DNA of 45,666 nucleotides from Acidimicrobiales bacterium (GTDB taxonomy: Bacteria > Actinomycetota > Acidimicrobiia > Acidimicrobiales > GCA-2861595), in NCBI GenBank assembly GCA_035540915.1, contig DATLFQ010000041.1, positions 1 through 45,666 of the forward strand. Direction: 5' to 3'. Below are positions 1 through 45,666 of this stretch, piece by piece. Both the position numbers and the translations under genes were made by a program. A model generated the notes under the pieces. It was given only the letters and a program-made list of their open reading frames with translations, was not told the origin of the DNA and did not search any database. Every line of letters begins with the position of its first letter. Position 1 is the first letter of the stretch.

Positions 1-237
1 GCCGACACCGGTCGTCTCCCAGCTGGGCTCGACGAAGCCGGCCGTCTCCAGCCAGCGCAGGGCCCGGTAGATCCGGCCCGGGTTGCTGCGGTCGAAGCCC
101 ATGGGCTCCAGGCGGGTCAGCAGGTCGTAGCCGTGACCGGGGGCCTCGTCCAGCAGCAGCAGGAGGCAGGCCCGGATGATGCCGCGTCGGGACGCCAGCT
201 GGTCCTCGAGCCGGGAGGTGACGTTGGCCTCCGTCAT
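1..237 (-). CDS. PadR family transcriptional regulator (N-terminal part; C-terminus lies beyond window edge)
   Basis: Not in the ORF track because it runs off the window edge. Hand translation from ATG 237..235 gives MTEANVTSRLEDQLASRRGIIRACLLLLLDEAPGHGYDLLTRLEPMGFDRSNPGRIYRALRWLETAGFVEPSWETTGVG. This carries the PadR winged-helix signature (GHGYDL, G-IY-AL-LE-G-V-W). The frame stays open to position 1. Confidence 0.7.
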   Translation of the reverse strand, partial: MTEANVTSRLEDQLASRRGIIRACLLLLLDEAPGHGYDLLTRLEPMGFDRSNPGRIYRALRWLETAGFVEPSWETTGVG

Positions 238-347
238 CACCGCAGGGGTGCCGCGGACAGTGGGCCGGGCGCTGCGGTAGTCATCGAGGACCACCGGCTG
301 GGGGATGAGGGGAAACGGGGCATCAGCCATACTGTCACCGTACGAGT

Positions 348-362
348 TGGCCCTAAGGGCCA
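348..362. promoter_or_regulatory. 15-nt perfect palindrome TGGCCCTAAGGGCCA, candidate operator upstream of padR
   Basis: Read directly: TGGCCCT-A-AGGGCCA. It lies in the 234-nt mgtC-padR spacer, about 110 nt upstream of the padR start. A 1-nt centre argues for a protein-binding site rather than a hairpin. Confidence 0.25.
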
Positions 363-471
363 GGTCAAGTACCTTCGTGTCGCACCGGCGCTCGGTCGCC
401 GACGACGCATGGGTTCGCCTTTCCCCTTCGTGCGGAAGCCCACCTGGCTGCCCCTGCTGCTCGGACCGAGG

Positions 472-1188
472 CTACGTCACTTCGAGGCTGGACACGTCCG
501 GCCTATCGGCCAATGGGGCCACAAGCGCCTCGAGGTCGGCTCCACGCTTGCCGCGCACCTGCGCCCGCACCACCGTGGCGCCGTCGCTGTCACCCACTTT
601 CAGGGAACCGAGCCGCACGCCCTCGAGCGCGCACAGGGCGCTGATGACGTCCGAGGCCTCGGCGCCCTCGCTCAGGTGGACGAGCACGCTGTCCCGCTCG
701 CGGCCGAACCGGCTCGTCGCCCAGCGGCCCGGGGCCCGCAGACCGACGAGGGCGACGAGCAGCGCGCCGGTGGTGACCAGCGTGGCGAAGTAGCTGCCCA
801 ACGCGCAGCCCAGCCCGATGGCGGCGGTCACCCACAAGCTGGCCGCCGTGGTGAGGCCCCGGACGGTGGCGCCGTACTTGAGGATGGCACCACCACCGAG
901 GAACCCGACTCCGGTGACGATGTTGGACGCCACTCGCGTGGGGTCGACCTGGAAGTTGGTCTCGGACCGCAGGGCGTCGAACCCGGCGAAGCCGTACCCG
1001 CCGGCGATGCCGAACAGGGCCGCTCCCAGCGCCACGCTCACGTGGGTGCGCAGCCCGGCCGGGTGGTCGTTGACCTCGCGCTCGAGGCCGACGAGGCCAC
1101 CGAGGAGCGCGGCCAGGAGGATGCGGCCCCCCAGCTCGAGCCTGGAGGGCAGGTCGATGGCCGCCAGGACGGCGATTGCGGTGTTCAC
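472..1188 (-). CDS. mgtC: MgtC/SapB family membrane protein with C-terminal ACT-like domain
   Basis: These are the last 238 aa of ORF 472..1593. They show a hydrophobic MgtC core (LGGLVGLEREVNDHPAGLRTH, GVGFLGGGAIL) and a soluble C-terminal domain. The start is set to GTG 1188..1186, which overlaps the pcrA stop TGA 1187..1185 (GTGA). The upstream 135 aa of the listed ORF is Arg/Gly/Pro-rich and overlaps pcrA. Confidence 0.8.
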   Translation of the reverse strand: MNTAIAVLAAIDLPSRLELGGRILLAALLGGLVGLEREVNDHPAGLRTHVSVALGAALFGIAGGYGFAGFDALRSETNFQVDPTRVASNIVTGVGFLGGGAILKYGATVRGLTTAASLWVTAAIGLGCALGSYFATLVTTGALLVALVGLRAPGRWATSRFGRERDSVLVHLSEGAEASDVISALCALEGVRLGSLKVGDSDGATVVRAQVRGKRGADLEALVAPLADRPDVSSLEVT

Positions 1189-3407
1189 GGCCTCTTGAGT
1201 GGAGCGAAAGCGAGCGCCAGGCGCTTCTCCCCCAACCCGGGGAACCGCACGACCGCCTCGGCGTCGTCGCCGGCGCCGTAGACCTCCAGCACCACCCCCT
1301 CGCCCCACTTGGCGTGGACGACGTCGTCGCCGGCCCGCAGGCCCAGCGCCTCGGCGCCCGCACCGCTGCGGACCGGCCGGGCCGGCTCCTTGGCGTCGCG
1401 CAGGATGGCGTCGACCACCTCGCGCCGGCGGGCCTGGCCGCCAAAGCCGCCACCACCCCCACTCCCGGCCCCGCCGCTGCGGCCGGCCGACCGGCGGTAG
1501 CCACCGTCGGCAAGGACGGTCAGCTCCTCGGGGATCTCGGCCAGGAAGCGGCTCGGCGGGTTGTACTGCGTCGAGCCCCACAGGGTCCGGCACCAGGCGT
1601 GGCTGAGGTGCAGCCGCCGCTGGGCCCGGGTGATGCCGACGTAGCAGAGCCGGCGCTCCTCCTCCAGCTCGTCGGGGTCGCTGAGGGCGCGCAGGTGCGG
1701 GAACACCCCGTCCTCCAGTCCGACCAGGAACACCGACGGGTACTCCAGGCCCTTGGCCGTGTGCAGCGTCATCAGCACGACCTTTGACTCGTCACCGTCG
1801 ACCTGGTCGGCGTCGGCCACCAGGCTCACCGATTCCAGGAAAGCGTCCAGCTCGTGGTACTCGGCCGCCATGCCCAGCAGCTCGCCGACGTTCTCGACCC
1901 GGCCCACCGCCTCGAGGCTGCGCTCGGCCTCCAGCTCGGCGACGTAACCGGTGCGCTCGATGACCGCCTCCAACACGTCGTGCGGCGTGGCGCCGGCCGC
2001 CACCCGCTCGCGCAGCTCGCCGAGCACGGCGAGCAGGTCGGCGATCCCGCCGAGCGCCCGGCCGGTCACCCCGGCGCGCTCGGCGGCAGCGAGGGCGTCG
2101 GCGAACGTCAGCGACTGGCCCGCCGCCCACCGGTCCAGCCGGCCGATGCTGGTGTCCCCGACGCCTCGCTTGGGCACGTTGACCACCCGTTTGAGCGACA
2201 CCTCGTCCAGCGGGTTGGCCACCGCCCGGAGGTAGGCCAGCAGGTCCTTGACCTCCTTGCGGTCGAAGAACCGGGTGCCCCCCACGACGGTGTAGGGGAT
2301 GTCGGCCCGCACCAGCGCCTCCTCCACCACCCGGCTCTGGGCGTTGGTGCGGTAGAAGACGGCCAGGTCGCCCCACGAGCAACCCCGGCGCCGCAGGGCG
2401 CGCATCTGCTGCGCCACCCACGCCGCCTCGTCGTGCTCGTCCTGGGCGTGGTAGCGCTGGATCAGCTCGCCGCCGACCTGTTCGGTCCACAGCGCCTTGG
2501 GCTTGCGCATGGCGTTGTTGGCGATGACGGCGTTGGCGGCGTCGAGAATGGTCTGGCTGGATCGGTAGTTCTGCTCCAGCACCACCGTGGCAGCGTCGGG
2601 GAACGCCTCCTCGAACTCCAAGATGTTGCGTATGTCGGCGCCCCGGAAGCGGTACACGGACTGGTCCGAGTCGCCCACGACGCAGACGTTGCGGTGCTCG
2701 CCGCCGAGCAGCATGACGAACTCGTTCTGCGCCCGGTTGGTGTCCTGGTACTCGTCGACGAGAATGTGGCGGAATCGCTGTCGGTACGACGCCAGCACGT
2801 CCGGCTGTGACCGCAGCAGCTCGACGGCGACCATCAGCAGGTCGTCGAAGTCCATGGCGCTGGCCGCCCGCAGCCGCTGCTGGTACTCCCGGTAGACGTC
2901 GGCGATGTGGCGGTCGTAGGGGCTGCGGGCCCGCTCGGCGAAGGCCTCGACCCCGACCAGCTCGTTCTTGGCCGTGCTGATGACGCCGTGCACGGCCCGG
3001 GGCGGCAGCTTCTTGGGGTCGAGGTCGAGGTCCCGCAGCACGTAGCCGGTGAGCCGGTGGGCGTCGGCCTGGTCGTAGATGGTGAACGAGGACCGGTACC
3101 CCAGCCGGTCGGCGTCGCGGCGCAGGATGCGGACACAGGCCGAGTGGAAGGTCGACACCCACATGCGCTCGGCCACCGGGCCGACGAGCGCGGCTACCCG
3201 CTGCTTCATCTCGTCGGCCGCCTTGTTGGTGAAGGTGATGGCCAGGATGGCGAAGGGCGAAACGCCCCGTTCGATCAGGTGGGCCACCCGGTGCGTGAGC
3301 ACACGGGTCTTGCCCGAGCCGGCTCCGGCGACGATCAGCAGCGGTCCCTCGCCGTGCAGGACGGCCTCCTGCTGGACCGGGTTGAGGCCAGCCAGCAGGT
3401 CCGCCAT
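1185..3407 (-). CDS. pcrA: ATP-dependent DNA helicase PcrA/UvrD family
   Basis: 740 aa. The N-terminus reads LNPVQQEAV...LLIVAGAGSGKTRVLTHR (Walker A). Also present are DEYQDTN, the TLHTAKGLEYPSVFL motif, and the typical C-terminal GDDVVHAKWGEGVV domain. Confidence 0.95.
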   Translation of the reverse strand: MADLLAGLNPVQQEAVLHGEGPLLIVAGAGSGKTRVLTHRVAHLIERGVSPFAILAITFTNKAADEMKQRVAALVGPVAERMWVSTFHSACVRILRRDADRLGYRSSFTIYDQADAHRLTGYVLRDLDLDPKKLPPRAVHGVISTAKNELVGVEAFAERARSPYDRHIADVYREYQQRLRAASAMDFDDLLMVAVELLRSQPDVLASYRQRFRHILVDEYQDTNRAQNEFVMLLGGEHRNVCVVGDSDQSVYRFRGADIRNILEFEEAFPDAATVVLEQNYRSSQTILDAANAVIANNAMRKPKALWTEQVGGELIQRYHAQDEHDEAAWVAQQMRALRRRGCSWGDLAVFYRTNAQSRVVEEALVRADIPYTVVGGTRFFDRKEVKDLLAYLRAVANPLDEVSLKRVVNVPKRGVGDTSIGRLDRWAAGQSLTFADALAAAERAGVTGRALGGIADLLAVLGELRERVAAGATPHDVLEAVIERTGYVAELEAERSLEAVGRVENVGELLGMAAEYHELDAFLESVSLVADADQVDGDESKVVLMTLHTAKGLEYPSVFLVGLEDGVFPHLRALSDPDELEEERRLCYVGITRAQRRLHLSHAWCRTLWGSTQYNPPSRFLAEIPEELTVLADGGYRRSAGRSGGAGSGGGGGFGGQARRREVVDAILRDAKEPARPVRSGAGAEALGLRAGDDVVHAKWGEGVVLEVYGAGDDAEAVVRFPGLGEKRLALAFAPLKRP

Positions 3408-3460
3408 GGGTGGACCAGGCTACCGGCGCGTCGGCGACGGGGGCAGGAGGCGGCTGGTGT

Positions 3461-3806
3461 TCAGGCGCTGTTCCCGCCGACGATCTCGTCGAGGATGAAG
3501 ACAAGCAACGAGGCTTGCGTCGGATCGCCCTCAAGGACCTGATAACGGGACCGGTACTCGACAGGAAGGGTAGCTGATGACACCGCGGCCCAGGCGGCGT
3601 TGAGTTCCCTCATCAGCCGATCCGCTTCCGCCTGCACGTCCGGTGGTGCACCCTGATGTCGGTCGGGATGGAGGACCTGCGCACGCCGGAGAAAAGGCAC
3701 GTCGCGCTTCGGCCATGGAGGCGGATTCGTCGATGCCCAGAGTCGCCCAGCCGTCCACGCCGATGCACTGTTGTCGATCGAAGAAGCTCCGCAACACGAA
3801 CCTCAA
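3461..3806 (-). pseudogene. Small J-domain (DnaJ-like) protein split by a frameshift
   Basis: Frame A (ORF 3531..3806) gives ...VDGWATLGIDESASMAEARRAFS. Frame B (ORF 3461..3700) gives PFLRRAQVLHPDRHQGAPPDVQAEADRLMRELNAAWAAVS. Joined at the T4 run (plus-strand aaaa 3692..3695) they form one J-domain (LGI..A....RRAFLRRAQVLHPD). Removing one T restores the frame. GC3 is lower than in neighbouring genes. Confidence 0.55.
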
Positions 3807-3862
3807 ATCGCTCGAATACCGATGCCATCTGCTCAGATATCCTCCTGTATCGAACGTATGTT

Positions 3863-3871
3863 TGGTACGCT
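3863..3871 (+). promoter_or_regulatory. Possible extended -10 element (TGgTACGCT) giving a leaderless HNH transcript
   Basis: TGG TACGCT lies at 3863..3871 in the only about 50% GC stretch of the window. It ends 7 nt before GTG 3878. No Shine-Dalgarno sequence is visible before that GTG. Confidence 0.25.
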
Positions 3872-3877
3872 GTCCCT

Positions 3878-5629
3878 GTGCCCGAGGTGCCCGCCACTGA
3901 ACAGGAAGTGGCCCGCCTGGAGGTCGAGATCGCCAAGGTCTGCGGTGTGATCAACGCCGCCACCGGGCGGCTGGTGTCGCTGATCAGCGAGGTGCTGGCC
4001 GCCGGTGCGTGGGAGGGGGCCGGCATCGTCTCGCCTGCGCACTGGGTGGCCTGGCGCTGCGGCGTGTCGTCTTCCCGGGCCCGGGCACTGGTGTCCATGG
4101 CCGCCCGGCTGGCTGAACTGCCCGCCACCCGGGCCGCCCTGCAGGCGGGGTCGCTGAGCGAAGACCAGGCCAAGCTGGTGTGCCGTCACGCCAGCGCTGC
4201 CACCGACGCGGAGATGGCCGGGTTCGCGCGGCAGGCCACCGTCAGCCAGCTGACCCGCACGCTCGGCAGCTACCGGCGCGAGGACGACCCGGTCACGACC
4301 CGGCCGGTCGAGGACAGCGGGGGCGCTCCGGAGGAGGTGCGCACCGTCAGCTTCGGCTACGACGACGACGGCACCTGGCGGCTGTCAGCCCACCTTCCCC
4401 CCGACCAGGGCGCCCTGGTGGAACAGGCGCTGGTCGAGCGCCGTGACGGGCTGTTCCACAGCGGCGAGTCCGAGGAGGCGTCGGCCGCCCGGGTCAGCTG
4501 GGCCGACGCCCTGGTGGGCGTGGCCGAGGCGTCTCTGGCCGGGGCCGCCGAGTCCCGCCCCCACCGCGAGCGCCACCAGTTCCTGGTTCACCTGAGCGTC
4601 GGCGACGGTCAGGGCGCCCACGTACACGGCGGGCCGGCCCTGCCCGACAGCCTGCGCCGCCTGCTGGGGTGCGACGGGTCGGCCAAGCCGGTGTGGGAGC
4701 GCCATGGTGTGGCCCTCAGCGTGGGACGAGCCCAGCGCATCGTCCCGGCGCGCACCCGCATCGCCGTGGAGGAGCGTGATCGGGGCTGCGTGGCGCCGGG
4801 GTGCGACCGCCGCCGCTGGCTGCAGGTCCGCCACCTGGTGCACTGGGAGGACGGCGGGCCCACCGACACCGCCAATTTGGTGTGCCTCTGCGGCGCCCAC
4901 CATCGAGCCCACCACCGGGGCCTGCTGGGCATCGAAGGCAACGCCGACCGGCGCGGCGGACTCGTCTTCACCGACCAGCGGGGCCGGGTGGTGGCCGGAT
5001 GTGGCCGCCCCGACCCGCCGGGCGACCCGCCCGAACAACCCGCCGCACGCCTCGCCGTCCCGACCGGCAACTGGGTGCACCCGTCCAGAGAACGGGTCGA
5101 CCGGCGCTGGGTCTACTTCAACGAACCGGCTCCGGCTAGGTCACTCCCACTCGATGGTGCCGGGGGGCTTGGAGGTGATGTCGAGGGCGACCCGGTTGAC
5201 GCCGGGCACCTCGTTGATGATGCGGGTCGAGAGGCGCTCCAGCACGTCGGCCGGCAGCCGCGCCCAGTCGGCCGTCATGGCGTCCTCGGAGGTGACGGCC
5301 CGGATGACGACGGGATAGGCGTAGGTGCGCTCGTCGCCCATGACGCCCACGCTGCGGACGGCGACCAGCACGGCGAAGCTCTGCCACAGCTCCCGGTACA
5401 GCCCGGCCCGCTTGACCTCCTCGGTGACGATGGCGTCGGCGGCCCGCAGGATGCCCAGGCGCTCGGGGGTGACCTCACCGACGATGCGCACGGCCAGGCC
5501 CGGACCGGGGAACGGCTGGCGCCACACGATCTCCTCGGGCAGGCCCAGCTCCTCGCCGACGGCCCGCACCTCGTCCTTGAACAGGTTGCGCAGCGGCTCG
5601 ACCAGCTCGAAGTCCATGTCGTCGGGTAG
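3878..5629 (+). CDS. DUF222 + HNH endonuclease (13E12-repeat-type); recognisable homology ends near 5130, but the frame has no stop until 5629
   Basis: This is part of ORF 3656..5629. The DUF222-like N-terminus reads [71 protein letters not shown]. The HNH box reads [45 protein letters not shown]. The family-typical C-terminus reads [19 protein letters not shown]. The start is set to the first in-frame GTG (3878) after the low-GC promoter-like stretch. The last ~165 codons are antisense to guaA and rich in Gly/Asp/Leu. Confidence 0.7.
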
Positions 5630-6688
5630 GCCGCCGACGTTGTGGTGGCTCTTGATGCGGGCGGCATCCTTGGTGCCCGACTCGATGATGTCGGGGTACA
5701 GCGTGCCCTGGACCAAAAAGCGGGCGTCCTGCAGGTCCCGGGCCACCTCCTCGAAGACGCGGATGAAGGTGGCACCGATGATCTTGCGCTTGGCCTCGGG
5801 GTCGGTGACGCCGGCCAGGGCCTCGACGAAGCGGTCGGCCGCCTTGACGTGGATCAGGTCAACCTCGAACTGGCGGCGGAAGGTGTCCTCCACCTGCTCG
5901 GCCTCGCCGGCCCGCATCAGCCCCGTGTCGACGAAGACGCAGGTGAGCTGGTCGCCGACCGCCTTGTGCACGATCGCGGCGGCCACCGCCGAGTCGACCC
6001 CTCCCGACAGCCCGCACAGCACCTTGGCCCCGCCCACCTGCCGGCGGATGGCGGCCACCGAACGGTCGATGACCGAGGTCATGGTCCAGCTCGGGCGGCA
6101 GCCGGCCACGTCGTAGAGGAAGTTCTTCAACAGCTCCTGGCCCCTCGGCGTGTGGGCCACCTCGGGGTGGAACTGCACGCCGTAGACCCGGCGCTGGGAA
6201 TCCTCGAGGGCGGCCACCGGCGCCTCGGCCGTGGACGCCACCACCCGGAACCCGGGCGGAGCCTCGACGATCGAGTCGCCGTGGCTCATCCACACCTCCT
6301 GCTCCAGCGGCAGCTCGGCGAACAGCGCCGACCCGCCGGCCACCGCCAGCGCGGTGCGCCCGTACTCGCCCCGGCCGGTGCGGGCCACCTCGCCGCCCAG
6401 CTGCTGGGCCACCAGCTGCGCGCCGTAGCAGATGCCGAGAACCGGGGCCCCGGCATCGAAGACGGCGGGGTCGATGCCCGGAGCCCCGGCCGCGTGCACC
6501 GACTTCGGACCGCCGGACAGGATGATGGCCGCCGGCCGGCGCGCCACCATCTCGGCCACCGGCATCGTGTGCGGCACGATCTCGGAGTAGACGTGCGCCT
6601 CGCGCACCCGCCGGGCGATGAGCTGCGCGTACTGGGCGCCGAAATCGACCACCAGCACCGTGTCGAACGGCGCCGTGCCCGTGGCCAT
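5141..6688 (-). CDS. guaA: GMP synthase (glutamine-hydrolysing)
   Basis: 515 aa. It has a GATase-1 domain (LGICYGAQL), a PP-loop ([11 protein letters not shown]) and the canonical C-terminus [13 protein letters not shown]. Confidence 0.97.
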
Positions 6689-6693
6689 CGGCG

Positions 6694-7857
6694 TCAGTGC
6701 CCCATGCCGACGCCCTGCGAGCGCTGGAAGAACTTCCCCTCGGTCTGCAGGGCCGGGGCCACCATCACCTCGGCCTTCTGGAACTCCTTCACGGTCTCGC
6801 TGCCGCAGGTGGCCATGGAGGTGCGCAGCGCGCCGAACAGGTTCATGCGGCCGTCGTTCTCGTGGGCCGGGCCGACCAGGATCTCGCGCAGGCTGCCCCG
6901 GACCTCGGTGCGCACCCGGGCGCCCCGGGGCAGGGTCGGATGGAAGGTGGCCATCCCCCAGTGGTAGCCACGGCCTGGCGCCTCGTGGGCTGAGGTGAGA
7001 GGTGAGCCGATCATCACCGCGTCGGCGCCGCAGGCGATGGCCTTGGCGATGTCGCCGCCCCTGCTCATGCCACCGTCGGCGATCACGTGCACGTAGACGC
7101 CGGTCTCGTCGAGGTGGCGCATGCGGGCGCCGGCCGCGTCGGCGATGGCGGTGGCCTGGGGAACGCCGACGCCGAGCACCCCGCGGGTGGTGCAGGCATT
7201 GCCGGGCCCCACGCCGACCAGCACGCCGACCGCCCCGGTGCGCATGAGCTGGATGGCGCCCTTGTAGGAGGCGCAGCCGCCGACGATGACCGGCGTCTCC
7301 AGCTCGCGGATGAAGCGCTTGAGGTTCAGCGGCTCGGTCGTGCGGGACACGTGCTCGGCCGACACGACCGTTCCCTGGATCACCAACAGGTCAAGCTCGG
7401 CGGCGGTGACGGCGGCGGCGAACTGCTGGACCCGCTGGGGGGTAAGCGAGGCGCACGACACCACGCCGGCGTCGCGGATCTCCCGGATGCGCTGGGTGAC
7501 CAGCTCGGGCTTGATCGGCTCGGCATAGATCTGCTGCATCCGGGCCGTGGCCTTGTCGTTGTCGAGCTGGGCGATCTCCTCGAACAGGGGCTCGGGGTCC
7601 TCGTAGCGGGCCCACAGGCCCTCGAGGTTGAGCACGCCGACGCCGCCCAGGCGCCCGACCTCGATGGCCGTGGCCGGGCTGACGACCCCGTCCATGGCGG
7701 CCGCCATGCAGGGCAGGTCGAAGCGGAAGGCGTCGATCTCCCAGGAGATGTCGACGTCCTCGGGATCGCGGGTGCGCCGGCTCGGCACGATGGCGATGTC
7801 GTCGAACCCGTAGGCCCGCCGCCCGGACTTCCCGATGCCGATCTCGACCTCAGCCAC
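6694..7857 (-). CDS. guaB3: GuaB3-type IMP dehydrogenase-related protein
   Basis: 387 aa. The N-terminus (V)[34 protein letters not shown] and the TIM-barrel motifs ([27 protein letters not shown]) match GuaB3. It lacks CBS domains. GTG start at 7857. Confidence 0.88.
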
Positions 7858-8072
7858 GTGGCCGCACCCCTTCCTGGGCGCCGAAAGAGGGAAGTCTACT
7901 TTCCTGCGCCGCCCGGTCCCGGGAGGCCGGCTCCCGGCCCGGGTCCCATTGCCGACGAACCGCTCCAGCCGGCGCCGTTTGTGACCGATGGAACCGTATG
8001 GGACCCCAGCCCGGCGCCTCGTGGGACCACAGACCAGGGCGTGCGGACGGAGCCCGCGGAGAGGAGCCGACG

Positions 8073-8276
8073 ATGACGAAGGCGCAACTGCAGAGCATCC
8101 GGCAGCTGGAGGGGCACACCGTGTGCCTGGCCCTCGACGGCGGAACCCGCATCGATGACGCCTACCTGGTCTCCGCCGGCCGGGGCGGGACGGCGACGCT
8201 GTGGATCTACTCCGACCAGGCCGACGTCATCGTCGACGCCGACCGGGTCCTGGAGGTCTGGCCCCGCACCGCCTGA
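8073..8276 (+). CDS. Hypothetical small protein (67 aa)
   Basis: ATG 8073 is preceded by GGAGAGGAG (8058..8066). GC3 is high after the ATG and lower before it. The translation is MTKAQLQSIRQLEGHTVCLALDGGTRIDDAYLVSAGRGGTATLWIYSDQADVIVDADRVLEVWPRTA. I recognise no family. Confidence 0.5.
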   Translation: MTKAQLQSIRQLEGHTVCLALDGGTRIDDAYLVSAGRGGTATLWIYSDQADVIVDADRVLEVWPRTA

Positions 8277-8298
8277 GCAGCTCAGGGGCGTCACGCCC
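8272..8298. terminator. Palindrome plus short GC hairpin between two convergent small ORFs
   Basis: CCTGAGCAGCTCAGG lies at 8272..8286 and GGGCG-TCA-CGCCC at 8286..8298, between the stop at 8276 (+) and the stop at 8301 (-). There is no U-tract. Confidence 0.25.
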
Positions 8299-8300
8299 GC

Positions 8301-8468
8301 TCAGCCGGCGGTCAGCTCCTGGCGAGCCCGCACGGTGGACTCCAGGAGGTCCCGGAGCCCACCGCGCTTCAACTCGGACATCACCTTGCCGGGCGGCAGG
8401 GTGCCCTTCTCCCAAGCCATCCACGAGGCCAGCAGGGCCTCGGGGTCGACCGGGGGGCGCTCGTCCAC
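8301..8468 (-). CDS. Hypothetical small protein (55 aa) immediately downstream of groEL
   Basis: This is the C-terminal part of ORF 8301..8834. GTG 8468..8466 lies 2 nt after the groEL stop. The translation is VDERPPVDPEALLASWMAWEKGTLPPGKVMSELKRGGLRDLLESTVRARQELTAG. It has protein-like composition and nearly all G/C third positions. The rest of the listed ORF overlaps groEL out of frame. Confidence 0.45.
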   Translation of the reverse strand: MDERPPVDPEALLASWMAWEKGTLPPGKVMSELKRGGLRDLLESTVRARQELTAG

Positions 8469-8470
8469 CC

Positions 8471-10186
<1,716 letters not shown>

Positions 10187-10480
10187 CTAGCTGCCGACCT
10201 TGGCCAGGATGTCGCGGCCGTTCAGGATCAGGAGGTCCTCGCCGTCGATGGTGATCTCGGTGCCGCCGTACTTGGAGTAGACGACCTTGTCGCCCACCTT
10301 CACGTCGAAGGGGATCAGCTCACCGCTGGTGTCCGAGCGCCGGCCCGGGCCGACGGCCAGTACCTCACCCTGCTGGGGCTTCTCCTTGGCCGTGTCGGGG
10401 ATCACCAGGCCCGAAGCGGTCCGCTCCTCGGACTCGTTCGGACGGACCACGATGCGGTCTTCCAGGGGTTGCAGGTTCAT
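10187..10480 (-). CDS. groES: Co-chaperonin GroES
   Basis: 97 aa. [52 protein letters not shown] ribosome-binding site lies upstream of ATG 10480. Confidence 0.97.
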
Positions 10481-10501
10481 GGGTGTCGGCCTCCGCGGTC
10501 G

Positions 10502-10528
10502 TTAGCACTCTCGACTGTCGAGTGCTAA
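10502..10528. promoter_or_regulatory. CIRCE element (HrcA operator)
   Basis: TTAGCACTC-TCGACTGTC-GAGTGCTAA is a perfect match to the TTAGCACTC-N9-GAGTGCTAA consensus. It lies 22 nt upstream of the groES start. Confidence 0.9.
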
Positions 10529-10557
10529 CGATACGCCCTGAACCGCCGCGATCGCAA
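10528..10557 (-). promoter_or_regulatory. Putative sigma-A type groES promoter
   Basis: Minus-sense TTGCGA (10557..10552), an 18-nt spacer, then TATCGT (10533..10528). It runs directly into CIRCE, the usual arrangement for HrcA control. Confidence 0.4.
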
Positions 10558-10573
10558 CCCGTCCGGTGTCGGG

Positions 10574-11575
10574 CTAGAGCACCGGCAGCGCCAGGTTGGG
10601 GTCGGCACCGGCGTCCAGCGGCGTGGGGCCGTCGCTGCGCAGCCGCCACCAGCCGGCGGCGGCGACCATGGCGGCGTTGTCGGTGCACATGGAGCGGCTG
10701 GGCAGGAACGGGCGCAGGCCGTCGGCGATGCAGGCGTCGAGGGCCCGCTCGCGCAATGAGGAGTTGGCGGCGACGCCGCCGCCCAGCACCAGCCCGGTGG
10801 CGCCCACCTCCGCCGCCGCCCGGCGGGCCTTCGTCACCAGCACGTCGACCACGGCCTCCTGGAAAGAGGCGGCCAGGTCGGCCACCGAGGCCTCCGGGTG
10901 CTTGCGGGCGTAGGTGACCACCGAGGTCTTGAGCCCGCTGAATGAGAAGTCGTAGCCCTCGTTCCGCATGCCGCGCGGGAAGGCGACGGCGTTGCGATCG
11001 CCCTGCATGGCCAGCCGGTCGATGGCCGGCCCCCCGGGGTAGCCCAGGCCGAGGAACCGGGCAACCTTGTCGAAGGCCTCGCCGGCGGCGTCGTCGATGG
11101 TGGTTCCGAGCAGGCGGTAGGCGCCGTGCCCCTCCATGGCCACGAGCATCGTGTGCGCGCCCGACACCAGCAGCACCACCAGGGGCGGCTCCAGGTCCGG
11201 TTCCTCCAGGAAGGCGGCGTAGAGGTGGGCCTCCAGGTGGTTCACCCCGACGAAGGGCACGCCCCACACCAGCGCCAGCGCCTTGGCCGCGCTCACGCCG
11301 ACGAGGAGCGACCCCACCAGCCCCGGCCCGACGGTCGCCGCCACCGCGCCGATGGCGGCCCCGTCGGTGCCCGCCTCGACCAGAGCCTGGGCCACCACCG
11401 GGTTCAGCAGCTCCACGTGGGCCCGGCTGGCCAGCTCGGGGACCACGCCCCCGAACGCCGCGTGCAGGTCGACCTGGCTGCTCACCACCGACGACAGCAC
11501 GGTGGTGCCGTCGGCGACGACGGCGGCGGCCGTCTCGTCGCAGGACGTCTCGATGCCGAGGATGCGCATGGTCAT
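10574..11575 (-). CDS. tsaD: tRNA N6-adenosine threonylcarbamoyltransferase TsaD
   Basis: MTMRILGIETSCDETAAAVV...; HLEAHLYAA; GGVAANSSLR. ATG 11575 overlaps the rimI stop (ATGA). Confidence 0.93.
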   Translation of the reverse strand: MTMRILGIETSCDETAAAVVADGTTVLSSVVSSQVDLHAAFGGVVPELASRAHVELLNPVVAQALVEAGTDGAAIGAVAATVGPGLVGSLLVGVSAAKALALVWGVPFVGVNHLEAHLYAAFLEEPDLEPPLVVLLVSGAHTMLVAMEGHGAYRLLGTTIDDAAGEAFDKVARFLGLGYPGGPAIDRLAMQGDRNAVAFPRGMRNEGYDFSFSGLKTSVVTYARKHPEASVADLAASFQEAVVDVLVTKARRAAAEVGATGLVLGGGVAANSSLRERALDACIADGLRPFLPSRSMCTDNAAMVAAAGWWRLRSDGPTPLDAGADPNLALPVL

Positions 11576-12129
11576 TCGGCCGGCGGGCCGAGCCGTGACG
11601 CCCGGCTGGAGGTCAGGCGGGCCAACCGGGCCCCGTACTGCGGCGTGTCGATGTCGTTGGCCCACATGACGAGCGCGTCCTCGCTGGTCTCGACGTAGTA
11701 GTTCTTGCGGATGCCCGCCGGCACGAAGCCGAAGGCACCATAGAGGCGCTGGGCGGCGACGTTACCGACCCGCACCTCCAGCGTCAGGTTGCGGCACCCC
11801 CGCTCGACGGCCTCGGCGGCCAGGCCGGCCAGCAGCAGCGTGCCGATGCCCTGGCGGTGGCGGGCCGGGTCGACGGCCAGCGTGGTCACGTGGGCGTCGG
11901 GCCCGGCCAGCATCAGCCCGCCGTAGCCGACAACGGTGCCCTCGGCCCGGGCCACCCGGTAGGCCCGCGTCGAGCGCAGGGCCAGCTCGCTCATGAACAG
12001 GCCGAGCGACCACGGCTGCGGGTACACCTGTGCCTCGATGCGCAGCACGGCCCGCAGGTGGCGGCGGCGCATCGGCGCCACCTGCACGACGGCCGCCTCC
12101 AGCGGCGGCTCGGGGACCCGGATGGCCAC
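11572..12129 (-). CDS. rimI: Ribosomal-protein-alanine N-acetyltransferase RimI
   Basis: 185 aa with a GNAT fold (TLAVDPARHRQGIGTLLL, LEVRVGNVAAQRLYGAFGF). It occupies the conserved slot between tsaB and tsaD. Confidence 0.88.
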   Translation of the reverse strand: MAIRVPEPPLEAAVVQVAPMRRRHLRAVLRIEAQVYPQPWSLGLFMSELALRSTRAYRVARAEGTVVGYGGLMLAGPDAHVTTLAVDPARHRQGIGTLLLAGLAAEAVERGCRNLTLEVRVGNVAAQRLYGAFGFVPAGIRKNYYVETSEDALVMWANDIDTPQYGARLARLTSSRASRLGPPAE

Positions 12130-12138
12130 GGTCCCGGC

Positions 12139-12837
12139 CTACGCGCTCGCCCGCTGTTCCCAGTTGACCTGGGCGTCGGCCTTGCGCAGGTAGAGCGGTT
12201 CCAGCTCCGAGGCGTGGACGAAGTCCTCCCGGATGGCTCGCGGGTGGGCCAGCTCCACCAGGGAGGCGGCCGACGGGTGGGCCAGCCCGTCGCCGCCGAC
12301 GGTGACGTGCCCCGCGTCGTCGAACAGGCCGGCGTAGCGGACGGCGCCGTCGCCGACGAGGAGGCAGTCCTCACCTCGGGCGACCAGCTCGGTGGCCAGC
12401 TCGCCCGGCGGGCAGGCGCACGGCTCGGTCACCCGCTGGACGCCCCCGGGAACGGGCCGGTAGAGCGCCCAGAAGACCTCACCGCGCCGGGCGTCGATCA
12501 CCGCCGCGATCAAGCTCCGGGCGTGGCGCACGGGGAAGGCCAGCAGGTCGAGGCTCGACAGGCCGATCATCGGCACCCGCAGCGCCTGGGCCATGGCCTT
12601 GGCCGTCGCCACCCCGACCCGCAGGCCGGTGAACAGCCCGGGCCCGACGTCGACGGCGACGACGCTGATCTCGGCGAAGTCGACCCGGGCGTGGCGGCAC
12701 ACGAAGTCGATGGCCGGGACGAGCGTCTCGGCGTGGCGGCGGCCGCGGGTGGCCCCGAACGACGCGAGCGTGCCCTCGGCGCCGCCGAGAGCGCACCCCA
12801 CCCGGGCGGTCGCCGTCTCGATGCCGAGGATGATCAC
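12139..12837 (-). CDS. tsaB: tRNA t6A biosynthesis protein TsaB
   Basis: (V)IILGIETATARVGCAL...; VAVDVGPGLFTGLRVGVATAKAMA. GTG 12837 overlaps the tsaE stop (GTGA). Confidence 0.88.
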   Translation of the reverse strand: MIILGIETATARVGCALGGAEGTLASFGATRGRRHAETLVPAIDFVCRHARVDFAEISVVAVDVGPGLFTGLRVGVATAKAMAQALRVPMIGLSSLDLLAFPVRHARSLIAAVIDARRGEVFWALYRPVPGGVQRVTEPCACPPGELATELVARGEDCLLVGDGAVRYAGLFDDAGHVTVGGDGLAHPSAASLVELAHPRAIREDFVHASELEPLYLRKADAQVNWEQRASA

Positions 12838-13313
12838 GCCGCCCACCGGCTCAGGAGCGCCTCCAGGGCAGGGGCCCGGGCTGACCACGACGGGCCGACC
12901 GGCCTCATGGCCATGACCCGGTCGTCGTCACCGGCGCCCATCTCCATGCGCACCTCGAGGTAGTCGGCCGGCAGCGTGGGGGCCACCACCTCGCCCCACT
13001 CGACGAGGCCGACGGCCCCGTCCTCCAGCAGCTCGGCCAGTCCCAGGTCCTCGACCTCGGCCTGGCGATCGAGGCGGTAGGCGTCGCAGTGCACCAGGCA
13101 CAGGCGCCCCCGATACGTCCGCACCAGCGTGAAGGTCGGGCTGATGATCGGATCGGCCACTCCCAGGCCCCGCCCGAATCCCTGGGCGAAGGTCGTCTTG
13201 CCCGAGCCGAGGTCGCCCGACAGCAGCAGCACGTCGCCAGGCCGCACCAGGGTCGACAGCTGGGCCCCCAGCTCCTTGGTGTCCTCGCCGGACTTGGTGG
13301 TGACGACGATCAC
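12834..13313 (-). CDS. tsaE: tRNA t6A biosynthesis ATPase TsaE
   Basis: (V)[18 protein letters not shown]...LLSGDLGSGKTTFAQG...SPTFTLV...HCDAYRL. GTG 13313 overlaps the UDG stop (GTGA). Confidence 0.9.
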   Translation of the reverse strand: MIVVTTKSGEDTKELGAQLSTLVRPGDVLLLSGDLGSGKTTFAQGFGRGLGVADPIISPTFTLVRTYRGRLCLVHCDAYRLDRQAEVEDLGLAELLEDGAVGLVEWGEVVAPTLPADYLEVRMEMGAGDDDRVMAMRPVGPSWSARAPALEALLSRWAA

Positions 13314-13888
13314 CGGCCGGCTCCGGCCGGCAGCGCCAGGTGCTCCTTGGCCCGCACGAAGTCGGCCCGCATGCCGGCCATCGGCTCGCCGGCCGATCCG
13401 GCCCGCAGGACGAAGGACGGGTGGTAGGTCGGCACCACCACCGAGGTGCCGAAGGGGTAGGCCCGGCCCCGGAGCGACCTGATCCCGGCGTCGGTGCCGA
13501 GGAGCAGGCGGGTGGCGAAGTTGCCGAGGGTGACGATCACCCGCGGCCCGATCAGCTCGATCTTGGCATCGAGAAAGGGCCGGCAGGCGGCGATCTCCTC
13601 GGGCCGGGGATCGCGGTTGCCGGGCGGCCGGCACATGACGGTGTTCGCGATGTAGACCCGGCTGCGGTCCAGGCCCAGCTCCTCGGCCAGCAGGCGGTCA
13701 AGCAGCTGGCCGGACCGCCCGACGAACGGCTCGCCCTGCAGGTCCTCGTCCCGGCCCGGCGCCTCGCCGACGAACATCAGGTCCGCAGCGGGATCGCCTC
13801 CACCGAAGACCACGGTGGTGCGTCCGGCTGCGAGCGGGCAGCGGGCGCAGGCACCGGCGTCGGTGGCCAGGTCGGCCAGCGTCACCAC
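13310..13888 (-). CDS. Uracil-DNA glycosylase, family 4 (Fe-S type)
   Basis: 192 aa with motifs [43 protein letters not shown] and YHPSF. The alternative GTG at 13885 would give a GTGA overlap with the upstream stop. Confidence 0.88.
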
Positions 13889-14877
13889 GACGACGATGGT
13901 ACCGCCGGTGCCCGGTCGGCCAGCCGGACCAGCGCCGCATTCACCTCGTGCCGGCGCTCCAGCATCGCCATGTGGCCCGCCCCCTCCAGCACGGTCAGCT
14001 CCGCGCCGGGCAGGCAGGTGGCCAGCTCCCGGGCCCGCCGCGGCGGCGTCAGGCGGTCAGCGGTGCCGACCACCACGGTGGCCGGGAGGTCGACCGACCG
14101 GAGTTCGGCCCGCAGGTCCAGCCCGACGATGTCGGGCCACAGCTCGGCCAGCACCGCTGGTGGGGTGGCCGCCGACATGAGCCGGCCCAGCTCGACCAGC
14201 CGGGGCGAGGGGCGGGGCCCGAAGCCGACCCGGGCCAGCAGGTAGGACAGGTCGTTGGCCGGCAGGTACCCGCCCGGGAGGCGGCCGGACAGCCGCATCC
14301 CGCGCGCCGCCACCGGGGTCGTCGCCGCCACCAGGGCCTGCCACCCCGGGACGGCGAACGCGAAGTTGGCGGCCGTCGACACGAAGCCCAGCCCCGCCAC
14401 CCGCTCGTCCAGGACGGCGGGGTGGTCGGCGCAGAAGCGCCCGAGCACCATGCCGCCCATCGAGTGGCCGACGACGAGTGCGTCGCGGAGGTCGAGGTCG
14501 ACGAGCACAGCGCGCAGGTCGCGAGCCAGGCGGCCCAGGCTGGACCGGTCGGAGCCGGCCTCGGACCGCCCGTGACCCCGGTGGTCGACGACCAGGACGC
14601 GGAAGCGGTCGGCCAGATCCAGGAGCTGGAAGTGCCAGGCCACTCCGGACAGGGTCACGCCGTGCAGCAGGACCAGCGGCCGGCCGCGGCCCCGCTCGAC
14701 GGCGTGGAGTCGGCCGCCGTCGTCGGTCGCCACATGGAGCCGCCGGGCGTCGGCGGGCACGGTGAAGTCGCCGTGCCGGTGGGGATCCGGCCGGTCACGC
14801 TCCCGCGTCAGCACCGCCCGCTCGGCGGCGTAGCCCGCCACCAGGCCGGCAGCCGCCGCCAGACCGGTCGCCTTCAT
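13882..14877 (-). CDS. Alpha/beta hydrolase fold protein with N-terminal hydrophobic segment
   Basis: This is the C-terminal 331 aa of ORF 13882..16194. [18 protein letters not shown]...; [11 protein letters not shown]; [10 protein letters not shown]; nucleophile elbow GHSMGG; late GAGHM. ATG 14877 overlaps the alr stop (ATGA). Confidence 0.85.
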
Positions 14878-15998
14878 CCGCCGGTGTAGGTGCGGGGCAC
14901 GCGGGCGCCGATGCCGCACAGCACCTCGTAGGCGATGGTGCCCAGGCGGTCCGCCCACTCGCCGGCGGTTATCTCCTCGCCGCCCTGCCGACCTATGAGC
15001 ACGACCTCGTCGCCGGGAGACACCTCGCCCTCCCGGCCGCAGTCGACCAGCAGCTGGTCCATGGTGACGGTCCCGGCGATGGGGCGGCGGCGGCCGCCGA
15101 CCAGCACCTGGCCCCCGACCTCGGACAGCCGGCGGGGCACGCCGTCGGCGTAGCCCAGCGGCACGGTGGCCACCAGTGACCCCGCAGTGACGGTGTAGCG
15201 CAGCCCGTAGGACACCGCCTCGTCGACCGGCGGGCGGCGCACCATGGCCACCCGGGCCCGCAGGGAGAGTGCCGGGCGCAGGTCGACCAAACCGGCCCGC
15301 GCGGGACCGGGCGGCTCGCCGTACATCGCGATGCCGCACCGGACCATGTCGAGGCGCGCCGCCGGGTGGGCGAGGGCGGCGGCGGAGTTCGCGGCATGGG
15401 CGACGAGGGCCGGCTGCACCGTCCCGACGGTCAGGCGGACCTCCTCGAACAGCGCCAGCTGCCCGGCGGTGAAGTCGTCCCGGGCAGGTTCGTCGGCCAC
15501 GGCCAGATGGGTCCACAGGCCGGCCAGGCGGAGCCGGGGTGCGGCCAGGACCGCCCTGGCCAGGGCCGGCGCGTCGGCCGGCGCGGCACCGACGCGGTGC
15601 ATGCCCGTGTCCACCTTCAGGTGGACGTCCAACCCCTCGGGACCGGCAGCGGCGGCGGCCGCCTCGATGCCGGCGACGGTGTACACCGTGGGGGTGAGGC
15701 GGTGGGCCGCCGCCTCGCCCATCGCCTCGGGCGGCGGCTCGGAGAGCAGCAGCACCGGCGCCCCGACGCCGCCGTCGCGGAGCGCGACCCCCTCCTCGAC
15801 CAGCGCCACGGCCAGCCAGTCCGCACCCGCCGCCAGAGCCGCCCGGGCCACGGGCTCGGCGCCATGGCCGTAGCCGTCCGCCTTCACCACCGCGCACAAC
15901 GCAGCCGGTGCCACCCGGCGGCGGAGCTGCTCGACGTTGTGGCGGATGGCCTCCAGGTCCACCTCGGCCCACGCGTGCCGCCAGGAGCGGCCGCTCAT
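14874..15998 (-). CDS. alr: Alanine racemase
   Basis: This is the C-terminal 374 aa of ORF 14874..17177. WAEVDLEAIRHNV; PLP-lysine motif AVVKADGYGHG; GYADG; TVTMDQ. ATG 15998 shares one nucleotide with the nnr stop (TAATG). Confidence 0.93.
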   Translation of the reverse strand: MSGRSWRHAWAEVDLEAIRHNVEQLRRRVAPAALCAVVKADGYGHGAEPVARAALAAGADWLAVALVEEGVALRDGGVGAPVLLLSEPPPEAMGEAAAHRLTPTVYTVAGIEAAAAAAGPEGLDVHLKVDTGMHRVGAAPADAPALARAVLAAPRLRLAGLWTHLAVADEPARDDFTAGQLALFEEVRLTVGTVQPALVAHAANSAAALAHPAARLDMVRCGIAMYGEPPGPARAGLVDLRPALSLRARVAMVRRPPVDEAVSYGLRYTVTAGSLVATVPLGYADGVPRRLSEVGGQVLVGGRRRPIAGTVTMDQLLVDCGREGEVSPGDEVVLIGRQGGEEITAGEWADRLGTIAYEVLCGIGARVPRTYTGG

Positions 15999-17374
15999 TA
16001 CCGCTTCCGGCCGGCGAGGCGCAGGGGCGGGGCGTCGGCCGGTGGCGCGACCGCTGACAGCCACCGCGGCACCAGGTCCAGCAGGTCCCCGGCCACCATC
16101 CCACGAGCCGGCCCGAGGCGTGCGGCCGCACCGTGGACGTGGGCCGCCAGCGCGGCCGCCTGCAGTGCCGGCACCCCCTGGGCCAGGAAGGCACCTACCA
16201 GGCCGGCCAGCACGTCGCCGGTGCCGGCCGTGGCCAGCCGGGGGGAGCCGGAGGTCACCAGCAACGCCTCGCCACCTGGCTCGGCCACCACGGTGGTCGG
16301 GCCCTTCAGCAACACGATGGCACCGGTCCGCAGCGCCAGCGAGCGGGCCGCGGCCAGGCGGTCCGGGCCGGGCTCGGCGCCGGTCAGCCGCGCGTACTCG
16401 CCGTCGTGGGGTGTCAGCACGGTCTGGGAGGTCGTCCGCTCCAGCTCCACCAGCGCGTCGGCGTCCACGACCAGCGGCACCCGCACCCGGTCGACCAGGC
16501 GGCGCACCTCCCGGGCCTGCTCGGGACTGCGGCCGATGCCCGGACCGACGACGATGGCCCGGCAGCGGCTGGCGGCGGCCAGCGTGGCGGCGGCCCAGCC
16601 CTCGGCCGGCAGGGCGATGCCCACGAACTCCGAGCCGGCCGGCTGCTGGTCGAGGGGGACCCCAGGGACACCGAGTCGGACGGAGCCGGCGCCGCCGACG
16701 AGGGCGCTGCGCGCCACCAGGACGGGCGCCCCCATGAGGCCAGGCGACCCGGCCACGACGAAGACGGCGCCGTGCCACTTGTGGGCGTCGCGGTCGCGCC
16801 CGGGGAGGATGGCGGCCACGTCGGCGTCCTCGACGACCGAGGCGAACGCGCCGCTGGCGTCCAGGCCGATGTCGGCCACCTCCACCTCGCCCGCACGACC
16901 CGGCCCCCGGCCGAACAGCAGGCCCGGCTTGAGCGCGGCGAAGGTGACCGTGGCCGCCGCCCGGACCGACCGGTCCCCGCACTGCCCGGTCGCCGCATCG
17001 AGCCCCGAGGGGACGTCGACGGCGAGCACCGGGGCGCCCCCCGGGTCGGGGGCCACGTAGTCCCCCTTGAAGCCGGTGCCGTAGGCCGCGTCGACGACCA
17101 GGTCGCAGGGCGGGAGCCGGTCCGGAGCGCCCTCGGCGTCCAGCACCAGCACCCGGGCGCCCCGCCGCCGCAACCACCGGGCGGCCGCCCGGCCGTCGGC
17201 TCCGTTGTTGCCCTTCCCGGCGACCACGACCACCCGTCGCCCGTAGGCGCCGCCCAGCCGCCGAAGCGCGGCCCGGGCCACCGCGGCGCCGGCCCGCTCG
17301 ACCAGCACCTCCGTCGGCTCGGGCGCGGCCGCATCCAGCGCCCGCAGCTCGGCCGGCTCCAGGACGGGGATCAC
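15998..17374 (-). CDS. nnr: Bifunctional NAD(P)H-hydrate repair enzyme Nnr (epimerase/dehydratase)
   Basis: 458 aa. YjeF-N domain: VVVAGKGNNGADG, DAAYGTGF. Carbohydrate-kinase-like C domain: HKWHGAVFVVAGS, TAGTGDVLAG. GTG 17374 overlaps the acpS stop (GTGA). Confidence 0.9.
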   Translation of the reverse strand: MIPVLEPAELRALDAAAPEPTEVLVERAGAAVARAALRRLGGAYGRRVVVVAGKGNNGADGRAAARWLRRRGARVLVLDAEGAPDRLPPCDLVVDAAYGTGFKGDYVAPDPGGAPVLAVDVPSGLDAATGQCGDRSVRAAATVTFAALKPGLLFGRGPGRAGEVEVADIGLDASGAFASVVEDADVAAILPGRDRDAHKWHGAVFVVAGSPGLMGAPVLVARSALVGGAGSVRLGVPGVPLDQQPAGSEFVGIALPAEGWAAATLAAASRCRAIVVGPGIGRSPEQAREVRRLVDRVRVPLVVDADALVELERTTSQTVLTPHDGEYARLTGAEPGPDRLAAARSLALRTGAIVLLKGPTTVVAEPGGEALLVTSGSPRLATAGTGDVLAGLVGAFLAQGVPALQAAALAAHVHGAAARLGPARGMVAGDLLDLVPRWLSAVAPPADAPPLRLAGRKR

Positions 17375-17736
17375 AGCGCGGCGACCACGGCGCCGGCCAG
17401 GTGGTCGGTGTGGGTCAGCGAGACCCGGAAGCCGCTGACGCCGAGGCGTGTCGCCAGCGCCGCGGCCGCGCCGGAGACGGCCAACGACGGCGCGCCGCTG
17501 GGCGCGGTGCGTACCTCCACGTCGTGGAAGCCGAAGGCGCCGAGTCCCACGCCGAGTGCCTTCATGGTCGCCTCCTTGGCGGCGAAGCGGGCGGCCAACC
17601 GCGGCGCCGCGTCGCGGCTGCGCCGACCGTCGGCCTGCTCGCCGGAGGTGAACAGGCGCCCCTCCAGGCCGGGCGAGCGCGCCAGCGCCCGCCGGAAGCG
17701 GTCGACGTCCACCGCGTCGATGCCGATCCCGATCAC
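17371..17736 (-). CDS. acpS: Holo-[acyl-carrier-protein] synthase
   Basis: 121 aa. (V)IGIGIDAVDVDRFRRAL...FAAKEATMKALG...SLTHTDHLAGAVV. GTG 17736 overlaps the upstream stop (GTGA). Confidence 0.9.
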   Translation of the reverse strand: MIGIGIDAVDVDRFRRALARSPGLEGRLFTSGEQADGRRSRDAAPRLAARFAAKEATMKALGVGLGAFGFHDVEVRTAPSGAPSLAVSGAAAALATRLGVSGFRVSLTHTDHLAGAVVAAL

Positions 17737-20700
17737 CGGCTCCGCCAGTGGTCGGCCAGGAGGTGGACAGGCGACGACAAGAGCTCGACCATCGGCACCG
17801 TCCCCAGCACCTCCTCGTCGAAACCGGGCTCGGTCTCGGTGACCGCGTCGACCAGCGCCTCGAAGCGGTCGCGGTAGCCGGCCAGGACGGCCCGGGCGTC
17901 GGCCGGGGCCAGCCGCTCGTGGAAGCGGACGTGCAGCAGCGTCATCCCGGTGACCTGGCTGTCCTTGGTCTCGGGGACCAGCACCAGCTCACGGCCGTCG
18001 CGGCGTCCCCGTGCGACGGTCACTTCCCGCTCGCTGGCCGCTCGGTGCTTGGTGCCCAGCAGGGCCGGCTGGCGCTCGGTCCGCGACGGCAGCGTGAGGG
18101 CGACGCCGCCTCGGTCCACCACCGCGATGGTGGCCGGCCCCTCGCCGGCGTCGCCGTCGATGCGGTAGCGGGTGAACCCGGTGACCTCGGCCACGGCCGG
18201 GCCCAGTGCGGCCAGCGTCCGGAGCGCGCGGTACCCCAGCCGGTCGCGGCCCGCCCCCGCGGCGAGGACCTCCTCGACGAGCGGGGCCCGGAACAGCGCC
18301 TCCTCCGAGCGGGAGATGCCGACCGTCACCGTCTTGGCCTGGTGCTTGATGGCGTCGATGGGCCGGGTCAGCTCGTCGATGGCGCGGGTCAGCGCGTCGG
18401 TGAGGTCCTGCAGCAGCGCGCTCGGGCTGCCGATCTTGCCCAGCTCCAACTCGTAGGACTCCAGAGGGGCGACGCCCCGGGCGTAGCGGAGCAGCTCGGT
18501 GAGCCGGACGGCGGTGGCCGCCTCCAGGTGCCCGTCGTAGGCACCGGACTGCAGGCCGGTCAGGAACTCGCGGGCCGGCGCCTCGACGTGGCGGCGCAAC
18601 GACCGCAGGGGGTCGCCCGCCACGTCGGCCGACGAGGCGACCGCCTCGATGGCGGCCCGGGCCTCGCGCAGCGGGCGGGCCTGTGCGTCGATGGCGAGGG
18701 CCGCCTCGTAGCCGAAGAGGTGGCCGGCCATGGCCGACAGCACGAAGGCCAGGGCCGGGTGGCAGGCCGGCACCTCGATGACGTGGAGGGCGGCCGAGAA
18801 GCGGCTGTCGGCCTGGCTGGCGATCACGACGGGGGCCGCCTTGTGGGCCCGGTAGATGGCCACCTCCTTGGCCACGTCGTCGGCGTTGGGTCCGGACAGG
18901 CCGGCCGCGCACACCAGCACCATGGGCTCGGAGGACAGGTCGATGTGCTTCTTGTCCTCGGTGGCGTCGCAGGCGATCGACTTGTAGCAGAGTTCGGACA
19001 GCTTGATCCGCAGCTCGGCGGCCGCGATGCGGTTGGGCCCGCTGCCGACCACCGCCCAGTGGCGCCGGGGCGGGCCCACCTGCTGTGCGGCGGCGGCGAT
19101 GGCGTCCCGCCCGGCCAGCACGGCCTCCATGGCGGCCGGAAGCTCGCGCAGCCCGACGAGCAGCTCGGAGGCCCGGCGGCGGTCGCCGTCGCCGGCCTCC
19201 TCGGCGAGTGCCACCGCCAACAGGGCACCGGCCGCCACCTGCGCGTAGAACGCCTTGGTCGACGGCACCGCCATCTCGATGTCGCGGCCGTCGGAGGTGT
19301 AGAGGACGCCGTCGGCCCGCGCCGCCAGCTCGCTGTTCCGCCGGTTGACGATCGCCACCACGGCGGCCCCCCGGGAGCGAACCAGGTCGACGGTCCGGTT
19401 GGTGTCGGTCGTGGTGCCGGACTGGCTCACGGCGACCACCAGCGTGTCGGCCATGTCGTCGTGCAGCCCGAAGCCCGACAGCTCGGTGGCGAGCCGGGCG
19501 TCGACGACCAGCGCCGAACCGGGCGCGACGCGGGCGTAGACGGCGGCCAGGCTCTCGGCCGCCACCGCCGCCGTGCCCTGCCCCACCGCCACCACGCGAC
19601 GGATGGTGCCGGCGGCCAGGCGGCGGCGCACGTCGGGCGGGAGCGTGCCGTCAGCCAGCCGCACGCCGACCAGGCCGTCCGCCTCGACGAGCTTGCCGCG
19701 CAGCGTCTTGCGGAACGAGGAGGGCGCCTCGGCGATCTCCTTGAGCAGGAAGTGCGGCAGGCCGCGACGGTCGATGTCGCGAGTGGTGATCTCGGCGGTC
19801 TGCACCTCCGCGTCGACGACCGGCAAGGGACGGCCGTCGTAGCCGCGTCGCTCGATGCCCGCCAGTTCCCCGGCCTGCGCCCCGTCGAGCACGACGACCT
19901 GGCCGGGTCGACCGCCGTCGGTCGTCGCCTCGCCGTCCATGCGCACGTACCGGGCGGTGTGCTCGACCAGCCCGTAGGCCTCGCTGGCCACCACGAAGGC
20001 GTCCTCGGCCAGGCCGATGTTCAGCGCCTGGCCGCTGCCGCGCAGCGCCAGGACCAGCCGGTCGGGTTCGTCGCCGATGCTGGCGGCGACGGCCACCGAC
20101 CCTTCGAGGCCCGCCACCGCGTCGAGGAACGCGTCGGCCGGTCCCCGGCCGCCCGCCATGGCGCGCGACACCAGGACGGGGACCACCTTGGAGTCGGTGG
20201 TGACCTCGGGAGCAATCCGCAGGCCGGCCGAGGCCACGATCTGGGCGTAGTTGTCGACGTCGCCGTTGACGGCGGCCACCACGTACGGGTGGGAGCCGTC
20301 GGCGCCCACCTCCTCGGCGTTGACCGGGTGGGCGTTGGCCTGGGAGATGATGCCGACGCTGGCCCAGCGGGTGTGGCCCAGCACCACGGCCCGTGCGCCG
20401 GGGGCGGACAGCGCCCGGCGCAGGAGCCCGTCACCGGCCACCGCCGCCCGGAGGTGGCGGACGTTGTCGCCCAGCTCGCCCACCTCCGCGGCCGCCTTGT
20501 ACACGAAGGCGAGGCGCCCGGCCGGGCACCGCACCGCCATCGAGCCGAAGAGGCGGTCGGCGGCCCGTGACCGGAGCAGGGCCGCCACCTCCGGCTCGTC
20601 CAGATCGAGCTCATGGCCGTCGACCAGGACATGGATGCCGGCCGAGTCCCGGCCCCGCACCTCCAGGCGGTCGAGAGCCGACAGGGCCGACTGGACCGAG

Positions 20701-21134
20701 GAGTACCCGGCGAGCGCCGCCGGGCCGGCCGCCGGACCGGCCAGCTCGGCGACGGCCCGGGCGTGGCCCAGGCGGTCCCGGCGGATTGCCCACAGGGCGT
20801 CCTTGACCCGCACCAGGCTCGCGTTGAGCGCCTCGAGCCCTGCGGCGTCCGGGCGAAGGCTCCCGCTGTCCAGTGCCGCCTCCAGCTCGGCGACCGACCG
20901 GTCGACGGCCGCCGCCCGGCCGTCCACGGCCGCCGCCAGCGCCGGCTCTGCGATCAGGGCCAGCAGGCCCGGCACGCCGTTCAACAGCCGGGCCGACGCC
21001 TCCAGCGCCTCGGCGGTGGCATCGAGCGATGCGGGGTCGGCGGCGGCGACCGCCTCCAGCCCGGCGAGTACCTCGGCGGCAGGCGGTGGGGGGCGCCGGC
21101 TGGGCCGGCGCACGATGGCGACGATGCCGCACAT
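17733..21134 (-). CDS. Atypical 1133-aa GlmS-like protein (class-II glutamine amidotransferase + two SIS domains + extra modules)
   Basis: Single ORF. MCGIV at residues 1-5, RGRDSAG 160-166, HTRWAS 254-259, NAHP 267-270, SQSGTTTDT 570-578, PSTKAF 624-629, EDKKH 726-730, AKTVTVG 933-939. It sits in the glmS position between glmM and acpS. See findings. Confidence 0.85.
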   Translation of the reverse strand: MCGIVAIVRRPSRRPPPPAAEVLAGLEAVAAADPASLDATAEALEASARLLNGVPGLLALIAEPALAAAVDGRAAAVDRSVAELEAALDSGSLRPDAAGLEALNASLVRVKDALWAIRRDRLGHARAVAELAGPAAGPAALAGYSSVQSALSALDRLEVRGRDSAGIHVLVDGHELDLDEPEVAALLRSRAADRLFGSMAVRCPAGRLAFVYKAAAEVGELGDNVRHLRAAVAGDGLLRRALSAPGARAVVLGHTRWASVGIISQANAHPVNAEEVGADGSHPYVVAAVNGDVDNYAQIVASAGLRIAPEVTTDSKVVPVLVSRAMAGGRGPADAFLDAVAGLEGSVAVAASIGDEPDRLVLALRGSGQALNIGLAEDAFVVASEAYGLVEHTARYVRMDGEATTDGGRPGQVVVLDGAQAGELAGIERRGYDGRPLPVVDAEVQTAEITTRDIDRRGLPHFLLKEIAEAPSSFRKTLRGKLVEADGLVGVRLADGTLPPDVRRRLAAGTIRRVVAVGQGTAAVAAESLAAVYARVAPGSALVVDARLATELSGFGLHDDMADTLVVAVSQSGTTTDTNRTVDLVRSRGAAVVAIVNRRNSELAARADGVLYTSDGRDIEMAVPSTKAFYAQVAAGALLAVALAEEAGDGDRRRASELLVGLRELPAAMEAVLAGRDAIAAAAQQVGPPRRHWAVVGSGPNRIAAAELRIKLSELCYKSIACDATEDKKHIDLSSEPMVLVCAAGLSGPNADDVAKEVAIYRAHKAAPVVIASQADSRFSAALHVIEVPACHPALAFVLSAMAGHLFGYEAALAIDAQARPLREARAAIEAVASSADVAGDPLRSLRRHVEAPAREFLTGLQSGAYDGHLEAATAVRLTELLRYARGVAPLESYELELGKIGSPSALLQDLTDALTRAIDELTRPIDAIKHQAKTVTVGISRSEEALFRAPLVEEVLAAGAGRDRLGYRALRTLAALGPAVAEVTGFTRYRIDGDAGEGPATIAVVDRGGVALTLPSRTERQPALLGTKHRAASEREVTVARGRRDGRELVLVPETKDSQVTGMTLLHVRFHERLAPADARAVLAGYRDRFEALVDAVTETEPGFDEEVLGTVPMVELLSSPVHLLADHWRSR

Positions 21135-21147
21135 GGGCGGACGGAGC

Positions 21148-22512
21148 CTACTTCGGCCCGGGTCGGCGCCCGGCTACCGACCGGGCCGCCCGCTCGATCT
21201 CCTCGACCAACCGGTCGGCCGCCTCGAGGGCCCGCTTCTCGTCGAAGGCCTCGACCATCACCCGCACCACCGGCTCGGTGCCGCTGGGCCGGACCAGCAC
21301 GCGGCCGTCGTCGCCGAGCAGGGCGTCCTCCTCCGCCTCGGCCCACCGCACGGCGGCGACCACCTCGGCCGCCCGAGCCGGCACCGCCACGTTGCGCAGG
21401 ATCTGCGGCACCCGGGTCATGGCCTCTGCGGCCAGCTGCGCCAGGGGACGGCCCGAGCGCACCATGAGGTCGAGCACCTGCAGCCCCGTGAGGAGTCCGT
21501 CGCCCGTCGTGGCCAGGTCGAAGAAGATGAGGTGGCCCGACTGCTCGCCGCCGAGCGAGTACCCGCCCAGGTCGAGCGCCTCCAGGACATGGCGGTCGCC
21601 GACCTCGACCTCCAGGGGCGAGATGGCGGCCGACATCAGCGCCTGCCGCAACCCCAGGTTGGCCATCACGGTGATCACCACGGTGCCCTCGGCCAGCAGG
21701 CCCCGGGCGTGCCGGTCGCGAGCCAGCATGCCCAACAGCTGGTCGCCGTCGACCAGCTCGCCGGCGGCGTCGACGGCCAGGACCCGGTCGGCATCGCCGT
21801 CGAAGGCCAGGCCGACGTCGGCACCGGTCTGCACGACCGCCGCCGCCAACGCCTCGGGATGCGTCGAGCCGCACTTCACGTTGATGTTCGTCCCGTCGGG
21901 CTCGTCGGCGATCACGTGGACCGTCGCACCCAGATCGGAGAACACCGGCGGCGCGACCGCCGAGGCGGCGCCGTTGGCGCAGTCGAGCACCACGCGCAGC
22001 CCGTCCAGCCGCCGGCCCTCCAGAGACCTCGCCAGGTGCTCGAGGTAGGCGGGCACGACCCAGTCGGCGGGCCAGAGCGCGCCGACCGACGCCGTCCCCG
22101 AGCGTGGGCGGTCGCCTTCGAGGAGCGACTGAAGTTCGCGCTCGATGGCCGCCTCGGTCTCGTCGTCGAGCTTGTAGCCGCCGGCCGCGAACAGCTTGAT
22201 CCCGTTGTCCGAGAAAGCGTTGTGCGAGGCCGACACCACGGCCGCCGGGACCTGGCGGGCCCGGGACGCGAAAGCCACCCCGGGGGTGGGCAGGACGCCG
22301 ACGTCGACGACCGGCGCCCCTTCGGCCGCCAACCCGGCCGACAGCGCCGCCTGCAGCATGGGCCCCGACGCCCGGGGGTCACGCCCGACCAGGAACCCGC
22401 GGATGCCCAGCACCCGGGCCACGGCCCGGCCGAGGGCGAGCGCCACCTCGGGCGTCAGGTCGACGTTGGCGACACCGCGGATGCCGTCGGTGCCGAACCG
22501 GGGCACCGCCAC
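21148..22512 (-). CDS. glmM: Phosphoglucosamine mutase
   Basis: 454 aa. FGTDGIRG; phosphoserine loop SASHNAFSDNGIK; FDGDADR; GGEQSGH. Confidence 0.96.
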   Translation of the reverse strand: MAVPRFGTDGIRGVANVDLTPEVALALGRAVARVLGIRGFLVGRDPRASGPMLQAALSAGLAAEGAPVVDVGVLPTPGVAFASRARQVPAAVVSASHNAFSDNGIKLFAAGGYKLDDETEAAIERELQSLLEGDRPRSGTASVGALWPADWVVPAYLEHLARSLEGRRLDGLRVVLDCANGAASAVAPPVFSDLGATVHVIADEPDGTNINVKCGSTHPEALAAAVVQTGADVGLAFDGDADRVLAVDAAGELVDGDQLLGMLARDRHARGLLAEGTVVITVMANLGLRQALMSAAISPLEVEVGDRHVLEALDLGGYSLGGEQSGHLIFFDLATTGDGLLTGLQVLDLMVRSGRPLAQLAAEAMTRVPQILRNVAVPARAAEVVAAVRWAEAEEDALLGDDGRVLVRPSGTEPVVRVMVEAFDEKRALEAADRLVEEIERAARSVAGRRPGPK

Positions 22513-22516
22513 CGGC

Positions 22517-22909
22517 TCAGCGCTTGGAGTACTGGGGCGCCTTGCGGGCCTTCTTCAGGCCGTACTTCTTGCTCTCCTTCTCGCGGGCGTCGCGGGTGAG
22601 CAGGCCGGCCCGCTTGAGGGGCGTGCGCTGCTCGGGGTCGAGCTCGGCCAGCGCCCGGGCCAGCCCGAGGCGCAGGGCGCCCGCCTGGCCCGAGATGCCG
22701 CCCCCGTCGAGCGTGGCGTCCACGTCGTAGCCCTCGGCCGTGTTGGTGAGCCGCAGCGGCTCGGTGGCCAGCATCCGCTGGGTCGCCGAGGGGAAGTAGG
22801 CGTCGATCGGCCGGCGGTTGATGGTGACCGTGCCGGTGCCGGGGCGGACCCGGACGCGGGCAACGGCCCGCTTGCGGCGGCCGGTGGACTGCTGGAGCGG
22901 CTTGGGCAT
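22517..22909 (-). CDS. rpsI: 30S ribosomal protein S9
   Basis: 130 aa. [10 protein letters not shown]...[19 protein letters not shown]...[12 protein letters not shown]. Confidence 0.97.
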
Positions 22910-22934
22910 GGTGTCTTCGTTCTTCCGGGGACCG

Positions 22935-23384
22935 CTACGACGGCCGCTGGGCGGAGGGGAGGGCGAGGGGCTGGGGTCGCTGCGCCGAGTGGGGGTGCTC
23001 CGGACCGGCGTAGACCTTCAGCTTCTTGAGCATCTGGCGCCCGAGCGTGCCCCGGGGCAGCATGCCCCGCACCGCTCTGCGCACCGCCTCCTCGGGCCTG
23101 GTGGCCAGCAGGTCGGAGTAGGCCTCACGGCGCAAGCCTCCCGGGTAGCCCGAGTGGCGGTAGGCGAACTTGGTGGACGCCTTGTCGGCGGTCATCACGA
23201 CCTTGGCGGCGTTGACGACGACCACGTGGTCGCCGGTGTCCACGTGGGGGGCGAAGATCGGCTTGTGCTTGCCCCGCAGCACCCGGGCCACCTCCGAGGC
23301 CAGCCGGCCGAGCACCATGGTGTCGGCGTCGACGACGTGCCAGACGCGGCGGATGTCGGCGGGCTTCGGGGAGAACGTGCGCAC
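22935..23384 (-). CDS. rplM: 50S ribosomal protein L13
   Basis: 149 aa. W(H)[46 protein letters not shown] start. Confidence 0.97.
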
Positions 23385-23426
23385 GGGGGAACCTTCGTCT
23401 CGGCGGACCGCGCCGGAGCGCGGCTG

Positions 23427-24206
23427 TCAAGGATACGGCGTGGCGACAGGCCCGGCAACCGGGGCGTCGCCGGCGTAGCTCACCGACCACAGGCACAGGC
23501 CGTGGGGCGGTGCCGGGCCGGGCACGCCGGCCCGGTCGCGCGCACGGACGATCGACGCCACCTCCCCGGCCCGCACCCGCCCCCGGCCGACGGCCACCAG
23601 CAGCCCGACGACCGAACGCACCATCTGATGGCAGAACGCGGAGGCCTCGATCTCGAACCGCAGGAGGCCAGGTTCCACCTCGGCCCAGCCGGCCCGCCGG
23701 ACCACCCGCACCAGCGAGGGGTCGGGGCCGGGCGGCCGCCGGCAGAACGACGACCAGTCGTGCTCGCCGATCAGCGGGTCGCAGGCCAGCTGCATGGAGC
23801 CCAGGTCGAGCGGGTGCTCGACGTGCCAGGTGGTGGCGGCCAGGAACGGGTCGGGGACCGGCCGGTTGAGGACGCCGTAGCGGTAGAGGCGACCGGTCGC
23901 CGAGCGGCGGGCGTCGAAACCGGGCGCAACCGTCTCGGCGGCCCGCACGACGACGGACGGGCGCAGCATGGCGTTGACCGACCGCTGCAGGCCGTCCAGG
24001 TCGACCTCGGCGGCCGGCGTGTCGAAGTGGACCACCTGGCCCCAGGCGTGGACGCCCGTGTCGGTCCGCCCGGCGCACACCAGGCGCACGGGGTGGCCGA
24101 GGACCCGCCCGACCGCCTCGGCCAGGGTGCCCCCGACCGTGCGCACGCCGGCGTTCGCGGCGAAGCCATGGAACCCGCGCCCGTCGTACGCCACGAGCAG
24201 TCGCAC
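23427..24206 (-). CDS. truA: tRNA pseudouridine(38-40) synthase TruA
   Basis: 259 aa. VAYDGRGFHGFA; catalytic GRTDTGVHA; RLYRY; FCHQMVRSVVG. Confidence 0.94.
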   Translation of the reverse strand: MRLLVAYDGRGFHGFAANAGVRTVGGTLAEAVGRVLGHPVRLVCAGRTDTGVHAWGQVVHFDTPAAEVDLDGLQRSVNAMLRPSVVVRAAETVAPGFDARRSATGRLYRYGVLNRPVPDPFLAATTWHVEHPLDLGSMQLACDPLIGEHDWSSFCRRPPGPDPSLVRVVRRAGWAEVEPGLLRFEIEASAFCHQMVRSVVGLLVAVGRGRVRAGEVASIVRARDRAGVPGPAPPHGLCLWSVSYAGDAPVAGPVATPYP

Positions 24207-24274
24207 CCGGGACCCTCCGGCGGGGGGCCCGGCCCCAGAAGCCTCGGGCTCCTGGTCGAACAGCGTCAGCTGTC

Positions 24275-24628
24275 CTACACCAGTTCGATGCGGGCCATCG
24301 GCGCGTTGTCGCCGTGGCGGGGGCCCAGCTTCAGGATGCGGGTGTAGCCGCCGGACCGCTCGGAGTACCGGGGGCCGATCTCGTCGAAGAGCTTGTGGGC
24401 CATGTCCTTGTCCCGGAGGAACGCCACCACCTGGCGGTGGCGGTGCACGCCGCCCTTCTTGGCCTTGGTGATGACCTTCTCCACCACCGGGCGGAGCGCC
24501 TTGGCCTTGGCCTCGGTCGTGACCATGCCCTCGGCGGCGATGAGCGAGGCCACCAGGTTGCCCATCATGGCCTTCTGATGCGAGGCGCTCCCGCCGAAGC
24601 GGGCGCCCTTCTTCGGCGTGGCCGGCAT
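24275..24628 (-). CDS. rplQ: 50S ribosomal protein L17
   Basis: 117 aa. [15 protein letters not shown]...[21 protein letters not shown]...[20 protein letters not shown]. Confidence 0.97.
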
Positions 24629-24629
24629 G

Positions 24630-25571
24630 TCAGATCCCCTTGGTCCGCAGGCTGAGCCCGCGCTCGTCGAGCTTCAGCAGGACCTCGTCGAGCGACTTCT
24701 GGCCGAAGTTGGTGATGGCCAGCAGGTCGTCGATGGTCTTGTCGACCAGCTCGCCGATCGTGTTGACCTGCGCCCGCTTCAAGCAGTTGCGGGGCCGCTC
24801 GGACAGGTCCAGGTCCTCGATGGGCAGGTCCAGGTCGGGCGAGCCGCTGGTGGTGGCGCTGACGTCGCCCAGCTCCAGGCCCTGCGGAGCCTCGCTCATG
24901 TCGGCCACCAGGCCGACCAGCGACCGCAAGGTGTCGCCGGCCGAGGCCAGCGCCTCGCGCGGCGAGATGGACCCGTCGGTCTCGATGTCCATGACCAGGC
25001 GGTCGTAGTTGGTGGACATCTCGACCCGGGTCGGCTCGACCGTGAAGGACACCCGGCGAACAGGCGAGAAGATGGAGTCGATTGGCAGCACGCCGATGGT
25101 CGTGGACTTCTTGTTGCGGTCGGCCGAGACGTAGCCCCGGCCCCGCTCGACGGTGAGGTCGACGGCCAGGCGGCCCTTGCCGTTCAGAGTGGCGATGTGC
25201 AGCTCGGGGTTGAGCACCTCGACGTCGTTGGACGGCTGGATGTCACGGGCCGTCACCGCTCCCGGGCCCCGGGCGTCGATGCGCAAAACGACGGACTCGT
25301 CGGACTGGCTCGACAGCACCAGGTCCTTGAGGTTCAAGATGAGGTCGGTCACGTCCTCCTTGACCCCGGGAAGGGTGGTGAACTCGTGGAGGGCGTCGTC
25401 GAAGCGCACCTGGGTGATGGCGGCGCCGGGGATCGACGAAAGCAGGACCCGGCGCAGCGAATTGCCCAGGGTGTGGCCGAACCCCGGCTCGAGGGGGCCG
25501 ATGGCGAACCGCTGGCGGTGGCCGTCGGCTTCGTCGACGGGTTCGACGCTGGGGCGCTGGATAATCAGCAT
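24630..25571 (-). CDS. rpoA: DNA-directed RNA polymerase subunit alpha
   Basis: This is the C-terminal 313 aa of ORF 24630..25730, starting [14 protein letters not shown] 25571 is preceded by [28 protein letters not shown]; C-terminal domain [23 protein letters not shown]. Confidence 0.96.
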
Positions 25572-25629
25572 GCAACTCCTTCTGGCGGGAGGCAGCCCCT
25601 CCGCGCCACGGGTCCTTACGGAAATAGTG

Positions 25630-26256
25630 CTACTTGGAGTACAGCTCGACGATGAGCTGCTCGCGCACCGGCACGTCGATGTGCTCGCGGCGCGGGAGGT
25701 CCCGCACGGTGACCTGGTAGCCCTCGTCACCGGCCTCCAGCCAGGGCGGCACCTGGCGGTCCAACGTGTCGACGTTGTGGCGGACGACGATGAGCGAGCG
25801 CGAACGCTCCTTGAGCGCCACCACCTGGCCGGGTCGCACCCGGTAGCTGGGGATGTCGACCCGCTTGCCGTTGACCGTGACGTGGCCGTGGCGCACCAGC
25901 TGGCGGGCCTGGTTGCGGCTGGCGCCCCAGCCGGCCCGGTAGACCACGTTGTCCAGCCGCTGCTCGAGCATGCGCAGGAGGTTCTCGCCGGTGATTCCCT
26001 GCTGGCGGTTGGCCTCCTCGTAGAGGCGGGCGAACTGGGCCTCCAGCACGCCGTAGATGCGCCGGGCCTTCTGCTTCTCGCGCAGCTGGTTCAGGTACTC
26101 CGAGCCCTGGCGCATGCGGTCCCGACCGTGCTCGCCGGGCGGGTAGGGCCGGCGCTCGATCGGGCACTTCATCGAGTCGCACTTGGGGCCCTTGAGAAAC
26201 AGCTTCATCTTCTCCCGGCGGCACAGGCGGCAGACGGGGCCGGTGTAGCGGGCCAT
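25630..26256 (-). CDS. rpsD: 30S ribosomal protein S4
   Basis: 208 aa. [26 protein letters not shown]...; S4 domain RLDNVVYRAGW. Confidence 0.97.
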   Translation of the reverse strand: MARYTGPVCRLCRREKMKLFLKGPKCDSMKCPIERRPYPPGEHGRDRMRQGSEYLNQLREKQKARRIYGVLEAQFARLYEEANRQQGITGENLLRMLEQRLDNVVYRAGWGASRNQARQLVRHGHVTVNGKRVDIPSYRVRPGQVVALKERSRSLIVVRHNVDTLDRQVPPWLEAGDEGYQVTVRDLPRREHIDVPVREQLIVELYSK

Positions 26257-26653
26257 CAGACGCGCCGCCGCTTCTTGGGGCGGCAGCCGTTGTGCGGTAC
26301 CGGGGTGACGTCCTTGATGCCCGAGACCTCCAGGCCGGTGTTCTGCAGGGACCGGATGGCCGTCTCCCGGCCCGAGCCCGGGCCCTTCACGAGGACGTCG
26401 ACCCGGCGCATGCCGTGCTCCATGGCCCGCCGGGCGCAGGCCTCGGCGGCCAGCTGGGCAGCGAAGGGCGTGGACTTGCGGGACCCCTTGAAGCCGACGT
26501 TGCCGGCCGACGCCCAGGCGATGACGTTGCCCTCCATGTCGGAGATGGACACGATCGTGTTGTTGAACGAGCTCTTGATGTGGGCCACACCGATCGTGAC
26601 GTTCTTGCGCTCTTTGCGGCGGGGCCGCCGTCCTCCGGGCTTGGGCTTGGCCA

Positions 26654-26654
<1 letters not shown>
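26256..26654 (-). CDS. rpsK: 30S ribosomal protein S11
   Basis: This is the C-terminal 132 aa of ORF 26256..27128. [39 protein letters not shown]...[13 protein letters not shown] 26654 shares one nucleotide with the rpsM stop (TAATG). Confidence 0.96.
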
Positions 26655-27031
<377 letters not shown>

Positions 27032-27052
27032 GGTCTGTCGTTCCTCCCTGTC

Positions 27053-27166
27053 CTAGCCCTGCCGCTGCTTGTGGCGGGGGTTGGTGCAGATGACCATGAC
27101 GCGCCCGTGCCGGCGGATCACCTTGCACTTCTCACACATCGTCTTGACGCTGGGCCGGACCTTCAC
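27053..27166 (-). CDS. rpmJ: 50S ribosomal protein L36 (zinc-binding form)
   Basis: This is the last 37 aa of ORF 27053..27841. (V)[39 protein letters not shown] at 27166. Confidence 0.93.
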
Positions 27167-27180
27167 TGGCGAACCTTCGC

Positions 27181-27417
27181 TTACTTGTACCGGTAGGTGA
27201 TGCGACCCCGGCTGAGGTCGTAGGGCGTGATCTCGACCTGCACCCGGTCCCCGGGCAGGATGCGGATACGGTGCATGCGCATCTTCCCGGAGCTGTGGGC
27301 CAGGACCTCGTGCTTGGGGCCGCGATCGTTGTCCAACTCGACGCGGAACACTGCGTTCGGGAGCGACTCGACGACGGTCCCCTCGAGGAGGATCGCATCT
27401 TCCTTGGGTTTGGGCAG
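27181..27417 (-). CDS. infA: Translation initiation factor IF-1, probable CTG start
   Basis: This is the last 78 aa of ORF 27181..27573. (L)[77 protein letters not shown]. Gene identity is secure. The start assignment (CTG 27417, with GGAG 6 nt upstream) is inferred because no ATG, GTG or TTG exists in frame nearby. Confidence 0.85.
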
Positions 27418-27548
27418 GTGGACTCCTGGCTGGCGAAAACGCTGATGCTGAGGCCGCGCACTTCTCGCGCCAAGGCGCGCTGGGCCGACGAAAGATCCTA
27501 GCGCGCCGGCGCCAGCAGCGAAACCCGCAGCCGGGAAGACTCGGGGGC

Positions 27549-28283
27549 GTGCCGCCCCGACCGCCCCGACCACTCCGGCGCCGCCTGGCCGACGAGCTGG
27601 CCCGCCGCCGGCCGGAGCTGGACGACGCGGCCGGCGCCGTCGCCGCCGGGCGGGTCATGGTCGACGGCCGCTTCGTCGACAACCCGGCCGCCCTGGTCCG
27701 CCGCGACGCCGCCATCGTGGTCCGGGACCCCGACGCCCCGCTTCGCGGCGAGGCCAAGCTCGCCGCCGCGCTGGCCCGCTTCGAGGTCACCGTGGGTGGC
27801 CGGGTGGCGCTGGACGCCGGCGCAGCGGCCGGCGGGTTCACCCGGGTGCTGCTGGCCGCCGGCGCCCGGCTCGTCTACGCGGTGGACGCCGGTCACGGCC
27901 AGCTGCTCGGCTCCCTGCACCAGCATCCCCGGGTCGTCAACCTGGAGGGCACCAACCTCGGCCAGTTGAGCACCGCGCTCGTCCCCGATCCGGTCGAGGT
28001 GGTGACCCTCGACCTGTCCTACCTGGCGTTGGCCGAAGCGGTCGGCCAGTTGGGCGACCGCGTGGCGGTGGCACCGGGCGCCGACCTGGTGGCGCTGGTC
28101 AAGCCCATGTTCGAGCTGCGCCTGCCGGCGCCGCCGACCGATCCGGCCGCGGTCGCGGAAGCGGTGCGCCGTGCCGCCGCCGGCGTGGCAGCAGCTGGCT
28201 GGGCGGTGCGGGCGACGATGCCGTCACCGGTGCCCGGTCGGCGGGGCGCCGTCGAAGCGCTGCTCCACGCCCGGCGGGGATGA
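27549..28283 (+). CDS. tlyA: TlyA family rRNA (cytidine-2'-O)-methyltransferase
   Basis: 244 aa with GTG start. S4-like N-terminus: RLADELARR...[18 protein letters not shown]. FtsJ-type SAM fold: [48 protein letters not shown]. Confidence 0.8.
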
Positions 28284-28319
28284 GACCGACGAACCGCGTG
28301 GGGCGATGGGCGCGGTCTC
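28282..28319 (+). terminator. Imperfect hairpin starting in the tlyA stop codon
   Basis: GAGACCG (28282..28288) pairs with CGGTCTC (28313..28319). The loop is long and there is no U-tract. Confidence 0.2.
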
Positions 28320-28410
28320 CGGTCGACGGGCGCCTGACGCAACAGGCGAGCTTCGACGCTGACCTCGTCCGCCCCCGAATGGGTCGGTGCCCCGGCGGCC
28401 TGCGCCCCTA

Positions 28411-28430
28411 CCGGTCGTACTCCCGACCGG
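28411..28430. terminator. Hairpin CCGGTCG-TACTCC-CGACCGG in the convergent tlyA/map spacer
   Basis: A 7-bp perfect stem with a 6-nt loop lies 39 nt past the map stop. No U-tract, as is common in high-GC genomes. Confidence 0.3.
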
Positions 28431-28468
28431 TCCGACAGGAGCGTGCCGACGGACGTTCGCCACCGGCA

Positions 28469-29209
28469 CTACGGCAGGGTCAGCACCTCGGGGCCGTTGT
28501 CGGTGATGGCGATGGTGTGCTCGGCGTGGGCGGAGAGGCTGCCGTCGGCGGTCACGACGCTCCAGCCGTCGTCGAGGACCCGGGTGCCGGCGCCGCCCAG
28601 GTTGATCATCGGCTCGACGGCGAAGACCATGCCCGGCCGCAGCTTGGGGCCCTTGCCACCCGGGCCGTAGTTGGGCACTTGGGGCTCCTCGTGCATGGCG
28701 GTGCCGATGGCGTGGCCGACGTACTCGCGCACCACCGAGTATCCGGCCGCCTCGGCGACGGCCTGGACGGCGGCGCCGATGTCGGTCAGGCGGTTGCCGT
28801 CCACCATCTGCCCGATGCCGGCCCACAGGCTCTGCTCGGTGACCTCGATGAGCCGGAGGGCCTCGGGATCGACGTCGCCGACCGGCATGGTGAACGCGGC
28901 GTCGCCGTGGTAACCCTCGATGATGGCGCCGCAGTCGATGGAGACGATGTCGCCGTCCCGCAGCACGTAGCTCCCGGGTATCCCGTGGACGATCATGTCG
29001 TTGGGCGAGGTGCAGATCACCGCCGGGAAGCCGTGGTAGTTCAAGAAGTTGGACCGGGCGTTACGCCGCTCCAGCACCTCGCGGGCCACCCGGTCGAGCT
29101 GCGCAGTGGTGACGCCGGGCCGGGCTGCCTGGCGGGTGCGCTCGTGCATCTCGGCCACCACCCGGCCGGCCCGCCGCATCTTGGCGATCTCCTCGCCGCT
29201 GCGCCGCAT
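28469..29209 (-). CDS. map: Type I methionine aminopeptidase
   Basis: 246 aa. EEIAKMRRAG; metal ligands in context DIVSIDCGAIIEGYHGD, GHAIG, FAVEPM, AHAEHT. Confidence 0.95.
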   Translation of the reverse strand: MRRSGEEIAKMRRAGRVVAEMHERTRQAARPGVTTAQLDRVAREVLERRNARSNFLNYHGFPAVICTSPNDMIVHGIPGSYVLRDGDIVSIDCGAIIEGYHGDAAFTMPVGDVDPEALRLIEVTEQSLWAGIGQMVDGNRLTDIGAAVQAVAEAAGYSVVREYVGHAIGTAMHEEPQVPNYGPGGKGPKLRPGMVFAVEPMINLGGAGTRVLDDGWSVVTADGSLSAHAEHTIAITDNGPEVLTLP

Positions 29210-29220
29210 CCCGCGCCGCC

Positions 29221-29889
29221 TCAGCCCCGGCGGGCGCCGAGGCGGCCGTCGATGGCGCGCACCAACCGCGCCGTCACCGTGTCGAGCGATCCGGCCCCGT
29301 CCACGACCACCAGCTTGTCCCGCTCCAGGTACCAGGCGACCAGCGGGGCGGTCTCCCGCTCGTACAGCTCCAGCCGGCGCCAGATGGCCGCTTCGGTGTC
29401 GTCCTCACGCTGGACCACCCGACCGCCGCACACGTCGCAGGTCCAGTCGACGGCCGGCGGCTGCTCCAGGCTGTAGACCGCCGCGCAGCTTTCGCAGACC
29501 CGCCGCTTGGAGAGCCGGGCCAGCACCACGTCGGTGTCCACCTCGAGATCGAGGCAGAGGTCCAGCTCCTCGGGAGCCAGCAATTCGGCCAGCCCCTCGG
29601 CCTGGGCCGCCGTGCGCGGGAAGCCGTCCAGGATGAAGCCCCTGGTGGCGTCGGGGCCGGAGAGGCGCTGGGCCACGACGTCGATCACGAGGTCGTCGGG
29701 AATGAGCTCACCGGCCCGCATGAACTTGGCCAGCCGCTCGGCCAGGTCGGTGCCGGACTTCTGGACGGCACGGAACATGTCCCCCGTGGAGATGTGCGGG
29801 ACCTGGTAGTGGGCGGCCAGCCGTACGCACTGGGTACCTTTCCCGGCCCCTTGCTTGCCCAGGATGACGAGCCGGACGCCGGGCCGCAC
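29221..29889 (-). CDS. adk: Adenylate kinase (zinc-lid type)
   Basis: 222 aa. P-loop LGKQGAGKGTQ; ISTGDMFR; lid CESC...CDVCGG. GTG start. Confidence 0.95.
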   Translation of the reverse strand: MRPGVRLVILGKQGAGKGTQCVRLAAHYQVPHISTGDMFRAVQKSGTDLAERLAKFMRAGELIPDDLVIDVVAQRLSGPDATRGFILDGFPRTAAQAEGLAELLAPEELDLCLDLEVDTDVVLARLSKRRVCESCAAVYSLEQPPAVDWTCDVCGGRVVQREDDTEAAIWRRLELYERETAPLVAWYLERDKLVVVDGAGSLDTVTARLVRAIDGRLGARRG

Positions 29890-29921
29890 CGGTCAATGAC
29901 CCGTGCCGGGGCGGCGAGGCA

Positions 29922-31214
29922 TCACTTCAAGAAGCCCTCGTAGTTCCGCATCATCAACTGGCTGTCGATCTGCTTCATCGTCTCCAGCGCCACGCCCACG
30001 GCGATGAGCAGGGTGGTGCCGGCGAACGCGAAGCTGTCGATGTTCCACACCGCCAGCAGGATGGAGGGCAGGAGGGCGACGAATGCCAGGAACAGCGACC
30101 CGGGGAGGGTGATCCGGTTCAGGATGGCCGCCAGGTGGCGCTCGGTCGGCAGCCCTGGCCGGATGCCGGGGATGTAGCCGCCCTGCTTGCGGATGATGTC
30201 GGCCTGCTGGTGGGGGTCGAACGCGATGGCCGTGTAGAAGTAGGCGAACATCACGATCAGCAAGCCGTACAGCACGATGTAGGTGAGGCTGGTCGGCTCG
30301 ATGAGGTTGTTGTCGATGAAGCTGCGGACCCCGTTCCACGGCACCACGTTCGACAGTAGGACCGGGAAGTACAGCACCGAGCTGGCGAAGATGATCGGGA
30401 TGATGCCCGACTGGTTGACCTTCAGCGGGATGTAGTTGCTCTGGCCGCCGAACTGGCGCCGCCCCACCACTCGCTTGGCGAACTGCACCGGGATGCGGCG
30501 CTGTCCCTGCTCGATGAACACGATGGCGACGAGGATGGCCAGGGTGAGGACCATCAGCACCGCGAACTTGCCGTTGCCGCCCTCCGCCCGGACAGCAGCA
30601 CCGGCCGCCGGCAGGCCGGACACCACGCTCGCGAAGATGAGGATGGACATGCCCTGGCCGATGCCCCGGGCGGTGATCAGCTCGCCCAGCCACATGACGA
30701 AGGCGGTCCCTGCCGTCATGGACAGCACGATGAGCAGCACGCGGGGCGCGTTGAAGCTGGGGATCAAATCGATGTCCCCGCTGATGCCGAGGCTGCTGGC
30801 GTTGTTGTGGAACACGAAGGCCAGGCCGGTCGACTGCATGATGGCCAGGGCCACCGTGAGGTAGCGGGTGGTCTGGGTGATCTTGCGCTGCCCGGTCGGG
30901 CCCTCCTTGCGCCACTGCTCCAGCTTGGGGATCACCACGCCCAGCAGCTGGACGATGATCGAGCTGGTGATGTAGGGCATGATGCCCAGCCCGAAGACGG
31001 CGAAGCGGGTGAGCGCGCCGCCCGAGAAGAGGCTGAGGAACCCGAGCACGCCACCTTCCCGGGCGCTGTCCTCGAGCCGCTGCACGGCGGCGAAGTCGAT
31101 GCCCGGCACCGGGATGTGGGCGCCGAAGCGGTACAGGGCGATGATCAGCAGGGTGAACAGGATCTTGTTCCGGAGGTCCGGAACCTTGAACATGTTCTTG
31201 AGGTTTCCCAGCAT
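29922..31214 (-). CDS. secY: Preprotein translocase subunit SecY
   Basis: 430 aa. LRNKILFTLLIIALYRFGAHIPVPGID; LGIMPYITSSII; multi-pass hydrophobic profile. Confidence 0.97.
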   Translation of the reverse strand: MLGNLKNMFKVPDLRNKILFTLLIIALYRFGAHIPVPGIDFAAVQRLEDSAREGGVLGFLSLFSGGALTRFAVFGLGIMPYITSSIIVQLLGVVIPKLEQWRKEGPTGQRKITQTTRYLTVALAIMQSTGLAFVFHNNASSLGISGDIDLIPSFNAPRVLLIVLSMTAGTAFVMWLGELITARGIGQGMSILIFASVVSGLPAAGAAVRAEGGNGKFAVLMVLTLAILVAIVFIEQGQRRIPVQFAKRVVGRRQFGGQSNYIPLKVNQSGIIPIIFASSVLYFPVLLSNVVPWNGVRSFIDNNLIEPTSLTYIVLYGLLIVMFAYFYTAIAFDPHQQADIIRKQGGYIPGIRPGLPTERHLAAILNRITLPGSLFLAFVALLPSILLAVWNIDSFAFAGTTLLIAVGVALETMKQIDSQLMMRNYEGFLK

Positions 31215-31247
31215 GGGGTGGAGCTCCTGCGCGTCCGGTCGGGGTGC

Positions 31248-31736
31248 TCAGCGATTGGTGAGCGCGTTGCCCTTGGCGGGTGGGCGGCCGTGGCCGAAGG
31301 GGGGTGGGATGAGTTCCACGCTACCGCCGGCCGCCGTGATGGCGGCCTCCGCCGACCGGGAGACGGCATGGGTCCGGACCTGCAGCGGGCGGTCGACCTC
31401 ACCCCGGCCCAGCACCTTCACGAGGCCGTGCTTGTGGACCAGCCCGCGGGCCCGCAGCGTCTCGGGGGTCACCTCGTCGCCCGGGAAGTCGGCCAGCGTG
31501 TCCAGGTTGACCACGGCGTACTCGACTCGGAACGGGTTCTTGAAGCCCTTCAGCTTCGGGATGCGCTGCTTGAGCGGCAGCTGGCCGCCCTCGAAGCCCG
31601 GCTTGATCGAGCCGCGCGCCGCCTGGCCTTTGGTGCCGCGCCCGGCCGTCTTGCCGCCCTTGCCGGCGATGCCGCGGCCCACGCGGCGACGGCTGCGGGT
31701 GGAGCCGGGGGCCGGCTTGAGGTCGTGGAGCTTCAT
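31248..31736 (-). CDS. rplO: 50S ribosomal protein L15
   Basis: This is the C-terminal 162 aa of ORF 31248..32549. MKLHDLKPAPGSTRSRRRVGRGIAGKGGKTAGRGTKGQ...FEGGQLPL. ATG 31736 overlaps the rpmD stop (ATGA). Confidence 0.96.
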   Translation of the reverse strand: MKLHDLKPAPGSTRSRRRVGRGIAGKGGKTAGRGTKGQAARGSIKPGFEGGQLPLKQRIPKLKGFKNPFRVEYAVVNLDTLADFPGDEVTPETLRARGLVHKHGLVKVLGRGEVDRPLQVRTHAVSRSAEAAITAAGGSVELIPPPFGHGRPPAKGNALTNR

Positions 31737-31945
31737 GCGTCGCCTCCTTCGGACGCCGACGCCGGCGTCTCCTCCACCGTGACCAGGTGGGGCACGCGGG
31801 CGATCATGCCGCGGATCTCCGGCCGGTCGGGGAGGGTGTTGACCTTGCCGATGCGGCCCAGGCCCAGCGCCCGCAGCGTGCCGCGGTGCTTGGGCTTGGT
31901 GCCGATGCCCGAGCGGGTCTGGGTGACCCGCAGGCTGCCGGGCAC
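31733..31945 (-). CDS. rpmD: 50S ribosomal protein L30
   Basis: 70 aa. LRVTQTRSGIGTKPKHRGTLRALGLGRIGKVNTLPDRPEIRGMIARVPHLV. GTG start abuts the rpsE stop. Confidence 0.94.
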   Translation of the reverse strand: MPGSLRVTQTRSGIGTKPKHRGTLRALGLGRIGKVNTLPDRPEIRGMIARVPHLVTVEETPASASEGGDA

Positions 31946-32497
31946 CTAGGCCACTTCCTGGGGCACGTGCGGGCCGCGATGGGTGGCCCGCCAGGCGGTC
32001 AGGACGCCGGCCGGCGTGACCTCTTCGGCCGACTTGCCGCGGAGCCGGGCCACGTCGTCGGGCGACTTCAGCGCCTTCAGGCCGGCGATGGTGGCGTGGG
32101 CCACGTTGACGGCGTTGGACGAGCCCAGCGACTTGGCCAGCACGTCGTGGATTCCGGCGGCCTCCAGGATGATGCGCGCGGCGCCCCCGGCGATGACGCC
32201 GGTGCCCGGGGCGGCCGGCTTGAGCAGCACCCGGCCGGCACCGGCCTCGCCGATCACCGGATGCACGATGGTGGAGCCGGCCAGGGGGACGGTGAAGACG
32301 TTCTTGCGGGCGTCGTCGGCCGCCTTCTGCATGGCCAGCGCCACTTCCTTGGCCTTGCCGTAGCCGAGGCCGACCTTGCCCGAGCCGTCGCCCACCACCA
32401 TCAGCGCGGCGAACGAGAAGCGCCGCCCACCCTTGACCACCTTGGCCACCCGGTTGGGGCGCCCGATGGGCCGCTCTTCGAACTGGTTGTCTGCCAT
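31946..32497 (-). CDS. rpsE: 30S ribosomal protein S5
   Basis: 183 aa. [37 protein letters not shown]...[14 protein letters not shown]. Confidence 0.97.
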
Positions 32498-32517
32498 GGT
32501 CTCCTGTGCTCCTCGGC

Positions 32518-32880
32518 TCAGAACTCGAGGCCGGCCTGGCGGGCGGCATCAGCCACCGCTGCCACCCGCCCGTGGTAGGCGAAGCCGCCCCGGTCGAACA
32601 CCACCGCCGTCACTCCGGCCGCCCGGGCCCGCTCGGCCACCAGCCGCCCGACGGCCGCGGCCGCCTCGGCGTTGCCGGTGGCACCCGCCCGCAGGTCCGG
32701 CTCGACGGTGGACGCGGCCGCCAGCGTGCGACCGCTGGCGTCGTCGATGACCTGGGCCACCATGTGCCGGTTCGAGCGGAACACGGCCAGGCGCGGCCGG
32801 GCCGCGGTGCCGGCCACCTTGCGGCGCACCCGGCGGTGCCGGCGCTTGCGCAGGACGTGGACTCTGCCCGGCGTCGTCAC
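32518..32880 (-). CDS. rplR: 50S ribosomal protein L18
   Basis: 120 aa. [35 protein letters not shown]...[26 protein letters not shown]. Confidence 0.96.
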
Positions 32881-32890
32881 TGTTCGGTCC

Positions 32891-33430
32891 TCACTTCGCC
32901 GCCTTCCCGGCCTTGCGGAGGACCCGCTCGCCCGCGTAGCGCACGCCCTTGCCCTTGTACGGCTCGGGCTTGCGGATCTTGCGGATGTTGGCGGCCACCT
33001 GGCCCACCAGCTCCTTGTCGATGCCCCGGACGGTGATCCGGGTCGGCACGGGCACCTCGAAGTCGATGCCGGGGGGCGCGTCGAACGGCACGCCGTGGCT
33101 GAACCCGAGGGCCAGGTCGATGCGGCCGGGGCCCGAGGCCGTGGCCCGGTAGCCGACGCCGTGGATCTCGAGCTCCTTCGAGAACCCGGTCGTCACGCCC
33201 ACCACCATGTTGTGCACCAGCGACCGCGTCAGCCCGTGCAGGGCGCGGTTGTGGCGCTGGTCGTCGGGCCGCTCGACCAGCAGGGTGTCGCCTTCCTGCC
33301 GGACGGTGATGTCGCCGGGCAACTCCCGCGCCAGGGTGCCCTTGGGCCCGCGCACCGTCACCTGCCGGCCGTCGACGACCACGTCGACGCCCGCCGGCAC
33401 CGGGATGGGGGACCTACCGATTCTCGACAT
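32891..33430 (-). CDS. rplF: 50S ribosomal protein L6
   Basis: 179 aa. [17 protein letters not shown]...[10 protein letters not shown]...GVGYRA...[10 protein letters not shown]. Confidence 0.97.
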
Positions 33431-33442
33431 CGTCGCTCCAGC

Positions 33443-33847
33443 TCACCAGACGTAACAAAGGATCTCGCCGCCGACGCGGTTCTTGCGGGCCTCGCGGTCG
33501 GTCATGAGGCCCTGGCTCGTGGACAGCACGGCCACGCCCAGGCCGCCGAGCACCCGGGGCAGCTTGTCGGCCTTGGTGTACACCCGCAGGCCCGGCTTGG
33601 AGATGCGCCGGATCCCCGAGATGGTACGGGCCCGCTCGGGCGAGTACTTCATCCTGATCTCCAGCACCCGGCCCGGGCGGCCCGGGTCGTCCTGCGCCTC
33701 GAAGCCCTCGATGTAGCCCTCCCGCAGCAGGATGGCGGCGAGGGCCTCCTTCAACTTGGAGGACGGCATCTTCACGGTGTCGTGCATGGCGGTGTTGGCA
33801 TTGCGGACACGAGTCAGCATGTCGGCGATGGGGTCGGTCATGGTCAT
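33443..33847 (-). CDS. rpsH: 30S ribosomal protein S8
   Basis: 134 aa. [20 protein letters not shown]...GGEILCYVW. Confidence 0.97.
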
Positions 33848-33851
33848 GGGG

Positions 33852-34037
33852 TCACCAGCTCGCCTTCGTCACGCCGGGCAGCTCGCCGGCGTGGGCCAGC
33901 TCGCGCAGGCAGATCCGGCACAGCCCGAACTTGCGGAAGACAGCCTTGGGCCGACCGCAGCGGCGGCAGCGCGTGTAGGCCCGCACCTTGTACTTGGGCT
34001 TGCGCTGCTGCTTCTCGACGAGCGCCTTCTTCGCCAC
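33852..34037 (-). CDS. rpsN: 30S ribosomal protein S14 type Z (zinc-ribbon form)
   Basis: This is the last 61 aa of ORF 33852..34313. (V)[63 protein letters not shown] 34037 shares one nucleotide with the rplE stop. Confidence 0.94.
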
Positions 34038-34645
34038 TACTGCGATCCTCCAGATGTCGTGTCTCGCTTGAAGGGGAAGCCGAACGCCTCGAGAAGGGCC
34101 TTGCCCTCGGCGTTGCTCCGGGCCGTGGTCACGACCGTGATGTCCATGCCGCGGGGGGCGTCGACCTTGTCGTAGTCGATCTCGGGGAAGATCAGCTGCT
34201 CGGTGACGCCGAAGGTGTAGTTGCCCCGCCCGTCGAAGGCGTCCGCCGGGAGGCCGCGGAAGTCGCGGATCCGGGGGATGGCCAGGCTGATCAGCCGGTC
34301 CAGGAACTCCCACATCCGGTCGCCCCGTAGGGTGACCTTGGCGCCGATGGGCACCCCCTCGCGCAGCTTGAAGCCGGCGATCGACTTCTTCGCCTTGGTC
34401 ACCAGCGGCTTCTGGCCGCAGATGATCGTGAGGTCCTTGACCGCCCCTTCCAGCAACGACGCCTGCTGGGTGGCCTTGCCGACCCCCATGTTGACGACGA
34501 CCTTCTCGAAGCGCGGCACCTGCATGACGTTGGCCAGGCCGAGCCGCTCCTGGAGCTGGGCCCGGATCTCGCCGTCGTAGCGCTGCTTCAGCCGCGGCCG
34601 CTGACGGGCGGGCTGCTCGGTGCTCGGCTGCTCGGTCACGGTCAC
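34037..34645 (-). CDS. rplE: 50S ribosomal protein L5
   Basis: This is the C-terminal 202 aa of ORF 34037..34744. [39 protein letters not shown]...[14 protein letters not shown] 34645 overlaps the rplX stop (GTGA). The alternative GTG is 34639. Confidence 0.95.
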
Positions 34646-34956
34646 AGGTCGCCTCCGCACTTCCTGCAGACGCGCACCTTGCGCCGGTCGGGCCCGACCT
34701 CGTCGAATCGGAAGCCGATCCGGGTGGGGCCGCACGACGGGCACACGATGGCGACGGCCGACGCCGGCAGGGGCATGTCCTTGTCGATGATGCCGCCCTG
34801 CATGGTGGCGCGGGTGGCCCGCTGATGGCGCTTTGCCACGTTCACCCCGTCGACGATCACCTTGTTCTCCTTCGGGAGGACGCGGCTGATCTCGCCGGTC
34901 TTGCCCCGGTCCTTGCCGGCTCGGACCCGCACCCGGTCGCCCTTCTTCAGCTTCAC
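34642..34956 (-). CDS. rplX: 50S ribosomal protein L24 (with CxxC...CxxC C-terminus)
   Basis: (V)[39 protein letters not shown]. The preferred start is GTG 34956, with GGAGGG 4-5 nt upstream. The ORF-track start GTG 34968 would add 4 aa. Confidence 0.95.
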
Positions 34957-34969
34957 AGGACCCTCCACA

Positions 34970-35338
34970 TCACAGGACCTCGGGGGCCAGCGAGATGATG
35001 CGCATGAACTTCTTGTCCCGCAGCTCGCGCCCGACCGGCCCGAAGATGCGGGTCCCGCGAGGCTGCTGCGCCTCGTTGATCAGCACGGCGGCGTTCTCGT
35101 CGAAGCGGATGTAGCTGCCGTCGGGCCGGCGCTTCTCCTTCTTGGTCCGGACCACGACGCACTTGACCACGTCGCCCTTCTTGACGGCGGCGCCGGGGAT
35201 GGCGTCCTTCACCGTCGCCACGAAGACGTCGCCGATGGACGCGTAGCGCCGCCTCGACCCCCCGAGCACCTTGATGCACAGGACGACCTTGGCGCCGGAG
35301 TTGTCGGCCACCCGCAGGCGGGACTCCTGCTGGATCAT
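34970..35338 (-). CDS. rplN: 50S ribosomal protein L14
   Basis: 122 aa. [28 protein letters not shown]...[26 protein letters not shown]. Confidence 0.98.
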
Positions 35339-35613
35339 CGGGCCCGCTCGACGACTTCCACGACCCGCCAGCGCTTCAGCTTGGACAGCGGCCGCGTCTC
35401 CTCCACCCGCACCCGGTCGCCGGTGCGGACGTCGTTGGCCTCGTCGTGCACGTACAGGCGCTTGGTGCGCTGCACCGTCTTGGCGTAGCGGCGGTGGCGG
35501 ACGCGCTCGACGACGGCCACGACCACCGTCTTGTCCATGCCGTCGGACACCACGGTGCCCTCGCGCTGCTTGCGCCGGGCCCGCACCACCGGCTCGGGTG
35601 CCACATCAGACAT
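35335..35613 (-). CDS. rpsQ: 30S ribosomal protein S17
   Basis: This is the C-terminal 92 aa of ORF 35335..35673. ...[42 protein letters not shown]...[13 protein letters not shown] 35613 is preceded by AAGGAGG. Confidence 0.95.
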
Positions 35614-35854
35614 TGCCTGCCTCCTTGCCCGCGCCGGCGGCGGCCGCCTCGGCGGCGGCGATCTCTCGCTCACGCAGCATGGTGTTGATGCGGGCCACCT
35701 GGCGGCGGAGCTGGCCCAGGCGGGCCGAGTTGTCCAGCTGGCCGGTGACGTGTTGGAAGCGCAGGTTGAACAGCTCCTGGCGGGTTTCGGCCAAGCGTGT
35801 CTCCAACTCCTCGGGCGTGGTGTCGCGAAGCTCGCTGGTGCGGGACCGGGCCAT
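35606..35854 (-). CDS. rpmC: 50S ribosomal protein L29
   Basis: This is the last 82 aa of ORF 35606..36559. [62 protein letters not shown]. It overlaps the rpsQ start by 8 nt. Confidence 0.93.
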
Positions 35855-36279
35855 CAGATCTGCACCTCCTGGTCGGCGCGGCGAACGAACTTGGCGCCGA
35901 TCGGCAGCTTCTGGATGGCCCGCTCCATGGCGGCCCGGGCCAGCTCCTCGGGCACCCCGCCCAACTCGAACATGACGCGGCCGGGCTTGACCACCGCCAC
36001 CCAGTGCTCGGGGTTGCCCTTGCCGGAACCCATCCGGGTCTCGGCCGGCTTGGCCGTCACCGGCTTGTCGGGGAAGATGCGGATCCAGACCTTGCCGCCG
36101 CGCTTGACGTGGCGCGTCATCGCGATACGGGCCGCCTCGATCTGGCGGGCGGTGATCCACCCTGGCTCCATGGCCTGGATCCCGAAGTCGCCGAACGACA
36201 CCGCGCTGCCGCCCTTGGCGGCGCCGGTGAGCCGCCCGCGCTGCTGCTTGCGGTGCCGGACCTTCCGCGGCATCAGCAT
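35854..36279 (-). CDS. rplP: 50S ribosomal protein L16
   Basis: 141 aa. [17 protein letters not shown]...[24 protein letters not shown]. Confidence 0.97.
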
Positions 36280-37217
36280 CAGTCGGGGTCCCTTCGGAAG
36301 TGGGGAGCCTCGTGCGGGTCGCGGGTGCGGCGCTCGATCTCCTCCTCCTCGGCCAGCAGGCGCTCGATGTCGGGATCGACCTCGGGGATGATCGGCTTGG
36401 CCGCGGCCGCCTCGGGGGCGCCGTCGGCCTGCTCGTCGACGGGGGGCAGCTCGGTGCCCGGCTCGCCCTGCTCGGGGCGTCGACGCCCGCCACCGGCCGA
36501 GATGATCCGCCGGGGCCGCCCCTGGCCGGAGGTCTCGCCGACGGCCATGGCCGCCTCACGACTGATCTTGTCCTCGGACGAGACCTTGTAGGGGAGGATG
36601 TCGCCCTTGTAGATCCACACCTTTACGCCGATGCGACCGAAGGTGGTCTTGGCCTCACGGAAGCCGTAGTCGATGTCGGCCCGCAGCGTGTGCAGCGGGA
36701 CGCGGCCCTCGCGGTAGGCCTCGCGCCGGGCCATCTCGGAGCCGCCCAACCGGCCCGAGCACTGCACCCGGATGCCCTGGGCGCCGGCCTTCTGGACCGT
36801 CTGCACCGCCCGCTTCATGGCCCGCCGGAAGCTCACCCGGCCGGCCAGCTGGTCGGCGATGCCCTGGGCGATGAGGGCCGCGTCGAGCTCGGGCTGCTTG
36901 ATCTCCTGGATGTTCAGCTGCACCCGCGGGTTGCTCGTCAGCTTGGCCAGATAGGTGCGGAGCCGGTCGGCCTCGGCCCCGCGGCGGCCGATCACGATGC
37001 CGGGGCGCGCCGTGTGCAGGTCGATGCGCAGCCGGTCGCGCGTCCGCTCGACCTCGATCCGGCTCACGGCCGCCCGCTCGAGCTGGCTGGTGAGGTAGTC
37101 GCGGATCTTCCAGTCCTCGATGACCTGGCTCTGGTACTCACGGTCGTTGAACCACCGCGACTTCCAGTCGGTCGTGACCCCGAGTCGGAACCCGTACGGG
37201 TTGACCTTCTGGCCCAT
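36279..37217 (-). CDS. rpsC: 30S ribosomal protein S3 (long C-terminal tail)
   Basis: 312 aa. [23 protein letters not shown]; KH domain [10 protein letters not shown]; about 90 aa of charged, low-complexity tail. Confidence 0.97.
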
Positions 37218-37831
37218 CAGGGCTTCTCCTGTTCAGTCTGCGGCTCGTCGGTCCCGGGCGCCGGCGCGTCCTCGACCGCCACCTCGTCGGACGCCACCTC
37301 GTCGGCAGCGGGAGGCGCGGGCTCGACCGCGGTGGGCGGCGGCGCGGCGGTGCCCGGCTGCTGCTGGTCCCGGCGGGTCGGCCGGCCCTGGCGCCCACCG
37401 GCCACCCGGCGGGACCGGCGGGCGGTCGTCTCGGCGGCGCGGCGGGCGCGGGCCCGGGCCAGGCGCTCGTCGGGCAGCCGGCTCACCACGATGGTGACGT
37501 GGCTGGTGCGCTTGCGGATGCGGGTGACGCGGCCGCGCGCCCGGGGCCGCCACCGCTTCATGGTGGCGCCCTCGTCGGCGAAGCAGGCCGAGACGTACAG
37601 CTCCTCGGGATCCATGCCGTCGTTGTTCTCCGCATTGGCGACCGCCGAGGCCAGCAGCTTGCCGACGATGGTGGCGGCGTCCCGCTCGGCGAACTGCAGG
37701 ATCTCGGCCGCCTCGGCCACCTGCTTGCCCCGGATCAGGTCGAGCACCGGTCGCACCTTGTAGGCCGAGCTGCGGCAGTGGCGCAGCACCGCCCTCGTGC
37801 CCGGCCGCTCGTTGAGCTTCGGCCCGGTCAT
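37217..37831 (-). CDS. rplV: 50S ribosomal protein L22 (long C-terminal tail)
   Basis: This is the C-terminal 204 aa of ORF 37217..38008. [38 protein letters not shown]...[20 protein letters not shown], then an Arg/Ala/Pro/Glu-rich tail. ATG 37831 overlaps the rpsS stop (ATGA). Confidence 0.95.
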
Positions 37832-38106
37832 CGCCGCGCGCCCCGCTCCTGGCCGGCGTGGTAGCGGAACGTGCGGGTCGGCGCGAACTCTCCCAGCTTG
37901 TGCCCGACCATTGACTCCACGATGTAGACCGGTACGTGCTTGCGACCGTCGTGGACGGCGATGGTGTGTCCCACCATGTCGGGGATGATCGTGGACCGCC
38001 GCGACCACGTCTTGACCACCCGCTTCTCGCCGGCCGAGTTGAGCACGTCCACCTTCTTCAACAGGTGGTCGTCGACGAACGGGCCCTTCTTCAAGCTACG
38101 GGGCAC
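37828..38106 (-). CDS. rpsS: 30S ribosomal protein S19
   Basis: This is the last 92 aa of ORF 37828..38202. (V)[18 protein letters not shown]...[17 protein letters not shown]...[16 protein letters not shown] 38106 is preceded by GGAGG. Confidence 0.96.
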
Positions 38107-38108
38107 GG

Positions 38109-38945
38109 CTACCTCCGCGACCCGCGCGTGCGGCGTCGCCTGACGATGAGCTTGCTCGACTCCTTGGTGGTGTCCCGGGTGCGCCCCTCGGGCTGACCCC
38201 ACGGGGACACGGGGTGGCGGCCACCCGAGGACTTGCCCTCGCCGCCGCCCAGCGGGTGGTCGACGGGGTTCATGGCCACGCCGCGGGTCTGGGGGCGCAC
38301 GCCCTTCCAGCGGTTGCGGCCGGCCTTGCCCACCTTCACCAGCTCGGACTCGGCGTTGCCGACCTCGCCGATGGTACCGCGGCAGTCGATCGGCACCCGG
38401 CGCATCTCGGTGGAGGGAAGGCGCAAGGTGGCGTGGTCGCCCTCCTTGGCCACCAGCTGGACGCTCATGCCGGCGCCGCGGGCCAGCTTGCCGCCGGCGC
38501 CCGGCTTCAGCTCCACGCAGTGGACCGTGGTACCCACCGGGATGAAGCGCAGTGGCATGGCGTTGCCGGGCCGTATGTCGGCGCCCTGCCCGCTCTGGAG
38601 GAGGTCGCCCACCTTCACCCGGGCGGGGGCCAGGATGTAGCGCTTCTCCCCGTCGAGGTAGTGCAGCAGGGCGATGCGGGCGGTGCGGTTCGGGTCGTAC
38701 TCGATGGCCGCCACCTTGGCCGGCACGCCGTCCTTGGTCCGGCGGAAGTCGACCATCCGGTACTGCTGCTTGTGGCCGCCGCCGCGGTGTCGGGCCGTCT
38801 TGCGCCCGTGCGCGTTGCGGCCACCGGTGCCGGGCTTGGCGGCCAGGAGCGAGCGCTCGGGCCGGTCCTTGGTGATCTCGGAGAAGTCCGAGACGGTCTG
38901 GAAGCGGCGGCCGGCGCTGGTGGGCTTTCGTTTGCGGAGCGGCAT
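38109..38945 (-). CDS. rplB: 50S ribosomal protein L2
   Basis: 278 aa. [21 protein letters not shown]...GGGHKQQYR...[21 protein letters not shown]. Confidence 0.98.
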
Positions 38946-38961
38946 GTTCTCTCGTTCCCGC

Positions 38962-39252
38962 CTAGCTCTCGAACAGTTCGATGCGGTCGTCGCCGGCCAG
39001 CGTGACGATGGCCCGCTTGGTGGCGGCCCGCTGGCCGAAGGTCGCCTTGCGGCGGTTGCGCTTGCGCTTGCCCTTGCGGTTCAGGGTGTTCACGTTGGTG
39101 ACCCTGACGTTGAAGATGGCCTCCACCGCCTGGCGGATCTCGGTCTTGTTCGAGTCCGGGTGGACGAGGAACGTGTACACGCCCTCGTCCAGCAGTGCGT
39201 AGGACTTCTCCGACACGACCGGCCGCAGGATGACGCTGCGAGGGTCCTTCAT
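38962..39252 (-). CDS. rplW: 50S ribosomal protein L23
   Basis: 96 aa. [44 protein letters not shown]. Confidence 0.96.
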
Positions 39253-39872
39253 GCGTCATCTCCTCGCCGGCCGGGCAGGGTCGCCCGGGTGAAGACGAGC
39301 CAGTCCGCCCGGAGGACGTCGTAGGCGTTGAGGTCGGTGGCCGGCAGGAGATGGACGTCGGGCAGGTTGCGGAACGACTTGGCCGCCGCCTCGTCCTCCG
39401 GCCCGAGCACGACCAGCAGTCGGCCGGTCACGCCCAGCGCAGTCAGCGCCGCTCGGGCGCCCTTGGTCGAGGGGGCCGGGAAGTCCCAGCCCTCGACGAC
39501 CACGACCCGACCCTCGGCCGCCCTGTCGGACAGGGCCGATCGCAGGGCCAGCTGCACCATCTTCTTGGGGGTCTTCTGCGCGTAGCTGCGGGGCTTGGGA
39601 CCGAGGGCGACGCCGCCTCCTGTCCAGTGCGGCGCCCGGCTGGAGCCCTGCCGCGCCCGACCGGTCCCCTTCTGGCGCCAGGGCTTGGCCCCGCCGCCGC
39701 GGACCTCGGCCCGGGTCAGGGTGGACTGCGTGCCCGAGCGGGCGGCGGCCAGCTGGGCGGTGACGACCTGGTGCATCACGGCGACGTTCGGCTGGACGCC
39801 GAAGGTGGCGTCGTCCAGGTCGACCGAACCGGCCTCGGACCCGTCGGGCCGGCGGACGGCGACGCTGGTCAC
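39249..39872 (-). CDS. rplD: 50S ribosomal protein L4
   Basis: 207 aa. [43 protein letters not shown] 39872 overlaps the rplC stop (GTGA). Confidence 0.97.
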
Positions 39873-40519
39873 GACGTCACCTGCTTGGCCTTGACGGCGT
39901 TGCGGATGAGCACCAACCCGCCGCGCGGGCCGGGCACCGCGCCTTTGACCAGCAGCAGGTCGCGCTCGGCGTCGGCCTCGACCACCTGGAGGTTCAGCGT
40001 CGTCACCTGACGATTGCCCATCTGGCCGGCCATCCGCGTGCCCTTGAAGACGCGGGCCGGGGTGGCGCAGGCGCCCACCGAGCCCGGCGCGCGGTGCTTC
40101 TTGTGGTTGCCGTGGGAGGCGCCCTGCCCGGCGAAGTTGTGGCGCTTGACCACGCCGGCGAAGCCCTTGCCCTTGCTCACCGCCGTGACGTCGACCCGCT
40201 CGCCGGCGGCCAGCAGGTCCACCTTCAGTTCCTGGCCGACGCTGTACCCGTTGGTGTCCTCCAGGCGCAGCTCCACCAGGCGGGCACCCGGCTCGACGCC
40301 GGCCTTGGCGAAGTGGCCCGCTTCCGGCTTGGTCAGCCGGCTGGTTTTGACCGACCCGAACGTGACCTGGACGGCGGAGTAGCCGTCGCGCTCGGGCGTC
40401 TTCACCTGGACCACCCGCAGGGGTGCGACCTTCACGACGGTCACCGGCACGGCACGGTTCTGGTCATCCCAGATCTGGGTCATGCCCACCTTCTCACCGA
40501 TGATCGCCTTGCGGGCCAT
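39869..40519 (-). CDS. rplC: 50S ribosomal protein L3
   Basis: 216 aa from ATG 40519. [19 protein letters not shown]...[23 protein letters not shown]. The upstream GTG 40546 of the ORF track adds 9 non-conserved residues. Confidence 0.96.
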
Positions 40520-40555
40520 GCCTGTGCTTACGCAGCCTTTCGCCACTCACGCGAA

Positions 40556-40627
40556 CGCTCCGCACCGGGTCCCCGGGCGGAGCGCTGATTCGGATTCGCT
40601 GCGGCGTCCCCGAATGGGCGGCCGCAG
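40556..40627 (-). promoter_or_regulatory. Structured RNA candidate in the rpsJ-rplC spacer
   Basis: One GC-rich hairpin lies at 40556..40584: CGCTCCGC(A)CCGG-loop-CCGGGCGGAGCG. Two interleaved complementary pairs follow. ATTCGG 40588..40593 pairs with CCGAAT 40610..40615, and CTGCGGC 40599..40605 pairs with GCCGCAG 40621..40627. There is also a tandem GATTCG GATTCG repeat. Confidence 0.3.
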
Positions 40628-40653
40628 ACGTCGGTTGGAACAGCCGGGACAGC

Positions 40654-40974
40654 CTACTGGATGCGGATCTCGATGTCGACGCCGGCGGGAAGGTCCAGGC
40701 GCTGCAACGAATCCACCGTCTTGGGGCTGTGCTCGACGATGTCGATCAGCCGCTTGTGGACCCGCATCTCGAAGTGCTCGCGGCTGTCCTTGTACTTGTG
40801 CGGCGACCGGATCACCGTGTACCGGCTCGTCTCGGTCGGAAGGGGGACCGGGCCGCGCACCTTGGCCTGCGTGCGCAGCACCGTCTCCACGATCTTCTTC
40901 GTCGACTGATCGATGATCTCGTGGTCGTAGGCCTTCAGCCTGATCCTGATCTTCTGCTTCTGGCCGTCGGCCAC
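40654..40974 (-). CDS. rpsJ: 30S ribosomal protein S10
   Basis: This is the last 106 aa of ORF 40654..44073. (V)[31 protein letters not shown]...[27 protein letters not shown] at 40974. Confidence 0.96.
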
Positions 40975-40988
40975 TGGCGTCCCGTCCC

Positions 40989-42182
<1,194 letters not shown>

Positions 42183-42191
42183 AGCTCCTCT

Positions 42192-44291
<2,100 letters not shown>

Positions 44292-44354
44292 GGAAGAAGC
44301 TTTCTGTGCGAAGGGTCGATCCGGCTCCGCCGGTCGGCCCGGAGCGCCTCTAGC

Positions 44355-44383
44355 TCGCCGGCCAAGCTCTGCTTGGCCGGCGA
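44355..44383 (-). terminator. 12-bp perfect stem-loop immediately after the rpsG stop (attenuator or mRNA-stabilising hairpin)
   Basis: TCGCCGGCCAAG (44355..44366), loop CTCTG, CTTGGCCGGCGA (44372..44383). It begins 1 nt after the TAA of rpsG, inside the 93-nt rpsG-fusA spacer. No U-tract. Confidence 0.4.
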
Positions 44384-44384
44384 C

Positions 44385-44855
44385 TTACCAGCGGTAGTGC
44401 GCGAAGGCCTTGTTCGACTCGGCCATCTTGTGCATGTCCTCGCGGCGCTTCACGGCCGAGCCGACGCCGTTGGAGGCGTCAAGCAGCTCGTTGGCCAGGC
44501 GCTGGGCCATCGTCTTCTCCCGCCGTTGGCGGGAGTAGCCGACCAGCCAGCGAACCGACAGGGTGGTCGAGCGGCGGGGCCGGACCTCGACGGGCACCTG
44601 GTAGGTGGCGCCGCCGACCCTGCGGCTCTTGACCTCGAGGGCCGGCTTGGTGTTGTCGACCGCCCGCTTCAGCGTGGCGATCGGCTCGGCGCCGCTCTTT
44701 TCCTTCACGATCTCGAGTGCGTCGTAGACGATGCGCTCGGCCAGCGTCCGCTTGCCGCGGCTGAGCACCTTGTTGATCAGCTGGGTGACCATGGCCGACC
44801 GGTACACCGGGTCGGGCACGAGGTCGCGGCGGGGCGCAGGACCCTTGCGGGGCAT
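44385..44855 (-). CDS. rpsG: 30S ribosomal protein S7
   Basis: This is the C-terminal 156 aa of ORF 44385..44906. [20 protein letters not shown]...[17 protein letters not shown]...NKAFAHYRW. Confidence 0.97.
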
Positions 44856-44859
44856 CGGC

Positions 44860-45228
44860 TCAGTCCTTCTTCGCGCCGTAGCGGCTGCGGGCCTGCTTGC
44901 GGTCACGGACGCCCGAGGTGTCGAGGGTGCCGCGGATGATCTTGTAGCGCACCCCCGGGAGGTCCTTCACCCGGCCGCCACGGACCAGCACAATGGAGTG
45001 CTCCTGCAGGTTGTGCCCGACGCCGGGGATGTAGGCGGTGACCTCGGTGCCGCTGGTGAGCCGCACTCGGGCCACCTTGCGCAGCGCCGAGTTCGGCTTC
45101 TTGGGGGTGGTCGTGTAGACGCGGGTGCACACCCCCCGCCGCTGGGGCGCGCCCTTCAGGGCCGGCGTCTTGGTCTTGGTCAGCTTCGACTCGCGGCCCT
45201 TCCGGACCAGCTGGGCAATGGTGGGCAA
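44860..45228 (-). CDS. rpsL: 30S ribosomal protein S12
   Basis: This is the C-terminal 122 aa of ORF 44860..45342. (L)[59 protein letters not shown] start at 45228 with AGAGGAA 6 nt upstream. Confidence 0.96.
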
Positions 45229-45244
45229 CCCGATTCCTCTCTCA

Positions 45245-45286
45245 GGCCCTTGCGGGCCGACCGACCAGCGTAGCAGCGTCGGTCGG
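45245..45286 (-). promoter_or_regulatory. Two adjacent hairpins in the rpsL 5' leader
   Basis: In mRNA sense: CCGACCGA-N14-TCGGTCGG (45286..45257), followed by GGCCC-GCAA-GGGCC (45258..45245, GNRA-type loop). They lie 17-58 nt upstream of the TTG start. Confidence 0.25.
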
Positions 45287-45491
45287 AGCCGCCACACGGT
45301 GACCACCGGGGCCGGGCGCCGTCGTGCGGCTTCGCCTTGCACACTGCCTTGTCATGGCCGACGACGGACGTCGAACTCGCCATCGACGCCCTGCTCCGGG
45401 CCGCCTGGTCCAGGCTGCGACCCGCCCCCTGTCCCCGAGGTCATCCCTCACGGCGACCGACGCCGGTCTGGAGCTTCGCCACCTTCGCCCG

Positions 45492-45656
45492 CTACCCGGC
45501 CTCCTCCTCGCCGCCGCCGGTCGGAAGGTCGGCGGGCGTGCCGATGTTGGCCAGCCAGGCGGCCAGATCCTCGGTCTCGGCGTCGGCGTCGGACGACCAG
45601 CCCAGCATGGGCTCGTAGTCGGGCGCCTCCAGGTCGAACTCGCGGTAGCGGCTCAT
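45492..45656 (-). CDS. Small acidic ORF (54 aa from ATG 45656; frame stays open to window edge, so may be the C-terminus of a longer protein)
   Basis: Hand translation: MSRYREFDLEAPDYEPMLGWSSDADAETEDLAAWLANIGTPADLPTGGGEEEAG, with stop TAG at 45494..45492. Almost every third codon position is G/C, as in real genes here. It is absent from the ORF track, presumably because of length or edge rules. Confidence 0.45.
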   Translation of the reverse strand: MSRYREFDLEAPDYEPMLGWSSDADAETEDLAAWLANIGTPADLPTGGGEEEAG

Positions 45657-45666
45657 GCCCGTGCCG

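Follow-up and report, generated by a model that had tools for sequence, protein, structure and literature searches.

GlmS is a drug target that catalyses the committed, usually essential step by which amino sugars enter peptidoglycan and the cell envelope. What is understood of its control comes mainly from Firmicutes (ribozyme and GlmR), from enterobacteria (GlmY/GlmZ) and, as UDP-GlcNAc feedback, from eukaryotes. The 45,666-nucleotide stretch of Acidimicrobiales DNA analysed here (the window) carries, in the glmS slot between glmM and acpS, a gene for a GlmS-like protein of 1133 residues. This locus raises the question of whether the product is the GlmS of the cell, a dedicated paralogue, a derivative that has lost catalysis or an artefact of assembly.

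A double-length reading frame in the glmS slot

The gene and its neighbours are arranged as follows:

21148-22512, minus strand: glmM (phosphoglucosamine mutase), directly upstream; TIGR01455, 499 bits against a cutoff of 447
17733..21134, minus strand: long-form GlmS reading frame; ATG start, 1133 aa plus TGA stop, 0 internal stops
17371-17736, minus strand: acpS; NF000832, 111 bits against a cutoff of 107
15998..17374, minus strand: nnr (YjeF-type NAD(P)HX epimerase/dehydratase); start overlaps the acpS stop (GTGA)
14874..15998 (start approximate), minus strand: alr (alanine racemase) coding region, downstream of nnr; Pfam Ala_racemase_N and Ala_racemase_C

The uninterrupted 1133-aa frame reported between glmM and acpS in the initial annotation is confirmed and lies on the minus strand, with 95% G+C at codon position 3, like the adjoining genes. 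The glmM stop is 13 nt ahead of its ATG, and the GTG start of acpS overlaps its TGA stop (GTGA). The GlmS landmarks were recovered in canonical order, each at the residues originally listed for it: MCGIV (1–5), RGRDSAG (160–166), HTRWAS (254–259), NAHP (267–270), NGDVDNY (290–296), TTDSK (312–316), SQSGTTTDT (570–578), PSTKAF (624–629), ELRIKLSE (707–714), EDKKH (726–730) and AKTVTVG (933–939).

An assembly or gene-calling artefact that fuses glmS with its neighbours, which the initial annotation had named as an alternative, has nothing but the unusual length in its favour and is refuted. The same architecture is shared by >120 independent protein clusters of 1085–1160 aa, and 596 matches were confirmed in species-level genomes, among them the complete genomes of Aquihabitans sp. 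G128, KE-4 and TE-7. Full-length relatives reach down to ~30% identity, the extra blocks alternate with catalytic segments along the protein in the alignment, and AF2 folds these blocks confidently, leaving the artefact a negligible probability.

Catalytic residues and core fold

The target and seven diverse long forms were compared residue by residue with E. coli GlmS, and a separate 18-sequence alignment was made. On the glutaminase side, the counterparts of E. coli GlmS Cys1, Arg26, Arg73, Trp74, Asn98, Gly99 and Asp123 are invariant, as are those of Thr302, Ser347, Gln348, Ser349, Thr352, Ser401, Lys485, Glu488 and His504 on the SIS side. Cys2 and Gly3 of the long form are unchanged across 18 diverse family members and E. 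coli GlmS, and Lys603 of the E. coli enzyme corresponds to the invariant Lys934 (HQAKTVTVG). Thr76 of E. coli GlmS is Ser in the long form, and Ser303 is replaced by Ala (Ala522) throughout the long-form family; overall identity to E. coli GlmS in the alignment is 29%.

Profile-HMM searches of the 1133-aa protein agree with the amidotransferase/SIS reading of the initial annotation. GATase_6 (PF13522; residues 249–385, 35.8 bits against a cutoff of 27) and SIS (PF01380; residues 512–642, 73.7 bits against a cutoff of 25) both matched above their gathering scores. The NCBIfam GlmS models align to residues 246–815 and score below their cutoffs (TIGR01135, 218.6 against 418.05 bits; NF001484, 242.8 against 381 bits). 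The AF2 model of the long form (pLDDT 83, pTM 0.75) matched GFAT1 and GlmS structures in Foldseek with E ~1e-26, and isomerase-domain structures with target-normalised TM of 0.81–0.85. On the strength of its sequence, we assign the product to the class-II amidotransferases, as a GlmS-type member that carries a pair of SIS domains.

The large non-catalytic additions, which include a sensor-like domain, and the scores below family cutoffs would suit a pseudoenzyme, in which a scaffold or sensor derived from GlmS has lost catalysis and regulates some other enzyme or process. Pseudoenzymes, however, normally lose catalytic and ligand residues, whereas those tested in both active sites here stay invariant among relatives as distant as ~30% identity, with strict retention of Trp74 in the ammonia channel and of the Lys603 tail. 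We regard such a protein as very improbable.

Insertions and domain map

As the initial annotation had noted, the protein is almost twice the canonical length, with ~524 residues more than E. coli GlmS (609 aa). Its estimate of ~500 extra residues holds, but not their division into three blocks: alignment of the 1133-aa protein with E. coli GlmS, by which the blocks were defined, gives five or six, namely ~133 aa at 10–144, ~45 aa at 172–211, ~10 aa at 273–283, ~20 aa at 418–445, ~110 aa at 816–925 and ~195 aa at 940–1133. The protein divides into the following segments:

21108..21134, minus strand: residues 1–9, Met, Cys nucleophile (MCGIV) and strand beta-1 of the Ntn glutaminase domain
20724..21107, minus strand: residues 10–137, N-terminal helical insert with three long helices (AF2); gap in E. 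coli GlmS
19761..20723, minus strand: residues 138–458, class-II glutaminase core (RGRDSAG, HTRWAS, NGDVDN, TTDSK) and linker; Pfam GATase_6 at 249–385
19185..19760, minus strand: residues 459–650, SIS subdomain 1 (GQGTA, SQSGTTTDT, PSTKAF); Pfam SIS at 512–642, E 1.6e-20
18690..19184, minus strand: residues 651–815, SIS subdomain 2 (ELRIKLSE, EDKKH); Lys485/Glu488/His504 counterparts invariant
18375..18689, minus strand: residues 816–920, helical insert between SIS-2 and the catalytic tail (AF2); gap in E. coli GlmS
18300..18374, minus strand: residues 921–945, internalised catalytic tail TRPIDAIKHQAKTVTVGISR; Lys934 is the Lys603 counterpart; aligns to E. coli AKSVTVE
17910..18299, minus strand: residues 946–1075, linker helices and putative PAS-like alpha/beta domain (AF2, weak Foldseek matches)
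17736..17909, minus strand: residues 1076–1133, C-terminal helical segment (AF2)

The N-terminal insert, modelled with helices at 19–27, 34–50, 53–62, 64–90 and 97–132 (pLDDT mostly 82–96), gave no match in a Pfam search; its identity is 48% among members of the class and falls to 18% over the deep family. Smaller inserts, at 172–211, 273–283 and 418–445, lie within the glutaminase core. The insert that precedes the tail (helices at 820–834, 842–862, 872–885, 891–898 and 904–932 in the AF2 model) was matched by neither Pfam nor PDB sequence searches.

The earlier reading of AKTVTVG as the counterpart of the GlmS C-terminal tail is borne out by two observations. No other segment of the family is as conserved as the tail (95% identity in the class, 75% over the deep family), and ~940-aa family forms terminate 5 residues past the motif. 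The motif, terminal in these relatives, sits 195 residues before the C terminus here. Model confidence (pLDDT) is low at 927–944, which may mark a flexible segment.

The AF2 model of residues 816–1133 has a pLDDT of 89. Within it, residues ~968–1072 adopt an alpha-beta-beta-alpha-alpha-beta-beta-beta topology at a pLDDT of about 90, with strands at 981–993, 1002–1010, 1039–1042, 1049–1057 and 1060–1071; the helices of the C-terminal segment follow at 1077–1086, 1090–1099, 1107–1112, 1115–1120 and 1123–1132. The best Foldseek match of the C-terminal 318 residues was weak (L-GDH180, 7jsr; E 2.6e-3, query-normalised TM 0.33, 15% identity), as were the next, to PAS, LOV, GAF and Cache domains (E 0.02–0.15, target-normalised TM 0.17–0.45), and Pfam and PDB sequence searches gave no match to the domain. 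From the modelled fold, residues 946–1075 possibly include a PAS-like sensor domain. Identity of this module within the class is 70%, compared with 67–77% for the catalytic cores. The C-terminal module is missing in some lineages, which have nested ~940-aa forms; it is thus dispensable there, which fits an accessory or regulatory role.

Distribution and genomic context

The long-form family is deep and monophyletic. Full length is retained across Acidimicrobiia, including complete chromosomes of 2.35–2.38 Mb and marine MAGs. The initial annotation recognised no characterised enzyme with this layout, and we likewise found neither a dedicated Pfam or NCBIfam model nor a study of a long-form GlmS in the literature. 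Same-length homologues do form a large family, which that annotation had considered a possible objection, but one that bears only generic database names: PGAP calls the relatives 'SIS domain-containing protein', in line with the scores under the GlmS HMM cutoffs.

Actinomycetes, Proteobacteria, Desulfobacterota and Myxococcota have accessory copies, and these bear on whether the long form is a neofunctionalised or dedicated paralogue, one that makes glucosamine-6-phosphate or another aminated ketose phosphate for an envelope polysaccharide while a normal-length glmS elsewhere does the housekeeping. Pseudodesulfovibrio relatives lie in an exosortase/EpsH-EpsI exopolysaccharide locus, adjoining phosphomannomutase and ManC, the copy in Blastococcus is part of a cell-wall polysaccharide cluster, and the Micromonospora, Cellulomonas and Niveispirillum copies are away from the glmS slot. 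Because the members in Actinomycetes and Proteobacteria lie outside that slot, the family, taken as a whole, cannot simply be equated with the housekeeping GlmS. The scores under GlmS cutoffs and the family-wide change of Ser303 to Ala also favour a paralogue.

The Acidimicrobiia gene itself, however, is set between glmM and acpS-nnr-alr, its stop overlapping the acpS start. The order rplM-rpsI-glmM-[long-form gene]-acpS-nnr is kept in ~66/80 related genomes (glmM upstream in 66/80, acpS downstream in 66/80). A search within ±8 kb of the 80 related loci and throughout the window found no second GlmS-like gene, small genomes retain the 3.4-kb gene, and the remaining Fru6P-binding and catalytic residues are all invariant. 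For Acidimicrobiia, we consider a dedicated paralogue unlikely; the long form there is most likely the main, possibly the only, GlmS of the cell.

Proposed role of the long form

We favour, as a probable reading, an active GlmS that serves as the main, housekeeping enzyme in Acidimicrobiia and carries regulatory or assembly modules in cis. The predicted reaction would be that of GlmS (Fru6P + Gln -> GlcN6P + Glu, EC 2.6.1.16). Cys1 of the Ntn glutaminase domain would free ammonia from glutamine, and the two-SIS isomerase site, with its Lys485, Glu488, His504 and Lys603 counterparts, would consume it to give glucosamine-6-phosphate, which GlmM from the adjoining gene would carry on toward UDP-GlcNAc. 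The add-on modules (the helical insert after strand 1, the helical insert before the catalytic tail, and the C-terminal PAS-like domain with its helices) might control the enzyme in cis, either by setting its oligomeric state or by sensing metabolites and acting in turn on the mobile tail or lid.

A broader proposal, which we put forward tentatively and hold to be rather doubtful, is that the whole class Acidimicrobiia swapped the ~600-aa GlmS for this ~1130-aa enzyme, in which a metabolite, for instance UDP-GlcNAc or GlcN6P, would act through the PAS-like and helical modules to gate either the tail or lid or the oligomeric state. Such control would amount to an undescribed protein-level feedback in place of a ribozyme, small RNA or GlmR. 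If true, a GlmS of double length throughout the class, its tail internalised and a putative sensor added, would represent a new way to wire regulation into the enzyme, and at least two or three protein modules outside present Pfam coverage would be defined. Annotation would also be corrected, because under the PGAP label, merely 'SIS domain-containing protein', automated pathway reconstructions of Acidimicrobiia may list glmS as missing.

Comparison with known systems

The long form resembles E. coli GlmS (PDB 1JXA, 2J6H, 4AMV) in its N-terminal Cys nucleophile, class-II glutaminase fold and two SIS subdomains, and canonical bacterial GlmS in its Lys-bearing AK(S/T)VTV tail, its invariant tested catalytic and ligand residues and its position adjoining glmM and alr, genes for hexosamine and the cell wall. 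It differs from the E. coli enzyme in the added blocks, the internal rather than C-terminal tail, the Ala at Ser303, the low identity and the scores below curated GlmS cutoffs. Unlike ribozyme-controlled glmS genes, it has no glmS ribozyme (Rfam RF00234), no Rfam family reached its gathering score anywhere in the window, and the gap between the glmM stop and the ATG is only those 13 nt. The SIS-only relatives NagB-II, AgaS and FrlB have the phosphosugar-binding motifs of the SIS fold in common with it (NagB-II, 51 bits; cutoff 430), but are ~330–350 aa and have neither the glutaminase domain nor the Lys tail.

Eukaryotic GFAT1 and GFAT2 (~680–700 aa; PDB 6R4E and related) likewise have an enlarged GlmS core and gave the top Foldseek matches. 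GFAT is subject to feedback inhibition by UDP-GlcNAc and to regulation via an inserted loop, a proposed parallel, by analogy, to the cis-regulation suggested for the long form. The GFAT insert is, however, a short loop within the glutaminase domain; GFAT lacks the helical bundle that follows strand 1, the helical insert ahead of the tail and any domain beyond it, and its extra parts are unrelated in sequence to those of the long form.

For Gram-positives, the GlmR (YvcK)–GlmS pair of Bacillus subtilis (PMC6171935) offers a precedent for protein-level control of flux into UDP-GlcNAc, although GlmR is a separate protein that acts in trans. L-GDH180 of Mycobacterium smegmatis (PDB 7JSR), in which helical motifs and ACT-like and PAS-type modules are proposed metabolic sensors (PMC8175468), is likewise an enzyme of Actinomycetota, from central nitrogen metabolism, that add-on modules have enlarged. 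Its catalytic domain is unrelated and the structural match is weak, so the resemblance is one of analogy rather than membership.

An uninterrupted long-form gene between glmM and acpS

The initial annotation had placed an ORF for a 1133-residue GlmS-type protein at 17733–21134, in the slot between glmM and acpS. The ORF is confirmed, with an ATG start and 1133 codons for amino acids, and is read from the minus strand; each of the GlmS motifs listed in that annotation was found at the residue number assigned to it. A plus-strand reading of 17733..21134 was rejected, as that frame is non-coding and contains no ORF. Third codon positions of the gene are 95% G+C, similar to those of the flanking genes, in a window with an overall G+C content of 72%.

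Upstream features of the long-form gene
22517–45342, minus strand, end of the ribosomal-protein/translation supercluster, all genes on the minus strand
42192–44291, minus strand, fusA
40989–42182, minus strand, tuf
26654–27031, minus strand, rpsM
24630–25730, minus strand, rpoA
23427–24206, minus strand, truA

The same-strand order runs from fusA and tuf through rpsM to rpoA, truA, rplM, rpsI and glmM (TIGR01455, 499 bits) into the long-form gene, which is followed by acpS, bearing out the proposed slot. Next come nnr, alr, an alpha/beta hydrolase gene and a UDG-family glycosylase gene and, further on, a tsaB-like gene, a GNAT gene, tsaD, groEL, an IMPDH-family gene, guaA and a UvrD/PcrA helicase gene. 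The position is that of a core housekeeping region. A 770-residue ORF called mechanically at 13882–16194 (minus strand) is not a single gene: its C-terminal 289 residues are the alpha/beta hydrolase (13882–14751), and alanine racemase is encoded in another frame at 14874–15998.

The stop codon of glmM is separated from the ATG of the long-form gene by a 13-nt spacer, gctccgtccgccc, in which no obvious Shine–Dalgarno sequence was found. The TGA of the long-form gene overlaps the GTG of acpS by 4 nt (GTGA, 17733–17736), and the same GTGA overlap joins the acpS stop to the nnr start (17371–17374). Given this spacing, glmM, the long-form gene, acpS and nnr are most likely co-transcribed, and the overlaps suggest translational coupling of the long-form gene to acpS and of acpS to nnr. 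Neither tRNAs nor Rfam elements, the glmS ribozyme included, were detected in the window; control by that ribozyme or another RNA element was therefore rejected.

Both catalytic sites of GlmS are retained

Profile searches, which the initial annotation had proposed as a check, matched both expected Pfam domains, GATase_6 (residues 249–385) and SIS (residues 512–642). The NCBIfam GlmS models align with residues 246–815 at scores below their cutoffs (243 versus 381 bits and 219 versus 418 bits), and a sequence search of the PDB aligned residues 249–815 with residues 66–591 of Escherichia coli GlmS. The protein and six diverse relatives were then compared with E. coli K-12 GlmS residue by residue (mature E. 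coli numbering). In this alignment the glutaminase site and channel (Cys1, Arg26, Arg73, Trp74, Asn98, Gly99 and Asp123), the sugar-phosphate site (Thr302, Ser347, Gln348, Ser349, Thr352 and Ser401) and the residues of isomerase catalysis (Lys485, Glu488, His504 and Lys603) are invariant; the exceptions found are Ala in place of Ser303 and Ser in place of Thr76. The same pattern holds in an 18-sequence alignment with identities down to 30%.

An AlphaFold2 (AF2) model of the whole protein (mean pLDDT 83, pTM 0.75) provided the full-length structural check that had also been proposed: its Foldseek matches are human GFAT1 and E. coli GlmS, with E of about 1e-26, and isolated isomerase domains, with target-normalized TM scores of 0.81–0.85. 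The His504 loop and the C-terminal tail are mobile elements in GlmS, and confidence dips at residues 258–268, 717–731 and 927–944, which include the counterparts of both.

From these sequence and model comparisons we infer that the protein works like GlmS by mechanism. As neither active site is disrupted and the tryptophan of the ammonia channel is kept, its activity is most likely glutamine-dependent amination and isomerization of Fru6P to GlcN6P, which would be passed to the adjacent GlmM.

The long form is conserved throughout Acidimicrobiia

Besides the window's own protein, which comes from an Acidimicrobiales MAG, a protein search found over 120 clusters of 62–100% identity and 1085–1160 residues, assigned to Acidimicrobiales, Acidimicrobiia or Actinomycetota and named ‘SIS domain-containing protein’ by PGAP and GlmS by JGI. 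Scanning of GTDB species genomes gave at least 596 confirmed matches, the best 80 of which are essentially all from Acidimicrobiia and include a cultured strain, Aquihabitans sp. G128, as well as two complete 2.35–2.38-Mb chromosomes. Of these best 80 loci, 66 have glmM upstream and 66 have acpS downstream; nnr is present in 63, rpsI in 61 and rplM in 55. The possibility that the ORF is an assembly or fusion artefact is refuted by the conservation of the same architecture across the family.

Searches of the 80 loci and of the window revealed no second GlmS-like sequence near the gene. In Acidimicrobiia the long form is probably the housekeeping GlmS, because it lies between glmM and acpS–nnr–alr, its stop overlaps the acpS start by 4 nt, it is kept class-wide, small genomes included, and it has no nearby second copy.

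A few genomes have the gene in other housekeeping surroundings, such as behind the atp operon and close to glpX. One such locus (L087, Acidimicrobiales MAG JAVKSQ010000011.1, 10001–13441) has the long form away from glmM, after the atp operon and a GNAT/2′-5′ RNA ligase-like gene; two genes away is a glpX-type fructose-1,6-bisphosphatase, the product of which, Fru6P, is the substrate of GlmS. At another (L032, a MAG labelled Solirubrobacterales, 8001–11462), the gene runs opposite to glmM/rpsI and acpS/nnr on either side of it, so the conserved cluster has undergone a local inversion. Several MAG labels among the matches, namely Planctomycetota (L053), Acidobacteria (L048) and Bifidobacterium (L051), seem to reflect mis-binning or mislabelling, as the proteins are 58–59% identical to the Acidimicrobiia form.

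A distinct subfamily with distant branches

Among 1.84 billion representatives searched, 944 matched with E<1e-30, and full-length relatives of 1100–1250 residues extend down to about 30–35% identity. One distant branch comprises Magnetospirillum, Niveispirillum, Rhodocista, Azospirillaceae, Polyangiaceae, Desulfomonilaceae and Pseudodesulfovibrio; the other consists of Actinomycetes, among them Micromonospora, Actinoplanes, Actinophytocola, Phytohabitans, Cellulomonas, Blastococcus, Kineosporiaceae and Streptosporangiaceae. In both, the gene lies outside the glmS slot. A neighbour-joining tree of 582 core columns, which as a distance method rooted on E. coli GlmS as single outgroup is indicative only, places the long family as monophyletic on a long branch, with the Acidimicrobiia clade sister to the Actinomycetes clade, a Proteobacteria/Desulfobacterota/Myxococcota clade in which forms of about 940 residues are nested, and a low-G+C clade.

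These shorter proteins, from Pseudodesulfovibrio, end five residues past HQAKTVTVG, exactly at the canonical GlmS end point. In Pseudodesulfovibrio cashew the gene has those for a CpsG-type phosphomannomutase and for ManC before it and those for exosortase EpsH/EpsI and glycosyltransferases after it; with the CpsG-type enzyme as neighbour, GlmM as a conserved partner beyond Acidimicrobiia is unsupported. This locus (L082, CP046400.1, 10001–12826, a form of about 941 residues that stops right after the catalytic tail) is a PEP-CTERM/exosortase (EpsH, EpsI) exopolysaccharide locus with a sigma-54 activator also upstream, and the gene may be a dedicated amino-sugar supply for exopolysaccharide. 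The Blastococcus copy lies within a cell-wall polysaccharide cluster. The Micromonospora copy adjoins a convergent gene for a 349-residue Pfam SIS protein (L084, Micromonospora siamensis LT607751.1, 13404–14453), a possible partner of the GlcN6P deaminase or deglycase type. The Cellulomonas, Niveispirillum and Polyangiaceae MAG loci gave no clear functional hint from context.

In some PurF enzymes, removal of a propeptide exposes Cys1. Three relatives from a low-G+C, Gln/Asn/Lys-rich clade (P0181, P0186 and P0267; alignment columns 1–110) have 17 to more than 60 residues predicted ahead of the catalytic Cys, reflecting either mis-called starts or such a propeptide.

The protein of the window carries the residues and fold of GlmS, scores below the curated HMM cutoffs and does not end at the tail; we assign it to a long-form subfamily of its own within the GlmS superfamily. 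The initial annotation had recognized no characterized enzyme with this layout, and we likewise found no long-form-specific model in Pfam or NCBIfam and no paper on the long form in literature on GlmS in Acidimicrobiia genera or on GlmS with C-terminal extensions, PAS domains, paralogues or exosortases; the long form is widespread but uncharacterized. It goes unmentioned in a paper on signature indels of Acidimicrobiia (PMC5962788), and the supplementary tables of one Acidimicrobiia isolate paper have no glmS entry. With such generic names, the glmS step may go unseen in annotated Acidimicrobiia genomes. The long form should be of note to those who study cell walls and amino sugars and lends itself to testing, but its core chemistry is the expected one.

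Extra modules surround the catalytic tail

Alignment with E. coli GlmS places the 524 extra residues in the blocks below.

Extra blocks of the long form
Residues 10–144, about 133 residues, N-terminal block directly after strand 1
Residues 172–211, about 45 residues
Residues 273–283, about 10 residues
Residues 418–445, about 20 residues
Residues 816–925, about 110 residues, helical insert from SIS-2 to tail
Post-tail block, about 195 residues

In the AF2 model the N-terminal block forms three long helices packed with canonical helix 1. No block matches Pfam or any PDB sequence: Pfam searches of the extra blocks alone (E≤10) gave noise only (TMP_3, DUF2264 and HAMP fragments), and a profile built on the last 318 residues found nothing meaningful among PDB sequences.

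Because Foldseek of the full model gave only GlmS and GFAT matches, residues 816–1133 were modelled separately (pLDDT 89). This model has two linker helices, an alpha-beta-beta-alpha-alpha-beta-beta-beta domain (about 968–1072) and five short terminal helices. Its Foldseek matches are weak, the best being the large glutamate dehydrogenase L-GDH180 (7jsr, E 2.6e-3), followed by PAS, LOV, GAF and Cache sensor domains (E 0.02–0.15), and the domain is therefore only tentatively called PAS-like.

Conservation peaks in the tail segment, TRPIDAIKHQAKTVTVGISR, with identities of 95% in the class and 75% in the deep family; this tail, which carries the Lys603 counterpart, is flanked by the helical insert on one side and the PAS-like domain on the other. 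The extra modules are under constraint, as the PAS-like domain is 70% identical within the class, comparable to the catalytic cores, but the C-terminal module is separable from the rest, as forms of about 940 residues are nested within the family. Because the modules are conserved, the C-terminal one is separable and the tail is bracketed in this way, we hypothesize that ligand binding or oligomerization through the extra modules would control closure of the tail or lid, which would in turn set the coupling of the two active sites. Protein-level control has precedents. GFAT is feedback-regulated by UDP-GlcNAc. Bacillus GlmR is described as important in diverting carbon to peptidoglycan synthesis (PMC6171935), and the ACT-like and PAS-type add-ons of actinobacterial L-GDH180 have been proposed as sensors (PMC8175468).
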